A stretch of 64,000 nucleotides of DNA from NCBI GenBank assembly GCA_963828505.1, contig CAWHFM010000009.1, positions 180,872-244,871 on the forward strand. Reading direction: 5' to 3'. Positions 1-64,000 of the stretch are shown here, one piece after another. The notes below the pieces were generated by a model that saw nothing but the letters and a program-made list of their open reading frames with translations, had not been told where the DNA came from and did not search any database. The translations under genes were made by a program, and so were the position numbers. Positions within the stretch are counted from its first letter, which is position 1; every line of letters begins with the position of its first letter. This DNA is from an uncultured Acidimicrobiaceae bacterium. Its GTDB lineage: Bacteria > Actinomycetota > Acidimicrobiia > Acidimicrobiales > RAAP-2.

Positions 1-1029
1 TACAAGGTCCTTGTCAAGAAAGCGTCCGCGCAGGTGTTCGACCCATCCCTTGGGTGGGTGTACGGGTTGGCTTCGGAGGTGGGTGACCAACCAGGACCAG
101 ATCTACTTGAAGCTTTCAGCCTCCAAAGAGGTGAGGTACACGAGGGCCCGACCATCGGTCTCGGGGGCGGGTTCTCCGAAAACTTGAGCCTGGCCGACGG
201 CTCCTTGTGGGTGGGCGGTTCCATCGGCAAAGGGAGCCAACCGCCAGGGCCAGAGCTTTGCCAGGTGAACCCCGTCACATTGCGCCTCGTGCGGCAAGTC
301 TCGCTCCCCGCTCCGCAACCGGGTAATGAGGTTGGGTCCGCGACATTGGTGAGTCCGGGGTCGCACGACACGGTGTGGGTGGGCTACGGGAACACGCTTG
401 TGCACTTGGACGCGCGAACCGGGGCAATCGGGTCGACCGAGACCGTTGCCACTGGCTCCATCACGAGCCAGGCCACTGATCCGGAGGACCACCTCCTTTA
501 CGTTTCACTCTCTTATCCGACGATCGACGGCAAGATGGTCGACGCCGCCGTCGAGGAGCGTATGGCGATCAGCGGGAAGCTGCTCTCCACGACCTCGGCA
601 ACCAGCCCGGTGACCGAGTCGGTGGCAGGCGGCGAGTTGACGGCACTGCCGGACGGTGTCGCCACATCGTTTCGGACAGGGATGATGGGGGAGACCGAAC
701 TGCTCGAGGCCGCAGGACTGACGGCGATCACTCCTCCGGGGCTCGCCCCGACATACCGCGGATTCGACAAGCCGCCCGGCGACGTCTTCGGCTGGCCGAT
801 GGGCGACTCGACCCTCTACGCGGCCGGAAGCCTTTGGATCCAGAACGAATGGGGTGTGCTGGCGTGCGTGAATCCGGTTACGGGAGCAGTATTCGCCTCC
901 GAACAGCCTCGGCAGCCCAGTGCGATCTCTATGACTCTCCTCGGCACTCAGCCGGCCTCGCACCAGCTCCTCGCCGCGTTTGGAGATGAGGTGATCTCGA
1001 TCAGCGCCCCGACGGCCTGCTGGCACTGA
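1..1029 (+). CDS. hypothetical protein, 5' end probably outside window
   Basis: Frame of ORF 34..1029 stays open back to base 1. GC3-rich codons. Gly/Ser/Thr/Val-rich beta-type sequence with no motif I can name. Confidence 0.5.
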   Translation, partial: YKVLVKKASAQVFDPSLGWVYGLASEVGDQPGPDLLEAFSLQRGEVHEGPTIGLGGGFSENLSLADGSLWVGGSIGKGSQPPGPELCQVNPVTLRLVRQVSLPAPQPGNEVGSATLVSPGSHDTVWVGYGNTLVHLDARTGAIGSTETVATGSITSQATDPEDHLLYVSLSYPTIDGKMVDAAVEERMAISGKLLSTTSATSPVTESVAGGELTALPDGVATSFRTGMMGETELLEAAGLTAITPPGLAPTYRGFDKPPGDVFGWPMGDSTLYAAGSLWIQNEWGVLACVNPVTGAVFASEQPRQPSAISMTLLGTQPASHQLLAAFGDEVISISAPTACWH

Positions 1030-1100
1030 CGTGGGATGGCACCATCGACCTGTAGGTTGGCGAGTCGCCGGGAGACCGGGCGAGGGCTTTGGGGGGCGCG

Positions 1101-2012
1101 ATGACAGAGCGACGGATCGGATCCATTCACAGCCACGCGTTCTGGGATCGTTCTATCGAACCGGTTCTGCGGGTTGCTGCCGGCACGGAGGTAGAGCTCG
1201 AGCTTCTGGACGCCAGCGGCGGTCAGGTCTCCCCGGAGGATGGATCCGATGCGATCGGTCGTCTCGACTTCGCGCAGGTGAATCCCTGCACAGGTCCGAT
1301 TGCCGTCGATGGTCTTGAGCCCGGAGATGGTCTGGTCGTCACCATCCTCGACATCTCCCCGGCACGATGGTCATGGACAGCAAATATCCCCGGATTCGGC
1401 CTCTTGGCCGACGATTTCCCGGATGCTCAACTTTGGATCTCGAAAGTCGACCACAGTGGGGTGCACACCCCGATCGGGGTCGAGCTACCAGCTCGCCCGA
1501 TGATTGGAACCATTGGTGTCGCTCCAGCAGCGCCCGGGCCATGGCCGATCCTCGTTCCCGCGAGCCACGGCGGAAACATGGACATCTGCCAGATGGGGGC
1601 GGGAACGCAGCTCCATCTACCGGTTCTCGTGTCCGGAGCCTTGTTCTCCGCCGGGGACGCCCATGCGCTTCAGGGAGATGGCGAGGTCTGCGGGACCGGA
1701 GCAGAGACTGGTTCCACGCTAACGGTGCGTCTGGACCGAGCCGACGCTCCGCATGCGGGATCGCCATGGCTCGTTCATGAGGCCCCTGCGCTCGACACCC
1801 GATTCGTGACGACGACCGGCATTGGTCCCGATCTGTTCGATGCGGCCCGCGAAGCCACCCGTCGAGGCATCGATAGTGTTGTCGCACGAACATCCCTAAA
1901 CCCCGTCGATGCCTACCTCCTGCTCAGTCTCATCGCTGACCTCCGGATCTCCGAGGTAGTGGACGCACCCAACTGGGTCGTGAGCCTCCACATCCCGGCA
2001 CGCTACCTCTGA
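1101..2012 (+). CDS. acetamidase/formamidase (FmdA/AmdA) family protein
   Basis: Sequence pattern typical of the family (SHGGNMD, GDAHALQGDGEVCGT). ATG 1101 follows a G-rich SD; TTG 1089 is an alternative start. Confidence 0.75.
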   Translation: MTERRIGSIHSHAFWDRSIEPVLRVAAGTEVELELLDASGGQVSPEDGSDAIGRLDFAQVNPCTGPIAVDGLEPGDGLVVTILDISPARWSWTANIPGFGLLADDFPDAQLWISKVDHSGVHTPIGVELPARPMIGTIGVAPAAPGPWPILVPASHGGNMDICQMGAGTQLHLPVLVSGALFSAGDAHALQGDGEVCGTGAETGSTLTVRLDRADAPHAGSPWLVHEAPALDTRFVTTTGIGPDLFDAAREATRRGIDSVVARTSLNPVDAYLLLSLIADLRISEVVDAPNWVVSLHIPARYL

Positions 2013-2274
2013 GCCAAAATTCGGCCCAGCCGTTCGGCCTGGGGCGGAACGACGGCTCAAAGAAACCAACGACGCTTCGGCCAGACCCGTCGAAGCTCTC
2101 GGCCGTCGCGACCGTGAATCGACGACCTGCGCCGTTCACCGATCATGAGCTCAGTTGGGTGGGCCACCCGAGAGCCAGCGAGCCGCTCTTGGGGGAAGAC
2201 AGCTGAATGGTTCGACGGAAGCGGATGCGTTGGGCGGCCGCTTTCGGAGCGATTGCGACGCTTTCTCATGCGCA

Positions 2275-2559
2275 TTACGTGCCGGGGGCTGGGTGCTCGT
2301 GCTGCACGGGGTGCTCATGCTGCACGGGGTGCTCGTGCTGCACGGGGTGCTCGTGCTGCACGGGGTGCTTGTGAGACGGTCCGGCGTGGCCTTCCTGACC
2401 GGTCGGCGGGGTGACCTCACCGCGGAAACCCAGCACTCGGAGGAAGAAGAGACCAATCCGGTTTGGGCCTTTGCGCAGCTGCGCCGCCTTGGCCTCGGCC
2501 TCATGACCGTCAGTCACAGGAATTCGGCGTGGTCCCGCGTACCGTACACGTCTGCTCAC
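2275..2559 (-). CDS. small His-rich protein with C-terminal (HEHPVQ)n repeat, putative metal-binding
   Basis: 94-aa ORF with GC3-rich codons. Hydrophobic core GLFFLRVLGF, then HKHPVQ plus 4x HEHPVQ encoded by an 18-bp tandem repeat. Start uncertain (GTG near 2508 also possible). Confidence 0.4.
   Translation of the reverse strand: MSRRVRYAGPRRIPVTDGHEAEAKAAQLRKGPNRIGLFFLRVLGFRGEVTPPTGQEGHAGPSHKHPVQHEHPVQHEHPVQHEHPVQHEHPAPGT
2293..2375. repeat. 18-bp tandem repeat gtgctcgtgctgcacggg, about 4.6 copies
   Basis: Read directly: units at 2293, 2311 (one G>A change), 2329 and 2347, plus a degenerate fifth unit. Confidence 0.9.
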
Positions 2560-2739
2560 GCCCGCATCCTATTTGGACCATATCGGGCTGAGGGAGAACG
2601 GCTGGTCTCCGGGAGGTCCACAAAGATGAGGGTGTCCGACCGTTCCATTCGTTCTTCAAGTGACGGCCAAGGCCGCCAGCCGTCAATAATCCGACGATCA
2701 AAGGACATTACGGAACGAATCCGCTCCCGGGTCGCTGCG

Positions 2740-3228
2740 TCATTGCTCAGCGTGATAGAGCTGTTTGGCCAGCTGGATGTGCCCGAGGTGTTCGCGAGCG
2801 TGGCCGTAGTTTCCGATCAACCAGGTCAACCCAGAGCGCACTTCCCCGGCGGGCAGAGTTGGAAGGGCGAAGACCGACATCAGGCGGTCGGCCTCGATGC
2901 GCGGTGTCACCGCTGCGACGAGGTCGTCGGCTTCGTCAATCAATTCGAGTACCCCATCCATGGTGAGTTTCTGGCCCACGAACTCTGCCGCTCGATCTCG
3001 TTCGCAGGGCAGGCCGGCCACGCACAGAAGCGTCTCGGCTTCGGACCCGACGAGGTGGGTGATGACAGTGGAGATAGAGTTCGCACCCCTCGTCGGTACC
3101 CAGTTGAGGGCATCGACTTCAAGCCCGTCGAGTTCGTCGCGCAGCTGGTCATGGACCTGATGGAGAAGGGCGAGAACCACGCTGGCCACCTCTTCACCAT
3201 CAGACGCCGCAGGAAGGGGCACGCCCAA
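2740..3228 (-). CDS. DinB family protein
   Basis: DinB_2-like helical pattern with His motifs (ITHLVGSE, YGHAREHLGHI). Low-GC AAGGA stretch upstream. Start uncertain (TTG 3228, GTG 3222 or ATG 3309). Confidence 0.65.
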   Translation of the reverse strand: MGVPLPAASDGEEVASVVLALLHQVHDQLRDELDGLEVDALNWVPTRGANSISTVITHLVGSEAETLLCVAGLPCERDRAAEFVGQKLTMDGVLELIDEADDLVAAVTPRIEADRLMSVFALPTLPAGEVRSGLTWLIGNYGHAREHLGHIQLAKQLYHAEQ

Positions 3229-3287
3229 AGTCTGCCACTCAATCCTTTTCTCTTGTTGTGGGTTGCGGCTGGTTCTCTTCTGGTGGG

Positions 3288-4340
3288 TTACGGCTGGGGC
3301 TGGTTCCACTCGATCCAGCCGGCGCCGTTCCGGCCGTCGTCGGCGCGGTATCGAACCAACGCCCTCGGGAATCGACTCGTGCGGCCGTCCTCGTCCCGGA
3401 GCAGCACCGGGCCATACGCCAGGGGCTCGACGTCGATCCCGAGCTCGAGCGGTTCCGACTCGTTGCCATCGGGGTTCGTCATGTCCATGGCCGTCAGCTC
3501 GATCCGGGCGACCGTCGGGAAACCGACGGGGCCGAGGTCCTCGGTGACAGACAGCGACGTGATCGTGTGCACAAGCGACCGGCCCTCAGGAGTCGGTGTC
3601 TGCACGTAGCCGAAGAAGGCCGGCGAGCCGGGGATGCGGATGTCGGCGAGATGGATCCGGGTGCCGTCGTCCAGACGAGCCGACGACCAGCACCAACCGA
3701 AGGCCCACCAATCGCGGACGCCCCAGGAGTGGTCGCGTTGTCCTTGCCCGTTGACGTCGAGCGTGTGATCACCGAGCGTCACGGTGCCCGCCACCGTGCA
3801 CGGGATCTCGTACCGAGTGGTGAGGACGTAGTGGTACGGCGTGCCGGCGGTCGTCCAGGTCAGGTCGAGGCTGGCCGACGTCGGTTCCCACCCGGTGTCC
3901 GAATAGGCATCTTCGGGGCGGGAGAACTGTTTGGCCTGCATCCGGGGCACGCGCAGGCGGAATTCCTCGAGCGGCCGCACGATCTCGATCTCAACGTCCG
4001 CGACATCGGAGCTCGACGCGAGGCCGTTCCCGTCCGGGACCGGAGCGGCATAGTCAACACAGCAGGTGCCGCCTGACCCGGGGATCACCAGCCAGGCCGT
4101 CCACCAGGCGACCTGGCGATTCGGGTAGAGGCCGAGTCGCAACCAACCTCCCCACAGATCGCCGGTCGCGTCGGCGGAGGTGGGGGTGCGGGTAGTGGTG
4201 GTGGAGGTGGGGGAGAGTCGAGACGGGCCAGGATCGGCCGACTGGACGAAGTCGCAGTAGTACGACTCGTTCCAGAGCTCGGCGTCGTCGGGCGGGTGCC
4301 GGGCCTCGTCGGATGGGTCGACGACGTGGGCCGCCGTCAC
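3288..4340 (-). CDS. conserved hypothetical protein (WNESYY / GQRDHSWG motifs)
   Basis: 350-aa ORF. Its GTG start overlaps the upstream stop (GTGA). The motifs resemble actinobacterial conserved hypotheticals. Contains a Thr/Ser-rich low-complexity insert. Confidence 0.6.
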   Translation of the reverse strand: MTAAHVVDPSDEARHPPDDAELWNESYYCDFVQSADPGPSRLSPTSTTTTRTPTSADATGDLWGGWLRLGLYPNRQVAWWTAWLVIPGSGGTCCVDYAAPVPDGNGLASSSDVADVEIEIVRPLEEFRLRVPRMQAKQFSRPEDAYSDTGWEPTSASLDLTWTTAGTPYHYVLTTRYEIPCTVAGTVTLGDHTLDVNGQGQRDHSWGVRDWWAFGWCWSSARLDDGTRIHLADIRIPGSPAFFGYVQTPTPEGRSLVHTITSLSVTEDLGPVGFPTVARIELTAMDMTNPDGNESEPLELGIDVEPLAYGPVLLRDEDGRTSRFPRALVRYRADDGRNGAGWIEWNQPQP

Positions 4341-4976
4341 CGGGCCGGTCCGGGTTCCATGGCGGTCGCGCCCGGAGGGCCGGCGATCTCGACGATGGGA
4401 TCGTCGCGGTCGTCGAACTCGGTTCGCAGGGCTCGGGACATGACAGCGTGCTGAAAGTAGAGGGTCGTGATGTAGGTGAGCTCCAGCAGCGCTTCGTCAT
4501 GGAGGTGACGTCTCAGCTCCGCGAAGAGCTCGTCGGGTACCCGGCCGTGGCCGTACACGAGGCAATCGGTGTAGGCGAGAACGGCGCGCTCGGCCCGGCT
4601 GTAGGTTCCGTCCGGGGCGACGGACCAGGCGGGAATGTGCGTGATCTTCTCCTCGGGCATGCCGAGCCCGCGCATGGACTTGGCGTGCTGGGAGAACACG
4701 AACTGGCTCCCGGCGGCCCAACCGGCGCGGATCTGGCCGAGCTCGCGCAATTTCGGGATCGAGGACCCGGGTGGGGGACTGGTACAAGCCGAATCCCTTG
4801 ACGCAGTGCTCCAGGATCTCGGGGCTCAGGGCGAAGACGGTCCACCAGTCGCCCGTAGTCCCATCCCAGCGACCTGGCTCGGCAACGGGGTCACGGCCCT
4901 CGAAGAGCCATTCGTACATGGTGGTCACGATGGGCGCGGTGGCCTCGTCCTTGGGGACCTGGCGGAGTCGGGGCAT
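4337..4976 (-). CDS. carboxymuconolactone decarboxylase (AhpD-like) family protein, reading frame broken near 4750
   Basis: The N-terminal part (ORF 4497..4976) ends ...RVLDPEI. The continuation RELGQIRAGWAAGSQFVFSQH... lies in ORF 4337..4750, one frame away. Removing one base in gaaattgcgc restores LDPEIRELGQIR. Confidence 0.6.
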
Positions 4977-5033
4977 CGGCGTGGTCTCGGTGTCGTGTGA
5001 GGGGGGTTGGCGGTGACGGTGGAGTTCGAGGGA

Positions 5034-5678
5034 TCAGACCGGACTGGGGGAAACGGGTTCGGACAGGTCGATCGGTTCGATGGTTTCGTCCTGATCCGAG
5101 CCCGTCGCGTCGCCGGGGCCGCTCGAGAAAGCGCGAGACGCCGCCCGAGCGGGGGAGTGCGTGACGTCGGTGTGGTCGAAGTCTCGCATCCAGCAGGCGA
5201 ACTCCAAGAGGATGCCGTCGGGATCTTGGAAGTAGATGCTCCGGACGTAGACCCCCGAGTGCATCTCGTCGCTGATACCCCACTCGGAGTCGTCGTGGTT
5301 GGCGATCTCGGTGCAGTCGATCCCGGCGGCAATGAGCCGATCCCGGTACTCCTCGATCTTCTCGGGTGCAACGTCGAAGGCGACATGGTTCATGGATCCG
5401 ATGGCGCTGGTCAGGTCGCCCTGGTCGGGCCGGGCTGCCGGTGCGCTCACGCCGGGCACGCCGTCCGGAGCGTTCGGGAACCAGAAGAAGGCGAGGCAGT
5501 CGCCGCCGCCGCAGTCGAAGAAGAAGTGTTGTCCCATGCCCGCGGGCAGCTCGATCGTCTTGACGAGCGGCATGCCGAGGACGTTGGTGTAGAAGTCGAC
5601 GGTCACTTCCATATCCCGGCAGACCAGTGCCAGGTGGTTGATCCCCCGCAACTCGAACCGCTTCGTTCCGCTGGACAT
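5034..5678 (-). CDS. VOC (glyoxalase/dioxygenase fold) family protein
   Basis: INHLALVCRDMEVTVDFYTNVLGM and MNHVAFDV motifs. ATG 5678 is preceded by GGGGAGGG SD. Acidic, Pro-rich C-terminal tail. Confidence 0.8.
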   Translation of the reverse strand: MSSGTKRFELRGINHLALVCRDMEVTVDFYTNVLGMPLVKTIELPAGMGQHFFFDCGGGDCLAFFWFPNAPDGVPGVSAPAARPDQGDLTSAIGSMNHVAFDVAPEKIEEYRDRLIAAGIDCTEIANHDDSEWGISDEMHSGVYVRSIYFQDPDGILLEFACWMRDFDHTDVTHSPARAASRAFSSGPGDATGSDQDETIEPIDLSEPVSPSPV

Positions 5679-6001
5679 CTGGCCCTCCCCGCTGTTCTGT
5701 CGCCCCATGCCGCCAAGCGGCCGGCGCTCCGGCTGCATCGGGCCTCTTCGCCCATCGGGCTGCTCGCCACCAGAGGATACGCCTCGACAGAGCTCGGACG
5801 ACGGGTCGTCGGACCTGGTGCGGCGGAGCGCGGGCAGCGCCGTCGAGCGCACTACGGTTGCCCTTGCCCAATCCACGAGGGAGTGGCGACAGATCTGCAC
5901 TCTCGACAGACCGAGATGGGGGCCGCAACGCCGATGACGACGCCGTTGGTGACGCCGAAGGCCGCGGCGAGGAGTGCGGCGTGACCACAGGCAAGCGGCG
6001 G

Positions 6002-6433
6002 ATGGACACGGACGCCGGGTTCAGGTTCCTCAACCGGGTTCACAAGAGCGTCCTGCGCGTGACCGGCGGGCGCTGGCCCACGACCCTGTCGGGCATGGCC
6101 GCAGTGGAACTCCACACCGTCGGCCGCACGTCGGGGCTGCCCCGCTCGTCGATGCTGACATCGCCCATCCACGACGAGTCGCGGGTGATCCTGGTGGCTT
6201 CCAAGGGCGGGAACGAACGAAATCCGCTGTGGTACGGCAACCTCAGGGCGAATCCAGACGTCGAGGTCACCATGAACGGGAGGACCCGTGCCATGCGAGC
6301 CCGCACCGCCTCACCAGAGGAGAAGGCCCGGATGTGGCCACAGATCGTCGCTACGTACAAGAACTACGCCCGGTACCAGGAGGATTCGGGACGGGACCTT
6401 CCGGTGGTGATCTGCGAGCCCAGGCCTTCGTGA
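6002..6433 (+). CDS. deazaflavin (F420H2)-dependent nitroreductase family protein (DDN-like)
   Basis: Typical pattern: FNRxHxxVLRxTGGR, GRTSG..R, ASKGGxxRNPxWYxNL, PEEKARMWPQ. Confidence 0.8.
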   Translation: MDTDAGFRFLNRVHKSVLRVTGGRWPTTLSGMAAVELHTVGRTSGLPRSSMLTSPIHDESRVILVASKGGNERNPLWYGNLRANPDVEVTMNGRTRAMRARTASPEEKARMWPQIVATYKNYARYQEDSGRDLPVVICEPRPS

Positions 6434-6563
6434 GCCGGGTCCACAGGGGCCGGCAAGATCCGCCGGGGCCGGATGGGTCAGGTGGTCGCGGACGGACCGG
6501 CCGGGCGACAGCCGAATCCTCCGACGGGGGCGGGGTCGGGGCAGGGACGAAGGTGACGGTACG

Positions 6564-6986
6564 ATGCCGCCAATGTCGATGGAACCAGGTGGGTCCGGGG
6601 GCGACGCGCTCGATCTGAGCATGGCCGTCTCGCAGCTGTCGTCCAACAGCACCGATCTGCGCATCATGCTCAAGCTTCTCGTCTCCCAGCTCTCTGACGC
6701 TTTGGGCGACCGCATAACGGTCGACCGGGCCGGCAGGTTTCGCAAATCCGACGAGATCAAGAACGTACGGATCGTTCTGGGCGACGACACCCTCGAAGCT
6801 GCCGTCGACGGTGGCTCGGTGCGCTGTAGCGTCGGCCACTCCTCGGGAGGGATCCGCATCCGCAGCGAACAAGTGTCGATGGACGCGTGGCTCACCCGCC
6901 TCCTGTCCACGCTTCAGTCCGAGGCCGCGCACAGCGAGCAGACTCGGCAGGCGCTCGAGAACATCATGATCGGAGGTACGTCGTGA
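6564..6986 (+). CDS. hypothetical protein, first gene of the YbjQ-paralog operon
   Basis: 140-aa ORF with GC3-rich codons. Its stop overlaps the GTG of the next gene (GTGA). No recognisable domain. Confidence 0.6.
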   Translation: MPPMSMEPGGSGGDALDLSMAVSQLSSNSTDLRIMLKLLVSQLSDALGDRITVDRAGRFRKSDEIKNVRIVLGDDTLEAAVDGGSVRCSVGHSSGGIRIRSEQVSMDAWLTRLLSTLQSEAAHSEQTRQALENIMIGGTS

Positions 6987-7858
6987 GCGACGTCCAGCCC
7001 TCGTCTCAACCCGGACCCAGCCCCGTGGACGGCGCGGCCCGAGTCGGCCCCGATGCTCAGGCGCCGAGTCCACCCAGCGACCTTCCCAAGGACGCCGCCC
7101 ATCGACTCGAGGAGCTCGAACACGGCCTGTTCACTTCGGACCTGTCCGTGAACGAGTTCCTCCTCGTCAAGGAGGCAGGTTTCCACCCGCTCGGATTCGT
7201 GATGGGCTCGTCCATCTACCACATAGGCATTCAGACGCGGCGGTGGGGGGAGAGCCAGGAGCTGAGCAAACTGACCGAGGCCATGTACACGGCCCGTGAG
7301 CTCGCCATGGGCCGGATGGACGAAGAGGCGGAGGAACTTGGCGCCGATGGGGTCGTCGGCGTGCGGCTCGACGTCAACTACTACGAGTGGGGCAACGACT
7401 CGGCCGAGTTCATCGCCTTCGGTACCGCGGTGAAGGCCGAGGACGGGACGTCGTACCGCAACGCGCTGGGCAAGCCGTTCACCTCGGATCTGTCGGGGCA
7501 GGATTTCTGGACCCTGATGCAGACAGGCCACGTGCCCCTCGGCCTGGTGATGGGCACCTGCGTGTTCCATATTGCGCACCGCAAACTCACCCAGGCTCTC
7601 GGTTCCATGGGTCAGAACGTGGAGCTGCCCAACTTCACCCAAGCGCTCTACGAAGCCCGGGAACTGGCTATGACCCGGATGCAGGACGAGGCGGGCCGGC
7701 TTGGCGCGAGCGGCATCGTGGGAGTGCGCTTGGAGGAGAAGTCGCATCAGTGGGGTTCACACACGATTGAGTTCCTCGCGCTGGGGACAGCGGTGGCCAA
7801 GGGGAGCGGCGAAGTGACGCTGCCCAAGCCGACGACGATCATCTCGCTCGACAACTGA
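6983..7858 (+). CDS. tandem double YbjQ/UPF0145 (DUF74) domain protein, paralog 1
   Basis: GTG 6983 lies 6 nt after GGAGG. Two modules, each with SDLSxxEF/DF ... GVVGVR/GIVGVR ... GTAV. Confidence 0.7.
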   Translation: MSDVQPSSQPGPSPVDGAARVGPDAQAPSPPSDLPKDAAHRLEELEHGLFTSDLSVNEFLLVKEAGFHPLGFVMGSSIYHIGIQTRRWGESQELSKLTEAMYTARELAMGRMDEEAEELGADGVVGVRLDVNYYEWGNDSAEFIAFGTAVKAEDGTSYRNALGKPFTSDLSGQDFWTLMQTGHVPLGLVMGTCVFHIAHRKLTQALGSMGQNVELPNFTQALYEARELAMTRMQDEAGRLGASGIVGVRLEEKSHQWGSHTIEFLALGTAVAKGSGEVTLPKPTTIISLDN

Positions 7859-7915
7859 TGCGGTTCTCTTGTTCGCTCTGCGTGTGATGTCCGTCACGCT
7901 CGCTCGGCGGGTCGG

Positions 7916-8926
7916 GTGATGCCCGAGGGTCCCGGTCCAGGTGGTCCCGGCCCGAGCCCGACCGGCGACACCGGCGACATCGGCGGTCCGAGCCCGGCCG
8001 AAGGCGCCACGGTCCCGCGACCGGCCGAAGCCTCGGACCTGCCCGAAGCCGCCCTGCGCCGGCTCGGATCGAGCGCCTTCTCCTCGGGACTCAGCGTGCC
8101 GGACTTCGCGGCATGCCTCGACCTCGGGCTGGAGCCGGTCGCGCTCGTGCAGGGCTTCTGCGTCATGCAATGGGGCTGGTACGGCCCGGGCTCTGGATTC
8201 GGTCGGGGCCGCTCGCCCTACGTCGGGGCCGGAGGCGCACAGGCGCCGGGTTCCTATTCCGAGATCTACCGCTGCCCCCACGGATACGTCTCGGCCGAGC
8301 ACCGGATGTGGGGCCAGAACCTCGAACAGCCGTGGGTCGAAGAAGCCTGGTCGGGCGGATACACGGCCGCCTACACCCGCATGCTCGAAGAAGCCCAGAC
8401 CCACGGTGCTCACGGCATCGTCGGGGTCGTGGACAAGGTTTCGAACATCGCCGACACGGGGACGACCGAGTTCCACTTCCTCGGTACCGCCGTGATGGTC
8501 GAAGGTGGTCCACCCCCCGCATCGGGCGTGCCCTGGAGCACGTACCTGGCCGGCCAGCGGTTGATCAAGTCCATCGAGGCCGGGTTCATGCCCGTCGCCG
8601 TGGTCGCCGCCCTGGCCTCGGTCCGGGTCTGGGCGTACTGCATGACCGAGTACCTGATGGAGGGTTCGTCGGCGTGGGGCGTGGCCCGCCCGCAGATCGT
8701 CGAGCAGGTGAGCCGAGCGCACATGGCCGTACGGCAGTTGGCCCGCAAGCAGGTCCGCCAGCAGCTGTCGGGCGACCAACTCCACGGGGCCCGCATCGAC
8801 GTCGTGACCCGTGAGCTGTCGCAAGGTGACGAGGTCATCGACTGCACCTTGCGGGGCAACCGAGTCCGCCGGTTCAAGAACTACGACGAGGTGCCGCTCC
8901 CGACGCCGACGGTGCGACTCGGATGA
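7916..8926 (+). CDS. tandem double YbjQ/UPF0145-like domain protein, paralog 2 (divergent, with insertion)
   Basis: Pro/Gly-rich N-terminus. Module 1 (SGLSVPDF ... GIVGVV ... GTAV) is split by a roughly 60-aa insert. Module 2 is degenerate. Start is GTG 7916 or ATG 7919. Confidence 0.6.
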   Translation: MMPEGPGPGGPGPSPTGDTGDIGGPSPAEGATVPRPAEASDLPEAALRRLGSSAFSSGLSVPDFAACLDLGLEPVALVQGFCVMQWGWYGPGSGFGRGRSPYVGAGGAQAPGSYSEIYRCPHGYVSAEHRMWGQNLEQPWVEEAWSGGYTAAYTRMLEEAQTHGAHGIVGVVDKVSNIADTGTTEFHFLGTAVMVEGGPPPASGVPWSTYLAGQRLIKSIEAGFMPVAVVAALASVRVWAYCMTEYLMEGSSAWGVARPQIVEQVSRAHMAVRQLARKQVRQQLSGDQLHGARIDVVTRELSQGDEVIDCTLRGNRVRRFKNYDEVPLPTPTVRLG

Positions 8927-9905
8927 CCCCCGAACCCGACACCCCCACTTCACCGCCACCCCTCGGAACCCGCCCCGAATCCTCGGCTCCCGATCTACGG
9001 GCCGAGATGATCAGAGGTGCGTCGGCGATCGCTGTCCCAGCTCCTCCGACATCGCCGCAATCCCGGGGTATCACCTCAGACCTCTCCGTCGACGAGAGCC
9101 TCCTCCTGCACGCCGCCGGATGGGAGCCGCTGGACCTCGTCCCCGGCGTCGCCGTGGTCTCGGTGCCCGTCGGGGTGTGGAATTGGGGCGTCGGCAGCAT
9201 CAGCCTCGCCTCGGACGCGCACAATGCCGCGGTCGGCGCGGCGGCAGAGCAGCTCCGCTCCGAATGCAGCAAGGTCCACGGTCACGGCGTGGTCGGGGTC
9301 CGGGTCGAGGTCGACGTGCGCCCACACCACATCGACGTGGAGCTGATCGGCACGGCGATCCGCCCGATCGCCCGCGCCGCCGCCGCGGCACCGGCACCGG
9401 CGCTACCAGTGGCGTCCGACGGAGGGGGGACGACGCGGCTGAGGCGATGCCGTTCATTTCGGACCTGTCGGCGCGCGATTTCACTCTGCTCCAGCGCGCC
9501 GGGTGGATACCTGTCGGCCTCGCCTTCGGCGCCAGCTTCATCTACTCGCCACGCCGGTCCGCCGGCGCGGCCATGCGACAGAGCACACAGAACGTCGAGC
9601 TCACCAACTACACCGAAGCCATGTACTCGGCCCGGGAGGCGGCCATGGAGAAGATGCAGCGCTCGGCCCTGGAGGCAGGCGGCCAGGGCGTGGTGGGAGT
9701 CAAGGTCACCGAGGGCCCCATGGGCTTCGCCCGCCATGCCGTCGGGTTCACCGCGTGGGGAACCGCGGTTCGCCTGGTGGCCGAGGCGCACCAGTTCGTG
9801 GCGCCGAAGCTCGTCCTCCCCCTCGACGACGCCGTCGTGACCTTCGAGGCTGAGAGCCTGCGCAGCGCGACCCAGGGTCGAGGCCGAGGTTCGGGCCGCC
9901 GGTGA
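8923..9905 (+). CDS. tandem double YbjQ/UPF0145 domain protein, paralog 3, frame broken at G-run 9424-9429
   Basis: ATG overlaps the paralog 2 stop (ATGA). Module 1 is in the frame of ORF 8923. Module 2 (MPFISDLSARDF ... GVVGVK ... GTAV) is in the frame of ORF 8811..9905. Adding one G restores ...SDGGGDDAAEAMPFISDLS. Confidence 0.6.
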
Positions 9906-10318
9906 CCGACGGCTCCCCAACGGCCATGCAGATGGACTGGCCCGCCTGGGGGCGCAGGTTCGAGTCGGTGCACGGCCCTGATGAATTCGCGGGCCTGTTC
10001 GCGGCGGGCGGTACTTTCCGCGATCCCGTGACGCCGGACACCACCGACGTGCGGAAGGTGGCCCGCGACACCGACGCTATCTTCCCGGATTGGTCTCAGA
10101 CGGTCGATCGGATTCGCGGAGGATCCGACTGGGCCGTGTTCGAATGGACCGGGACGGGCACGCTCGACGCCGGCGACGGCCGGACGGCTCGGATCGTCAT
10201 GCAGGGTGCAACCGTGATTCAGGTCGACAGCGAGGGGAAGGTCACCCGCTGGCGCGATTACCTCGACACGAACGAGCCGGCGCAGCAGATCCGGAAGGCC
10301 CTCGAGGACGGCTCATAA
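9902..10318 (+). CDS. SnoaL-like / NTF2-fold protein
   Basis: 138-aa ORF. GTG overlaps the upstream stop (GTGA); ATG 9926 is an alternative start. The pattern ...FRDPV...W...VFEWTGTGT...G... is typical of SnoaL-like polyketide cyclase-fold proteins. Confidence 0.6.
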   Translation: MTDGSPTAMQMDWPAWGRRFESVHGPDEFAGLFAAGGTFRDPVTPDTTDVRKVARDTDAIFPDWSQTVDRIRGGSDWAVFEWTGTGTLDAGDGRTARIVMQGATVIQVDSEGKVTRWRDYLDTNEPAQQIRKALEDGS

Positions 10319-10418
10319 GCGAAGCGGCACACGAACCACACTGCTCTGGTGGACCAGGCGCCTGAGGCGAAGGCGTGCCCGTGTTCACCCGCGCCACCGC
10401 GAGTTGGGCCGTCAGCCG

Positions 10419-10802
10419 TCAACCGTCGTCCCGGCAGAGGCAGAAGGGGTGGCCGGCGGGGTCGAGGAGGACACGGACGTTTTCTTGTGGTTGGTGCGAC
10501 GCAACCGTCGCTCCGAGGGCGACCGCCTCGGCGACGGCCGATTCGAGGTCGCCGACCTGGAAGTCGAAGTGCATCATCTGGCGCTGTGCGCCCTCTCGGG
10601 GCGGCCATACCGGGGTCTGGTAATCAGTCGATGTTTGGAAAACGATGAAGATGGGACCGTCGGGCGCCGCCAGTATCGATGTTCCCGGCTCTTGGTGGCC
10701 GATGGGCCAGCCCAACAGCTCCGAATAGAAACCGGCCAAGGCGGCAGGGTCCGGCGCTTCGATGGCGGTTCCCCACCACATGCCGGTCGTTCGGGATCGC
10801 AT
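10419..10802 (-). CDS. VOC family protein
   Basis: DPAALAGFYSELLGW and HFDFQVGDLESAVAEAVALGA motifs. Confidence 0.75.
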   Translation of the reverse strand: MRSRTTGMWWGTAIEAPDPAALAGFYSELLGWPIGHQEPGTSILAAPDGPIFIVFQTSTDYQTPVWPPREGAQRQMMHFDFQVGDLESAVAEAVALGATVASHQPQENVRVLLDPAGHPFCLCRDDG

Positions 10803-10903
10803 CCCCAGGAGTGTGTCACACGCGACGGGAGGCGCCGTGTGGCCGAGTGACCTCGGCCGAGACCGGTGGTGACGGACCGCGACTCACGGCGCGTCGGACC
10901 GGT

Positions 10904-11989
10904 TCACTCCGCCGAATCGGCCACCGCCTGCACGTGGGCCAGACGGGCGTCGCGGACCTCGTCGTATTCCTCCGCGGCCTTCTCGTCCGACGCCATCTCT
11001 GCGTCGATGTCAGCGTCGGCGAAGCCGATCACGCCCATCGACTCGAAGGCCGAGCGCAGCCGGGGTCCCCAAAGCCCGATGTCGCGCAAGATGGGCACGA
11101 TGCGCATGAACAAGAAGGAACGGAACACCCGTAGCGTCTCGCTGTTCTCGACGTAGGTCCCGATCTCAGAGGGAAGGTCGAGCCGTTCCCACACTTCCTC
11201 GCCCAAGAAACGATCCCGCATGAGGTAGCACGCCTCGATGCAGAACGCCTCACGTTCGTCGCGCTCGGCCTGGCTCAGCTGCGGGTAGTAGTCGCGTAAC
11301 GCCAGACGCCCGAACATCACGTGCCGCGCCTCGTCCTGCATCACGTACGCATTCAAGGCCTTGGCCAACGGCTCTGTCGCGTTGTTGCGGATGACGCCGA
11401 ACGCAGCCAGTGCCAGTCCCTCGACCAGCACCTGCATGCCCAGATACGTCATATCCCACCGACTGTCGGCGATGACGTCGTCCAGCAGGCTCTTGAGGTA
11501 TTGGTTGAGGGGATAGACGAGCTGCACCTTCTCGTGGAGGTAGCGGCTGTACACCTCGACATGGCGCGCCTCGTCGATCACCTGCGTGGCGGCGTAGAAC
11601 TTCGAGTCGATGTCCGGCACCGTCTGCACGATCTTGGCCGTGCAGATGAGCGCTCCCTGCTCCCCGTGCATGAACTGGCTGAACCTCCACGCCTCGACGT
11701 GGCGCCGCAGCTCGCCTTTGCGCTCGTCCGACATCTTCTCCCACCAGTCGGTTCCGAAGAGCGGGTTCATCTCGTCGGGCATGCCCACCGGGTTCGTGAG
11801 ATCGACCTCCTGGCTCCAGTCGAGCCGGTCGCTGCCGATCCACTGTCGCCGCGTCCCTCTGTCGTAGAGGCGGAGGAGCTGGTCCCGCCCGCCGGTGTAG
11901 TCGAAGTCGAAGACCGTCGTGGCGGGCGACTCGATGCCCCACCGAGTGTCGGGTGCAAGCTCCCGGTCGATCGTCGGGTTGGTCGTCAT
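10904..11989 (-). CDS. AurF-like ferritin-fold diiron oxygenase family protein
   Basis: ATG 11989 (MTTNPTIDRE). Paired ExxH motifs (DEARHVEVY, QDEARHVMF) plus a conserved HGEQGA helix. The longer 533-aa ORF extension looks non-coding. Confidence 0.7.
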   Translation of the reverse strand: MTTNPTIDRELAPDTRWGIESPATTVFDFDYTGGRDQLLRLYDRGTRRQWIGSDRLDWSQEVDLTNPVGMPDEMNPLFGTDWWEKMSDERKGELRRHVEAWRFSQFMHGEQGALICTAKIVQTVPDIDSKFYAATQVIDEARHVEVYSRYLHEKVQLVYPLNQYLKSLLDDVIADSRWDMTYLGMQVLVEGLALAAFGVIRNNATEPLAKALNAYVMQDEARHVMFGRLALRDYYPQLSQAERDEREAFCIEACYLMRDRFLGEEVWERLDLPSEIGTYVENSETLRVFRSFLFMRIVPILRDIGLWGPRLRSAFESMGVIGFADADIDAEMASDEKAAEEYDEVRDARLAHVQAVADSAE

Positions 11990-12081
11990 GAGGGCCCCTT
12001 CAGGATCGTGATCGGACGGGGCGAAACTACACCCGGTCGAGGGGACCATTCCGAGGGAGTGTCCCCGCTCGGCGGCCGGCG

Positions 12082-13314
12082 TCAGCGAAAGTCGAACGCC
12101 ACCTTTATGGCGCCGCTCTGCTCCTGGTCGGCCAGGACGGTGAATGCCTCGCGCCACTGGTCGAGCCGAAAGGTGTGGGTCAGCATCCCGGTGAGGTCGA
12201 CCCGGTGTTGCTCGGCCAGACGGAGGTAGTGCTCGATGCCGTGCAGGCGGATGCCGTCGACCTCCTCGACCCCGAACACGTTGGAGCCCACCCACGAGAT
12301 CTCCTTGAAATAGAGCGGCGACCACTCCCAGCGTTCGGGCGCGTGGACACCACTCTTGACCATGGTTCCCCGTGCCTTGAGCAACCGGACCCCTATTTCG
12401 GCCGTCTGACCGGTGCCCACGGTGTCGTAGACGACGTCGATACCACCGGGGTGGGCCATCGGCAGGGGGTTGTCCCCGAAACGCTGGAGGACTCCTCCGG
12501 ACCACGCCGCGGCCGTCTGGAGCAGCTGCTCCACCGGAAACGGATCGACCACGGTCGCGCCCAACCGCTCGGCCAGTGCCTTCTGCGCCGGAAAGCGGGC
12601 CGCCACCAAGATCTCGACGTCAGGGTGGAGTGCTCGGAGAATGGCCGTCGCCGTGCTGCCGAGTGCGCCACCGCCGTAGACGAACACCTTGCCGCCGGGC
12701 GGCGGTGGGTGCCTCGTGACCGAGTGCAGGGAGACCGCAAAGGGATCGGCGATGACCGCCACTTCGTCGCTGACGCTCTCCGGCACCGCGATCAGCATGG
12801 ATTCGTGGGCCGGGAGGTACTCGGCAAAGCCGCCGGGAGCATCCTTGGACGTCCCCGTGTGGATGCCGGCGGCGATCGGACCCTCGGTGAAGTGCCAGCA
12901 GAGGCTGTAGTCGCCCGCCTGACACGACGGGCAGGGCGGGTCGATGCCGCGGGGTCCGCACGAGAGCCACGGGTTGAGGACGACACGTTGGCCCACGTGG
13001 AGCGTGCTGACGCCGTCACCGATTTCGACCACGTCGCCGACGACCTCGTGCCCGAACACGGTGGGGAAGGAGAAATAGCCGTTCAGCGCGCTGTCGCCGA
13101 AGTCGTCACCGAAGTCCATGAAGACCATTTTGGCGTCGGACCCGCAGATACCCGTCAGGCGCGTCTTCACGACCGCCCAATCGTCCCGGAGCAGGGCCGG
13201 TCGCTCCAGCTCTTCGAGCCGCATCGGAGTCTTCGAGAGGCCGATGAGCAGCTGGTTGGTTCGATCTGGAGCGTCCCAGCGCTCTGGACGAACTCCGTAG
13301 AGGAGGCCCTGCAC
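12082..13314 (-). CDS. zinc-dependent alcohol dehydrogenase (MDR) family protein
   Basis: GICGSD, GHEVVGDVVEIG, Cys-rich structural-zinc loop (CPSCQAGDYSLC) and GGGALG Rossmann motif. Confidence 0.8.
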   Translation of the reverse strand: MQGLLYGVRPERWDAPDRTNQLLIGLSKTPMRLEELERPALLRDDWAVVKTRLTGICGSDAKMVFMDFGDDFGDSALNGYFSFPTVFGHEVVGDVVEIGDGVSTLHVGQRVVLNPWLSCGPRGIDPPCPSCQAGDYSLCWHFTEGPIAAGIHTGTSKDAPGGFAEYLPAHESMLIAVPESVSDEVAVIADPFAVSLHSVTRHPPPPGGKVFVYGGGALGSTATAILRALHPDVEILVAARFPAQKALAERLGATVVDPFPVEQLLQTAAAWSGGVLQRFGDNPLPMAHPGGIDVVYDTVGTGQTAEIGVRLLKARGTMVKSGVHAPERWEWSPLYFKEISWVGSNVFGVEEVDGIRLHGIEHYLRLAEQHRVDLTGMLTHTFRLDQWREAFTVLADQEQSGAIKVAFDFR

Positions 13315-13323
13315 CGCAGCCTC

Positions 13324-13935
13324 CTACGAACCCAGCGGCGTCATCGTCGAGGCAAGGAACCCGACGACGCCGCCGTTGTCGTGGTGGTGTGCGCCACGCA
13401 CGGCGAAGATGGTGATCACGAGCGCGATTGATACGAAGCCGATGATGATGCCGGCGAGGGCGAGACCGTCACCTTTCTGAGCGCCCTGGGAGCGCCGGAT
13501 TTGGGACCTGGCGATGAAGCCGAAAATTATGCCGAGAATCCCAAGGAGGGCGAAGAGCAGACCGACACACGAGCAGATCAGCGACGCCACCGCCAGCCCG
13601 TTGTTCTTGACGCTGGGTGATGGTCCGCCGTAGCCACTTGACGAGTATGGGTACGGCGGTTGACCCGCCTGGCCCAGGTACGCCTCAGGAGTCCCTCCGT
13701 AGACGGTCCCGGCACTGGGATAGGGCGGGATGCCGCCGCCGGGTTGCGCTTGCGTCGCGTCCGAGGGCGAAGGTTGTGCCGCGTGTCCCGGCTCCACGGG
13801 TTGGTTCGCCGGCGCCGGTTCTGGGCTGCCAAATCCCGTCGGCCCGGTTTGGGGCGGGCCGGTCCAGAGCTCAGGTGGGTACCACTTGCCGTCGGACGCC
13901 AGCCACCATCCCGGGCCTTGTGAGGTGTCGCTCAT
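13324..13935 (-). CDS. DUF2510/DUF4190-type membrane protein
   Basis: N-terminal [16 protein letters not shown] motif, a Pro/Gly/Tyr-rich linker and two C-terminal TM helices typical of DUF4190. Confidence 0.65.
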
Positions 13936-14058
13936 GGCGTCATCGCCCCCAGTCCCTTCCGAGTGCACCCGTGCGCCTGGCCGAGCTTACGGGCACCACC
14001 GGCGGCGTGTCGGTGACCGCGGGGGGATCGGCGCCTCGCCACGAGAGCAGACGCGACA

Positions 14059-14235
14059 TCAGGCGAGGTACGGGCAGTGGCGGCAGCCGGAACCACAGCA
14101 GCTGCCTCTCCGAGCGAGATACACCGAGGTCATGACGGAAAACCCCGTGACCGGGTCCACGTACGACTCTTGGCCACGCTCGAGCGCACGCAGATGCGCG
14201 TCGACGACCTCGCGGTAAAACGGTTGGTCGGGGGG
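14059..14235 (-). CDS. DUF5522-like small Cys-rich protein
   Basis: C-terminal [32 protein letters not shown] matches the pattern I recall for DUF5522. No start codon was identified. The rest of ORF 14059..14601 is antisense to the HU repeats. Confidence 0.45.
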
Positions 14236-14323
14236 CAGCCGGAGTGGGTGTGGCTCAGCGAGCGCCCGTGCGGCCAGCCGCCGAGAGGGCGGCGGGCCGG
14301 CCTGAAGCGACGACGCCTGTGCC

Positions 14324-14860
14324 TTAGCGCCTGGCGACCTTTTTCGCCGCCGCTCGCTTGGCCGGTGCCTTCCGCTTGGCCGGTGCCTTCTTGGCCGAGA
14401 CCTTCTTGGCCGGTGCCTTCTTGGCCGGTGCCTTCTTGGCCGGTGCCTTCTTGGCCGGTGCCTTCTTGGCCGGAGTCCGGGTGGAGGCGGCCCGAGCGGC
14501 GACCGGGGCGGAAGCCTTGCCGGCAGAGGCAACAGCAGCCGCATCCGTCGGGAACGCTCCCTTCGCCAACTTCGGCGCCTTCGCCGGGGCCAGGACGGCA
14601 TCCTTGAACGCCTTCACCGGGGTGATCCGTGCCTTCTTCGACGCCTTGATGCGAATCGCCTCACCCGTCGCCGGGTTGCGTCCCATGCGTGACGGCCGGT
14701 CCACCTTGACGAACTTGGCGAAGCCGGTGATGGCGACCGGCTCGCCCTTGGAGACCACGGCGGTCACGACGTCGGTGAATCCTTCGAGGACGTTCACGAC
14801 CGTCTTCAACTCGACATCGGCTTGGACGGCGACTGCTCTTGCTAGCTCACGCTTGTTCAT
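14324..14860 (-). CDS. hup: HU family DNA-binding protein with Lys/Ala-rich (PAKKA) C-terminal tail
   Basis: [11 protein letters not shown]...[20 protein letters not shown] core, then 5-6 AKKAP repeats as in actinobacterial HupB/Hlp. Confidence 0.9.
14386..14475. repeat. 15-bp tandem repeat ccttcttggccggtg, about 6 copies (encodes the PAKKA repeats of HU)
   Basis: Read directly from the sequence. Confidence 0.9.
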
Positions 14861-15052
14861 GGGGCTCCATTGTTGCCTATAAGTGAGGTGAATTGCACAT
14901 CTTTCCGGGCAGATCCGTCCGGAATGCTCGGAGCCTGTCGGCTGATGAGCACGGGAACCGACGAAATCGTGCGTCCTCCGCACCGGCTGCGACCGCGACG
15001 AATGGGCACGGCATGCCTCACCTCGAGTCCACCGCCGGCTGCGACCGGTGTC

Positions 15053-15559
15053 TCACCCGGCGGTGAGCTGGTGCCAGTAGGGGCGGTCCGCATGTCGTTT
15101 TTCCAGGAGGATGATCACAGTGCCCCAGGGGTCGCAGCACCAGGTGGTGCGGAGACCGGCAACGTCCACGATGGCCGAGGTCAGGAAGGCGACGCCACGG
15201 TCCTCAAGTTCGGCGCGCGTCGAGGCGAGGTCGTCACACACCAGGCCGACGTGAGTGATGCCGATCCGCGTGACCGGTGGCCGGCCGGGTTCGGCCGGGG
15301 TCACGTCCGCCGCCGGATACTCGATGAGCTCTATGACCCGGTCGTCCGGCCCGAAGCCGACGATGGCCGCCTTGACGACGACCGGAGACGGGAGGAGCTC
15401 ACCCATGTCCTCCTGAATCTGGGAGCCCTCCATCGTGTACGCCGGCGACAGCAGGTGAAGTCCCAGGACTTCCGTGTACCACTGCACGGCTTGCTCCACG
15501 TCGGGTACGCACACGGCGGAATGGGCGATAGCCGTGAGCACGGTGCCCAGGCTACGCAC
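15053..15559 (-). CDS. VOC family protein
   Basis: GTG 15559. IAHSAVCVPDVEQAVQWYTEVLGL and ITHVGLVCDDL motifs. The upstream part of the 358-aa ORF looks non-coding. Confidence 0.7.
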   Translation of the reverse strand: MRSLGTVLTAIAHSAVCVPDVEQAVQWYTEVLGLHLLSPAYTMEGSQIQEDMGELLPSPVVVKAAIVGFGPDDRVIELIEYPAADVTPAEPGRPPVTRIGITHVGLVCDDLASTRAELEDRGVAFLTSAIVDVAGLRTTWCCDPWGTVIILLEKRHADRPYWHQLTAG

Positions 15560-15609
15560 GTCGGGGGTGGGCGCTGCGGTGAAGCGGTCGTGGGTCGAAC
15601 GGGCAGCGG

Positions 15610-15753
15610 TCAGCTCCAGCGGGCGATCTCTGCTCTCATCCGCTTGGAGTAGAAGCGGTAGCTGATGTTGACTTGGCGGTTCACCTTGCGGAGCACGACC
15701 ACCATCACGAAGACCAGCGGTGCCAACGCGCCGGCCACCACGCTGAGGCTCAT
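15610..15753 (-). CDS. candidate small membrane protein (47 aa), absent from the ORF track
   Basis: MSLSVVAGALAPLVFVMVVVLRKVNRQVNISYRFYSKRMRAEIARWS: one TM helix plus a basic tail. Strong GC3 bias. Lies 50 nt upstream of the VOC gene. Confidence 0.4.
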   Translation of the reverse strand: MSLSVVAGALAPLVFVMVVVLRKVNRQVNISYRFYSKRMRAEIARWS

Positions 15754-15885
15754 CGTGCGCACGACCGACGAAAGGCTGTATCTCCTCACGGCAGAAGTGT
15801 CGTCCCAATCGGGCTGTCGTGCAAGAGCCGTTGGTCACAGACCCTGGTGCGTTAGCGTGAACGGCGTCGAAACGGAGGACCGCGA

Positions 15886-17382
15886 ATGAGTGACACGGAT
15901 CCCACGGAAGCGCCGGGAGGCGCAGCCGGGTCGTCCGAGGGCTCGGACAGCTCGTCAGAAGGGCCCGCCGAATCGTCGGGAGGCCCGACCCGGTCGTCCG
16001 GAGCGGCAGCCGGGCCGTCCGACATCGTGGCCGCGGACGCAGCCACGGCGACACCGACCCCCGCGGACAGGACCTCGGCGACCGGGGAGGGCGCCACCAC
16101 GTCGACCACCACGAAGAAGCCGCGGGCACGCCGGACTCGGGGCGTCGTCTCCTGGATCCTCATTGTGCTGGCGTCGCTCCTCATCCCGATCTCGGTGATG
16201 TCGGTCTGGGCCATCCAGACCGTGACGAACACCGACCAGTACGTCGCCACCATGGCGCCGCTGGCCCGGAACCAGGTCATCGTCAACGACCTGGCGGACC
16301 GGGCGACGGAGGCGCTCTTCGCCTCCAAGACCGTGCAGAACAAGGTGGAAGAGCTGCTCCCCGTCAAGGCCAAGCCGATCGTCACCCCGGTGGTCGCCGA
16401 GGTGAAGACCTACGTCCACGGCCTGGCCCTCAAGATCTTCGAGAGCCCGAAGTTCGGCCAGCTCTGGGACGGCCTCAACCGGCACACGCACGAGGCCGTC
16501 GTCTCCGTCCTCGAGGGGAAACACAACGCCACGCTCCAGAAGATTCAGCAAAACGGCCAGATCGTCCTCAACGTCTCGCCGACGCTGCAAACGCTGATCG
16601 ACAAGGCGAATGCCAAGGGGATCACGATCTTCAACCCGCTGAAGGCCGTGCTCAGCCACGGTGACAACGGAATGAGCGTCGCCATCGTCTCGACGCAGCA
16701 GGTGTCGAAGTACTCCGCCTTGTTCAACCTGCTCGTCCAGCTCAGATGGTGGGTCCCGATCGCCGCCCTCGTGCTCGGCCTCCTGTCCATCGTCGTCGCC
16801 GTCAACCGGCGGCGGGCGCTGCTCCGCGTGACCGTAGGTGTGGCGCTGTTCACCCTGGTGCTCCTGGCCGTGTTCGCCCTCGGTCGCAACATCTTCTTGA
16901 ACAAGGTGGCGCAGCACTCCTACAAACAGGACGTGGCGGCCGCGGTGTGGGACACGTTGCTGCGCAACCTCAAGACCGACTTCCGCTGGATGCTCCTCGT
17001 TTCCGTGCTCGTGGCCCTCGTGGCGTGGGTGTTCGGTCCGGCGGGCTGGGCCGTGGCGATCCGTTCCGCCTTCGCTCGAGCCGGTCGATGGGTGGCCGCC
17101 CAGGTTCGCCAGCTCACGGGCAAGACGGGAGAGGCCGCGGCAGGATCTCCCGGCACCCGACGCGTCGGGGGCTGGGTCCACGAGCACATCAACGCGCTGC
17201 GCATCGTCGGGGTGGTCGTCGCCGCGCTGTTCCTTCTCTTCGGGGGCAACCTCACGGGGTGGAGCCTGCTGATCATCGTCATCGTGCTGGCGGTGTATCT
17301 CGCCCTGCTCCAGTTGGTCGCAGCTTGGGCACGCCGGGTATCGGGCGGGCCGCATGCCCCGGCCGCTCCGGGGGTGAGCTGA
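15886..17382 (+). CDS. integral membrane protein, unknown function
   Basis: 498 aa. Ser/Gly/Thr-rich cytoplasmic N-terminus, one TM, an extracytoplasmic domain of about 200 aa, then about 5 TM helices. Confidence 0.7.
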   Translation: MSDTDPTEAPGGAAGSSEGSDSSSEGPAESSGGPTRSSGAAAGPSDIVAADAATATPTPADRTSATGEGATTSTTTKKPRARRTRGVVSWILIVLASLLIPISVMSVWAIQTVTNTDQYVATMAPLARNQVIVNDLADRATEALFASKTVQNKVEELLPVKAKPIVTPVVAEVKTYVHGLALKIFESPKFGQLWDGLNRHTHEAVVSVLEGKHNATLQKIQQNGQIVLNVSPTLQTLIDKANAKGITIFNPLKAVLSHGDNGMSVAIVSTQQVSKYSALFNLLVQLRWWVPIAALVLGLLSIVVAVNRRRALLRVTVGVALFTLVLLAVFALGRNIFLNKVAQHSYKQDVAAAVWDTLLRNLKTDFRWMLLVSVLVALVAWVFGPAGWAVAIRSAFARAGRWVAAQVRQLTGKTGEAAAGSPGTRRVGGWVHEHINALRIVGVVVAALFLLFGGNLTGWSLLIIVIVLAVYLALLQLVAAWARRVSGGPHAPAAPGVS

Positions 17383-17466
17383 GGCCGCGCCGCGGGCCTG
17401 GGACTTCCCGGGCGCACCACGGCTGATTCTCACGCTGCTCTTAACATCGACCGTTACCGTGACGCC

Positions 17467-17811
17467 ATGGCCCTCGGGCGGCGTCTCGTCCTGGTCGCGG
17501 TGCTTGCCGCGGCGATCGTGGGCGGCATGCTGCCGCACGCCGCGCTGTCGGCCGTGCCTGGTCGTACCGCAGAGGTCATGCTGGCGGCCGAGACCCCCCT
17601 GGCGGGACCGCTGCACTGCCTCGATGCGACCTGCGGCAAGGGCACGCCGTCGGCACTGACGCCGACCCCGGGCGTAGTCCTGGCCGCCGTCCTCGGCGGG
17701 ATGGTCGCAGCCTTCGCATTGAGCGCCGCCGCCACGCGCCGCCGCCTCCGCCCGTCCCCGCTCCCCTCCGGCGTGACGGACCCGTTCTTCCACCCACCGA
17801 AGTCCTCCTAG
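17467..17811 (+). CDS. small secreted/membrane-anchored protein
   Basis: N-terminal signal-like helix, CLDATC Cys pair and a C-terminal TM followed by RRR. Confidence 0.5.
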   Translation: MALGRRLVLVAVLAAAIVGGMLPHAALSAVPGRTAEVMLAAETPLAGPLHCLDATCGKGTPSALTPTPGVVLAAVLGGMVAAFALSAAATRRRLRPSPLPSGVTDPFFHPPKSS

Positions 17812-17980
17812 CTCCATCCGCGTCCTGACGGACCGGTTCGCTCCGGCATCGGCCGTGGGCGACCCCGCATGGACCCCGTGACGCAGCAGTCACGGCGCAT
17901 CCCATCCAACCCCGCCGTCGACGCTCGCGCCTGCCGGCGCCGGCTCGGCCCATCTTTCGAGATCCCAGGAGGACTCACCC

Positions 17981-18931
17981 ATGTCGAACAAGTCAAACCG
18001 CAATCCCGCATCAACCGGCAACGGGGCCCGTCGCCCCGAGTCGTTCCGCAACCGCCACCGCGTCCTGACCGCGCTCGTTCCGGTCATGCTGGTCGTTGCC
18101 ATCGTGACGACCATGGTCGTGATCAAGGCAACATCGGGAAGCTCAGGGTCGCCTTCGGCCGCCGCATCGCCCGCCTCGGCCCGGGCCGGAGGAGCCGGCG
18201 CGCCCGTTGACACCGGGACGACCGCGCTGTCGAGCAGCGTGGCCAGCTCACTCTCGTCGGTGACCGCCGCCACCTTGGCCACGGTCGGCGCGCCGTCGGG
18301 CATCACGTTGCCGAACAGGGTCGCCGGCAGCTCAGTGTCCCGGGACGCCCAGGGCAAGGCCGTGGTCACCTACATCGGTGCCGAGTACTGCCCCTTCTGT
18401 GCGGCAGAGCGTTGGGCCGTTGCGGTTGCCTTGTCGCGCTTCGGCACCTTCTCGGACCTGTCGGGTACGCACTCGTCGAGCACGGACGTCTACCCCGACA
18501 CCCAGACCCTCTCGTTCTACGGGTCGCACTACACGAGCCCGTACATCGACTTCCAACCGGTCGAGGAGACGACGAACCAGCCGTCGGGCGGTGGTTACGC
18601 CACGCTGCAGGTACCGACGGCGGCTCAGAACGCGCTGTTCTCCCGCTACGACGTCGCCCCGTACGCGAGCGAACCCGGAAGCATCCCCTTCGTCGACATC
18701 GGGAACCGGTACGTGATCTCGGGAGCGAGCTATTCGCCCGCAGTGTTGCAGGGCCTGTCGCGCCTCCAGATCGCGGCTGACCTCGACGATCCCTCGAGCC
18801 CAGTCGCACAGGCCATCGACGGGACGGCCAACGCCATCACCGCCGCACTCTGCTCGGTCACAGGGAACCAGCCGAGTGCGGTGTGCGATTCCCCGGTGAT
18901 CGTGGCCCTGGCCAAGAAGATGGGGGCGTGA
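17981..18931 (+). CDS. DUF929 domain protein (thioredoxin-like, CPFC motif)
   Basis: AGGAGG SD. N-terminal [18 protein letters not shown] motif characteristic of DUF929. Confidence 0.75.
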
Positions 18932-19410
18932 GCGTGTCGGTCGCCTGGCGGCCGCGATCGGTGCCGGCGGGGGTGGTGGGGAGCTCCCTGAGCCTCTCGC
19001 TGATCGCGGTGGCGGTCGCCTCGTACTTGACGGTCGCGCACTACGCGGACCCGGCTGCGCTGGCGTGTCCCGACACCGGGATCGTGAACTGCACCCTGGT
19101 CACGACCAGCTCGTGGTCGGCGATCGCCGGCGTGCCGCTCGCCGTCCTCGGCCTCGCGTGGGCGCTGGTGATGACCGGGCTCTGTGTGCCCTGGGTGTGG
19201 CGTTCGACGGCACGTTGGGTCGACACGGCGCGCCTCGTCACGTCGGCTGCGGGCGCCGCCATGGTCGTCTACCTCGTCTATGTGGAGCTCTTCCGGTTGA
19301 GTGCCATCTGCTTGTGGTGCACGGCCATGCACGTCACGGCTGTCTGCCTCTTCGGGGTCGTCCTCAGCGCCCGGGCGCCCGCGCTCGGGCGCGGCCCGGC
19401 GGACGGGTGA
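18928..19410 (+). CDS. vitamin K epoxide reductase (VKOR) family protein
   Basis: GTG overlaps the upstream stop (GTGA). Four TM helices. Loop cysteines ([10 protein letters not shown]) and a CLWC active-site motif. Confidence 0.75.
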
Positions 19411-19428
19411 GACGCCACCGGCTCAGCG

Positions 19429-21102
19429 TCAGCCCGCCGCTCCAGGCGCAGCCCGCTCCATCCAGCGCTCCACCGTGGCGGCGAGGGCGGGGAGGGGCAG
19501 CGAACCGGCGCGCAGGATCACGTCGTGGAACTCCCTGAGGTCGAAGGCCGGACCGAGCCGTCGGGTCGCGGCCTGGCGGAGGCGAAGGATCTCGCGCCGC
19601 CCCACCATGTAGGCGAGAGCCTGGCCCGGGTACGAGATGTAGCGGTCGACTTCGGACTCGATCTCAATCTGCGGTGTCGGTGCGGCCCGGCCGAGCCACT
19701 CGATCGCCTGGGCACGGGTCCACCCCATGGCGTGCAGGCCGGTGTCGACCACGAGACGCCCTGCCCTCCAGGCGTCGGCGGCGAAGAGCCCCAGACGGGT
19801 CAGGTCGTCGGTGTAGAGCCCCATTTCGTCGGCCAAGCGCTCGCTGTAGAGGCCCCATCCCTCCGCGCACGCGGTGTCGTAGAGCACCCGTCGCGCCGGG
19901 ACGAGCTCCTCGGCCTGGAGGGCGATCGTCAACTGGAAGTGGTGCCCCGGCACGGCTTCGTGGAAGGCGGTGTCCTCGGCGGCGTGGCGCAAGCGCTCCT
20001 CGGGCTTCGAGGTGTTGAGGAAGTACGTCCCCGGTCTTGAGCCGTCCATGGCGCCGACCATGTAGTAGGCCGGCGCCATTCCCTCTTCCTCGGTCGCCGG
20101 GACCGGTTCGACCACACAGGGCTCGTCGGGGACGACGCCGAACCACTTGGGCGCCTCGGCCTCGGCGCGCGCCACCACCCGCCGTGCGTGCTCGAGCATC
20201 TCGTCGCGGGTCTCGTAGCGCAGCGCCGGGTCGCCGACCATCCGCTGGAAGATGGAGGCGACGTCGGTGAGACCCCAGAGCCGTGAGCCCACTTCTCGGA
20301 ACTCGTCGTGCACAGCGTCGATGATCTGGAGGCCTATGGCGTGCAGCGCGTCGGGGGTGTACGCCATGGACGTGTGGAGCCGGACCAGCACCGCGTACAT
20401 GTCCGCCCCACCAGGCAGATGGCACAGACCGGGATGCTCGTCGTCGCGGGCGGCGGGAAGCACGTCGGACCGCAACCGGTCGCGGTACGCAGCGAGTCCG
20501 GGGCGGACCTGCTCGTCGACGATTGCGGTCACCTGCCGGCAGAACTCCTCGTGCTCGGCCTGGTCCGGCCGCGTCAGCCCGCCGGCGGTCGTGTCGTTCA
20601 CGACCAGGTCGAGCTGCGCGGCCGCGCCCTCGACGAGCCGGGCCACTGGTGTGCGTCCGTCTCGGATCCCCGCCGCGTGCCGCTCCGACACCGTGGCGAG
20701 CAGAGCGGTGAGCTGATTCAGGCGCGCCACGTAGCCGTCGCGCCGCCCGGGTGTGTCCAGCGGCACCTTCGGTAAGGCGTTGAGGACCGCTCCGACGGGG
20801 GCGACGAAGGTGTCGCTGATGGTGAACTCGGTCAGGGGGATTCCGGCTGCACCCGCCATGTTGCTCGCCATGTGCCTGACGAAGTCGAGAGTCTGGTGGG
20901 CGGTCTCGTCGAGATCCTCCCCGGGCATCGCGGCGGCGCGCTCGGCGATGGACGAGAGACGGGCTTCCATGGCGCGCTCCGCATGGGCGCTCATATCCGG
21001 GAGCCGGTCGTCATAGCCGAGGAACCCGTAGAGGGAGGCCGACAACGGGTCGGCGTCGAGGGACGCGTCGAGCAGCTCGGCGGCGAGATCGTCTGCGGTC
21101 AC
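19429..21102 (-). CDS. DUF885 family protein (metallopeptidase-like)
   Basis: 557 aa with the HEAVPGHHFQ motif and the overall pattern of DUF885. Confidence 0.8.
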   Translation of the reverse strand: MTADDLAAELLDASLDADPLSASLYGFLGYDDRLPDMSAHAERAMEARLSSIAERAAAMPGEDLDETAHQTLDFVRHMASNMAGAAGIPLTEFTISDTFVAPVGAVLNALPKVPLDTPGRRDGYVARLNQLTALLATVSERHAAGIRDGRTPVARLVEGAAAQLDLVVNDTTAGGLTRPDQAEHEEFCRQVTAIVDEQVRPGLAAYRDRLRSDVLPAARDDEHPGLCHLPGGADMYAVLVRLHTSMAYTPDALHAIGLQIIDAVHDEFREVGSRLWGLTDVASIFQRMVGDPALRYETRDEMLEHARRVVARAEAEAPKWFGVVPDEPCVVEPVPATEEEGMAPAYYMVGAMDGSRPGTYFLNTSKPEERLRHAAEDTAFHEAVPGHHFQLTIALQAEELVPARRVLYDTACAEGWGLYSERLADEMGLYTDDLTRLGLFAADAWRAGRLVVDTGLHAMGWTRAQAIEWLGRAAPTPQIEIESEVDRYISYPGQALAYMVGRREILRLRQAATRRLGPAFDLREFHDVILRAGSLPLPALAATVERWMERAAPGAAG

Positions 21103-21281
21103 GCGTCGGACGTTAGCTTCCCGTCTCTGATCGCTGAACGTCCGAACGCCGGGTCCTTCTCGCCGCCGGCGACGGCGGCGCCGGCTCGCGGGGGAGACCT
21201 CCGTCAGTCCGGCGCACCGACCGAACCGGGGGTCCGGCCTGGTTCATGGTGCTGCCATGACCCATGGAGCGTGTTCATGTC

Positions 21282-22112
21282 TCACGGCTCGAGCGCGCTG
21301 ACGGCGACGTTTCCGACGGCGACGAGTCGACGGGCGGCGCCCACGTCGATCACGCGGGTCTCAATCAGCGCCCGCCGAGTGTCGACCGCCAGCACGGTGG
21401 GGACGGCGACGACCGGTCCGACCCGGCCCGGCGCCAGATAACGGACCATCTCAGCGGCCGGCTGGACGGGACGACCGAGGATCGCAGAACCGCTGAGCTC
21501 GCTGGCGACGTCGACCATGCACGCCGTCACGCCGCCGTGGAGGATCCCCCAGGGATTGCGCAGCCAGTCCGCCATGTCCACCTCGACGCTCCCGTCCTCA
21601 CCGAGACGGAGGCCGAGCTCACTGACGAGATTCCCTCCGGGAGGCGAGCCTCCGTGGCTGTGGTCGAGGGGCTCCCCGAGGGGCTTCTCCAGGAGCGTCC
21701 GATCGAACTCGAAGGGGAACGGACGGCCCGTCGCCGTGCCGCCGCCGACGGAGCGACCGAGCCCGTCGTCGTGGAGCGAGAAGGCAGAGACCGTCGTGGT
21801 CTCGCCGGCACGGAGCACCTCGACCTCGATGCGCAGGGGACCGGTCTTCACCGGTGTGGTCAGGTGGACGTCGAGGTCGGTGGTCACCACCCACCGGTCG
21901 CGGTCGAGCACGGCGGCACCCATGGCGAGTCCGGTGGCCAGGTCCACCGTGTAGGTGATAGCGCCGATGCGCAACGAACCGTGACTGTCGACCAGCGAGT
22001 CCGTCACGCCCAGCGTCGTCGAGACCGTCGAGTCCCCGGTCCTGACGGATACCGATCCGATGAGCCGGGCCAGGTCGCGATCGGGCGAGCCGCTTCTTCG
22101 CTCGCGAGGCAT
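21282..22112 (-). CDS. double hotdog-fold thioesterase (PaaI-like)
   Basis: Two hotdog-like halves. The second carries NPWGILHGGVTACMVD, typical of PaaI/4HBT thioesterases. Confidence 0.65.
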   Translation of the reverse strand: MPRERRSGSPDRDLARLIGSVSVRTGDSTVSTTLGVTDSLVDSHGSLRIGAITYTVDLATGLAMGAAVLDRDRWVVTTDLDVHLTTPVKTGPLRIEVEVLRAGETTTVSAFSLHDDGLGRSVGGGTATGRPFPFEFDRTLLEKPLGEPLDHSHGGSPPGGNLVSELGLRLGEDGSVEVDMADWLRNPWGILHGGVTACMVDVASELSGSAILGRPVQPAAEMVRYLAPGRVGPVVAVPTVLAVDTRRALIETRVIDVGAARRLVAVGNVAVSALEP

Positions 22113-22214
22113 CGGCGGACTCTACTTCGGGTTCGAAACCTGCGATTCTTCGGGGGATATCGTCACGCGTGCCGCTCACGGACTTCCTCGCGCCTTCATG
22201 GGACCCGTCCGACG

Positions 22215-24467
22215 TCAGGGCCCTCGCTCGGCGAGCACCTGCGGCGTGCCGGAGTCGTCCGCCGTCGATCCGACCGCGCTGCACCGCGTCGTCGTGGCGC
22301 ACGAGATCCCGGCGAACGACCCGCCGTCGGGAAGGGTCGGGGTCGTCTCGAGCGACCACGAGGTGCCGTCCCACGCTTCGGCGACTGGTTGACCGCCCGC
22401 GGACCCGGTTGCATGGCACACTGCCTCGGCGCGGCACGAGACGGCCGTGAGAGAACCACCACCACTGAGCGGCGCGATGGTCTGGAGAGACCACGACGAC
22501 CCGTCCCAGTCCATGGCCAGCGGATTCCCCCCCGACTCACCCACGGCGGTGCACGCGTTCGGGGCGCTGCACGACACCGCGGCCAGCGTGCTCGCCGTCT
22601 GGCCGGTCGAGTCGGGTGTCGGCTCGATGCTCCACGTCGATCCGTTCCAGGTCGCGGCCAGAGTGAGATCGACCCCGTTGACACTCGCCCAGGAGCCGAC
22701 CGCGGTGCAGGAGTTCGTCGACGGGCACGACACCGAGGTGAAGGCGCTCACCTCCTCGCCGGGCGGGTTGGGGGACGGCACGACCGTCCACGACGACCCG
22801 TCCCAGCCCTCGACGAGGGTGAGTTCAATGCCCGACGCGTCCTGGTAGGAGCCGACGGCCACGCACGATGTGTCGGAAGCGCACGACACCGCTGGGACGT
22901 CGATCTCGGTGTCACCACGCCCGGGGGAGTGAAGCCGCTCCAAGGTCCAGCCGGCCTCGTCCCACACCTCGGCGAACGACTTGAAGAAGGGGTTGTTGAC
23001 GACGAACGAGCCCACGGCGACACACGCCGAGGACGACGGGCACGAGACCCCCTCCAAGGTCGTGTTCCGCGAACCCGCCGGGTCCGGCGTGGGCTCGACC
23101 GTCCAGGCCGACGCGCTGCGACGCTCGGCGAGAGATTCCTCGGTCCCACCGCTCCAGTAGGAGCCGACCGCCGTGCACGTGCTCGCCGCGCTGCACGAGA
23201 CGTCGCCGAGGCTGCTCTGGGTGGTGCCGTCGAGCGACGCGACCGTCTCGGTGGTCCAGGCGGTGCCGTTCCAGCTCTCGGCGAGGGGACCCGCTCCAAC
23301 GACGGTGCACTGGTCGGCTGACGGGCACGACACGGCGTTCAAGGAACCGCGGCCAGAACCGGGCAGAATCTTCCAGGCCGTGCCGTTCCAGCTCTCGGCC
23401 AGGACATGGGACTGGAGCCCGGTTCGGTAGAACTCCCCGACGGCGAGGCACGATTTCGCGGAGGCGCACGACAGCGTGCCCAGGGCGGCCTGGGTGGCCC
23501 CCGCCGGCGTCGGCACCTGTTCGATGGTCCACGTCGCTCCGTTCCAGACCTCGGAGAGGGTGGCGAAGCCCTCAACCTTGTTGACGGTGTACCCCGCGGT
23601 TACGCAGTCTGAGGCCGAGGAACACGAGACGTCGCTCAACGTGACGTTTTTCACTCCGGGAGGACGGGCGGGGCTCAGGAGTGACCACTGCGATCCGTCC
23701 CACCTCTCCGCCAGTGGGGCACCGGAGTTGGCGACGCCCACGGCGATGCAGTCGGATGCGCGAGGGCACGACACGCCGAAGAGCGAACCGAGGGCGGCCA
23801 TTCCCGGCGCCGCTTCTATCGCCCAGCGCGTGCCGTTCCACCCCTCGACGAGCACCTTGGCCGTCCCGACGTCGTTCTCGTCGTAGCCCACCGCCTGGCA
23901 GGAGTTGGTCGATGCGCACGAAACAGTGAACAGGTAGCTCGGGTCCACTCGGGGTCGTGCCGGCGCGGGCTGAAGGGTCCAGACCCCGTCCTCCCAGGAC
24001 TCGGCGAACGGGAGGGTGTCTCCGCAACACGTCTCCTCGTACCCGACGGCGGTGCACTCGGTGGGGGACGGGCACGACACTCCGGTGAGGTTGCTCAAGG
24101 TGGCGCCCGGCGGGTCGGGTGTCGCCTGCGCGGCCCACTGGGACCCGTTCCAGCGCTCGGCCACGGTCACGGCAGAGGTCGTCCCGGGCTGCGAGGCGCC
24201 CACCGTCGAGGTGCCGACCGTGGTGCATGCGTCGGGCGCAGAGCACGAGACGTCGTTCAGGGAGACGATCGGAGAACCCGCCGGGTTGGCCGCGTGTTGC
24301 ACGACCCACCCCGGGGAGGCGGCGCCGGCGGTGTGCACCCATCCACTCAGGAGAAGAACCGCACCGAGGACGGCGACGGCTGCTGTCCATCCGGCCAGGC
24401 CCTGCAGTCTTGGCACAGATCCGACCTCCACCTCTCCCCGAGGGGTCCCCGCGGACCGCTCCATCAT
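22215..24467 (-). CDS. secreted 14-repeat Cys-pair WNGxxW repeat protein (predicted double beta-propeller)
   Basis: N-terminal signal/anchor helix. 14 repeats of about 48 aa of form AExWNGxxW...P...L..VSCxSxxxCxAVG. Confidence 0.8.
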   Translation of the reverse strand: MMERSAGTPRGEVEVGSVPRLQGLAGWTAAVAVLGAVLLLSGWVHTAGAASPGWVVQHAANPAGSPIVSLNDVSCSAPDACTTVGTSTVGASQPGTTSAVTVAERWNGSQWAAQATPDPPGATLSNLTGVSCPSPTECTAVGYEETCCGDTLPFAESWEDGVWTLQPAPARPRVDPSYLFTVSCASTNSCQAVGYDENDVGTAKVLVEGWNGTRWAIEAAPGMAALGSLFGVSCPRASDCIAVGVANSGAPLAERWDGSQWSLLSPARPPGVKNVTLSDVSCSSASDCVTAGYTVNKVEGFATLSEVWNGATWTIEQVPTPAGATQAALGTLSCASAKSCLAVGEFYRTGLQSHVLAESWNGTAWKILPGSGRGSLNAVSCPSADQCTVVGAGPLAESWNGTAWTTETVASLDGTTQSSLGDVSCSAASTCTAVGSYWSGGTEESLAERRSASAWTVEPTPDPAGSRNTTLEGVSCPSSSACVAVGSFVVNNPFFKSFAEVWDEAGWTLERLHSPGRGDTEIDVPAVSCASDTSCVAVGSYQDASGIELTLVEGWDGSSWTVVPSPNPPGEEVSAFTSVSCPSTNSCTAVGSWASVNGVDLTLAATWNGSTWSIEPTPDSTGQTASTLAAVSCSAPNACTAVGESGGNPLAMDWDGSSWSLQTIAPLSGGGSLTAVSCRAEAVCHATGSAGGQPVAEAWDGTSWSLETTPTLPDGGSFAGISCATTTRCSAVGSTADDSGTPQVLAERGP

Positions 24468-24515
24468 GCCCGATGAATCGGGTCTGGAGAAGAGTGGCGC
24501 GGTTGTATGCGGGCC

Positions 24516-24818
24516 TTACTGGACGGCGATCATCGTCACGGTCGCGGTTGCCGGAAGCGTGTCGGTACCGCATTGGGTCTCGCAATTCACAGTCGCGGTC
24601 GGGGATCCGTAGAAGTCGCCCGCCGGGATCGTCTGCCAGCTGATGTTCGCAAAGTCGACTCCCGCGTTGGTGCCTGTCCCGCCGAACGCTGGCGGCCCGA
24701 CGTCATTTCCGGCGAAGTTCAGGTAGCACTCGAACTCGTCCTGCAGGTTGTAGACCTCCTTCCCGATGGTCACCGACGCCTCCACGAGAGCCGACGTCGC
24801 TCCGGCCGGCAGCGTCAT
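24516..24818 (-). CDS. small hypothetical protein (100 aa)
   Basis: Strong GC3 bias. MTLPAGATSALVEASVTIGKEVYNLQDEFECYLNF... No SD or signal peptide seen. Only the 3' end of ORF 24516..25373 is plausible. Confidence 0.4.
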   Translation of the reverse strand: MTLPAGATSALVEASVTIGKEVYNLQDEFECYLNFAGNDVGPPAFGGTGTNAGVDFANISWQTIPAGDFYGSPTATVNCETQCGTDTLPATATVTMIAVQ

Positions 24819-24957
24819 GGTGGTGGTCGCCAACGTGGTGGAGGCGCGTGCAGCCGCCGGGCGGTGGAGAGGGAGCCGACCGCAACGGATAGGGGAGGGT
24901 GATCCGTGCGGACCTTTCAGTCGCGATCTCACGAGTCCGCCAGAGGTGGCGGACAGG

Positions 24958-26733
24958 TCACGTCGGATTGGGAGTCGGAGCTGCCGCCACCGCGCCGGGT
25001 GCGCAGGCTCGGGGGTCCCACGGCGCCAGCTTGGTCGTGGGGGGATTGGGCGCAGAGATCGCCCCGACCGCAGCGCCAGAGGCGGCGGGCACGGAAGTGG
25101 TCGTCGTCGTCGTCGTGCTCGGCGATGTCGAGGCTGTGCCCGTCGTGCCCGTCGCCGGCGCCGGCGCCGATGGAGCGTTGACCGCGAATTGCGAACCGGT
25201 GACCACGGTGACCTGTGCGCCGTCGACCACCGCGGCAGGGTCGTACGCCATGACGGCGGCACCCGACAACGAGCGGACGACCGATTCCGCCGCGGCCTCG
25301 GTCGCGGCGTCACGCGAGCCGTAGTACACGTAGGTCTCCGCGACGTCCCCGACGGGTGGCGTGTCACCGACACCGACGAGGTGGTACCCGAGTGCCGTCA
25401 GGGCGGTCGCGGTGTCGGTGGCCTGGTTGTAGACACCCGTGCCGTTGAGGACCGAGACGGACACCGACGCGGGCGGAGGGAGCGGGTTGCCTGTCATCGA
25501 ATCGGTCGTCGGGCCGATCCCGAGGAGCTGCTCAATCGAGGCCAGGTCCTGGGCCTCGGCCGGGAACTCGACATCGCCGTAGTTGGAGCCTTCGTACACG
25601 AGCCCGCCGCCGCCCTCGGGGTCGGAGACCACCTGGACGGGCAGGGTGAGCTGGGGTACCGAGTTGATGTCGACGGAGTGGAAGTCCAAGACGAGGTTCA
25701 CCATGTCGCTGACGGGCCACGTCTGGTCGAAGGTCAGGTCGGCTTTGAGGGAGTTGATCAGGTTGAAGTCGGAGATTGGGTTGCCGAGCCCCTGTTTGCC
25801 CATGGTGCTGGCGAGCACGCGCAGGAACTCGTGGTCTCGCCGTATGCGTGCCAGGTCGCTCTCGTTTTCCTGCTGCCAGGAGTACGGGTCGTCGGGGTTC
25901 GACTGCGGCGTCTCATAGCGCAGGTGACGGGCCCGGACGACCTGGAGTGCCTGGGTGCCGTCGAGGTGCACGCATGCAGCTTTCGTCTGGTTGAGACCGG
26001 AGCTCACGGGCTGGTCGCCGTCGGCTCCACCGCCGGTCGGTGCCCAGTCGAAGATGGCGTCGGGGAACGACATGTTGATGCCACCGAGCGCCTGGACGAT
26101 GTTGGCGAACTGGTCGAAGTTGAGCGAGACCGCGTGCTGGATGGGTATGCCGAGGTCCTCCTCGACCGCGGCCACGACTTGGGTCAGACCCTGGTAGAGG
26201 CCGGCGTCGATTTTGTACGCCCCGTTGTTGCGGGCGTTGGGCACGAAGAGATCTCGGGGAATGGAGAGCAGCGCCAGGCGATGGTGGGCCGGATCGGCGT
26301 GGAGGATCATCATCACGTCGCTGTTGACTCCGCTGACCCCCTGCGAACACAGCCCGTACGCCGGGTTCTGGACGGCCAGGGCGCAGCGGGAGGTCGAGCC
26401 GACCATCAGGATGTTCTCGGTGCCCAGCTCTTGTCCTGACTTGAAGGCTGAATGAAGGCCTCGAACGGTGACTCGATGCAGGTCGTGGGTCAGGTAGTAG
26501 ACGTAGCCGGCCCCCGCGACCATCAGGACCAGCAGCGCGGCCAGGCCGGCCAGGACCCATTTGCGCCAGCGCTGACGGCCACGAGCTCGGGCATGACGTC
26601 CTCCGGTGCTCCGTGACCTGCGGGCGCGCTCGATCTCAGCCCCGAGCTCGTCCAAGCCGTCGAGAGGGGTTTGTGGCCGAGAGCCAACTCCCTCGAGGGG
26701 ATCCTGTTCTCCATCGTTCCCGCGAACTGTCAC
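24958..26733 (-). CDS. LCP (LytR-CpsA-Psr) family cell-envelope phosphotransferase with LytR_C domain and Thr/Pro-rich tail
   Basis: N-terminal TM. NSDVMMILHADP...LLSIPRDL...YKIDAGLY LCP core. LytR_C-like VSVLNGTGVYNQATDTATAL. Confidence 0.85.
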   Translation of the reverse strand: MTVRGNDGEQDPLEGVGSRPQTPLDGLDELGAEIERARRSRSTGGRHARARGRQRWRKWVLAGLAALLVLMVAGAGYVYYLTHDLHRVTVRGLHSAFKSGQELGTENILMVGSTSRCALAVQNPAYGLCSQGVSGVNSDVMMILHADPAHHRLALLSIPRDLFVPNARNNGAYKIDAGLYQGLTQVVAAVEEDLGIPIQHAVSLNFDQFANIVQALGGINMSFPDAIFDWAPTGGGADGDQPVSSGLNQTKAACVHLDGTQALQVVRARHLRYETPQSNPDDPYSWQQENESDLARIRRDHEFLRVLASTMGKQGLGNPISDFNLINSLKADLTFDQTWPVSDMVNLVLDFHSVDINSVPQLTLPVQVVSDPEGGGGLVYEGSNYGDVEFPAEAQDLASIEQLLGIGPTTDSMTGNPLPPPASVSVSVLNGTGVYNQATDTATALTALGYHLVGVGDTPPVGDVAETYVYYGSRDAATEAAAESVVRSLSGAAVMAYDPAAVVDGAQVTVVTGSQFAVNAPSAPAPATGTTGTASTSPSTTTTTTTSVPAASGAAVGAISAPNPPTTKLAPWDPRACAPGAVAAAPTPNPT

Positions 26734-27363
26734 TCTCTCACCTTGTGGTCATCGACCGGCGCCAGCGTCCCCGTGTCGACGCGCGAGGAGACACCAGTAA
26801 CGACGCCCCGATACGGACAGGGTATTCGGACGGGCGAGCCGTTCCGGGTCACGAGGCTCACCTGGACAAAGACGTCCGGATGGTCGCCTATCGGCCGCGC
26901 AACCTCCCAGCCGCTCCGTGAGCTGAACAGTCCGGTTGCACGACGTACCCGCTGTGGGTGCTGGAAGCGCCGTCTTCTGGGAGAGCTCACCAGCTCCGGG
27001 CTTACCTGCAGCGAGAAGCAGGAGAATCCGGGACCACGACGATGATCCCGGATGCTCGTGGGGTCAGTGCGTTGCGGTCCACGTAGCACCTCCGTCGGAG
27101 CCGCCTCCTGCGACCACGCGCGGTCCGCTGACCCGACCTGTGCTCCATGGGGTGATGGGCGGCAGCGGTAGCGGCAGTGGAGGCCGAGGTGACGAGCAGT
27201 CCAACGAAGATCAGGGGGCCGAGCTCGCTCACCACTTTCGAGGAGCGATGTCGGGCGACACGGGCCAACTTGCGCTCGACCACCTAGCGAAGGGGCGTGC
27301 TGTCGTCCGCAAGCCGACGCCGAAACGCCCGTCGATGTCTCCGCGAGACCTTCGGCCTTCGGC

Positions 27364-27744
27364 TCACATTCCTCGACAGGTGACGTCCAGCGTCACGACC
27401 CGACGGCTTCCGATTGAGATCGGCCCGGCGGCGCAGGCTCCCTGCGTCCCGTTTGAGACGAATCTGGGCGAGTGGCCCACAACGGTATAGAAACCAGGAG
27501 GAACCGGTATGTCGTAGCGGCCGCTGCCCGGCACAACTGCTGAATATGTCTGGCCCCCGCGGTTGGTCGCCGTGACTCGACCGGGGATGGCACCCCCGTT
27601 GGACGGCTTGATCACCCCGACGGACATCCGAAACGTGCCCCGGATCGTCCCTTCTGGTGGCGGAAGCGCGCTCGAACACGCGCTCAACAGTAAGCCCGCT
27701 GCCGCCACGAGCAGCGCCGACGCTGGAAGCACCCTGGTCCCCAT
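27364..27744 (-). CDS. lipoprotein with carboxypeptidase-regulatory-like beta-sandwich
   Basis: Signal peptide with lipobox LLLSAC. GxVxxxxGGxxxxAxVxxxGxYxxxVPPGxY pattern. Confidence 0.6.
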   Translation of the reverse strand: MGTRVLPASALLVAAAGLLLSACSSALPPPEGTIRGTFRMSVGVIKPSNGGAIPGRVTATNRGGQTYSAVVPGSGRYDIPVPPGFYTVVGHSPRFVSNGTQGACAAGPISIGSRRVVTLDVTCRGM

Positions 27745-27832
27745 CTCACTGCATTTGACTCATCGCTCGGGCAATTGGTTCGTGAGCCCATGGAGCGGGC
27801 AAGCCTGACGGCAGGTCCAGCCCTGGAGAACT

Positions 27833-28999
27833 TCAGTTGACTTCGGCCAGGGTTTCTGAGGACCCGCCCAGGTTGAAGGACCCCACGGCCCAACACTTGC
27901 CACCCTGGGCGCAGGCGACCGCGTAGAAATCGCTGAACTCGGAGCCGTTCGGGGTAGCCGTCTGCACGATCTTCCAGCTGGTGCCGTTCCACCGCTCCGC
28001 CAGCGTGGAGCTACCGGCCTCGAAGCCGACCGCCCAGCACTTCTTGAGCGACACGCAGACCACGCTGTCTCCTCCGAGACCGCTGGCACCGTACGCGAAG
28101 CCCGAGGTTCCGGCCGCGGTGGCGGGTGTAGCTGCTATCGACCACCGTCGCCCGTTCCATTGCTCGGCGAGCGTCGCGGAAGCGCCCTGGCCGGTCGCCC
28201 AGCAGTCGGACGTCGAGACACATGAGACCCCGTTGAGGACATTGTCGGTTGACGCGGTGTTGTGTGTCTTCACGATCGACCAGCTCGTGCCGTTCCAGTG
28301 TTCGGCGAGGGTCTGTCCGAAGTTCGCCGTGTCGCCGACCGCCCAGCAGTCGTTGCTGTTGATGCAGGTCGTCGCGTTCAAGAAGTTGTACTGATCGTCG
28401 GGGAGCGACGGTGTCGGTACGACCGTCCAGTCCGTGCCGTTCCAATGTTCGGCCAAGGTCTGAGTGGCCGGAGGATCCTGACTCGTGAAGTAGGAGCCGA
28501 CCGTCCAGCAGTCGGCGCTGCTCGTGCAGGTCACACCGAACAGACTGGCGCTGCTGCCCGGAGCCGACGGCGTGGCGACGGTGGTCCAACTCTGCCCGTT
28601 CCATTGCTCGGCCAGCGCGACGGTGTCCCCCCCGGATGAAGATGTGCGACCGACAGCCCAGCAGTCCGAGGCGTCGATGCAATCGACTGCCTCGAGCGCG
28701 GTGGTGGAAGTCGGCGCGGCAGCGGCTGCCAGCGTCCAAGTGGTGCCGTCCCAGTGCTCAATGAGAGCGGCCGTCGGGTATGCGGTACCAACCGCCCAGC
28801 AGTCGGAGCTGCTGACACAGCTGACCGCGTTGAGGCCGTCGGATGCGGTGCTGTTCGGGGTAGCGGTGATCGAAAAATGAGAAGCAGCAGATCCAACGGA
28901 AAGGCCGGCAGCCGACCCCCCCAGGAACAGAGCGGTGAGCCCCCAAGCGCCGACCAAGGCGAAGAGGGTGGGACGTCCGGGCCACCGATAGAACCGCAT
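27833..28999 (-). CDS. secreted 7-repeat Cys-pair WNGxxW repeat protein (predicted 7-bladed propeller), paralog of 22215..24467
   Basis: AAGGGGAGGGG SD. Signal peptide. 7 repeats of form LAEHWNGTxW...VSCxSxxDCWAVG. Confidence 0.8.
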   Translation of the reverse strand: MRFYRWPGRPTLFALVGAWGLTALFLGGSAAGLSVGSAASHFSITATPNSTASDGLNAVSCVSSSDCWAVGTAYPTAALIEHWDGTTWTLAAAAAPTSTTALEAVDCIDASDCWAVGRTSSSGGDTVALAEQWNGQSWTTVATPSAPGSSASLFGVTCTSSADCWTVGSYFTSQDPPATQTLAEHWNGTDWTVVPTPSLPDDQYNFLNATTCINSNDCWAVGDTANFGQTLAEHWNGTSWSIVKTHNTASTDNVLNGVSCVSTSDCWATGQGASATLAEQWNGRRWSIAATPATAAGTSGFAYGASGLGGDSVVCVSLKKCWAVGFEAGSSTLAERWNGTSWKIVQTATPNGSEFSDFYAVACAQGGKCWAVGSFNLGGSSETLAEVN

Positions 29000-29386
29000 C
29001 GCAATGGGACCCCTCCCCTTGGAACAGGCGAACGTGGAGGACGCTCGCCTGCGTCATGATAATCGGTCGACCAGCTCGGTAGGAGGCCGGTCCGATCCGG
29101 TCGCTCTTCGAAGTGGTCGAGCGTGTTGCGTGCCTCGTGATCCGCCGACGCCGTTCCCATGATCCTTGATTGACGCGCTGAGCGGAGCCATGACGGCTGC
29201 CGGCTGCACGCCTTCACTCAAGGGATCCGCAGTTATCGCCTGCTACAGAATCCTCCGGATGCCGCCTTGAAGACGCTCGGTCTTTGACGCTCTCTGATCG
29301 AGCCAGCATCCGGTCCGTCGGTCACTTCGTCGTGAGAGGTGGCGGTCAGTGCTGCGGTGACATCGACCGCGCCCTCATCGGTCACG

Positions 29387-29716
29387 TCACGAGAGAGCCT
29401 CCGTACCGGCCTGGCCGCCTTCGGAAGGAGGGTCCGCTCGGTACTCGGTGAAATGGCCAGAACCGCACTGAGGGCAATGGCCGAGAGCCTCCCTGACCTC
29501 GGTGTCTTCTTCCGCCGCGCTGGAAACCTGCTCTCCGATCGTGTGAGCCGCTGACTGAAGGTGGGGAGTGAGCTCAATACCCTCGCCGAGACGCCCGTAC
29601 CATGCTCCACTCCGAGGCATCGCCCACGAGTATCCGCACTCGGAGCATCGACGCATTCGGGACCCACGATGTCGACGCCACCAGCCTGTCCGATTCACAG
29701 ATACGAGCGTATCCAT
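29387..29716 (-). CDS. small zinc-ribbon protein
   Basis: CSECG ... CPQCG pairs. Start uncertain (ATG 29656 gives MRRCSECG). Confidence 0.4.
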   Translation of the reverse strand: MDTLVSVNRTGWWRRHRGSRMRRCSECGYSWAMPRSGAWYGRLGEGIELTPHLQSAAHTIGEQVSSAAEEDTEVREALGHCPQCGSGHFTEYRADPPSEGGQAGTEALS

Positions 29717-29790
29717 GCGCTTGGACGTGGATCACGAGCTGGCTGGCCAGACATCGTAAAGGTCGAAGCTTTTCGGCAGACGATGTGCCT

Positions 29791-30585
29791 ATGGGGCAAA
29801 CTGAACTTGTGGGTGATGCTGCAATCTTTCGACTCGAAGGCCACGTGGCCACGATCACCTACAACCGTCCCGAGGCTCTCAACGCCATCAATGCCGAGAT
29901 GAGACGCGACCTCAATGACGCCTTCTCCCGTTTCCGAGACGACGAAGAGGCGTGGGTCGCGATCGTCACCGGTTCGGGACGAGCCTTTTGTGCCGGAGCA
30001 GACCTCCGCCATGGAGCAGGGTCGACCGGGGAGTTCGAAGGCACCTTCTGGGAGAAGCCAACGCTCAATTCGTTCGAAAGCGGATGGGAGATCTTCAAGC
30101 CCGTCATCGCCGCCGTGAACGGGTACTGCTTGGGTTACGGGCTCACGCTCGCCACCTGGTGCGACTTCGTCCTGGCGAGCGACCGGGCCGAGTTCGGTTT
30201 ACCCGAAGTACGTCTTGGCATCCCGGCCATCGTGGCATCGATACGTCTGCCGCAGCGCCTCAACTGGGCCGACGCCATGGAGCTGTTGCTCACCGGGGAG
30301 CGCATCACGGCTGAGCGAGCCCACGCGATGGGTCTGGTCTGGCGGGTCGTGCCTCACGAGACTCTGCTCGACGAGGCGCATGCGCTGGCGACGCGCCTTC
30401 TCAGCGGAGCTCCGCTGGCTCAGCGAGCGATGAAGGAGATGGCGATGAGGACTCGGCACATGGCGTCGCTCGAAGCCATCCGCTTCGGTGAGACCATGCG
30501 GCACGTTGCCAGCTCGACCCAGGACGCAGCCGAGGGATTGCTCGCCGCCGCCGAGCAGCGACCGCCCAACTGGTCGGGCCAGTGA
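29791..30585 (+). CDS. enoyl-CoA hydratase/isomerase (crotonase) family protein
   Basis: TITYNRPEALNA, GSGRAFCAGADL, AAVNGYCLGYGL and GLPEVRLG motifs. Confidence 0.85.
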   Translation: MGQTELVGDAAIFRLEGHVATITYNRPEALNAINAEMRRDLNDAFSRFRDDEEAWVAIVTGSGRAFCAGADLRHGAGSTGEFEGTFWEKPTLNSFESGWEIFKPVIAAVNGYCLGYGLTLATWCDFVLASDRAEFGLPEVRLGIPAIVASIRLPQRLNWADAMELLLTGERITAERAHAMGLVWRVVPHETLLDEAHALATRLLSGAPLAQRAMKEMAMRTRHMASLEAIRFGETMRHVASSTQDAAEGLLAAAEQRPPNWSGQ

Positions 30586-30643
30586 AATACCCGGTCGGTG
30601 GCAAGGTCTCTCGTGCTCGTCGAAGGCTCTGTAGCGTGACGGT

Positions 30644-31702
30644 GTGCCCGACGCCCTCGACGAGCTGGCCGGACTGTGGCAGTGGTTCGCCGACGGCATC
30701 ATGTCCGGCTACTGCCCGCTCTACGACGAGATCGCCCGCTCGGTGGCTTCGGACCGGGAGCTGCTGGCGCTGCAACACTCGGCACGCCCCCACGCCCACC
30801 TCCCGCCGATGCTGCTCGCCGGCGCCCACTACCTCCTGTTGGACGGCTTAGAGCCTGCGTTAGCCGACATCTATGCCGGGCGTTCGTCGGCGCCTGCCGC
30901 GCCCCTCTTTCGCCACCTCTGCCTCGAGCACTCGACGGCCCTCCTCGAAGTGCTCAACAGCCGCACGGTGCAGACCAACGAGGTCGGCCGTAGCGCCCTC
31001 CTCGGCTCAGCTCTCACGTGGGCGGCCGGCGGCGAGCCGGTCCAGCTGGTCGACGTCGGATGCAGTGCCGGGCTCAACCTGCTGTGCGACCGGTACCGGC
31101 TCGACTACGGGGGACACGGGGTGAGCGGGCCAGACGACTCTCCGGTCCGGATCGATTGCCAGGTGGTCGCAGGCTCCCCTCCGGTCCCCCCGCGCCTGCC
31201 CGTGATCTCAGGCCGGGTGGGCATCGATCTCGACCCGCCTGATCTCACCGACCCCGACGACACCCGATGGCTTCTGGCCTGCATCTGGCCCGGGACCGGA
31301 CGCTTCCAGCGAGCGGCCCAAGCCATTGAGCTGGGCCGAGCCGACCCACCGCCGGTGCTGAAGGGCGACGCGGTGGAGAAACTGCCCGAATTGCTTGCCG
31401 GCTTGGGAGAGGGTCGAGTCGTGGTGGTCAACTCGTGGTCGTTCGCCTACTTTTCGGTCGAACAGCGCCAGACCTACGTGGACTTGCTGGCCGAGGTCGG
31501 TCGCAGCCGCCCGGTGGTGTGGGTGAACATGGACGCTCCAGGAGTGGTTGAGCTGCTGGCCGGAGCGGCCCCGCCGGTGGGCAGCCTGGAAAGCGACGTG
31601 CTGACCGGCGTCAGCTTCGAGGGCGAGGCACCGCCTCGCGCCGAGGTGCTCGCGTTCGTCCAGAGCCACGGCATGTCGATGTCCTGGCAGGCCTCACGAT
31701 AG
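30644..31702 (+). CDS. DUF2332 family protein
   Basis: N-terminal helical region plus a methyltransferase-like LVDVGCSAGLNL motif, as in DUF2332. Confidence 0.65.
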   Translation: MPDALDELAGLWQWFADGIMSGYCPLYDEIARSVASDRELLALQHSARPHAHLPPMLLAGAHYLLLDGLEPALADIYAGRSSAPAAPLFRHLCLEHSTALLEVLNSRTVQTNEVGRSALLGSALTWAAGGEPVQLVDVGCSAGLNLLCDRYRLDYGGHGVSGPDDSPVRIDCQVVAGSPPVPPRLPVISGRVGIDLDPPDLTDPDDTRWLLACIWPGTGRFQRAAQAIELGRADPPPVLKGDAVEKLPELLAGLGEGRVVVVNSWSFAYFSVEQRQTYVDLLAEVGRSRPVVWVNMDAPGVVELLAGAAPPVGSLESDVLTGVSFEGEAPPRAEVLAFVQSHGMSMSWQASR

Positions 31703-31854
31703 GAGGAGCCGCTGGTTCTGTCAGCCACCCGGCCTGCGTGATCGATCCTTCGAGAGCGGGCGACACCGAACCAGTATTGAGCCATGTTTTTGGGGACGCC
31801 GGTCCTTCGGTGATCAGAAATTGATGGTTCCACGAACGGCCCGAGGATCGCCGG

Positions 31855-32085
31855 TTATCTCTTTCCGAGCGGTGCGACGGCCACCGCGGCGAGCTTGAGG
31901 TTGCCGCTGCCGAGAGGTCTGCCGACGGTCGTCAAGCAGAACAGAAGTACGGCGAAGAGGTGCGCGATCGCCATCCAAAGTGCGGCCAGCAAACCGGCTT
32001 CGGCGGTGTCCGCGTTTCCGGAGCCGACCTCCTGGCGGCGATGGACGATCGCGTGGCGATCAGGATTCCGGTTCTCGACGGCCAC
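31855..32085 (-). CDS. YccF/DUF307 domain fragment (single repeat), possibly a remnant
   Basis: LAALWMAIAHLFAVLLFCLTTVGRPLGSGNLKLAAVAVAPLGK matches one YccF repeat. The upstream half of a normal YccF is absent. Confidence 0.35.
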   Translation of the reverse strand: MAVENRNPDRHAIVHRRQEVGSGNADTAEAGLLAALWMAIAHLFAVLLFCLTTVGRPLGSGNLKLAAVAVAPLGKR

Positions 32086-32091
32086 GCCGGC

Positions 32092-33036
32092 TTACGCCGG
32101 CTCGCGGTCGAGCAACTTTGCGACCAGAGCGTCGCGAATGACTTCGTGGTGCGGCCGGAACTCGCCCTGAATCCACTCGAGGTGGAGAAGCTCGATGATC
32201 AAGGCGGAGAGCCAGAAGACCGTTGGATCCGTATGGATCCGACCTTCCACGACCGATCTGGCGTCCGGGAGGTCGATCAGAACGAACCAGAGGAAGGCCA
32301 GGTCGTAGCCGTCCGGGTAGAGCCCCGCCCACTCCCAGTCGAGGAGGAAGAGTCCGTCGCTGGCCGCCACGATGTTGCTCGGATTGATGTCAGCGTGAGC
32401 GAAGACCCATCGGATCTCGAGGCGCGAGCTGACCTGTTGTAAAGCCTGGTACTCGCTCTTGCTGATCAACCCGATCTGACTTGCCCGGCGCAGCCGGCTC
32501 CGAATCGGAAACTTGCGGAGCCAACGGGGCCGGGGGCGGTAGGAGCGGAGAGAGGTGGCGAGGGAGATGAGCCCTTCGAGGTCCTGGCCGGTCAGGTCGA
32601 GCGGGAACTTGGGGCCCAGGCGCTGGCCGACGATGGCCTCGAACTCGAGGGTGAGAGATTTTCTGTCATGGCCGACCAGTCGAGGCGTCGGTACCGGCGG
32701 GCGATGACGGGTGAGGAGCTGGTTGACACGCAGCTCGTAGGCGAAATGGCGCGTCCAGGGTTCGGAGCCCGAGTGGTGATGGTCGAGGATCGTGGCTCGG
32801 GGACCGAGCTCGCCGGCTTCGGCCGAAGGTTCGTGGCGTTTCGTTACCCGGGTGCCGTCGCTGGACCACTGAATAGTCGAAAGGTTGGTTCTGACCGTGT
32901 GTGGTGAGCTGACCACTGCGGCATCGGTCCTCTCGCCTTCGAGGATCAGGTTCGCGACAGGCTGAGCCAGGGTGCTGCCGTTGGGCGGCACAACCGGTGT
33001 CGGGAGGCTCGCAGCGCTCCGATTCTGAGCGAACAT
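32092..33036 (-). CDS. aminoglycoside/choline-kinase-type phosphotransferase (APH) family protein
   Basis: Catalytic-loop FAHADINPSNIV and LLDWEWAG motifs. Confidence 0.7.
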   Translation of the reverse strand: MFAQNRSAASLPTPVVPPNGSTLAQPVANLILEGERTDAAVVSSPHTVRTNLSTIQWSSDGTRVTKRHEPSAEAGELGPRATILDHHHSGSEPWTRHFAYELRVNQLLTRHRPPVPTPRLVGHDRKSLTLEFEAIVGQRLGPKFPLDLTGQDLEGLISLATSLRSYRPRPRWLRKFPIRSRLRRASQIGLISKSEYQALQQVSSRLEIRWVFAHADINPSNIVAASDGLFLLDWEWAGLYPDGYDLAFLWFVLIDLPDARSVVEGRIHTDPTVFWLSALIIELLHLEWIQGEFRPHHEVIRDALVAKLLDREPA

Positions 33037-33046
33037 GAGTAGGAAT

Positions 33047-33082
33047 GTGAGAGGGACGGGGCCGAGGCCCCGTCCCTCTCAC
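33047..33082 (-). terminator. perfect 16-bp stem / 4-nt loop hairpin downstream of the broken secreted gene
   Basis: GTGAGAGGGACGGGGC-CGAG-GCCCCGTCCCTCTCAC read directly. No U-tract. Confidence 0.5.
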
Positions 33083-33122
33083 GCCCGATCGCTCGGGCCT
33101 GTTGCCAATCGCAGCTTTGGAG

Positions 33123-33851
33123 CTAGGCGAAGTAGATCGAGCTCGCGAGCCCGTCCTCTGTGGAGCTGGTGATGACCATCGACGTGTTCCCCCCGAGCTC
33201 AGCAGCGATGTCGTTCAGGAAGCTGCCGGAGGTGCCGGACCCTGAGTCGGTGTTGAGGCAGGCAGTGATCACAGTCGACTTGCCGGAGCTCGAAGCCGGT
33301 GCCGAGAGCTTGCCGGTGAGCTCGAAGCCCACTTCGGTGCTCGGGCAGTTCCCCACCCCGGACCCGGATCCAGCGGCGTTCGACGCTGATGTTCTTGGTC
33401 GTGTACGTCACTCCCTTGATCACCCACGACACCGTCTTTACTTCCTTGTACAAGATGGTTGGCCCCGGTCGCCAGCTGGCTGGCCGAGTCGTAGACGTAT
33501 TCGCCCGTCGGGCACGGGTTCGGCGGGTTCGAGTCGTTCTGGCAGAGCGTGGTGCTCTTGGCCTTGATCTTTGACGCGTTCAAGGTGCCGCTTTCCGACT
33601 TTCCTTTGCTGGTGAGGCACGAGAGCGGCCCTGAAGACGTCGTTGTCGTCGAGCTTGGCACTCACCGAAGCGGTGCCGAGGTCCGAGAGCCCCGGTGACG
33701 CGAAGGTGACTACTTGCCCTGCGGTGGTTGTTCCAGTGCAGGTCGTGGTTCCCCCTGCCCAGGCGGTTCCGGTCGTCGCGATCTGTGCGACACCGAACGA
33801 TAGGACAGGCACGGAGCACAAGACCACCCCTGCCATGAGTTTGCGGAACAC
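33123..33851 (-). pseudogene. secreted Thr/Ser/Gly-rich protein, coding signal spread over three frames
   Basis: The signal peptide MFRKLMAGVVLCSVPVLSFGVAQIATTGTAWA is in frame a. Protein-like continuation then appears in ORFs 33269..33661, 33199..33453 and 33123..33356. Confidence 0.5.
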
Positions 33852-34225
33852 TTATTTCCCTCCCTGATTGAAGCCCACGGGCGGTCTGCTTCTCTCCGGT
33901 TCGGATCGAAGACTTCTCCCCCGAGTGCGCCGACTTTCGGCGCGGCACAGCTTGGCACAATCGTCCGAGGGATGCTTCAAGTATGCACAGAGGTTGCACC
34001 CTGAACACTGCTGCGAGGGGGAGAACGCTCCGAGCGTCTCGCCAGGAGGCAAGAAAGCGTGGCCTCGCCAGCTCGCCCCAACGGCGGTCGCAGGTCGTGG
34101 GCGGTAAATCAACCTCTCGGTGATCATCGCCGCGTTCCTTCGGGACAGCGGCCCGGGACACCCGTCGTCGTTCGGACGCGTCGAGTAATACCAACGCAAA
34201 GGCAATACCAAAGCAAAGCAAGACG

Positions 34226-34249
34226 CCGTTCGCGTGACCGTTCGCGTGA
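34226..34249 (+). promoter_or_regulatory. 12-bp direct repeat x2 (ccgttcgcgtga) about 105 nt upstream of the RCC1-like gene
   Basis: Read directly. Lies in a 500-nt divergent intergenic region. Confidence 0.25.
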
Positions 34250-34353
34250 CCAGGTAGCACGTGTCTCACGTCGGAGTGCGCGCCCCCTGACACCCGCGCG
34301 CCCCGCTCGATCTTGACGACCCTGCTAAAACGGACGTCCGAAGGGGGTCTGGG

Positions 34354-35469
34354 ATGAGAATGGTGGCTGCGCTGCTTCTGAGCTCGATGGTCGCGTCTAC
34401 GGCCGGAGTATTGGCTGCATCAGTGCAAGCATCGGCGGCGCAGCCGGGGGTGGCGTACACATGGGGACAGGGAATCGGCGACAGCCCAGCTCCGGTCGAA
34501 GGGCTCCCATCAGACGTGGTCGACATCCAGGCGGCCAACTGGGGTGGCCTGGCGGTCGACTCCGACGGGAATGTGTGGCAGTGGGAGTCGGCGTCGCCTC
34601 CGGTGGCCTCCCAGGTGGTGGGCCCCCAGAACGTGGTGTCCATTGGCGAAGGCAATGGCGCACCGAATCAATGGGGAGCCGCGGCCACCTCGGGCGGAGT
34701 CCTTTGGACCTGGGGCAACGATGGCAAGGGGCAGCTTTGCAACGGGAGCCACAAGAACACCGACCACGCGCCCGCGTCCGTTTCGGGGCTCTCCGGGGTG
34801 ACCGAAGTGTCCGGGGGACAAGAGCACCTCACGATCCTCGCCGACGGGAAGGTGTGGAGCTGCGGTACCAATGACGACGGTCAGCTCGGAACCGGCAACA
34901 CAAAGAATGCCGACGCTCCCGTCCAGATCGCCGGACTCTCGAATATCACCGCAGTGAGCGCGGGCAATCTCTTCTCCATGGCGCTGACTTCGACCGGTGA
35001 GGTCTGGACGTGGGGAATCAACAATCTGGGTCAGCTCGGGAACGGAAGCACCGTGCCGTACTCTGACGTACCCGTCGAAGCACAGCTTCCCTCGCGGGCA
35101 ACCGAGGTCTTCGCGGGCGGTGGAACCCACAACGATGGTCAGGCGCTCGCCCTGCTCGCGAACGGCGAGGTGTGGGCCTGGGGATCTGACACCTACGGCC
35201 AGCTCGGAAACGGCGAGACTTCGAAGCAGGACTTCTCAACACCCGTCCAGTCCACCGCTCTGGAGGGCAAGACATGGACCGCTGTAGCCACGGGTGGCAC
35301 CTCGAGTTACGCCATCGACTCGAACGGCAATCTATGGGCATGGGGGAACGGCAAGTCAGGGGCTCTCGGGAACGGAACCTCCTCGGGCGACGCGATCACT
35401 CCCGTGATGGTGACCACCGGCGTTGCGCAGGTGAGTTCTGTGGCGAATACGGCCGTCGCCAGGGGGTGA
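34354..35469 (+). CDS. secreted RCC1-repeat (alpha-tubulin suppressor-like) beta-propeller protein
   Basis: GAAGGGGG SD. Signal peptide. Repeated WxWGxNxxGQLGxG motifs, about 7 copies. Confidence 0.85.
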   Translation: MRMVAALLLSSMVASTAGVLAASVQASAAQPGVAYTWGQGIGDSPAPVEGLPSDVVDIQAANWGGLAVDSDGNVWQWESASPPVASQVVGPQNVVSIGEGNGAPNQWGAAATSGGVLWTWGNDGKGQLCNGSHKNTDHAPASVSGLSGVTEVSGGQEHLTILADGKVWSCGTNDDGQLGTGNTKNADAPVQIAGLSNITAVSAGNLFSMALTSTGEVWTWGINNLGQLGNGSTVPYSDVPVEAQLPSRATEVFAGGGTHNDGQALALLANGEVWAWGSDTYGQLGNGETSKQDFSTPVQSTALEGKTWTAVATGGTSSYAIDSNGNLWAWGNGKSGALGNGTSSGDAITPVMVTTGVAQVSSVANTAVARG

Positions 35470-35906
35470 TGGGGCGGGTAAGTCGAGAGAGGCGTACCCC
35501 GACGGCGCTCAGACCTTGTCGGGGCTGGTGCGCTGGCTACAGATGCCGAACGGGCGCTACCACCGCCGCCAGAAGGCAGCATTCCGGCCGGTTTGCCGGA
35601 GTGCGACGCCGTGATCCCTTGCGACACACAGCCCAATTTTCTATGAATCGATCTGAGGCTGGCGGCACAGGCGGACAGGAACCCCTGTTCCTAACATAGA
35701 GCGATGGGACCGGTTGGTCGGTCGACCGCTGATGGGCGTCGCGGTCCCGGACCTCACCACCACATAGAGCCTCAAGCCGAAATGAGATGCTGAAACAGGT
35801 TCACACAATCCCTCAAGCGACTGGATCTCAATCGGACCTGACGCTCCCACCGATCGCTGGCGGTGCTCGTCGTCGCAACGTAGCGCTTCGCCGCTCTCGG
35901 TTCCGG

Positions 35907-37511
35907 ATGGTCCATTACTTTGCCGTGGCCCTGCCGTACTTCGTTGTCACTCTCGTCGAGCTGGGCAAAGGTTGGGAGCCGACCCAGGACGACGCGAACA
36001 TAGCCTTCCGGTCGTGGCTCGTGCTTTCGAAGTACCCTCCGCTGCTCGGACAGTATTCGCAGGTTTCCCAAGGCCACAAGAATGTCTATGACTTGGGACC
36101 GCTTCTCTACTGGTTTCTGACCATCCCGGTTCATATAGATCCGCGCCATGGGATGCTTTGGGGGGGCGCTCTCGTCGCCGTCACCGGACTGGTTCTCGCC
36201 GTCAAGGCTGCTTGGTCTTTCGGCGGAGAGCGTACTGGAAGCGTTGTTACGGTCCTTATTCTCGCCTATTTGGCGGTCTATCCACCCGCCGTGCTCGACC
36301 CTGCTTGGAATGTCAACATCGGGATCACATTCTTGATCGTTACCGGCGTGACTGGTTGGGCCGTTTCGAATGGAAAACTTCGCTGGTTGCCGTTTCTGGT
36401 CCTTGCCGCCTCTTTTGACTGCCAATGCCACTTGATCTTCGTTCTACCCGCGCTGGCGATCGTCATCGTGTCTCTGGGCTTTGGGCTCGCGACCTGGTTT
36501 GTCCAAAAAGCCGGTAAATGGTCAGAGGTCTATATGGCCGCGGGCGTCTCCATAGCAGTGGGGATCGCTGTCTGGGTTGCGCCAATTCTCCAACAAATCC
36601 GAAACGATCCTGGCAACATGACACTGCTCCTTCGGTCGACCAGCGGGGGGGCCGCTGCGAAAGCCGGATTTACCCTGGGTGCTCAAACGGTTGGCAGTTC
36701 GATTCTTCCATACGAGTCGTGGATAGTTCACCCCCATCCTCCGGATTTCTGGTCCGTGTTTGCGGTTTCGGAGGCGCATGGAACAGTCCCCTCGCTCATG
36801 GCGCTAGCCGGCCTGTCCATCGTCATCATCGTCGCCCTAGGTCGACGGAACGTGACTGTTGCGACGGGGGCGTCGCTGACCCTCTGCTCCGGACTCGCCT
36901 TTGTGTGGACTTTCGCCTCCATACCCCATCGGTCACTTTTCAGCCTTCTGTACGTCTATCAAGCTGTGTGGCCGATCGGAATAGCTGCGACCGCCTGTTA
37001 TCTGTGGTTGGCGGTGGTTCTCCTGCGGAAGGGAGCTTCTCTACTAGGCACTGAGTTGTCGTTTCGGGCGTGGGCGTTTCGCAAAGCTGTGACGCGAGGG
37101 TCAATTCTCTTGGCCTGTCTTGCTGTTGCTGTTTCAAGCCTATGGGCTGTATGGCATACCTCACCGATTCTTGGCGGATGGTCTACGGTGGGTAACATTC
37201 AGCGAGTCGCCAAGTTTGTTGAGTCGGATCTTCCAAAGGGTGCTCTGCTCATCACGACAAAAGGAAATGGGACCATAGAGGAATATGGTCTGATCTACGG
37301 TTTGGCATGGCGATTGTACAGTGATGGCTGGGCTCCATCCTTGGAACCCGGCCAAGGCGTTTACGTGGGTGCGATTGAAGTGGTCGATAATGCGCATGCG
37401 CCGCCAGCTACCGTTTTCGTTACGTATCGGGGCGACGTGGTCGACATAGAGATCGATAGATCGCCGGGGCACATCCTGAAGTTGGCGATTGCGCGGGGAT
37501 CAGGCCGGTAG
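35907..37511 (+). CDS. polytopic membrane protein, GT-C-like glycosyltransferase candidate
   Basis: More than 10 TM helices. Acidic DD motif in the first loop (EPTQDDANIAFRSW). C-terminal soluble domain. Lower GC than surroundings. Start is ATG 35907 or upstream at 35787. Confidence 0.55.
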   Translation: MVHYFAVALPYFVVTLVELGKGWEPTQDDANIAFRSWLVLSKYPPLLGQYSQVSQGHKNVYDLGPLLYWFLTIPVHIDPRHGMLWGGALVAVTGLVLAVKAAWSFGGERTGSVVTVLILAYLAVYPPAVLDPAWNVNIGITFLIVTGVTGWAVSNGKLRWLPFLVLAASFDCQCHLIFVLPALAIVIVSLGFGLATWFVQKAGKWSEVYMAAGVSIAVGIAVWVAPILQQIRNDPGNMTLLLRSTSGGAAAKAGFTLGAQTVGSSILPYESWIVHPHPPDFWSVFAVSEAHGTVPSLMALAGLSIVIIVALGRRNVTVATGASLTLCSGLAFVWTFASIPHRSLFSLLYVYQAVWPIGIAATACYLWLAVVLLRKGASLLGTELSFRAWAFRKAVTRGSILLACLAVAVSSLWAVWHTSPILGGWSTVGNIQRVAKFVESDLPKGALLITTKGNGTIEEYGLIYGLAWRLYSDGWAPSLEPGQGVYVGAIEVVDNAHAPPATVFVTYRGDVVDIEIDRSPGHILKLAIARGSGR

Positions 37512-37999
37512 ATCTTCGAGCTCATGGGTCGGCCCTGGTCTAGGAGGGGGAGCGAGCACTGCGGTTTGACAGGACGAAAAACGGTTTCCCTGGATACGTA
37601 GACGCGGAAGATTCGAAACCCTTCTGGGCGCCGAACAGTCGGTCCTGACCACCTGAGTTTCTAGCGGTTCTCCTCACGAGCGCGACAAGGACCAGTAGTC
37701 CATCCCGAGTCCGCCCGCATGCGCTCGGTGAGCAGTCGGGGAACGTCTGCCCAGGCGACCGAGATTCGAGTTGCCAAAGTGCCGATGCGGAGAGGATCGA
37801 CGTCTTCTACGGGCACGAGCACGCGCACGAGCGAGGGCTCGTGACAATCCTCCTTATCGCTCAACGGAGATCGCCGAGTTGATCGACGTCACCTGGCTCA
37901 CCAGGGGGAAGATCGGCATGATGTGGTCACCCGGATCACGAACGCCAGTCGTGCACTTCGGTGACGCCGCTGAGGGCGGGCGAGACAAGTGCGACGAGA

Positions 38000-38485
38000 T
38001 CAACTTTGGGCAATGGGCTGGTCGAACAACATGATCTCCTCCTCGCCGGGAGGTTGAAAAATCGTTGCCCACATTTCAAAGTGAGCCCGTGTCATAGGCG
38101 AGGCTGTCCACTCGCCCGAGACATTGCGACGTTCAGCTCGCTCGATTAACTCCTCCAAGGGTGCATCGAGGTAGTGCAGTTCGACTCCCACCCCCAAAGC
38201 TCGCGCCCCGAGTCGCTTCTCATCCCGTTCAACTCGCGCCCAGTGGCCCCACTCCAAAATCACGCTCTGGCCATGGGCCAGGAGATCCTGGGAAAGAACC
38301 CAGAGCTGGCGTTCGAGACGCGCTCGGAATTCTTCATCCCACAAATCGGCGCCCAGTTGAGTCGCCCACCCGTCCTTGTCCAACCTGATGGCGGGGATTT
38401 TGGGTGCGAGCTGACGAGCGAGTGTCGACTTGCCCGATGCTGGAAGCCCACAGATCAGCACGAGCCGCGTCGATGACTTCGTCAT
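38000..38485 (-). CDS. P-loop kinase (AAA_33-like ATP-binding protein)
   Basis: Walker A motif GLPASGKST. Size and pattern match small-molecule or polynucleotide kinase-like proteins. Confidence 0.7.
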   Translation of the reverse strand: MTKSSTRLVLICGLPASGKSTLARQLAPKIPAIRLDKDGWATQLGADLWDEEFRARLERQLWVLSQDLLAHGQSVILEWGHWARVERDEKRLGARALGVGVELHYLDAPLEELIERAERRNVSGEWTASPMTRAHFEMWATIFQPPGEEEIMLFDQPIAQS

Positions 38486-38764
38486 GCGCGATTTCTAACA
38501 TGGGTCGCCTCGTGCCGGGCGTTGACGGCCTCTACCGTGGTCGATCGTGCCTAAGGAGTTGGTGGTGGTCTTCGGCGGGGGATCGGTGTTGCATTGTCCT
38601 AAGACGGTTTCGGTTGCGGACTGGCAAGCGTCGAGCGTGAGGCATCCCGATACGGGGCATCCCGGAGACGCCAATGGGTTCAGGAGCCCCTGACTGGCCG
38701 TCGCCGGCTGATTGAGCCAAGTCCACGCGTGCCAGAGTCGTCGTTCCATTAGCTTTGCGGCATC

Positions 38765-39445
38765 ATGGTTACCGGCCCTAGCTCGCTGATCCTGTTGCAC
38801 GGCTTCGGATCCTCCTTCGACCACAACTGGCGGCAGACCGGTTGGATCGACATCCTGGCCGACTTCGGCGTTACCGTTCCCGCCATCGACCTACCGGGTC
38901 ACGGGTCGTCGTTGCCGCTGACCGATCCGGCGGACTACGCGGACGCGGATGAAGAGATCCGCCGCGTCCTGCCGGACGGACTGATCGCTGGGGTTGGTTT
39001 TTCGGCCGGGGCGGAGTTGCTGTTGCGTGTGGCGCTCGCCGAGCCACATCGGTTCGACCGGATCGTCCTCCTCGGGCTGGGAGACAACGTGTTCGAGACC
39101 GGCGACCCCAACGCAGTTGCGGCAGCGCTCGAGAGTCGCGAAGAGCCCGAGGATGTGCAGGCTCGGCTGTTCCGTCGGCTGGCCCAGTCCGCGGGTAACG
39201 ACCCGAGAGCGCTTTCGGCCTTCCTCCGTCGGCGCCGGCGGCCGGTCACAGAGGAAGACCTGGCGAGTCTGCATTTCCCGATCCTGGTGGTGCTGGGCGA
39301 CCGGGACATGGTGGGGTCTGCCGACCGGCTGATGGCGGCGCTCCCGTCTGCTTCATTAGTCACGCTCGCCGGCGTCGATCACTTCGCGACACCGTCGGAC
39401 TTCGGCGCGATTGACGCGACGGTGAAATTCCTCGGCCTTGGATGA
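38765..39445 (+). CDS. alpha/beta hydrolase
   Basis: HGFGSS oxyanion motif, GFSAG nucleophile elbow, C-terminal GVDHF His. Confidence 0.8.
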   Translation: MVTGPSSLILLHGFGSSFDHNWRQTGWIDILADFGVTVPAIDLPGHGSSLPLTDPADYADADEEIRRVLPDGLIAGVGFSAGAELLLRVALAEPHRFDRIVLLGLGDNVFETGDPNAVAAALESREEPEDVQARLFRRLAQSAGNDPRALSAFLRRRRRPVTEEDLASLHFPILVVLGDRDMVGSADRLMAALPSASLVTLAGVDHFATPSDFGAIDATVKFLGLG

Positions 39446-39735
39446 GTTCCGACGATCGGGGTCGCGGTGTGAGGCATCGACGGCGCGAACGTTCCCAAAG
39501 TACAAGCCGTTTTTGAAGGTCGGCGAGACTATTCATGACTGCTCGTCGTGCTCAATCTGGCCGCGTCTGCCTGCGTCGGAGCAAAAGAAACCTTCGGTCG
39601 GAACCACTCTCAACGAGATCCGAAGACTGATCGTCACCCATTCGGCTAAATGCACCACTTCGCCGCTAGGAGTGACAAGCTGCACCACTCATGGGGGCGC
39701 CTGATCGACCGTAGACTGGTCTCGAGGGCCAGCAC

Positions 39736-40725
39736 TCAGCCTCCTGTGATCACAGATCTTCTGCGTGAATCGGACCGATCGAAGACGGGCACGCCTTGTT
39801 CGTCGGACATCAAGCGCCTGTAGGCCCTGGGCTTCCGGTACGCATCACCCATCGTCTCACGCCCTCGGTACTCCCTGAGCGCGTCCAGATTGAGGGTGGC
39901 CAAATAGACCCCCTCGCCATCGCCTGCCTCAAGAATGAGCTGGTCACGAGACTGACCATTCGGTTGACCATTCTTTTCGTAAACCATTCCGTCAAAGACG
40001 CTGGAATGACCATCTTGATCGGGAGCCGAATAGTTCACCGTTGCGATCGCGGTCATATTTTCGAAGGCCCGAGACCGAAGCTGATAGGTCCGCTCGCCAG
40101 CCATGGGACAAGCGTTTGGAACCAGAATGAGCTCAGCGCCGCCAAGCATCAGTTCACGCGCTGACTCTGGGAACTCTCGGTCAGCACAGATCATGATGCC
40201 GACGTCGACGAACCCGCCCTCAATGTCGAGCCGAGCGACCTCAAAGGATTCTCCGGGCGTGAGGGCCCTCTCCATTCCCCAGTCACACGTATGAACCTTG
40301 GCGTAGCAAAGAACATCTTGCCCATGCCGGTCGATGAGTAGGGCGGTGTTGCGAGGGGAACCTGGCCACCGCTCCAAAAATGTCGCCACAATCGCCAAGT
40401 TGAGGTCGGACGCAGCCTTTCTGAATGCGCTCACCCATGGATCGTGACGGGTGATAGCCATCTCCTGCCACCTCGCCCGTCCAGCCTCGTCATCAGGACA
40501 AGGGGCGTAACCGATTTGCCACATCTCTGGCAGGATCGCGATATTCGCCCCCTCTTCGGCGGCCCTCGAACAGACGGCCAATCCCTTTTCGAGGTTGGCC
40601 AGTGGATCGCCACTTGAAGCGGATTGACAGAGAGCCAGCCGTAGGTCGGTCACCACTCCATTATGCGGCCCGAAGACTGGCACCGGTCTCTTGGGGTGGC
40701 CCCGTTCGCCGGTGATACAGGTCAT
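39736..40725 (-). CDS. carbon-nitrogen hydrolase (nitrilase superfamily) protein
   Basis: Glu (ILPEMW), Lys (YAKVH) and Cys (MICADREFPE) catalytic-triad contexts. Start is ATG 40725 or 40743. Confidence 0.8.
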   Translation of the reverse strand: MTCITGERGHPKRPVPVFGPHNGVVTDLRLALCQSASSGDPLANLEKGLAVCSRAAEEGANIAILPEMWQIGYAPCPDDEAGRARWQEMAITRHDPWVSAFRKAASDLNLAIVATFLERWPGSPRNTALLIDRHGQDVLCYAKVHTCDWGMERALTPGESFEVARLDIEGGFVDVGIMICADREFPESARELMLGGAELILVPNACPMAGERTYQLRSRAFENMTAIATVNYSAPDQDGHSSVFDGMVYEKNGQPNGQSRDQLILEAGDGEGVYLATLNLDALREYRGRETMGDAYRKPRAYRRLMSDEQGVPVFDRSDSRRRSVITGG

Positions 40726-40792
40726 CCACCGCCGGGAAGGCATCCGCTCAAAATGAGCTGGCCGGCGCTGAATTGAAGGAACGGAAGAAGGT

Positions 40793-40987
40793 GTGAGCGA
40801 CCATGCGGAGCTGGGACGTGTCGCCAACACCTACGAGACGAAGTACGGACCGCATGTCGTCGCACCCGATGGAACATGGTCCGGTCTGGGGGACGCCATT
40901 CGGCGAGCAGAGGTTCTCGTCTACCGCGTGGCATTCGAGACCGGTTTTGGATTTGGCAGAGTCAAAGGGGGCGCCAGGGACATGTAA
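40793..40987 (+). pseudogene. possible C-terminal fragment of a PPOX-like protein
   Basis: 64-aa ORF (…YETKYGPHVVAPDGTWSGLGDAIRRAEVLVYRV…) with no room for an N-terminal domain, because it abuts the nitrilase start. Confidence 0.25.
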
Positions 40988-41051
40988 CGGACGGGCTGAC
41001 CGCGGCCAGGGCGGTGTAGGGGGCATGCTGTAGCGGTCTTGCGGGCCGCCG

Positions 41052-42338
41052 ATGGAGGAGGTGCCAGTGCGAAGGGTCACCCGGTTGGTCGTGGTGAGCA
41101 CGATTCTTGTGAGCGGCGCCGTCATCGGCGCCGGGGCTGGACCGGCAGCCGGAGCGGCCGTGCCTCCTGGTCAGGGCGTCACGGCCACGACGATCCGGAT
41201 CGGCATCCCCTACATCGACTTCTCAGCTATCAGGAAGTTCGGCATCACGCTCGACCAGGGCTACTACCCCGACGCCTACAACGCCATCATCGCCGACCTC
41301 AACGCGCACGGCGGCGTGGACGGTCGCAAGCTGGTGCCCTACCTCCTGGCGGTCAGCCCGGTGGGCACGGCACCGGCGGCAACGGCGTGCACCCAGCTCG
41401 ATGAGGACGACAAGGTCTTCGTCGCGATCGCGCCCTTCGAGCCCGCCTGCTTCCTGCAGCAAGGCGTGCCGACCATCGCCGGGTCGTACCAGGGCGGCCC
41501 GGCCTCCGGCGTCGCACCGAACTTTACGTTGACGCCGCCGCAGGCGGCCTATGACCCCGTTCAGCTCAAAGCGTTCGCCCACGAGGGTCTGTTCAAGGGA
41601 AAGAAGGTGGGGATCTTTGCGGGGCAGACCACGGACGGAGACGAGCTCCACGTCGTGGAATCGGCCTTGCGTTCCCTTCACGTCCCGGTCGTCGCGACAG
41701 CGGTGGACGCTGGTGCGTCGGGTGACACGGCCGCCATCAACCAGCAGGCGAACATCATTGCACAGCGCTTCCAGTCGTCCGGAGTCGACGAGGTGGTGGC
41801 CGTCGGCGAGGGCTCCCTCGTTTGGCCCGACGCGCTCCAGGCCAACCAGAGCACCTACCACCCGCCGTTCGTCGCCACGAACGAGGGCACGATAGAGACG
41901 GCGGTGCTCGCCGCATCCATTTCCCCTACGTACCTGCGCGGCGTGCTGACTTCGAGCCCGGTCCCCTCGAACTACCAGATTTGGCACACGCCGTTCGTCC
42001 AGCATTGCGACCAAGTCGTCCACAAGGCGTACCCGTCCGACAAGATCACGCCACCCACTAACCCGATCAGCGGTTCGGACCAGACGTTCTTCTCGGTCGA
42101 GTCGGCGTGCGTCAACATGGCGCTCTTCACCACCATCGCAAAGGCCGCCGGCAAGGATCTCTCCGTGGCCAGCTTCGAGAGAGCCGGCTACGGGCTGCGC
42201 CACGCGACGATCCCGGGGGCCGCGACGTCGGTTTCGTTCGGCCCCGGCCGGTCCTACCCGCTCGGCCCCGTCATCGTGGTCACCTACGACCCGACCAAGA
42301 ATGTGCTGGACTTCGCCAAATCGGCCGCCAAGACGTAG
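41052..42338 (+). CDS. ABC transporter substrate-binding protein (type I periplasmic binding fold), orphan
   Basis: Signal peptide. LivJ-like pattern. No permease or ATPase genes nearby. GTG 41067, 5 nt after GGAGGAGG, may be the true start. Confidence 0.65.
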   Translation: MEEVPVRRVTRLVVVSTILVSGAVIGAGAGPAAGAAVPPGQGVTATTIRIGIPYIDFSAIRKFGITLDQGYYPDAYNAIIADLNAHGGVDGRKLVPYLLAVSPVGTAPAATACTQLDEDDKVFVAIAPFEPACFLQQGVPTIAGSYQGGPASGVAPNFTLTPPQAAYDPVQLKAFAHEGLFKGKKVGIFAGQTTDGDELHVVESALRSLHVPVVATAVDAGASGDTAAINQQANIIAQRFQSSGVDEVVAVGEGSLVWPDALQANQSTYHPPFVATNEGTIETAVLAASISPTYLRGVLTSSPVPSNYQIWHTPFVQHCDQVVHKAYPSDKITPPTNPISGSDQTFFSVESACVNMALFTTIAKAAGKDLSVASFERAGYGLRHATIPGAATSVSFGPGRSYPLGPVIVVTYDPTKNVLDFAKSAAKT

Positions 42339-42679
42339 TCCTCGGCAGGCGGGTCAGACGGCAAGCTGCTCGTGGTCGCGCTCGTCGTTCGCCATCTCGA
42401 ACATCAGGGGCGGCAGGCGAAGCCCGATTCGGCCCCGGCGCCTCAGGGCTCGGCCGACCAGGCACGGAGTGTTCCCTCAATCCGTACACGCGGATCAGTG
42501 CCTCGAGCGCCGCGGCGCACCAAGGCAAGACAATGATGAGGCCCCAGCGACAGGGTGGCACGCCCCACCGTCTGTAGTTCATGCTCCCGCACATCGCCCA
42601 CAGGGATCGCCGTTGCGCTGTTCCATCGGCAGAGATTGCACCATTCAGCTGGAGGCTGCCTCGGTTCGCCCGGCTTGTG

Positions 42680-43180
42680 TCATTTCAATTGGTCTAGGAA
42701 TGACTGTGCCGCAGACGGTGAGGCAAGTTCGACGACAGTGAGCCCCTTATCACTCCGGTCAATAGCCTCATCCAGTCGTGGCCGGCTGTCGGTTGGATAG
42801 CGCCAGACCCACCGGAGGAACTTGAGATCGAAATGCTCGGGGCAACCCTCGGCTTGAATCTCTTGCCCTCGATGTCGGAGGCTCCTCTTGAAGGCTCGCC
42901 ACGTGCATTGCCACCTCGGCAAGGTCAGTACGATCACGGTGTCGGCTCTGGAAAGCCGGACATCGAGCGTGCCTCCGTAGTTGCCATCTACGATCCAGCT
43001 GTGACCCGACAGCAGGCCAAGTTGGAGGTCTATCCACTCCTCCCTCGGCGTTGGGACCCAGTTGGGCTTCCAAAAGTGCTCATCCAGATGGACGACGGAG
43101 ATCCCCGTTCGACGCCCCAGTTCGTCGGCGAAAGTTGTCTTCCCGGCCCCTCCCGGTCCGACGATCGCGATCCGCTTCAT
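42680..43180 (-). CDS. P-loop NTPase (adenylate kinase / topology-modulation-protein-like)
   Basis: MKRIAIVGPGGAGKTT Walker A motif. About 165 aa. Confidence 0.7.
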   Translation of the reverse strand: MKRIAIVGPGGAGKTTFADELGRRTGISVVHLDEHFWKPNWVPTPREEWIDLQLGLLSGHSWIVDGNYGGTLDVRLSRADTVIVLTLPRWQCTWRAFKRSLRHRGQEIQAEGCPEHFDLKFLRWVWRYPTDSRPRLDEAIDRSDKGLTVVELASPSAAQSFLDQLK

Positions 43181-43375
43181 CCGACCAAGTCTGGCTGAAA
43201 TCGGTGCCTCGGTTCGCAGGCTCGAGCCTATGGCATCGATGGTTCGCGTTGGACCTCAGCCACGAAATGCCCCGAGCCCCCGAACACTTCAGGAGGACAC
43301 CGGCACAGCGCCGGCTCTCACGCCAATCGGGGACTCTCGCTACATTGTCGTCCTCACCACGACGAGAGGATCACC

Positions 43376-43687
43376 ATGTCGTCAATCCCAGGGCCCGAGC
43401 ACCTCAGCAGCCATCATCGAGACACCCTGGTCCAGATCTTTCAAGAAAGGACGAACCACAACGTCGAATGGCACGATGTCGTGTCATTGCTCGAGGCGAT
43501 CGGATCCATCGAGAACCAGCACGACGACATCTTTGTGTTCCGCCTCGGCCAAGAGACCGAGGTTCTCAGACGCCCGAGTGACAAGGACATCGACGGACAA
43601 CAACTCGTCGACTTGCGCCGAATCTTGACGAGTGCCGGCTACGACACCGTGGCCGCGGACCTCCAAGACAGGGGCAAGGAAGTCTGA
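43376..43687 (+). CDS. hypothetical protein, weak HicA/YcfA-like pattern
   Basis: GAGAGGA SD. HRDTLVQIF...NVEWHDVVSLLEAIG...LRRP...LVDLRRILTSAGY resembles actinobacterial HicA-family proteins, but no conserved His context is seen. Confidence 0.45.
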   Translation: MSSIPGPEHLSSHHRDTLVQIFQERTNHNVEWHDVVSLLEAIGSIENQHDDIFVFRLGQETEVLRRPSDKDIDGQQLVDLRRILTSAGYDTVAADLQDRGKEV

Positions 43688-43866
43688 GAACGGCCGAAGG
43701 GCCTGGAGCAGGTCCGGGAAGGAGGGTTGTTGGCGTCGCCGACCCTTACGAAGCCAACATCGACGTGACTGTGCTGCACCTCGCCCATGGCCTGAGCGAG
43801 GGGAAACGCTAGGACGGAAATAAGCCGATCGGACACTTCACGGTGTGCTCGTACGGCGGATCGGCG

Positions 43867-44406
43867 TCAGCCTTTCGTAGTCTCCGTCGACGGGTCCATC
43901 TGCATCATGTCGATATTGACCCAGGGCAACTCCATGGGCGATGTGCCGGTCGCACCCTGCATGATCAACCGCACGACATCGGCTAGTCGGGACGGCAGGA
44001 CGGGCTGGTTCGTGGTGTCGAGCTCTTCGATCGTCCACCACCGCCATGCCGCGTGGAGTTCATGCTCCAGAGGCTCCCATCCCACGGTCGAGGGCTCGAA
44101 CCGCTCGGTGCGCCACGCGAAGAAGGAGTCCACGGAGTACAGAGGCTGGCCACGAAAGGTCCAATCGCCCTGGCAGATGGCGACGGGCTCGCCCAACTCT
44201 GCCGGATCAACGACAACGCCTGTCTCTTCAGCGAGCTCGCGTGCTGCGGCTTCGCCGAGCGATTCGCCTGGCTCGACCCCTCCGCCCGGAGTGATCCAGA
44301 GCGGAGGTTTGGGGTCTTGAGGGTCTTCTATCCTGAAAAGCAACACGCTGCCAGTCCGGTCAATGACGATCACGCGCGCCGACGGCCGGTGGAGAGGCAT
44401 GGTCAT
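43867..44406 (-). CDS. NUDIX hydrolase
   Basis: Nudix box GGGVEPGESLGEAAARELAEETG. Confidence 0.9.
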   Translation of the reverse strand: MTMPLHRPSARVIVIDRTGSVLLFRIEDPQDPKPPLWITPGGGVEPGESLGEAAARELAEETGVVVDPAELGEPVAICQGDWTFRGQPLYSVDSFFAWRTERFEPSTVGWEPLEHELHAAWRWWTIEELDTTNQPVLPSRLADVVRLIMQGATGTSPMELPWVNIDMMQMDPSTETTKG

Positions 44407-44906
44407 CTCGCCATCGTGACCGACGGAGTGTTCTCACGCACCGCGAGCCGGCACCACTGCAGCTGGGTCTTCGCAGGGCGGTCGTCCTACACGGGATTGA
44501 AGGAGCGGTCGGAGTGACATGAGCATTCTTCATAGTCCAGCCCGACCGGCACCCCAATCAACACACCCCGTGGTGTCCGGAACGCCGGGAGGACAAGCCG
44601 CCGCTCAAGAAAGCCCCCGCTTGCTTGTCGGGGCGAACCCCGGCACTCGACGAGCAGTCAAAGCGCTGGGGCTCGAACATCGTCATTTTGCCCTGGTGAG
44701 CAACCGCCGATGAAATACCGTTGGGCTGCATTTCCATCGCCGAGCGGGCGGTCGAAAGGTCGGTTCCGGAAGTGATGGGGGGCTATGTTCGAAGCCCGTC
44801 GGGTACTGCCCGAACCCAGACGGCGAGGACAATCACGTGAGGCTGGTCGGCCGATGATCGTCAGCAATCAACAAGGACTCTCAAACATGGGAAGGGCATC
44901 GGGGAT

Positions 44907-45557
44907 ATGGCGAGATCGGTGGACGACAGGCTCTGGGCGCTGGCAGCGGCCGAACGGACCGCGCTTGCGGAGGACCTGTCGGGGCTCAACGCCGAGCAGT
45001 GGCGGCACGGCACTCTATGCGGACAATGGGACGTCGAGGAGGTCGTCGCCCACCTGACCGCCGCGGCAAGCCTGAATCGGTGGCGGTGGGTGAGTAGCAT
45101 GCTCGGCGCGCGTTTCCGTGTCGACGTGCACAACCAGCGCCGGCTGGTCGAGCATCTGGGCAGCACTCCCGCCGATACGCTCGACCGGTTCCGCGCCGTC
45201 GTCGACAGCACCACCGCCCCGTCGGGTCACACACCCGCCTACCTGGGCGAGGTCGTCGTACACGCCCAAGACATCCGTGAGCCGCTGGGACTGTCCCGGA
45301 CACCGCACATTGACGCGCTGACGCCCGTGGCCGACTTCTTTGCGCGCCGGGACTTCACGGTTGCCAGCCGGACCAACGTTGCCGGTCTGCAGTTGCGCGC
45401 AGACGATGGGCCGTTTGCCACGGGAACAGGACCGATGGTCACCGGATCGACCCTCGCTCTGGTGATGAGCATGGCAGGCCGCGCTCCCTACGTTGACCAG
45501 CTCGGCGGCCCGGGCGTACCGACTCTGCAGGCCCACGTCCACGGCACTGAAGCGTGA
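44907..45557 (+). CDS. maleylpyruvate isomerase family mycothiol-dependent enzyme (MDMPI/DinB-like)
   Basis: N-terminal pattern ER.AL...L..L..EQW...TLC..W.V..VVAHL, typical of the TIGR03083 family. Confidence 0.7.
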   Translation: MARSVDDRLWALAAAERTALAEDLSGLNAEQWRHGTLCGQWDVEEVVAHLTAAASLNRWRWVSSMLGARFRVDVHNQRRLVEHLGSTPADTLDRFRAVVDSTTAPSGHTPAYLGEVVVHAQDIREPLGLSRTPHIDALTPVADFFARRDFTVASRTNVAGLQLRADDGPFATGTGPMVTGSTLALVMSMAGRAPYVDQLGGPGVPTLQAHVHGTEA

Positions 45558-45752
45558 ACCGCGGCGCATTTTGCAGTTGGTCGCCCCGACGAGCACGCAG
45601 CGGCACTCCGGGTTCGAAAACCGTCACTTGCCTTGGTCGGCAAATATCTGCACGCACTTGAGTCCTGGCACGAGGGGTCCGGTCGACGATCCGACGTCCC
45701 GGCTTTAGTGATCAGCCGAGGCCTGTGACTCCTCACGCTAGCGGTCTGGTGT

Positions 45753-47141
45753 TCAGGCAAGCACGTGTTCGAGGTTTTCCATCGCGGATCCGATGTTGGC
45801 AGCGAGCGAGGTGAACGCCTCTTGCACCTTGGGGTCGTCAAGGTGCTCAGGTGCTTCGCGTGCCGGGTTGAGCCGACAGTGTTCGGTCCATGCCGAAAGC
45901 TCGGGTTCAGCAGAGCGCGCGACAAGACCCGCAATGCCGGCGCGAGAGATGGGTAGGAGAGAAGATGTTTCGCCTGTGAAGGCGACTGGTGGGCACAGCT
46001 CGTTCATGCGAGTCTCGTCTTGGCCCGATGCCTCAACGGCCGCGATGGTAGCCGCACTCCAGGGGGCAACGCCGATCGTGACGTACTGAGGGGTGATTCG
46101 ATCCGTCTCAAAGACGGGACGCGGGGACACTGGCGGGAGACCTTCAGCAGTGCAATCGATGTAGACCTGCTGTGCATCCGTGGAGAGAGAAGTTTCGTCG
46201 AACACCATGTGTTTGGTTCCAATGCGTTGGACACGGCCGAGCCGAACGACGTTCTCGATGCTGCGAAGAGCATCCAACTCCAGCAGGCTAAGCGTGGCAC
46301 CACGGAACACCCCCGGCTCTTTGTTCGGGTCTATCCTCATCATTACGCCGTCAGCCTCAAGTCGGTGGACAAACTCGGTCGCGTCGCCGCAAGCCGCGGC
46401 GCTTTCCACCCAGCGTGCTTGAAGCTGCATGTACGACGCGACCAGTTCAAGAGGCTGCGTGAAGGCGCGGTTTAAGAACCACCCATCGCGAGGCCGGATC
46501 CAACGGATGTGGTCTGGGTCGACGCCAGCATCGAGGAGCCAGCTGCAGGTATCCATTGCGGTCTTGCCCGCGCCGATGACCGTGAACCCGGTTGCCCGCT
46601 CGTCGAGGTCGACAAGCTCGTTCGGCGGGATCACATGCACGCCCGTGTCGATCTCGTACTTCGGTGTATGCCGCGAGGGTATCGATGACTCGATATAGGT
46701 GGCATCGACGAACTTGCGGCGCACCGTCACGGTCGTCTCGGCACCAGTCAGCCGGGATACGACGTGATGGCCGCCCGCATCGCTGCCGCGATAATCAGAC
46801 ATGGGGAAGAAACGGACGCGTCCCGAGGCAAGGAGGTGTTCTTGGAGCACACGGTTGTAGTAGTCACAGATCTCCGCGGCCGTGGACCGCTCGTAGAAGC
46901 CGGCGTTGGGACCGGAGTCGTCGACGCGATCGTTGCCAAGCACACGCGAGTTGACTCCGTAATACGCCGACGGTTGGTGGAGACGTACGAACGGATAGGC
47001 ATCGAGCCAGTGACCACCAGGACGATGCCGCCGGTCAACCATGACCACGTCGACGTCCGACTGGGCAACCAACGTGTCGACAAACGCCATTCCAGTGGCA
47101 CCGGCGCCTACAACGAGGTAGTCGGTCTCGACCTGGCGCAC
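45753..47141 (-). CDS. FAD/NAD(P)-binding oxidoreductase (flavin monooxygenase-like)
   Basis: GTG 47141 follows GAAGGAGG. Dinucleotide motifs VVGAGATG and VIGAGKTAMD. The upstream 200 aa of the 667-aa ORF look non-coding. Confidence 0.75.
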   Translation of the reverse strand: MRQVETDYLVVGAGATGMAFVDTLVAQSDVDVVMVDRRHRPGGHWLDAYPFVRLHQPSAYYGVNSRVLGNDRVDDSGPNAGFYERSTAAEICDYYNRVLQEHLLASGRVRFFPMSDYRGSDAGGHHVVSRLTGAETTVTVRRKFVDATYIESSIPSRHTPKYEIDTGVHVIPPNELVDLDERATGFTVIGAGKTAMDTCSWLLDAGVDPDHIRWIRPRDGWFLNRAFTQPLELVASYMQLQARWVESAAACGDATEFVHRLEADGVMMRIDPNKEPGVFRGATLSLLELDALRSIENVVRLGRVQRIGTKHMVFDETSLSTDAQQVYIDCTAEGLPPVSPRPVFETDRITPQYVTIGVAPWSAATIAAVEASGQDETRMNELCPPVAFTGETSSLLPISRAGIAGLVARSAEPELSAWTEHCRLNPAREAPEHLDDPKVQEAFTSLAANIGSAMENLEHVLA

Positions 47142-47477
47142 CCGTCCTCCTTCGTCAGGCGAAAACTGACTTAAGCTTGTCCGGTCGCTGCGTGACGCGC
47201 AATAGGCTGACAGGCACCAATCCGGTACCCGACGATCCAGGTCACACGATGTATCGGATGTGAACCGAGCTCCACATGCCGATACTGAGCGGGTGCGAAG
47301 GGTGCTCCACAACGCCGGGATCGGGACGACCTGGAGCGCGCTGACCCGGAGCCGGAAGAGGCCTTTGGCTCTCTCGGCCATCTGCTCGTGCCCGCCAACA
47401 AGGTACGAGACAAGCTCAGGTGAACGGCCACCCGCTGGGGCCTTCACAAGGAATCGCCCCTGAATTAGCCTTAAGGC

Positions 47478-48287
47478 ATGGCCTTGTTCCTTGACCGACA
47501 CAAGGCGCCTGGTGCGACCGCTGCCGACATCGCCGCGGCACATGAACTCGACCTTGCCGTTCAGGAAAAGTACCAAGTTCGTTACGTCACGTATTGGTTC
47601 GATGCAGACGAAGGGACCGTGTTTTGCCTCGCAGAGGGGCCTGACCGACAGTCCTTGGAAACTGTGCACAGAGAGGCGCATGGTCTGGTTGCTGACAACA
47701 TCATCGAGGTGGGAGACGGGCCTATCAATGCGTTTCTCGGTGATATTCCCCGACACCCAGCAGGAGAGGCTTACGTCGACTCTGCTGTTCGAGTAATCCT
47801 GTTCACCGACCTTTGTGACTCGACTCAGCAGACCCAGGAACTAGGCGACGAAGGGTTCATGCTGCTGATTCGTGAGCACGACGACATCGTGCGAACCGCA
47901 CTGAAAGACCAAGGTGGACGCGAGGTGAAGCACACGGGCGATGGGATCATGGCGTCATTTACGTCCGTGTCGGCTGCTGTTGCGTCGGCCATAGACATTC
48001 AAAGCTCGTTGCGCAACCGGAATAAACACGCAGAGCGGCCCATTCGCCTCCGGGTTGGCATCAGCGTCGGGGAGCCAGTTACAGAGAGGGGTGACTTGTT
48101 CGGGGCGGCGGTTCAACTGTCGGCGCGACTTTGCGGAGTGGCCTCTCCAGGTGGCATCGCCGTTTCGACTGCCGTACGTGAACTCTGTGTTGGGAAGCGG
48201 TTTGATTTCGATTCCAGGGGAGCGCTCGATCTCAAAGGGTTCGCCGACCCAGTTCCCGTCTTTGAGGTACGACTCCCCACTGAATAG
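47478..48287 (+). CDS. DUF4242 (SCO4226-like) domain fused to class III adenylate/guanylate cyclase
   Basis: N-terminus MALFLDRHKAPGATAADIAAAH...YWFD...VFCL. Cyclase motifs ILFTDLCDST, KHTGDGIMASF, RVGISVGEPV. Confidence 0.75.
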   Translation: MALFLDRHKAPGATAADIAAAHELDLAVQEKYQVRYVTYWFDADEGTVFCLAEGPDRQSLETVHREAHGLVADNIIEVGDGPINAFLGDIPRHPAGEAYVDSAVRVILFTDLCDSTQQTQELGDEGFMLLIREHDDIVRTALKDQGGREVKHTGDGIMASFTSVSAAVASAIDIQSSLRNRNKHAERPIRLRVGISVGEPVTERGDLFGAAVQLSARLCGVASPGGIAVSTAVRELCVGKRFDFDSRGALDLKGFADPVPVFEVRLPTE

Positions 48288-48429
48288 AAGAGCGAGATTC
48301 GCCACCAGCTCCAGAGCGATCATTCTTGGTTGAGGTCTCCCGGGCGGGCCCCAGAGTAAATGCCCCACTTCGCCAATCGGATTCGGTGCGGCACTCTTCA
48401 GCCAAGGTCGCCAACATCTGCTTGCTGGC

Positions 48430-49037
48430 GGCGCTGACAGTCGAGCAGGTCAAGGCCGTGGCGGTCACCGTCGACCCGTGGTGACGCCCGTTCGTCCTCG
48501 TGCTCGCCTACTGCGGGTCTCAGGCCCGGGGAGGTCGCCGCCCTCCGCCGAAGGGATCTCGACGACCTGAGGCGGCTCACGATCGGACGCGCAATGAGTG
48601 AGCACCGTGGCGAACTCCTGGAGCGCGATACCAAAACGCACCGGGCCCGGGTCGTCCAGGTGCCGGCCTCCGTCCTGGCGGAGGTGCGCGGGCACCGGAT
48701 CTCCAACTGGCGTCACGACGTGTGGCAGCCGGCTGCAGACGAGCTCGGCCTGCCTTCGTGGGCCACGCCCTACATGCTTCTGCACACCGCCGCAAGCCTG
48801 ATGGCGCAACGAGGCGGGCCTGTGTCCGCTGCATCTGCGGCGTTGGGCCACGATCCGGCGATCTTCCTTCGCACGTACGCGCATCTGTATCCCGGTGACG
48901 TCGCCGCAGTCGCTGACGCGATGAACCTGGCTCGAGCGGAGACGTGGGGAGGCGACACGAACCGTTCGCGACCGATCGAGCTCTTTGTCGCGCGGGGAAA
49001 ACGCGGGGAAGAATCGGGCGGTCGGGGAGAGGCGTGA
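48430..49037 (+). pseudogene. tyrosine recombinase (phage integrase) remnant, catalytic domain only
   Basis: In-frame TGA at 48482-48484. One-base frame break in GGG 48515-48517. LAYCGLRPGEV, TKTHRAR and LGHDPA..TYAHLY are retained, but HxLRH is replaced by YMLLH. No N-terminal domain. Confidence 0.7.
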
Positions 49038-49070
49038 AATTTCGGTCTTCTGACCAGGGAAAAGAGTGAG

Positions 49071-49144
49071 TGGAGGCGAAGGGACTCGAACCCTCGAACC
49101 TCTTGACTGCCAGTCAAGCGCTCTACCAACTGAGCTACGCCCCC
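49071..49144 (-). tRNA. tRNA-Ala (anticodon GGC)
   Basis: Cloverleaf folded by hand: acceptor GGGGGCG/CGCCTCC with the G3:U70 Ala identity pair, D-arm GCTC/GAGC, anticodon loop CTGGCAG, T-loop TTCGAGT. CCA is not encoded. Confidence 0.85.
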
Positions 49145-49307
49145 AGTGGCCTCGTCACGCTATCAGCCGACAGACGGACCTCTCTGCCGCCCGCGACCCC
49201 GGCGACCGCACGTCCTCCCCGAGAGTCCTACGCGACCACCATCCCGGACGTGCCCGCTGATCAGGGAGAAGGGACGGCTGAGGTCGGGCGTCGCATACCC
49301 TGGAGTG

Positions 49308-51857
49308 ATGGCACGCGCGTACGACGTCGGCGCGGTGGAGCGCAAATGGCAGCGCCACTGGGACGACGAAGGCACCTACCGGATTGAGAACGACGACCCC
49401 CGCCCGAAGTTCTACGCGCTGTGCATGTATCCCTATCCGTCGGGGCCGGCGCACCAGGGACACGTCCGCAACTACACCTTCGGCGACCTGACGGTCCGCT
49501 ACCAGACCATGCAGGGCAAGGGCGTGCTCAGCCCCATCGGGTTCGACTCGTTCGGGCTGCCCGCCGAGAACGCGGCCATAAAGACGGGCACCCACCCCCG
49601 GGTGTTCACGGAGGCCCGGATCGCCGAGTTGACCGCCTCCTTGCGGCGACTCGGCGCGGTCTACGACTGGCGGCGGCAAGTGAACAGTCACGACCCCGAG
49701 TACATCCACTGGAACCAGGCGATCTTCTTGAAGTTCCTCGAGGCGGGTCTCGCCTACCGGGCCGAGGCCCCCGTCAATTGGTGCCCCGGGTGCCAGACCG
49801 TCCTGGCCAACGAGCAGGTGCTCCCGGACGGCACGTGCGAGCGCTCGGGCGACGTCGTGGAGAAGCGCAATCTGGAGCAGTGGTTCTTGCGCATCACCAG
49901 CTATGCCGACGAGCTCCTCCAGGCGCTCGACGGCCTCGAGTGGCCGCATCGGGCCAAGGTCATGCAGCAGAACTGGATCGGGCGCTCGGAGGGGGCCGAA
50001 TTCGACCTGCCCGTCGACGGCCGGCCCGAGTTGAACCTCCGGGTGTTCACCACCCGTCCCGACACCAGCTTCGGCATGACCTACGCCGTCATGGCCCCTG
50101 AGCACCCGCTCGTCGACACCGTGACCATGGCTGAGCAGCGCTCTGCCGTCGATGAGCTCCGTCGGCGCGCCGCGTCGGAGACGGACATCGAGCGTATGGG
50201 TGCGGGCGATTTGAGCACCCTCGAGAAGCGCGGGGTCTTCACCGGCAGCCACGTGGTCAACCCCTTCAATGGGAGCCCCGTCCCTCTCTACGTGGCCGAC
50301 TACGTCCTCATGGGCTACGGCACCGGGGCGATCATGGCGGTGCCGGCCGAGGACGAGCGCGACTGGGCGTTCGCCACCTTGCACCGGCTGCCCATCGTGC
50401 GGACGGTTCAGCCGCCGGAGAACTGGGAGGCCGACGGGGGCGGTGCCTATACCGGTGATGGGGTCAAGATCAACAGCGGATTCCTCGACGGGCTCGACAT
50501 CGCGACGGCGAAGGAGCGCGCCATCGAATGGCTCGAGGAGAGGGGACTCGGGGAGCGAAAGGTCAACTACCGGCTGCGGGACTGGCTCGTGTCGAGGCAG
50601 CGCTACTGGGGTTGTCCCATCCCGGTCGTCTACTGCGAGCAGCACGGGATCGTCCCGGTTCCGGACGACCAGTTGCCGGTCCTCGCACCTGACGACGTCG
50701 AGTTCCTCCCGACGGGGCAGTCACCGCTCGCGTTCCACCAGGGGTTCCTCCACACCACGTGCCCGGTCGACGGCGGCCCGGCCCGGCGTGAGACCGACAC
50801 CATGGACACGTTCGTCGACTCGTCCTGGTACTTCTTGCGCTTCTGCGATCCGTGGAGCACGGACCGGCCGTTCGACCCGGCTGCGGCCCGCCATTTCATG
50901 CCCGTCGACCAGTACATCGGCGGGATCGAGCACGCCATCCTCCACCTCTTGTACGCGCGCTTCTACACCCGTGCGCTCATCGATGTGGGCTTTGCTCCGG
51001 GCCTCGGGCCGGAACCCTTCACGCATTACCTCGCGCAAGGGATGATCCGCATGGACGGGACCAAGATGTCCAAGTCCAAGGGGAACCTCGTCACTCCGGA
51101 GCACTACTTCGACACGGTGGGTGCCGATGCCCTCCGCCTCTTCCATCTCTTCGCCGGCCCTCCGTTCGACGACATGGACTGGTCGGACCAGACGGACCAG
51201 ATGATCGACGGGTGCGGTCATTTCCTGGACCGGCTCTGGCGGACGTGCACGAACCCGCCCGCGCATCTGCGCACCGGGGAGCAGGGCCCGAACGATCGAG
51301 CCGTTCGCCAAGCGGTGCACCGGACCATCGCCGACGTCACCCGCGACATCGAGCGGTGGTCCTACAACACCGCGGTCGCCCACTGCATGGAGCTGCTCAG
51401 ACTCGTGCAGCGTTACGGCCGTGGGAGCGAGTCCGACCAGGGCGGCAACGGCAAGGCAGCCGCAGCCGCAGCCGCAGCCGGCACGGCGCCGGGGCCGGGG
51501 CCGGGGCCGCATGCCGACGTCTGGGACGAGGCGCTCGACAGCCTCCTTCAGCTGCTCGCGGTCATGGCGCCCCACGTGACCGCCGAGCTCTGGGAGCTCC
51601 GCCACCCCGGCGAGCCCTCGGTACACCTCCAGTCGTGGCCCACCTACGACCCCGAGTTGGTTCGCCAGGACTCCGTGACGATGGTCGTGCAGGTCAACGG
51701 GAAGGTGCGCGACCGCATCGACGTCGACGCGGAAATCTCCGAAGCCGACGCGGCAGCGATCGCGCTGGCCTCGGCCAAGGTCGTCGACGCGCTGAGTGGA
51801 TCGACGCCGAAGCGGGTGGTGGTCCGGCCGCCTCGGCTGGTGAACGTGGTCGTCTGA
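49308..51857 (+). CDS. leuS: leucine--tRNA ligase
   Basis: MARAYDVGAVERKWQRHW start. HQGHVRNY (HIGH-type) and KMSKSKGN motifs, plus a CP1 editing domain. The 49146 start would overlap the tRNA. Confidence 0.95.
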   Translation: MARAYDVGAVERKWQRHWDDEGTYRIENDDPRPKFYALCMYPYPSGPAHQGHVRNYTFGDLTVRYQTMQGKGVLSPIGFDSFGLPAENAAIKTGTHPRVFTEARIAELTASLRRLGAVYDWRRQVNSHDPEYIHWNQAIFLKFLEAGLAYRAEAPVNWCPGCQTVLANEQVLPDGTCERSGDVVEKRNLEQWFLRITSYADELLQALDGLEWPHRAKVMQQNWIGRSEGAEFDLPVDGRPELNLRVFTTRPDTSFGMTYAVMAPEHPLVDTVTMAEQRSAVDELRRRAASETDIERMGAGDLSTLEKRGVFTGSHVVNPFNGSPVPLYVADYVLMGYGTGAIMAVPAEDERDWAFATLHRLPIVRTVQPPENWEADGGGAYTGDGVKINSGFLDGLDIATAKERAIEWLEERGLGERKVNYRLRDWLVSRQRYWGCPIPVVYCEQHGIVPVPDDQLPVLAPDDVEFLPTGQSPLAFHQGFLHTTCPVDGGPARRETDTMDTFVDSSWYFLRFCDPWSTDRPFDPAAARHFMPVDQYIGGIEHAILHLLYARFYTRALIDVGFAPGLGPEPFTHYLAQGMIRMDGTKMSKSKGNLVTPEHYFDTVGADALRLFHLFAGPPFDDMDWSDQTDQMIDGCGHFLDRLWRTCTNPPAHLRTGEQGPNDRAVRQAVHRTIADVTRDIERWSYNTAVAHCMELLRLVQRYGRGSESDQGGNGKAAAAAAAAGTAPGPGPGPHADVWDEALDSLLQLLAVMAPHVTAELWELRHPGEPSVHLQSWPTYDPELVRQDSVTMVVQVNGKVRDRIDVDAEISEADAAAIALASAKVVDALSGSTPKRVVVRPPRLVNVVV
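51456..51508 (+). repeat. hexanucleotide microsatellites (GCAGCC)x4 and (GGGGCC)x3 inside leuS
   Basis: Read directly. They encode AAAAAAAA..PGPGPGP within a low-complexity insert. Confidence 0.85.
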
Positions 51858-51890
51858 CGCCCTCGGGCCCCGAGCAGCGGGGCGGTGGAG

Positions 51891-52895
51891 CTAGTGGAAC
51901 GCGGCGACAACTTCCTTCCATATGCCGGGCTCGACCTTGTAAGGCGCGTAGAAGCTGAAGCGGTCGATCAGTCCCTCGAAACGCTTCTTCACCTCCGCCG
52001 CCACCTGGTCCAGGGGAGCCACGACCGCGAAGGCGTTGAGGATGTCGTCGTCGATCAGCTCGCCCATCTTCTCCCACTCCCCGCGCTTGGAGAGCGTGTT
52101 GAGCTCGGGCTGCAGGTCGCCCCACCCGTGCAGCTCCAGGACGGGGCGGTACGCGGGCGTCGAACCGTAGAAGGCGATCTGCTGGCGCACGCCCTTGTCC
52201 GCGGCCTCGGTGCTCTCGTCGTCCTTGCCCGTGACGACGAAGCCGGGGTACGACACGGTCAGGTCGGCCCGCGTCTTGCCGGCCTTGGCCGCGCCACGCT
52301 CCAGAGCCGGCAGGCTCTTCTCGCGCAGGTAGCGCTCGGTGGAGAAGCCGTGCACCAGGAACCCGTCGGCCACTTCGCCCGCCACCTCGGTCATCACCTC
52401 GCCGACGGCGGCCAGCAGGATCTTGGGATTCCCGTACGGGTTGGCGCCGGGGTTGAAGAACGGTGTCATCAGCGTGTGCATGTAGAACTCGCCCCGGAAC
52501 GCCAGCGGTTCCCCGGTCTCCCACGTCTTCCAGATGGCGCGGATGGCCAGGATCAACTCGCGCATGCGGGGAGCCGGGTGCGACCACGGCATGGAGAAGC
52601 GCTTCGTGATGTGCGGCTTGATCTGGCTGCCCATACCCAGCATGAAGCGTCCCTTGGTGAGCAGCTGCAGGTCGTTGGCCGAGACGGCGAGCGTCATCGG
52701 GTTCCGGGCGAACGCCACCGCGATCCCGGTGCCGAATTCGAGCTTCTCGGTCGCGGCGGCCGCGGCCGCAATGGGCAGGAACGGGTCGTGCGAAGTCTCG
52801 GCGGTCCACACCCCGTCGTAGCCGCTGGCCTCGGCCTTGACTGCCGCCTCGGCGATGCCGTCCACCGCGAACGCAATGCCTCCGTCGATCTTCAT
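51891..52895 (-). CDS. luciferase-like monooxygenase (LLM) class oxidoreductase, probably F420-dependent
   Basis: TIM-barrel LLM pattern (GYDGVWTAETSHDPF, GMGSQIKPH) similar to the TIGR03617-type family. Confidence 0.75.
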   Translation of the reverse strand: MKIDGGIAFAVDGIAEAAVKAEASGYDGVWTAETSHDPFLPIAAAAAATEKLEFGTGIAVAFARNPMTLAVSANDLQLLTKGRFMLGMGSQIKPHITKRFSMPWSHPAPRMRELILAIRAIWKTWETGEPLAFRGEFYMHTLMTPFFNPGANPYGNPKILLAAVGEVMTEVAGEVADGFLVHGFSTERYLREKSLPALERGAAKAGKTRADLTVSYPGFVVTGKDDESTEAADKGVRQQIAFYGSTPAYRPVLELHGWGDLQPELNTLSKRGEWEKMGELIDDDILNAFAVVAPLDQVAAEVKKRFEGLIDRFSFYAPYKVEPGIWKEVVAAFH

Positions 52896-52952
52896 GTGAC
52901 CTTCCTCATCTCCGTTGGAAAATGCTCACCACTAGGACTCAACGATGAGCGG

Positions 52953-53873
52953 CTACTGCTGATCTTCGCCCCGCAGGAACCGTTCGAGCTCGGCCGCGAT
53001 CTCGTCACCCGAAGGCACTGCGTCGACTCCCATGGCGTTGCCCTCCGATGCATCGATGTTCTCCTCGAGCTTGCGCACCATGGCCTGGTGCTCGCTGTTG
53101 TCCGCGATCAGCTGGTCGACCTGGCGACGGGAGTTGTCCGCCGCCCGGCGCAGCGCGGACGAGTCCAAGGACAGCCCCCCGACCATGGCCAGGCCCTCCA
53201 CGAGCGCCGCGCTGGCCTCGGGGAACGGCATCCCCGCCACGTAGTGCGGCACCCGGGCCCAGAGGCTGACCGTCGGGGTTCCCGCCGATCCGAACGCCAG
53301 CTCCAGTGCCGCCATCACACCCGCCGGCACCTCGAGCTCGCCTTGGACCACGCCGACTCGCTCCACCAGGTCGGCCGAGCCGGGGGGCGCCGTCGCCGCG
53401 AGCTTGACCGGCCTGGTGTGGGGCGCGGGCGCAGGGAACGCGCCCAGTCCGACCACCATGCGTACGCGCCAGGACCGGGCCAACCCGACCACGGCGTCGG
53501 TGAAGGCGCGCCAGTGGAAGTCGGGTTCGGGACCCACCAAGAAGAGGAGGTCGTGGCCGGAGTCGTCGGTGCCCTGGCGCACGACGGTGCGGGGCCAGGT
53601 GAGGTCCGTGGTGATGCCGTTCACGATGCGGGCCACCGGCCGCCGCGCCCGCTGGTCCAAGAAGTGCTCCCCGTTGAAGGTCACCACCGGTTCGGAGCGG
53701 CTCTGCCCGAGGAGCGCGGCGATGGCCGTCGTCGCGCCCAGGCCGGCATCGACCCAACCCTCCAGGGCGACCACGAGAACGGGCCGGTCGACTACCGGCT
53801 CCTGATGCACCTCGAAGATCTCGGTCAGGCCACCGCCCGAGCCTCCTGTTCCGCCCTCGCCGGCGGGGCTCAC
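52953..53873 (-). CDS. PAC2 (proteasome assembly chaperone 2-like) family protein
   Basis: GTG start. LVVALEGWVDAG, LLFLVGPEPDFHW and a C-terminal coiled-coil pattern, as in actinobacterial PAC2 proteins. Confidence 0.75.
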   Translation of the reverse strand: MSPAGEGGTGGSGGGLTEIFEVHQEPVVDRPVLVVALEGWVDAGLGATTAIAALLGQSRSEPVVTFNGEHFLDQRARRPVARIVNGITTDLTWPRTVVRQGTDDSGHDLLFLVGPEPDFHWRAFTDAVVGLARSWRVRMVVGLGAFPAPAPHTRPVKLAATAPPGSADLVERVGVVQGELEVPAGVMAALELAFGSAGTPTVSLWARVPHYVAGMPFPEASAALVEGLAMVGGLSLDSSALRRAADNSRRQVDQLIADNSEHQAMVRKLEENIDASEGNAMGVDAVPSGDEIAAELERFLRGEDQQ

Positions 53874-53925
53874 GTTCTCACCTGGTTCACCAGCTCTGGA
53901 CAGACCGGGCTCGGGCCCGTCAACC

Positions 53926-55023
53926 TCACCCGCTCACCTGCTCGCCCGACCGCGCCCCGGTGTTCCCGCTGATGCGGCCACCGTTCTCCAATGACTCGGC
54001 CGCCAGCTCGAAGAGGCGGCCGATCTGAATGGGGAACCCCTCCACGCTGCCCCGGTCACCCGCTCCTGCTCCCGCCACGTACCGGGCGAAGACGCCCTGG
54101 AGGATGCAGGCGAGCTTCCAGTAGCCGAACGCCACGTAGTAGCCGATCTCGGAAAGGTCGAGCGCCGACACCGACGCGTAGTGGTCGAGCACCTGCGCCC
54201 GCGTCGAGAAGCCGGCGGCCGTCGTGGGCGACCCGCCGAGCACGGCCATGGCGTCGTCGGGCTCGGCCCAGTAGACCATCAGCACACCGAGGTCGGCCAG
54301 AGGGTCGCCGAGGGTGCAGATCTCCCAGTCGAGGATGGCGCGGACCGATCCGTCGTCTCGCAGCACGACGTTGTCCATGCGGTAGTCACCGTGGACGACC
54401 GAGGTGCGTTGTTGCGCCGGGATGCGACGCGCCAGCTCGTCGCTCACCCTGGTCACCAACCCGTCTCGGTCCGACTCCACCCCCTCGACCTGCATCTGGT
54501 CGTACTGGCCGCGCCACCGCTTGAGCTGGCGCTGAATGTACCCCTCGCGCCGGCCGAGGTCGCCGAGCCCCACCGCGTCCGGTTCGACGTCGTGGAGCGA
54601 GGCAAGCGTCTCGGCCATGCGGTCGCCCACGGCGCGGCGCGTCGTCTCGTCGAAGGCCTGCTCGGCCTCGGCCGCATTGCGCAGGATGTGCCCCTCCACG
54701 AACTCCATGACGTAGAAGGGCCGCTCGTTGACCGATTCGTCGGTGCAGAGTCCGACCGTCACCGGGACCGGGATCCCCGCCGGTCCGAGTGAGTGCATGA
54801 GCCGGTACTCGCGCCCCATGTCGTGCGCGGTCGGCAGGACGTGGTGCAGGGGGGGTCGGCGCAACGCCCACGTCCGGCCCGCGGCGTCCTCGACCCGGTA
54901 CGTCAGGTTGGAGCGGCCGCCGGCGATGAGCGTGAAGGAGAGCGGAGGGTCGAGCGCCGCCACCTTGGACGCCAGCCACTCCGTCACGTTGGCCTGCTCA
55001 ATCCCCTCCGGTGCGGTCGACAC
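53926..55023 (-). CDS. phosphotransferase (APH/ACAD10-N-terminal-like) family protein
   Basis: GGRSNLTYRV, FYVMEFVEG, HGDYRMDNVV and ILDWEICTLGDP motifs. GTG 55023. The rest of the 587-aa ORF is antisense to the thioredoxin gene. Confidence 0.8.
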   Translation of the reverse strand: MSTAPEGIEQANVTEWLASKVAALDPPLSFTLIAGGRSNLTYRVEDAAGRTWALRRPPLHHVLPTAHDMGREYRLMHSLGPAGIPVPVTVGLCTDESVNERPFYVMEFVEGHILRNAAEAEQAFDETTRRAVGDRMAETLASLHDVEPDAVGLGDLGRREGYIQRQLKRWRGQYDQMQVEGVESDRDGLVTRVSDELARRIPAQQRTSVVHGDYRMDNVVLRDDGSVRAILDWEICTLGDPLADLGVLMVYWAEPDDAMAVLGGSPTTAAGFSTRAQVLDHYASVSALDLSEIGYYVAFGYWKLACILQGVFARYVAGAGAGDRGSVEGFPIQIGRLFELAAESLENGGRISGNTGARSGEQVSG

Positions 55024-55203
55024 GCCACCCGACGCTAATCGGTGCTCTGGCGCCCCTCCGGACGCCCGAGTCCTTCCACCCAACCGCCGCTGGACCGCCC
55101 CCCGCTCGGACCACTCCTTGGCCGGACCGCTTCCCCGCGCCCCTTGGCCGGACCGCCGGTTGCCGGACCAACCCTGAGCCGTGAGCCGGTAGCGTCGGGG
55201 CCG

Positions 55204-55917
55204 ATGGACGTTACCGATCAGACATTTCAAGCCGATGTGATCGCCCGGAGCGCCACCGTGCCGGTCGTCGTGGATCTCTGGGCACCCTGGTGTGGGCCCT
55301 GCACGACACTGGGACCTATGTTGGAGCGGGCCGTCGAGTCGACGGGGGGCAACGTCGAGCTGGCCAAGGTCAACGTGGACGAGAACCCGCGCATCGCCGA
55401 GACCTTCGCCGTCCAGTCCATCCCCGCCGTTTTCGCCATCGCCAACGGGCAGATCGTGGACCAGTTCATCGGTGCCCTCCCCGAGAGCCAGATCCGGGAA
55501 TTCATCGAACGTCTCACGCCCGCGCCGAGCGAGGCCGACACGCTCGTCGCCGCCGGTGACGAGGCCTCCCTGCGGAAGGCCCTCGAGCTCGAACCGGACC
55601 ACGCCGCCGCCACCGAGGCACTGGCGCGCACCCTGATCGACCGGGGAGACGGTGCGGACGCGCTCGCCCTCCTCGCCCGCATTCCCCAATCCGAGACGGG
55701 GCGGTCCCTGGCCGCCGAGGCACGGCTGATTGAGGCCGGGGTCGACGTCTCGGACACCGCCATGGGCGGAGTCGAGGGAAAGCTCACCGAGCTACTCGAC
55801 CGGGTGCGCGACGATGACGCCGCCCGGCAGGAGTACGTCGACCTCCTCGAGACGATGGGCGCGGACGATCCGCGCACGAGCGAGTACCGGCGCGCCCTGG
55901 CGGCACGGCTTTACTGA
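55204..55917 (+). CDS. thioredoxin domain plus TPR-like domain protein (YbbN/CnoX-like)
   Basis: WAPWCGPC active site followed by a helical repeat C-terminal domain. Confidence 0.8.
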   Translation: MDVTDQTFQADVIARSATVPVVVDLWAPWCGPCTTLGPMLERAVESTGGNVELAKVNVDENPRIAETFAVQSIPAVFAIANGQIVDQFIGALPESQIREFIERLTPAPSEADTLVAAGDEASLRKALELEPDHAAATEALARTLIDRGDGADALALLARIPQSETGRSLAAEARLIEAGVDVSDTAMGGVEGKLTELLDRVRDDDAARQEYVDLLETMGADDPRTSEYRRALAARLY

Positions 55918-56800
55918 TGCACCCGGGCGGCTCCGGGCCCGGGTTCGCGGCCGGGACCGGGCGCGTGGCTCCGGTGCTGGACCTCGGCGGCCAGCGCTAT
56001 GACCTCACCCACCGCGCCCTTGTCATGGGGATCCTCAACCGCACGCCCGACTCTTTCTACGACCGCGGCGCTACCTTCGAGTTGAGCGCGCTCTACGCCC
56101 GCGCCGAGCAGCTCGTGGCCGAAGGAGCTGACATCCTCGACGTCGGCGGAGTGAAGGCGGGTCCAGGACCGGAGGTCGACGAGGCCGAAGAGCTCGATCG
56201 CGTGGTGCCGGTGGTGGCCGGCCTCTGCGAGCGCTTCGACACACCCGTCTCGGTCGACACCTGGCGCGCCTCGGTCGCCCGCGCCTCCTATGCCGAGGGT
56301 GCGGTGATGGGCAACGACATCAGCGGCATGGCCGACCCCGACTACGTGGTGGCGGCGGCGGAGGCCGGTGCCGCCGTGGTCGCCACGCACATACGGCTCG
56401 CCCCCGCGTGGCCGACCCCGACCCCCACTACGACGACGTCGTGTCCGAGGTGCGCACGTTCCTGCTCGATCGGGCCGCACGCGCCGAGCAGGCCGGTATC
56501 CCGCCCGAGCGCATCGTCCTCGACGCCGGACTCGATCTGGGCAAGACGGCCGAGCAGTCGCTCTCCCTTCTCCGCGCCTCGTCGACCCTGGCCGGCCTCG
56601 GCTACCCGCTCCTGTTGTCCGCCTCCAACAAGACGTTTCTGGGCCAGATCCTGGACCTGGAGCTGACCGAGCGCCGCCAGGCATCCATCGGCGCGGCGGC
56701 TCTCGGCATGGCGTGGGGTTGCCGGATCGTTCGGGCTCACGACGTCAAAGGCACCTGCCGGGCACGCGACGCGTTGGCGGCCATCAGCGAGGCGGCGTGA
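55917..56800 (+). CDS. folP: dihydropteroate synthase, frame broken at C-run 56401-56405
   Basis: GILNRTPDSFYD, DILDVGG and VSVDT lie in frame 1. The continuation DPHYDDVVSEV...GLDLGKT...SASNKTFLG lies in ORF 56408..56800. One added C restores LAPRVADPDPHY. Confidence 0.85.
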
Positions 56801-57871
56801 GCGCGCGCAGCGGTGCAAGTGGGCGCGGCGCCGATACACCCAGCGCGGGCGATCCCGAGCCCGCCCCGACCTATCTGGTTCGAGGGGACGATCCTGCCCT
56901 CGTGGCCCAGGAGGTGCACGCTCTGGTCTCCGAGCTGGTCGCGGATCGTGACCACACGCTCGTCGTCGAAGAGCTCGGAGGTGGCGGCGAAGACCTCAAC
57001 GTCGGCGCAGTCGTCGACGCCTGCCTGACCCCTCCCTTCCTCATCGACCGCCGGGTGGTCGTCGCGCGCGACGCCGGCCGCCTCCTCACGGCGGACGTGC
57101 CGCGTCTGGTCGAGGTGGTCAGTGACCCGCTTCCGAGCACCGTGCTCGTGCTGGTGGGCGGCGGCGGGACGATCCCGGCACCACTTGTACGCGCCGTGAG
57201 CGCTCACGGCGTGGTCGTCGAGGTGGCCACCACCAAAGCGGGCGATCGCAAAGCATGGCTCCACGAGCACCTGCGCGCCGGTCCGGTGAAGCTCGACCCA
57301 GCGGCCGTCGACCTCCTCGGTTCCCACGTGGGAGAGGACCTGGCCCGCGTCGAGGGTCTGCTCGGGGCGCTGAGTGCGGCCTACGGAGAAGGGGCGCGGA
57401 TCTCGGCCGACGATCTGGAGCCCTACCTCGGGGAAGCCGGTGCGGTACCGCGATACGAGCTGACCGATGCCATCGGACGGGGCGAGCCGGGCCAGGCGCT
57501 GAGGGTCCTGCATCGGATGCTCGCCGCCGGCGGCCTCGCGCCGGTCCAGATCCTCGCCACCTTGCACGGGTATTACGCCAACATGCTCGCCCTCGACGGC
57601 GACGGTGTCAGCGATGAGCGCGAGGCCGCCGCTCTCCTCGGCGCCGCGCCCTTCGTGGCCAAGAAGGCGCTGGAGCAGTGTCGGCGACTCGGCCAGCGCG
57701 CGCATCGCGGCGGCCATCAACCTCATCGCCGCCGCCGATCTCGACGTGCGGGGGGCCAGCGGCCTCCCCCCCGAAGTCGTGGTCGAGATTCTCGTCGCCC
57801 GCCTGGCGCGTCAGACCCGTCCGGCCCGAGCCTCCCGACCGGGCCGGGTGCGGGCCGGAGTACCCGGCTGA
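56797..57871 (+). CDS. holA: DNA polymerase III delta subunit, frame broken near 57690
   Basis: GTG overlaps the folP stop (GTGA). YLVRGDDPALVAQEV...PFLIDRRVVV pattern. The C-terminal ARIAAAINLIAAADLDVRG lies in ORF 57605..57871. Confidence 0.7.
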
Positions 57872-57874
57872 TCG

Positions 57875-58285
57875 TCAACTGCGCTCGGCGACGAATGCCC
57901 TGAGCGCATCGCGGGACGGATGTCCCCACCCGATGCAAAACGGATGTCCGGCCGGGTCGGCGTATGTCTGGTGGCCCTCGTCGGCGTCGAGGTCGTGAGC
58001 CGGCTGAAGAAGTCGGGCTCCGAGAGCCATTGCCTCCTCGTGTGCAGCTCGGGGATCGTCGACGTGCAGATCGAGGTGGACTTGTTGCGGGTTGCCGTCA
58101 GGCCATTCCGGAGGTACGTGGTTCGGTGCGAGTTGCACCCCGATCCGCCACTCGCCACTCGCGTCAATGACACTGTGCCATCGGTCGTCCTCGAAGACGC
58201 GCCCGCCGAGAATCCCGGCCCAGAACGCGCTCTCTGCATGGAGATCCGCCGCGTCGAACACTATGACTTGACGCACCATTCGCAC
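57875..58285 (-). CDS. VOC family protein
   Basis: FDAADLHAESAFWAGILG and HLDLHVDD...DPAGHPFC motifs. Confidence 0.75.
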   Translation of the reverse strand: MRMVRQVIVFDAADLHAESAFWAGILGGRVFEDDRWHSVIDASGEWRIGVQLAPNHVPPEWPDGNPQQVHLDLHVDDPRAAHEEAMALGARLLQPAHDLDADEGHQTYADPAGHPFCIGWGHPSRDALRAFVAERS

Positions 58286-58358
58286 GACGGGATCTTAAGA
58301 GACCGCAGGGAAACTCGAAGCGGTGTCGCGCAGCAGAAGCGAGGGCCGGCGGAATCGC

Positions 58359-58772
58359 TCAGGCGAGAGGCGTCGAGAACCAGAAGCGGTGGTTCTCGGG
58401 GTCGCGCGCTCCGTACTCCCGCAGGCCGTAGTCCTGGTCGGTGGGCTCGCTGTCGATGCGGGCGCCCGCCGCCACGCTCCACGCGTAGTGGGCGTCGACG
58501 TCGTCGACGAAGACGGTAAGGCCGCCGTGGGAAGCCGCGGCGCCACGGGGTGATGCCATCTGGTGCTCGGGGGCAACCTGGTGCAGCCACACGGCGGAGT
58601 CGCCCATGCGCACCTCCCCGTGCACCACGGTGCCGTCGTCGGCGCGATGCAGCCCGCCCGAGGTGAACCCGAACGTCTGCACCAGGTAGTCATGGCCCGC
58701 TTCGATGTCCTCGTACGTGAGCACGGGGACGATGCCGGTCCTGGTGAAATCGTCGGTGGTGTCGTCGGTCAT
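58359..58772 (-). CDS. VOC (glyoxalase/bleomycin-resistance) family protein
   Basis: ATG 58772 lies 7 nt after GAGGA. PVLTYEDIEAGHDYLVQTFGF and EYGARDPENHRFWF motifs. Confidence 0.75.
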   Translation of the reverse strand: MTDDTTDDFTRTGIVPVLTYEDIEAGHDYLVQTFGFTSGGLHRADDGTVVHGEVRMGDSAVWLHQVAPEHQMASPRGAAASHGGLTVFVDDVDAHYAWSVAAGARIDSEPTDQDYGLREYGARDPENHRFWFSTPLA

Positions 58773-58782
58773 GGTCATGTCC

Positions 58783-59715
58783 TCACTGTGACGGACCGGA
58801 GCCGGAGTGGTCTTGGACAAACCTGACCTCGGGCACCGACGAGGTACCGGCCAGGTAGGCCCCCGGCGTCATGCCGGCCAGCGCGACGAAGTCCCGGGTC
58901 AAGTGCGACTGGTCGTAGTACCCGGCCTCCATGGCGACGTCGGCCAGCGTGCGCGAGAGGCCGGAGCCGCCGGGGAGGCCGTCGAGCAGAGAGGTGGCGT
59001 GCTCGAAGCGGCAGAGCCGGGCGTAGGCCTTCGGCGAAACGCCGAGCACGCTCCGGAAGCGCTCGGTCGTGTGACGGCGACTCCACCCCGTTTCGTCCAA
59101 CAGCGGCTCCACCCGCGCCCGTCCCCGGGAGGCCTCGAGTTGTCGGCGCAGCCAGGTGACCTCGGGGGGCAGTGTGGGAACGCACTCGACGGAGGAGCCG
59201 GCCCATGAGCCAGCAGCTGCGAGCTGGTGATTCAGGACGTCGAAGCGATCGGCCCACGTCGACGAGTCGGCCAGCCGCTCGACCAGCCGGCGGCCGCGCT
59301 CACCCAGGACCTCGTCCAGCGGGAGCGCGGCGTCGTTGAGGTGGGACACATCACCGCGGAACAGGGCGACGGCACCAGCGGGAGTGAGCTCCAGCTGCAT
59401 GCCCAGTTGGTGGCCTCCGACCCCGGTCAAGCTCCACCTCGACTGGTTGCCCACCACGAAGGCCCCGAGCGATTGGGGGCTGCTCTCCTCCCGGTCGACG
59501 CCGTTGGCGTAGACGTCGATCGGGTCGCCGAAGCCGAGGATCAGGGCCACCCCGCGCCGTGCCAGCTCGCGACGGACGAATCCGGACTCGGGCCACTCCT
59601 CGTAGCCGACGTAGTGCCGTACCACCTCCGCCACGGCGCCTTTTGCTCCGCGCTGGGCCGTCTCGTGGATACCCCGCGGCGAGACCCGGCGGGTGAGGAC
59701 GAGACCCTCCGCCAT
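58783..59715 (-). CDS. AraC family transcriptional regulator
   Basis: C-terminal HTH_18 pattern (SRRHTTERFRSVLGVSPKAYARLCRFEHA ... GYYDQSHLTRDF). Confidence 0.8.
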   Translation of the reverse strand: MAEGLVLTRRVSPRGIHETAQRGAKGAVAEVVRHYVGYEEWPESGFVRRELARRGVALILGFGDPIDVYANGVDREESSPQSLGAFVVGNQSRWSLTGVGGHQLGMQLELTPAGAVALFRGDVSHLNDAALPLDEVLGERGRRLVERLADSSTWADRFDVLNHQLAAAGSWAGSSVECVPTLPPEVTWLRRQLEASRGRARVEPLLDETGWSRRHTTERFRSVLGVSPKAYARLCRFEHATSLLDGLPGGSGLSRTLADVAMEAGYYDQSHLTRDFVALAGMTPGAYLAGTSSVPEVRFVQDHSGSGPSQ

Positions 59716-59835
59716 CACCCAAGCATCGCGCGGCGGCGAGGACCAGCGTCGCGGTTGGTCGGCGCGGGCACACGCCGTCGACCAGGTCACCGTGTTTCGG
59801 AGCACGCACCGACGGCTCGTGCTGGACTGGCGTCC

Positions 59836-60345
59836 GTGCTCGAGACACCGGAGGAGTTGCAACGCCTCCAGGACCTCCTGGACGCCTCAATGGACGGTGC
59901 CGGACCTCACTTGCGTGACATCGTGACCGGGGAGCGCCGCATGGACGCGGCCGAGCTCGTGTCTCGCCTGGAGGGAATGCGGCTCCTCGTCGTCGCCACC
60001 GTCACGGAGGACGGCCGTCCGCTGGCCGGTCCGGTCGACGGCTACCTGCTCCACGGAGCGTTCTGGTTCAGCTCGGGTCGGCAGTCGGTCCGGATGCGGC
60101 ACCTGGCGGCCAGACCGGCGGTCAGCGCCACCCACCTGCCCGGAGAGGATGTCGCCGTCACGGTGCACGGGCGAGCGCAGCTCTACGACTTTTCGGATCC
60201 CGTCCTGGCCGAGCTCCGCCAGGCGATGATCGACGAGTACGTGCCGAAGCAGGGGCCGTCGGCGAAGGAGTGGATCGACAACCTCGACGCGCTGGCTGCT
60301 CGGATCGCACCCGAGAAGATGTTCACCTTCCGCCTCGATGCGTAG
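59836..60345 (+). CDS. pyridoxamine 5'-phosphate oxidase (PPOX-fold) family protein
   Basis: LLVVATVTEDGRP...G.WF.S...S.K..HL..RP.VS pattern. GTG 59836. Divergent from the AraC gene. Confidence 0.65.
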   Translation: MLETPEELQRLQDLLDASMDGAGPHLRDIVTGERRMDAAELVSRLEGMRLLVVATVTEDGRPLAGPVDGYLLHGAFWFSSGRQSVRMRHLAARPAVSATHLPGEDVAVTVHGRAQLYDFSDPVLAELRQAMIDEYVPKQGPSAKEWIDNLDALAARIAPEKMFTFRLDA

Positions 60346-60438
60346 CCGACCCGCCCAATGGGTAGCCGACCGGTTCGAGGAGCAGCCGGTGCCGCTCCGC
60401 TTTGTCCGGGCCGCTCCGGCTTGTCCGGGCCGATCCGG

Positions 60439-60717
60439 CTATTCCGCCGCGGCGGCGGCCTCGACGGCAGCGATGCGACGGACCAGGCGGGACTTGTGGT
60501 TCGCCGCCGTGTTCTTGTGGATCACGCCCCGGGCGGCGGCCTTGTCGATCCGCTTCACGGCCAGGCGGAGCATCTCTGCGCTGTCCTCGGCGCCGACCTC
60601 GGCGGCCGTGACGGCGCTCTTGGACCGAGTGCGCAGCTCGGCGCGCACCGACTTGTTGCGCAGGCGTCGCTTCTCGTTCTGGCGGTTCCGCTTGATCTGG
60701 CTCTTGATGTTGGCCAC
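60439..60717 (-). CDS. rpsT: 30S ribosomal protein S20
   Basis: MANIKSQIKRNRQNEKRRLRNKSVRAELRT is the canonical S20 N-terminus. Confidence 0.95.
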   Translation of the reverse strand: MANIKSQIKRNRQNEKRRLRNKSVRAELRTRSKSAVTAAEVGAEDSAEMLRLAVKRIDKAAARGVIHKNTAANHKSRLVRRIAAVEAAAAAE

Positions 60718-60942
60718 GTGACGATCCTCGGTGTTCTCTCGGCAGGGTGGGTCTCAGGAGGGGCGGCGGGCGGACGGCCCAACCGGCGCGGGGAGCAACA
60801 TTAGCAGGCGGGGGAGCCTCACGAGCAGGCGCGAAACCCCTCCGGGCTGGACCGTTCTGCCAGCAGGCGGGCCGACGGGGCCCGCCGCGCCGACCAGGGT
60901 GAGAGCCGGGGCGGCACGCCCGCCCGGTACGATCGACGAACC

Positions 60943-62759
<1,817 letters not shown>

Positions 62760-62832
62760 GCGAAACCCTGACGAGTTGATACCCGCAGGCCACGGAGCCG
62801 CGCCCGGACCCGGGGCGCCGAGGGCGGAGCCG

Positions 62833-62859
62833 CTGGCACTCGGTAGAATCGACTGCCAG
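62833..62859 (+). promoter_or_regulatory. CIRCE-like inverted repeat (HrcA operator) upstream of hrcA
   Basis: CTGGCACTC-N9-GACTGCCAG against the consensus TTAGCACTC-N9-GAGTGCTAA. Ends 10 nt before the hrcA ATG. Confidence 0.65.
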
Positions 62860-62868
62860 GCACCCACC

Positions 62869-63942
62869 ATGACCCTCAACGCCGAACCACACCAGCCCAA
62901 CGCCGCCACTGGCGGCGACCCCGACCTCAACGCTCGGCGCGCCGCCATCCTGCAGGCCGTCGTCAGCGAATACATCGGGACGGCCGAGCCGGTGGGCTCC
63001 TCGCACGTCGCCCACGCGCCGGGGGTGCAGGTCTCGTCCGCCACCGTCCGCTCGGAGATGGTGGCGCTCGAGCGCGAGGGGTATCTGGTGCAGCCCCATA
63101 CGAGCGCCGGGCGCATCCCGACCGACAAGGGCTACCGCTTCTTCGTCGACCACCTCACCACGCCGGGTGCCCTCGGACCGATTCAGCGCCGCCAGGTAGC
63201 CGACTTCTTCGACCACGTGTACGGCGAGATGGAGACCATGCTCGAGCGGGCCACCGGCCTGCTCTCGGAGCTGACCTCCTACGCCGCCGTGGTCGTCGGG
63301 CCGTCGCACGAGACCGCCTCCATCAAGGCCGTCCAGCTGGTCGGCCTGTCCGCACAGCACGTGCTGCTGGTGGTCGTCCTCTCCGACGGTGCGGTCGAGA
63401 AGCGCACCATGGAGCTCGACGGGGAGGTCTCCGACGAGGTGGTCGCCCGCGCCGCGACGCAGCTCGCCGCGCACCTCGTCGGTCAGACGCTCTCGGCGCC
63501 GTGGTCGGTGCCGCCGAGCGGCTCCAGGCGGGTCGACCGAATCGTGGGCGCGGCCCGGGCCGCCTTCGGTGCCCTGGAGGGCACCATCGACGCCGACCAG
63601 GTCTTCGTCGGTGGACCGGCTCGCCTGGCCGAGTCCTTCGAAGCCGTCGAGACCGTCCGCTCGGTGCTCGGCATCCTGGAGCAGCAGCTGGTCGTGGTCA
63701 CGCTCCTGCGCGATGTGCTCGGCCGGGGCCTCTCGGTCGCCATCGGCACGGAGCACGGCTTCGAGCCGCTGTCGTCGTGCGCCGTCGTGGTGGCTCCCGT
63801 GTCCATCGACGGTCAGGACCTCGGCGCGGTCGGCCTCCTCGGGCCGACCCGCATGGACTACTCGCGGGCCATGGCGGCTGCGCACGTGGTGGGCGAGCGC
63901 CTGGGCGAGCGATTAGGTGGAGGTCACGATGCCCGGCGCTGA
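62869..63942 (+). CDS. hrcA: heat-inducible transcriptional repressor HrcA
   Basis: RRAAILQAVVSEYIGTAEPVGS...VSSATVRSEMVALEREGYL..PHTSAGRIPTDKGYR. Confidence 0.9.
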   Translation: MTLNAEPHQPNAATGGDPDLNARRAAILQAVVSEYIGTAEPVGSSHVAHAPGVQVSSATVRSEMVALEREGYLVQPHTSAGRIPTDKGYRFFVDHLTTPGALGPIQRRQVADFFDHVYGEMETMLERATGLLSELTSYAAVVVGPSHETASIKAVQLVGLSAQHVLLVVVLSDGAVEKRTMELDGEVSDEVVARAATQLAAHLVGQTLSAPWSVPPSGSRRVDRIVGAARAAFGALEGTIDADQVFVGGPARLAESFEAVETVRSVLGILEQQLVVVTLLRDVLGRGLSVAIGTEHGFEPLSSCAVVVAPVSIDGQDLGAVGLLGPTRMDYSRAMAAAHVVGERLGERLGGGHDARR

Positions 63943-64000
63943 GACGACACACGACCTGTACGCGCTGCTCGGGGTGCGTCCCGACGCCAGCGACGACGAG
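63929..64000 (+). CDS. dnaJ: molecular chaperone DnaJ, 5' fragment running off the window
   Basis: GGTGGAGG SD. MPGAETTHDLYALLGVRPDASDDE is the start of a J-domain. Overlaps the hrcA end. Confidence 0.8.
   Translation, partial: MPGAETTHDLYALLGVRPDASDDE

Follow-up and report, generated by a model that had tools for sequence, protein, structure and literature searches.

Results

A tightly packed operon of tandem YbjQ genes

The window analysed here is a stretch of 64,000 nucleotides from an uncultured Acidimicrobiaceae bacterium, and the genes of interest, which we call A to E, lie on its + strand. A (6564-6986), B (6983-7858), C (7916-8926) and E (9902-10318) are intact open reading frames. 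A overlaps B by a GTGA at 6983-6986, C overlaps D by an ATGA at 8923-8926 and D overlaps E by a GTGA at 9902-9905; B and C are separated by 57 nucleotides, and their junction in the window thus has no overlap. Third-position G+C is 0.82-0.87 in A, B, C, E and the two parts of D (D1 and D2, below), and is atypical in the minus-strand shadow ORFs. A first-pass annotation of this DNA had proposed five translationally coupled genes; A, B, C and E were found as open reading frames with the overlaps it gave, but D is not a single ORF. The peptides it quoted were found in the window translations. The Pro/Gly-rich N-terminal extensions it described differ in length among orthologues, being set by the start codon chosen.

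Gene B is the conserved core

Gene B (6983-7858, +) starts with a GTG that overlaps the stop codon of A and encodes a tandem YbjQ/UPF0145 protein, matching PF01906 in two stretches with 90.4 bits (gathering score 23 bits). It has more than 8000 homologues and is 86% identical to its counterpart in the related locus L001, 63% to those of Solirubrobacteraceae-like loci and 57-58% to those of Streptomyces. Comparison with the other members of the operon indicates that B evolves slowly and is under very strong constraint: between the window and its nearest outgroup the identity of C and D is about 60%, and that of A falls from 53% (L001) to 28% (Solirubrobacteraceae-like) and 26% (Streptomyces). 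No Cys/His cluster is conserved in B, which is the best-conserved member of the set. It ends in an extra C-terminal strand, P-x-T-x-[IV]-[IL]-x-L-[DG], which is common to B, C, D and the paralogue X of other lineages.

Gene C is a divergent paralogue

Gene C (7916-8926, +) reached PF01906 in one stretch at 23.3 bits, just at the cut-off of 23. Its first module, C1, is linked to the first module of B with 98% probability (hhalign) and carries an insert of about 45-60 residues with an invariant C-P-H-G...H-R-x-W-G-Q-N; the invariant Cys/His residues in an alignment of 55 orthologues are C67, C82, C120, H122 and H129. The second half, C2, is a weak candidate for a degenerate YbjQ module: hhalign gave E-values of 0.003-0.05, with 0.003 and a score of 22 against B2, compared with a mean of 11.7 and a maximum of 17.9 for shuffled controls, and a search of the PDB with the C2 profile retrieved no YbjQ structure. 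The AF2 model of C was poor (pLDDT 49 overall and below 50 in C2). C has about 1040 homologues (1041 clusters at 90% identity), a number similar to that of A (about 1094). Hence, of the six YbjQ modules originally proposed, B1, B2, C1, D1 and D2 are interlinked at 90-99.8% probability, but C2 is joined to them by an E-value of 0.003 only. In the PF01906 search B and D2 matched and C lay at the threshold, but the D1 frame gave no match.

Gene D is split by a frameshift in the window

The first-pass annotation had taken D as one ORF at 8923-9905. This did not hold, as an indel in the linker puts the two modules into different frames. D1 (8923-9370, +) is read from the ATG at 8923, which overlaps the C stop codon; the frame set by this ATG stays open to 9840 and looks non-coding beyond D1. 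D2 (9409-9905, +) lies in the frame that ends at 9905 and has an in-frame ATG at 9447, just upstream of its SDLS motif. Between them the GC-rich, low-complexity linker (9371-9408, +) holds the frame change, and blastn alignment to the closest relative, L005, placed 26 extra bases of the window between about 9371 and 9408. Third-position G+C is 0.83 in D1 and 0.87 in D2. D2 matched PF01906 with 35.2 bits and paired with B2 at 99.7% probability; D1 paired with B1 at 98.4% (both hhalign), and its profile placed 2gtc and 1vr4 on top of the PDB list, but with an E-value of 0.3. D is intact in L004, L005 and L001 and occupies a single frame in most of the 84 related loci, so that the frameshift in the window most likely stems from faulty assembly or from a recent lesion rather than being a designed feature. 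Comparable scattered frameshifts were seen in B, C or D of other metagenome-assembled loci.

Gene A encodes a small partner that is not a YbjQ protein

Gene A (6564-6986, +) was called as an ORF of 140 codons and belongs to a family of proteins of roughly 130 residues. Its start at the ATG at 6564 is preceded by a Shine-Dalgarno-like AGGTGA and is supported by the third-position variation of the orthologues; the intergenic stretch upstream is variable among relatives. A has 1094 homologues at 90% clustering, and the family comprises 328 clusters at 50% identity with E-values of 1e-3 or better. The A protein of the window had no Pfam match at E<=0.1. Its AF2 model (pLDDT 73.5) has a predicted alpha-alpha-beta5-alpha-alpha fold for which the PDB gave no fold match. 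PF16817 (DUF5073) was matched below threshold by six of 111 A-family representatives (best E-value 2.5e-4), and no other family recurred in more than two of the 111. The A-family profile ranked 2k3m_A, the structure of M. tuberculosis Rv1761c, third among 177,635 PDB sequences, with an E-value of 0.57, and the A protein of the window did not reach the gathering score of the DUF5073 HMM. These sub-threshold links suggest a distant relationship of the A family to DUF5073 (Rv1761c), without membership in it.

The A-B pairing survives changes of gene order

The A-B-C-D order and its overlapping junctions are kept in the loci of about 80 Acidimicrobiales (GTDB) species, most of which form one syntenic clade and hence are not independent observations. 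The same order is present in L001-L003, whose flanks differ. Across the related loci A/B overlaps by 4 nucleotides in 69 of 78, B/C by 1 in 56 of 72, C/D by 4 in 58 of 73 and D/E by 4 in 41 of 62. This recurrence in about 80 species upheld the earlier proposal that a coupled operon joins paralogous tandem-YbjQ proteins to a small partner of their own. Thus, the operon is tightly packed and conserved, and the best reading is that A-B-C-D, together with E in the Acidimicrobiales clade of the window, form one expression unit.

In lineages other than Acidimicrobiales a single divergent tandem-YbjQ paralogue, X, takes the place of C plus D. About 40 Solirubrobacteraceae-like metagenome loci have the order A'-X-B, with A' about 28-30% identical to A; two Streptomyces plasmids have X-B-A, where the A-family HMM gave E-values of 6e-35 and 6e-33; and a cyanobacterial plasmid (Aulosira) carries a decayed A-B pair. 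Homologues of A thus stand next to tandem-YbjQ genes in Acidimicrobiia, Solirubrobacteraceae-like, Streptomyces and Aulosira loci, and the co-localisation in relatives on which the first-pass annotation depended was found in three gene orders. The pairing of an A-family gene with a B orthologue survives rearrangement; in most cases a divergent paralogue of the tandem-YbjQ type accompanies the pair.

The flanking genes do not share this persistence. E (9902-10318, +) encodes a SnoaL/NTF2-like protein (PF12680 SnoaL_2, 37.9 bits over residues 24-117; gathering score 27 bits), and no SnoaL gene follows D in L001-L003 or is found in the Solirubrobacteraceae-like or Streptomyces loci. E is therefore a clade-specific addition outside the conserved core; of the A-B-C-D-SnoaL block, A-B-C-D is kept but the SnoaL gene is missing from L001-L003 and the other clades. 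Upstream of A lies a gene of the F420H2-dependent quinone reductase (DDN) family (5858-6433, +), recognised by the PF04075 match of its L004 orthologue. It precedes A in 81 of 84 related loci, all of one syntenic clade, and is absent in L001-L003. The DDN gene is clade-specific and not part of the conserved core.

Discussion

A proposed assembly and its rivals

The five homologous modules, the conserved junctions, the linkage that outlasts rearrangement, the similar numbers of A and C homologues and the unequal rates of B and the other members lead us to think that the products of A-B-C-D (plus E) act jointly and most likely are subunits of one cytoplasmic protein assembly, a reading to which we give about an even chance. 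B would be the core of such an assembly. C and D, or X elsewhere, would be diverged tandem-YbjQ copies that add specialised surfaces, such as the Cys/His insert of C1, and A, a distant relative of DUF5073/Rv1761c, would serve as an alpha/beta adaptor from outside the YbjQ family. The overlapping stop and start codons would give coupled, near-stoichiometric synthesis, and a co-translated hetero-assembly is plausible. The single-domain YbjQ proteins of known structure are pentameric rings, so that one chain with two such domains could link a pair of rings and give rise to larger oligomers. Several points count against the assembly: some lineages manage with X and B only, so C plus D cannot both be essential; three tandem proteins made in equal amounts are not easily fitted to five-fold rings; the C model was poor; most of the Acidimicrobiales loci are not independent; and the link of A to DUF5073 lies below threshold. 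The physical complex, its stoichiometry and any physiological role are inferences, and for a role M. tuberculosis Rv1762c provides the only hint, as it is found in the sediment with large particles and a preprint gave a mutant phenotype for it. A bolder version, in which tandem YbjQ proteins and the A adaptor form a large self-organising particle or lattice, an unrecognised nanostructure found mainly in Actinomycetota so far, seems to us improbable; if true, it would explain both the pelleting of Rv1762c with 25-nm encapsulin particles and the conservation of B at the level of a structural protein.

The genes could instead be co-regulated and their products act separately: tandem duplication would have given B, C and D, each a homo-oligomer, with A unrelated and merely co-expressed, and no hetero-complex. 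Paralogues that arise by local duplication stay adjacent by default, and in Acinetobacter two single-domain YbjQ genes remain side by side, with no partner known for them. However, duplication inertia does not explain why the linkage of A, B and a paralogue outlasts three gene orders across classes, start/stop overlaps are conserved at every junction, and the asymmetric divergence of the paralogues with their family-specific invariant features fits subfunctionalised subunits. We therefore regard separate action as unlikely, though deserving of consideration. A role in storing or buffering a metal or small ligand (selenium, flavin or deazaflavin species) we hold to be quite improbable. Pfam and PGAP use the name "putative heavy-metal-binding", the fold is dodecin-like, a pentameric archaeal Se-binding protein has the same fold class (PMC4092069) and C1 has invariant Cys/His residues; yet we found no experiment behind the name in the literature, B is without a conserved Cys/His cluster, and the conserved core contains no transporter, metallochaperone or metal-responsive regulator. 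The neighbours might also be held to favour a ligand, since the DDN gene here and a luciferase-like monooxygenase gene in L001 belong to enzyme families that are commonly F420-linked. However, other clades have not retained neighbours of the F420 type, and genes for such enzymes are very numerous in Actinomycetota.

That the operon supplies B-type proteins as cargo or accessories of encapsulin nanocompartments strikes us as very improbable. The idea draws on the presence of Rv1762c in nanocompartment preparations (PMC8635971), on the resemblance of its preprint mutant phenotype to those of encapsulin-system mutants, and on the extra C-terminal strand of B, C, D and X, which could be a docking tail. 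Co-sedimentation by itself does not prove encapsulation, though, and the mutant phenotype was dropped from the published version. Neither an encapsulin/Linocin_M18 nor a DyP gene was present in the flanks (called genes of L001-L004, scanned genes of L141 and the Streptomyces annotations). The tail motif differs from the consensus of targeting peptides, whose family-1 core, G-S-L-[KR], it lacks. That the operon is a mobile module of the toxin-antitoxin or anti-phage defence type is scarcely credible: copies do occur on Streptomyces and cyanobacterial plasmids and a small protein stands beside larger ones, but none of the six proteins matched a PADLOC-DB family at E<=0.1, and the 57-86% identity of B across classes and the stable chromosomal context in about 80 species are the opposite of patchy, fast-evolving defence islands.

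The YbjQ/UPF0145 family is widespread and has solved structures. With this operon, what was only a domain label becomes a multi-gene system with defined parts: a highly constrained tandem core, B, one or two diverged paralogues and a partner of about 130 residues, which stay together in at least three actinobacterial classes although the gene order changes. It provides a concrete protein set for co-expression and offers a reason for the presence of Rv1762c in nanocompartment preparations. A confirmed hetero-assembly would give the first functional handle on the YbjQ family; otherwise this is an ordinary conserved operon.

Comparison with known systems

The closest described counterpart is in M. 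tuberculosis, where Rv1762c, a protein of 262 residues with two "putative heavy-metal-binding" (YbjQ/DUF74) domains (PMC9846648), adjoins Rv1761c, a DUF5073 protein of 127 residues (PMC9846648, PMC11449866). The earlier statement that the operon matches nothing described thus fails. The pair, in the RD152 region, has been touched experimentally: Rv1762c is consistently present in nanocompartment preparations and co-purifies or sediments with large particles (PMC8635971). The preprint reported that an Rv1762c transposon mutant is moderately sensitive to H2O2 at pH 4.5, a mild acid/peroxide sensitivity like that of encapsulin-system mutants; the phenotype is missing from the published version (PMC8635971). 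Rv1762c has the length of the core of B, and its peptide EHLEFMAVGTAVRYTAKPGA at residue 111 (PMC5320590) falls at the place where module 1 of B ends in EF-x-A-x-GTAV. Rv1761c adjoins a two-domain YbjQ gene as A overlaps B, and the order listed for M. bovis (DUF5073, heavy-metal-binding, hypothetical; PMC11449866) is compatible with the Streptomyces X-B-A. In the window, by contrast, the genes run A-B-C-D, there is a pair of divergent paralogues (C and D) and a SnoaL gene is present. PMC6151718 lists Rv1761c among membrane proteins, whereas A by eye has no obvious hydrophobic transmembrane stretch. Rv1762c-Rv1761c probably belongs to the A/B system, the orthology to B being based on literature descriptions, length and one 20-residue peptide.

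Other relatives are more distant. An Acinetobacter pair of YbjQ-family genes downstream of adeIJK adjoins across species (PMC10132057), which suggests that paired YbjQ units recur; these are, however, single-domain proteins only about 30% identical to B, from another phylum and context and with no known A-family partner. Dodecin-like, DUF1471 and archaeal Se-binding domains share the beta-alpha-beta-beta fold class and are oligomeric, often pentameric (PMC4092069), but the likeness is at the fold level only: no sequence relationship was found, and ligand binding by YbjQ is putative. The YbjQ proteins of known structure (1vr4, 2gtc and 1y2i) are pentamers of solitary chains of about 105 residues (PMC4092069). 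The five modules are homologous to this single-domain family (PF01906), with a helix followed by G-[IV]-V-G-V...G-T-A-V strands. Here, however, the domain is doubled per chain and tripled as adjacent paralogous genes (B, C and D, about 260-340 residues), the proteins add an N-terminal SDLS-x-x-EF helix, loop inserts and the extra C-terminal strand, and they are tied to a non-YbjQ partner. Hence, the operon is a variant, equipped with a small partner, of the known but uncharacterised YbjQ family.

Operon layout and gene junctions

ORF calling filled 6564-10318 with five plus-strand reading frames. These include the small partner gene A (6564-6986, 140 aa), the tandem-YbjQ (UPF0145) genes B (6983-7858, 291 aa) and C (7916-8926, 336 aa), and the SnoaL/NTF2-like gene E (9902-10318, 138 aa); the third tandem-YbjQ gene, D, is interrupted and is treated below. 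The start/stop overlaps reported in the first-pass annotation are all present: GTGA at the A/B joint, ATGA at the C/D joint, and GTGA where the frame of the second D module ends and E starts. A 57-nt gap separates B from C in the window (7858-7915), where C can begin no earlier than the GTG at 7916 and an ATG comes next at 7919, unlike the 56 of 72 related loci in which the C start shares one base with the B stop (a -1 overlap). Overlaps of -4 were found at the A/B (69/78 loci), C/D (58/73) and D/E (41/62) junctions, and hence the junction overlaps are maintained across the Acidimicrobiales loci. Among named relatives, the nearest are MAGs of the Acidimicrobiales or Acidimicrobiaceae. Third-position G+C was 0.82-0.87 in the operon frames and atypical in the long ORFs on the minus strand, these being high-GC shadows.

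Upstream of the operon no riboswitch or other known RNA was detected at E<=1, and searches for a sigma-70 promoter or intrinsic terminator found none. The spacer between A and its upstream neighbor DDN varies among related loci except for a block at the start of A, GGTACGATGCG-CC-ATGTC-ATGGAGCC (6550-6585), which is kept in at least 80% of 67 related loci. This block could combine a Shine-Dalgarno-like AGGTG with conserved codons for the N terminus, MRPMSMEP. Alternatively, as GGTACGATG is conserved, TACGAT could be a -10 element giving a leaderless start at 6573. We favor the ATG at 6564 owing to the SD-like AGGTG and to third-position variation in the MRP/MPP codons.

YbjQ modules of B, C and D

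Pfam PF01906 (YbjQ_1) matched B in two stretches (90.4 bits), the frame of the second D module, D2 (35.2 bits), and C at threshold only (23.3 bits). The first D module, D1, had no match, A matched nothing in Pfam, and E matched SnoaL_2 (37.9 bits). Module alignments built from about 80 orthologues were then compared by hhalign. B1, B2, C1, D1 and D2 proved homologous to one another with 90-99.8% probability, and thus profile comparison establishes five of the six YbjQ modules first proposed. The sixth, C2, gave a best E of 0.003 (score 22, where shuffled controls averaged 11.7 and reached at most 17.9), its profile found no YbjQ chain in the PDB, and the AlphaFold model of C, too poor for use overall, was unreliable in C2. 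It is plausible that C2 is a degenerate YbjQ copy. The best PDB matches of the D1 profile were the UPF0145 structures 2gtc and 1vr4, at only E 0.3, and a PDB search with B as a single sequence returned no YbjQ match. The insert in C1 contains Cys and His residues that do not vary (C-P-H-G...H-R-x-W-G-Q-N), and all of the tandem proteins have an additional C-terminal strand motif, P-x-T-x-[IV]-[IL]-x-L-[DG].

Gene D is broken in the window

The single gene D originally placed at 8923-9905 does not exist as an ORF, the two modules being in different frames. Module 1 lies in the frame of 8923, which runs to 9840 with non-coding composition, and module 2 lies in the frame ending at 9905. Orthologous D genes are continuous in L005, the closest relative, in L004 (312 aa) and in the more distant L001, and are single-frame in most relatives. 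The GC-rich D linker of the window is 26 bases longer than that of L005 (88% identical DNA), and therefore the frame changes between about 9371 and 9408, within a (GCC)n / CACCGG repeat linker. A G6 run at 9424-9429 was rejected as the shift site because it shares the frame of module 2 and of L005; the shift is 5' of the run. Programmed frameshifting was also rejected, given the 26-nt linker indel and the single-frame D of most relatives. As scattered frameshifts are also present in B, C or D of other related MAG loci, we conclude from these comparisons that D was most likely interrupted by an assembly error or by a recent mutation. Since an in-frame ATG (9447) lies just 5' of module 2, the split gene could in principle still give a single-domain product. 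A 403-aa "A-B fusion" in L004 (8001-9212, P0004; similar matches of 386-421 aa) is an artefact, because the reading frame of A shifts in its C-terminal part and continues into the frame that precedes B.

A and B remain linked through changes of gene order

The conservation scan used one genome per species; 230 loci matched, and the 80 returned were Acidimicrobiales loci. Nearly all 80 have the order DDN-A-B-C-D-SnoaL, but these loci are not independent evidence because they have the whole neighborhood in common. In most of the 80 species synteny extends through the upstream flank (3288-6433; DUF7064, CMD, glyoxalase/VOC and DDN) and the downstream flank (10419-13968; a second glyoxalase-like gene and genes for an AurF-like di-iron protein, zinc alcohol dehydrogenase and DUF4190), the exception being the downstream glyoxalase-like gene (1 locus). 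Conservation of the neighborhood within the clade therefore says little about function.

Other lineages were more informative. In three loci of another Acidimicrobiales-type lineage (L001-L003), where A is 53% and B 86% identical to the window proteins, A-B-C-D is kept within wholly different flanks that lack SnoaL and DDN. Of the proposed A-B-C-D-SnoaL block, the first four genes thus hold together both there and in the approximately 80 loci, whereas SnoaL is missing from L001-L003. By this comparison SnoaL and DDN are lineage-specific additions. Metagenome loci having a Solirubrobacteraceae-type A (A', about 28-30% identical to the window A) show the order A'-X-B, in which a divergent tandem-YbjQ protein, X, precedes a B that is clearly orthologous (63% identity). 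On two Streptomyces linear plasmids the order is X-B-A, with the A homologue overlapping the end of B; these A homologues matched the A-family HMM with E values of 6e-35 and 6e-33. On a conjugative plasmid of the cyanobacterium Aulosira laxa (AP018309; L167 3538-4561) the A-family ORF (E 4.5e-15) is truncated, and the B-like tandem-YbjQ gene after it has an internal stop codon. This decaying copy lies outside the Actinomycetota, which suggests horizontal transfer. B evolves far more slowly than its partners, as judged by identity. The persistence of A-B linkage through these rearrangements is strong comparative evidence for a functional unit.

An F420 link, raised by DDN in the window and a luciferase-like gene in L001, was discarded because it is not kept in other clades. 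In one Solirubrobacteraceae-like locus (L141, 8221-10715) genes encoding an AAA_21 (AbiEii-type) ATPase and an RNA ligase domain protein lie directly 3' of B. They are not conserved in other loci and may be an inserted defense-type island.

The small partner A

About 1100 close homologues of A were found, all of them unnamed and free of Pfam domains, and an exhaustive profile search expanded the family to 328 clusters at 50% identity, some from Solirubrobacteraceae MAGs. The AlphaFold model (pLDDT 73.5) has a five-stranded meander between two pairs of helices, and no PDB structure matched this fold with a TM above 0.35. No catalytic-looking residue is conserved across the family, which would suit an adaptor or structural role.

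A possible assembly and its alternatives

Single-domain YbjQ proteins of solved structure form pentameric rings (PMC4092069). A chain with two YbjQ domains could join two rings, and so tandem paralogues could form hetero-oligomers or larger arrays. We consider it very probable that these genes form a single functional unit. Coupled translation, the similar cluster counts of A and C, the asymmetric divergence of the paralogues and the conserved linkage of A are consistent with one assembly in which B would be the core and A the adaptor. These observations do not demonstrate contact, and physical assembly of the products is about as probable as not.

The same genes might instead be independent paralogues that are merely co-regulated, a less probable account. 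A role in ligand or metal binding is unlikely as the explanation, although it would be compatible with the one-assembly reading, and association with an encapsulin is less likely still. A defense or toxin-antitoxin module is very improbable, there being no PADLOC matches. That the system forms a new self-assembling particle also seems unlikely.

Relationship to known systems

The domains of the system belong to known, uncharacterized families, and in the searchable literature we found neither a paper assigning a function to YbjQ itself nor an account of a system, conserved in different actinobacterial classes, that joins tandem-YbjQ paralogues to a DUF5073-like partner. Thiamin phosphate synthase was set aside as a YbjQ activity, since we take the activity reported under that name to belong to the unrelated YjbQ (UPF0047) family; the confusion of YbjQ with YjbQ is a trap for annotators of these genes. 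The attribution to "YbjQ" was made in PMC7084401.

The closest parallel is in mycobacteria. Mycobacterium tuberculosis Rv1762c (789 bp) encodes two putative heavy-metal-binding (DUF74) domains (PMC9846648), and moderate H2O2 sensitivity of its transposon mutant at pH 4.5 is reported in a preprint only. In M. bovis, three genes in a row code for DUF5073, heavy-metal-binding-domain and hypothetical proteins (PMC11449866). The Rv1762c peptide EHLEFMAVGTAVRYTAKPGA at residue 111 (PMC5320590) corresponds in position to the end of B module 1. NMR entry 2K3M is the protein of the neighboring DUF5073 gene, Rv1761c (PMC6151718). A PDB search with a Streptomyces A homologue as a single sequence gave no Rv1761c match. 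In a test set beforehand, the A-family profile ranked 2k3m_A third among 177,635 PDB sequences (E 0.57) with a sensible alignment, and DUF5073 (PF16817) was the sole Pfam family matched repeatedly by A-family members (6/111, best E 2.5e-4). Given the DUF74 domains, the peptide position, the rank of 2K3M and the DUF5073 matches, Rv1762c-Rv1761c, compared by description, peptide and profile rather than by full sequences, is probably the mycobacterial counterpart of B-A.

Follow-up and report, generated by a model that had tools for sequence, protein, structure and literature searches.

The window analysed here, a stretch of 64,000 nucleotides from a contig of an uncultured Acidimicrobiaceae bacterium, holds on its minus strand an open reading frame of 750 aa (22215-24467) that translates without internal stops and ends with a stop codon at 22215-22217; its GC content by codon position, 0.60/0.64/0.87, is that of a coding frame. 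The earlier note had given the protein this full length; the frame itself stands, with no stops and a coding GC3 of 0.87, but the length is probably 733 aa, and the gene probably runs from a GTG start at 24416 (22215-24416, minus strand). Three observations agree on this codon: a Shine-Dalgarno sequence, GGAGG, is found at 24425-24429, 8 nt upstream of the in-frame GTG; the gene as called in the database (P0006) has 733 aa and the same start; and the 69% ortholog (P0007) begins at the equivalent position (VPRL...). The first 17 codons of the longer frame are probably untranslated.

Regarding its export, residues 18-49 in the 750-aa numbering (24321-24416, minus strand) are predicted to form a Sec-type signal peptide, judging from the sequence and from the N-termini of homologs; by region it reads PRLQGLAG / WTAAVAVLGAVLLLSGWV / HTAGA|AS, with a putative cleavage site at AGA|AS. 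Most of 50 homologs have N-termini with the same n-h-c arrangement of a signal peptide, and the AlphaFold2 model places a helix at residues 31-38, at low pLDDT. The N-terminal hydrophobic helix noticed earlier was thus recovered, followed by AGA|AS, and the protein is predicted to be secreted. It has no anchoring motif: LysM, SLH and LPXTG are all absent.

As for the surrounding genes, an LCP gene adjoins at 24958-26733 (minus strand), at the position where the earlier note had placed an LCP ligase, and a seven-repeat paralog (P0002; 27833-28999, minus strand) was likewise found where a paralog had been announced; it is 388 aa long, with a signal peptide and a C-x5-C-W-A-V-G variant of the cysteine motif. 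The LCP gene, a small ORF and the two repeat genes are all on the minus strand within less than 7 kb. DUF929 (thioredoxin-like) and VKOR genes (17981-19410, plus strand) are located ∼3 kb from the 14-repeat gene, a proximity that is syntenic in the 69% ortholog. Between 21.0 and 29.5 kb, a promoter scan returned 0 promoters and a terminator scan 3 terminator-like sites vs 2.7 expected.

After the signal peptide, the protein consists of 14 repeats of ∼50 aa, each with a C-x5-C motif and an ExW[N/D]GxxW hairpin. Counting with regular expressions gave exactly 14 C-x5-C motifs, spaced by 44-57 aa, and 12 exact W[NDE][GDE]xxW motifs; the 30 cysteines comprise 28 within the repeats and the vicinal pair C147-C148. 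In an alignment of 50 sequences, invariance extends to nearly all 28 cysteines of the repeats and to most Gly and Trp residues of the hairpins, and exactly 28 cysteines are present in most of the 50 homologs compared; this regularity is far beyond chance, and the 14 units with two cysteines five residues apart, described from the first reading of the sequence, are recovered. Repeats 1-7 (residues ∼50-417; 23217-24320, minus strand) make up the nominal first seven-bladed propeller and repeats 8-14 (residues 418-750; 22218-23216, minus strand) the nominal second, the boundary between repeats 7 and 8 being placed by counting repeats and not from the model coordinates. The first segment opens with an orphan strand D (GWVVQ), which probably closes the blade started by the C-terminus, and the second finishes with a strand C (VLAERGP). 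Blade-to-blade identity is ∼40% at every offset; a recent duplication from 7 to 14 blades finds no support, since the value at offset 7, 37%, is not above that at the other offsets.

The AlphaFold2 model of the 14-repeat protein is confident and all-beta, with four strands per repeat and a mean pLDDT of 86.6; its pTM is 0.59, a value that does not settle how the two propellers are placed relative to each other. In Foldseek, the double 7-bladed propellers of GH74 matched best (E 8e-13), followed by tandem WD40 proteins, and Ycf48 superposed on part of the model at TMt 0.62-0.63. The paralog P0002 models as a single 7-bladed propeller (pTM 0.84), and it matched Ycf48 (TMt 0.67-0.71), RACK1 (0.70) and the propeller of CylK. 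Structure prediction and Foldseek thus both came out as a propeller fold, and the 14-repeat protein is predicted to be made of two 7-bladed beta-propellers, as the earlier note had supposed, with the 7+7 split suggested by the structural matches. In the Foldseek search, WD40 double propellers scored almost equal to Asp-box ones; the superfamily was therefore assigned through the sequence bridge described below, and not from the fold search alone. Regarding the cysteines, DSSP indicated that the two of each repeat sit diagonally across a hairpin and not directly opposite, a placement that, in the model, is compatible with a disulfide; one disulfide per blade, closing the A-B hairpin, is probable, in line with the single Cys pair per blade already pointed out. 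Such bonds are supported indirectly by the near-invariance and constant number of the repeat cysteines, by the signal peptide and by the nearby VKOR and DUF929 genes; DUF929 and VKOR could constitute the disulfide-forming system, as candidate oxidant of the 14 (+7) cysteine pairs.

Searches of Pfam and NCBIfam with the 14-repeat protein returned nothing above threshold (only DUF6087, at 13.7 bits), and neither phmmer nor a 50-sequence profile matched any PDB sequence, even at E 10. Its relationships emerged instead from paralogs of the same genome, which have the identical VSCxxxxxCxAVG hairpin, carry the canonical Asp-box T-x-D-G-G-x-x-W, and match PF14870 PSII_BNR (Ycf48) with 60.2 and 41.4 bits, well over the cut-off, which is 27 bits. 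BLASTP aligned the 14-repeat protein (P0001) to one of these Asp-box paralogs at E 4e-43, with WNG(xxW) on DGG(xxW), and hhalign aligned it to P0444, an NCBI 'YCF48-related protein', with 99.9% probability (E 2.8e-33, 560 columns); a superfamily-bridge comparison with hhalign also reached 98.6%. Moreover, the bridging paralog retrieved PSII_BNR-annotated proteins and members of the WNGxxW family with similar E-values. Because of these paralogs, of the BLASTP alignment and of the hhalign bridge to YCF48-related proteins, the 14-repeat protein is assigned, at the level of sequence, to the Asp-box (BNR / Ycf48-type) propellers, as a derived member. The view that its repeat could not be placed in BNR is therefore not supported; that the family was not recognised holds for direct matches to curated families, but not for homology, which reaches the YCF48-related proteins through the paralogs.

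The Asp-box has the form X-X-(S/t)-X-(D/n)-X-G-X-(T/s)-(W/f/y) in the hairpin of strands 3 and 4, and D/n at position 5 was obligatory in the structures known in 2009 (PMC2716378). The hairpin of the 14-repeat protein is at the Asp-box location (strands C-D) and retains G7 and W10, but it departs from the canonical motif in nearly every blade, with Trp at position 5 and Glu at position 3; its [N/D]-x-x-x-W spacing resembles that of the 'short Asp-box', but without its S/T. Read in this way, the WNGxxW hairpin is a derived, not a canonical, Asp-box, and its replacement by E-x-W-[N/D]-G-x-x-W is the reason why the PSII_BNR, BNR and Sortilin-Vps10 models miss the protein. Since it falls within the known Ycf48/BNR (Asp-box) superfamily, the protein is of interest as a variant in structure rather than as a novel kind of protein, and the branch to which it belongs is very large, unnamed and unstudied.

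Other domain assignments were considered and set aside. The Pfam profiles DUF2510 (PF10708) and DUF6087 (PF19565) hold an R-Y-W-D-G-x-x-W-like hairpin whose scores on the repeats, added together, are below threshold or marginal, with just 15-25 model residues matched and no full-domain match; this is a motif coincidence, or at most a shared hairpin, and not family membership. On homologs, the entries DUF2510, DUF6087, Lar, SBDS_C, Toxin_2 and Rax2 add up from short-motif matches, and no stretch passes by itself. A literature search on DUF2510, DUF6087, PF10708 and PF19565 found no papers.

Among known systems, the YCF48-related or 'photosystem II stability/assembly factor-like' proteins of non-photosynthetic bacteria (PF14870), such as P0444 from Candidatus Nephthysia bennettiae, are homologous to the 14-repeat protein. 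Common to both are a blade of ∼45-50 aa and the L-x-G-[VI]-S-C-x5-C-x-A-V-G Cys-pair hairpin; YCF48-related proteins are likewise secreted, have blades in multiples of about seven and occur in the same soil taxa, whereas their T-x-D-G-G-x-x-W is E-x-W-[N/D]-G-x-x-W in the 14-repeat protein. Ycf48 / HCF136 (PDB 2XBG, 5OJ3, 5OJR) is seven-bladed and of Asp-box type, and it is, together with CylK, the best single-domain structural match, at 12-15% identity; Ycf48 is one propeller and is not known to have a cysteine pair in each blade. It works in thylakoid PSII biogenesis, binding D1. The closest members of the family come instead from MAGs of uncultured Actinomycetota and Dormibacterota and from one Chloroflexi bin, lineages that are not known to photosynthesise; given this and the double propeller, the protein is not placed in the functional family Ycf48/HCF136, which serves PSII assembly in oxygenic phototrophs, and only fold and ancestry are shared.

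Clustered at 50% identity, the family has 50,887 representatives, most of which derive from uncultured Actinomycetota and Dormibacterota of soil. Its module is used in sets of 7, 14, 21 or more blades, and giant multi-propeller members reach 3,727 aa. In relatives it is fused to dockerin, fn3, Big_3_5/PKD, subtilase with an I9 propeptide, TIG, RHS, FG-GAP and RCC1 domains, and one of the Asp-box paralogs has an SGNH hydrolase attached; these partners, like the signal-peptide-like N-termini of the homologs, point to an extracellular location. Across the 50 homologs, every invariant or nearly invariant residue belongs to the repeat core (C, W, G, E, L, A, V, S or P). Among charged residues, only the Glu that occurs once per blade is conserved in 80% of the sequences or more; the strands have an information content of 2.8-3.7 bits, and the B-C loops of 1.16 bits.

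The reading that we favour, and regard as rather likely, is that of a Sec-secreted double propeller of ∼700 residues, built from modified Asp-box blades and working as an extracellular binding platform without a recognisable catalytic site. In each blade, the A-B hairpin would be shut by its C-x5-C pair, probably as a disulfide formed outside the cytoplasm by a VKOR/DsbA-like system of these bacteria, while in the C-D hairpin S-x-D-x-G-x-x-W would have become E-x-W-[N/D]-G-x-x-W, with Trp in place of the defining Asp and Glu in place of Ser. By standard propeller topology, one face of the ring would carry both conserved hairpins, and the variable B-C and D-A loops would make up the opposite face; these loops may set the ligand specificity on a rigid, oxidation-stabilised extracellular platform. 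With conservation restricted to the repeat core and variation in the loops of the presumed top face, the protein probably serves outside the cell as a scaffold for binding, without catalysis; binding is preferred over catalysis by exclusion and from the domain partners. As for the ligand, a glycan or another extracellular polymer is our best guess, made with low confidence.

A catalytic role was weighed against this, namely that of a glycoside hydrolase, GH74-like or of another Asp-box type, binding and cleaving a polysaccharide in the cleft between its two propellers. GH74 xyloglucanases (PDB 6P2M, 7KN8, 2EBS, 5FKQ) are secreted chains of ∼700-770 aa with tandem seven-bladed Asp-box propellers, thus of the same 7+7 architecture, and they lead the Foldseek list with E-values of 8e-13 to 6e-12, but with TM of only 0.35-0.41 and an identity of just 11-14%, and no PDB chain was matched by sequence or profile. 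Most characterised Asp-box propellers are glycosidases, and GH74 enzymes have their catalytic aspartates in the inter-propeller cleft, with irregular blades of which only some hold an Asp-box (PMC2716378); the 14-repeat protein has instead 14 regular blades with a Cys pair in each, and the 50 homologs have no conserved acidic pair and no conserved residue outside the repeat core, so that a candidate for the catalytic residue of a GH74 enzyme is missing. The differing blade number of the module (7, 14, 21 or more) and its attachment to real enzymes (S8 protease, SGNH) also fit binding better than catalysis, and of all the readings the hydrolase appears to us the least probable. Scarcely more probable is a cell-envelope factor acting with the LCP ligase, for example by binding the wall glycopolymer that LCP attaches. 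The co-oriented LCP gene, small ORF and propeller genes would fit it, as would the predicted secretion in a phylum whose members generally lack an outer membrane; however, the link that the earlier note had implied from the adjacency found no support, since an LCP homolog within 6 kb, the search radius around each locus, was found in 0 of 79 related loci, and no other neighbour is conserved. Indeed, tblastn of ten window neighbours against these loci detected no LCP, VKOR, DUF929, thioesterase or DUF885, and de novo clustering of 673 flank ORFs gave no conserved partner, the commonest being an ABC ATPase in 7 of the 79 loci. In the 69% ortholog, the thioesterase-DUF885-VKOR side is retained, but on the upstream side the 780 bp visible up to the contig end contain a glyoxalase gene on the opposite strand, and LCP is absent from them. 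The adjacency is hence not conserved and does not define an LCP-associated system; the ∼19 paralogs scattered over this one 4-Mb genome, and the lack of the wall-binding motifs named above, speak against the partnership as well.

A structural surface-coat or matrix protein, whose rigid stapled propellers would assemble with one another into a layer and bind no specific small ligand, is unlikely too, if slightly less so than the two previous roles. The family is abundant and multi-copy, with very long members, and its dockerin fusions imply larger extracellular complexes, but an anchoring domain is absent here, and variable loops on one face suit diversified recognition better than a uniform lattice.

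A broader and tentative proposal, which we hold as doubtful though clearly less remote than these roles, is that uncultured soil Actinomycetota, Dormibacterota and Chloroflexota may have, in the ExWNGxxW / C-x5-C propellers, a hyper-expanded repertoire of secreted recognition proteins with diversified loops and with different targets for different paralogs. If so, they would amount to a disulfide-hardened 'lectin/receptor library', each paralog directed at a different extracellular polymer or partner, from which proteases, esterases and dockerin-bearing proteins borrow the module for targeting, and they would be among the largest uncharacterised binding-domain families of soil metagenomes, with ∼51,000 clusters at 50% identity. 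In terms of annotation, tens of thousands of 'hypothetical proteins', missed by curated domain libraries because the defining Asp-box is mutated, gain a name and a fold as a Ycf48/BNR offshoot. Trp can take the place of the Asp-box aspartate, as it does here in blades with an additional cysteine staple, and such regular, highly symmetric and probably disulfide-stapled blades may be of interest for protein engineers. Finally, a single Asp-box-like motif, GSDGGATW, was observed in a broken frame at 26.7-27.3 kb of the window.

Regarding its repeats, P0001, the product of the minus-strand ORF 22215-24467, has exactly 14 C-x5-C motifs, 44-57 aa apart, and 12 exact W[NDE][GDE]xxW motifs by regular-expression count. 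In A1, an alignment of 50 sequences of its family, the repeat cysteines are nearly all invariant and the hairpin G/W residues mostly so; the 14 tandem Cys-pair repeats described in the earlier note are thus borne out. Whatever the offset, the blades share about 40% identity, which gives no hint that the 14 arose from seven by a recent duplication. Of the 30 cysteines, 28 belong to the repeats, and the other two are the vicinal C147-C148 (window ~24024-24029, minus strand) in the B-C loop after blade 2, YEETCCGDTLPF; this pair is missing from P0007, the 69%-identical ortholog (28 Cys), and may form a vicinal disulfide or mark a lineage-specific site.

The ORF is real: its GC content by codon position (0.60/0.64/0.87) is the coding signature of a genome with 67-70% GC, and the pattern is reversed in the plus-strand ORFs overlapping it. 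The reported length of 750 aa fared less well. No ribosome-binding site was found before the annotated ATG at 24467; a GGAGG at 24425-24429 precedes the in-frame GTG 24416 (minus strand) by 8 nt, the database gene call (P0006) is 733 aa long, and P0007 begins at the equivalent VPRL. Because these three indications agree, translation probably starts at GTG 24416 and yields 733 aa, which shortens the gene by 17 codons. The N-terminus, in which basic residues are followed by a hydrophobic helix of 18 residues and then AGA|AS, reads as a typical Sec signal; the N-termini of 50 homologs are mostly signal-peptide-like.

As for the family, which the earlier note had left unrecognised, no direct match for P0001 was found in Pfam, NCBIfam or the PDB, by sequence or by profile. 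The decisive lead was a search of its own genome with PF14870 (PSII_BNR, the Ycf48 family), which matched two open frames, both also matched, weakly or strongly, by P0001. These frames encode Asp-box paralogs: one of 744 aa on contig 10, and a secreted protein of 588 aa on contig 4 (~55.2-57.0 kb, plus strand; L081:1237-3003) with a C-terminal SGNH/DUF459 hydrolase/esterase domain. They exceed the PSII_BNR cut-off of 27 bits with 60.2 and 41.4 bits (about 60 for the contig-4 protein); both carry the L-x-x-V-S-C-x5-C-x-A-V-G hairpin of P0001, and at its E-x-W-N-G-x-x-W site they have canonical Asp-boxes (TTDGGVSW, STGDGGIAW, TRDGGMVW). BLASTP aligned P0001 with the contig-10 paralog blade for blade (E 4e-43 over ~580 residues), placing VEGWNGTRW over STGDGGIAW. 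With hhalign, the paralog-family profile matched the contig-4 protein at 98.6%, and A1 matched a "YCF48-related protein" of Candidatus Nephthysia bennettiae at 99.9% (E 2.8e-33, 560 columns), which has the same Cys hairpin but canonical Asp-boxes. When the contig-10 paralog was searched against a large protein collection, two groups came up alongside each other, in the range E 1e-40 to 1e-60: proteins annotated PF14870/PF02012/PF15902/PF13088 or "photosystem II stability/assembly factor-like", and WNGxxW family members already retrieved by P0001. Taken together, these sequence comparisons identify the P0001 repeat as a derived BNR/Asp-box blade, and its family as a very large branch, as yet without a name, of the Ycf48/BNR Asp-box superfamily.

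The published Asp-box, X-X-(S/t)-X-(D/n)-X-G-X-(T/s)-(W/f/y), forms the hairpin between strands 3 and 4, and every known structure requires D/n at its position 5 (PMC2716378). P0001 keeps the hairpin position, G7 and W10, but has Trp at position 5 and Glu at position 3; it is therefore a variant rather than a canonical member, and these replacements explain why curated models miss it. The main value of the family lies in annotation; it also exemplifies Asp-box decay in blades that bear a probable disulfide staple.

The AlphaFold2 model of P0001 built on A1 has an all-beta fold to which each repeat contributes four strands, and a mean pLDDT of 86.6; its pTM of 0.59 fits the expectation for two lobes of uncertain mutual orientation. 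In a Foldseek search of the PDB the best matches (from E 8e-13) were GH74 xyloglucanases, built of seven-bladed propellers in tandem, with tandem WD40 double propellers interspersed. A single giant 14-blade ring is argued against by Ycf48, a closed seven-bladed ring that superposes on part of the model (TMt 0.62-0.63). The model of the seven-repeat paralog P0002 (pLDDT 85.5, pTM 0.84) matched Ycf48 (TMt 0.67-0.71), RACK1 (0.70) and the propeller of CylK. Modelling of both proteins thus supports the two seven-bladed propellers proposed earlier for P0001; the exact 7+7 partition, velcro closure and S-S distances we infer. The P0001 sequence opens on an orphan strand D (GWVVQ) and closes on a strand C (VLAER), suggesting that the N-terminal strand would complete the blade begun by the C-terminus. 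The structural likeness to GH74 could point to a similar enzyme. Two results argue against this: no sequence link to GH74 was found, and the conservation analysis revealed no unique conserved acid, His or Ser that could catalyse; the one charged residue that 80% or more of the sequences retain is the Glu present once per blade, in A-E-x-W.

In the same analysis, strands A-D had an information content of 2.8-3.7 bits and the two conserved turns ~2.2-2.9 bits; the D-A loops fell to 1.9 bits, retaining only a repeated T-P-x-P-x-G, and the B-C loops to 1.16 bits. Propellers of standard topology have their A-B and C-D turns on one face and usually bind ligands on the opposite face, formed by the B-C and D-A loops. 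In P0001 the Cys staple (A-B turn) and the modified Asp-box (C-D turn) would accordingly share a face, and the variable loops would fall on the usual ligand side, making the B-C/D-A face the likely recognition surface. In relatives the module is fused to dockerin, fn3, Big_3_5/PKD, TIG, subtilase with an I9 propeptide, RHS repeats, and FG-GAP and RCC1 propellers, and in an Asp-box paralog to an SGNH hydrolase; all these partners are extracellular, consistent with a targeting or binding module. The best account of P0001 is a putative secreted, disulfide-hardened, non-catalytic double-propeller binding scaffold. The esterase fused to the contig-4 propeller is a hint that propellers of this class have carbohydrate or acyl substrates; for P0001, one may tentatively guess at a glycan or another polymer.

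An exhaustive HMMER search over 1.84 billion representatives matched 50,887 proteins at E <= 1e-3, of which 18,749 reach E <= 1e-30; the longest has 3,727 aa. All named genome matches are MAGs, mainly recovered from soil or peat: Acidimicrobiales/Acidimicrobiaceae, Solirubrobacterales, Streptosporangiaceae, Dormibacterota and one Chloroflexi bin. The family is a large and unexplored one, whose members in soil bacteria probably act as binding proteins. Within the phylum, 22 of 151 sampled genomes have the module, mostly in several copies and some in tandem arrays; those at G032:C1:536-555 kb and G044:C14:4.4-8.6 kb, with at least five propeller genes or segments each, indicate local gene amplification. 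The genome of P0001 itself (4.07 Mb, 86% complete) has 38 matching segments at ~19 loci; in-frame stops (TAG, TAA, TGA) in C24:29594-30124, C9:12473-12862, C4:48654-48995 and C16:45530-45913 suggest pseudogenised or frameshifted copies, or assembly errors.

Regarding the neighbourhood, P0002 (27833-28999, minus strand) lies nearby as described, and the LCP gene (LytR_cpsA_psr + LytR_C) is present at 24958-26733 (minus), but its adjacency is not conserved: an LCP homolog occurs within 6 kb at none of 79 related loci. No neighbour recurs across these loci, the commonest being an ABC ATPase (7/79). Over 21.0-29.5 kb, a scan for promoters gave none, and one for terminators gave 3 candidate sites, close to the 2.7 expected. 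The P0007 locus (L080) retains the downstream thioesterase-DUF885-VKOR side, and its upstream 780 bp to the contig end hold an opposite-strand glyoxalase gene, without LCP. About 3 kb from P0001 lie genes for a DUF929 (thioredoxin-like) protein and VKOR (17981-19410, plus strand; overlapping at 18883-18931), in synteny kept at L080. VKOR is the actinobacterial substitute for DsbB; the two are a predicted disulfide-forming pair, and P0001 and P0002 together would need about 21 disulfides. Their proximity would fit oxidative folding without implying a dedicated link.

Between the LCP and P0001 genes, a 100-aa ORF (24516-24818, minus; MTLPAGATSALVEASV...) ends 48 nt upstream of the P0001 ORF; its product is beta-rich, with 3 Cys and no signal peptide from its ATG. 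P0008, a 52% homolog, is also preceded by a same-strand 100-aa gene, which touches the contig end. A 126-aa ORF between the LCP gene and P0002 (27364-27744, minus) has a lipoprotein-type signal, LLLSAC, and no Pfam match. Upstream of the LCP gene, at 26740-27283 (minus), one of three broken frames holds a single Asp-box-like GSDGGATW, which may be all that is left of a further, decayed propeller gene, or may be chance.
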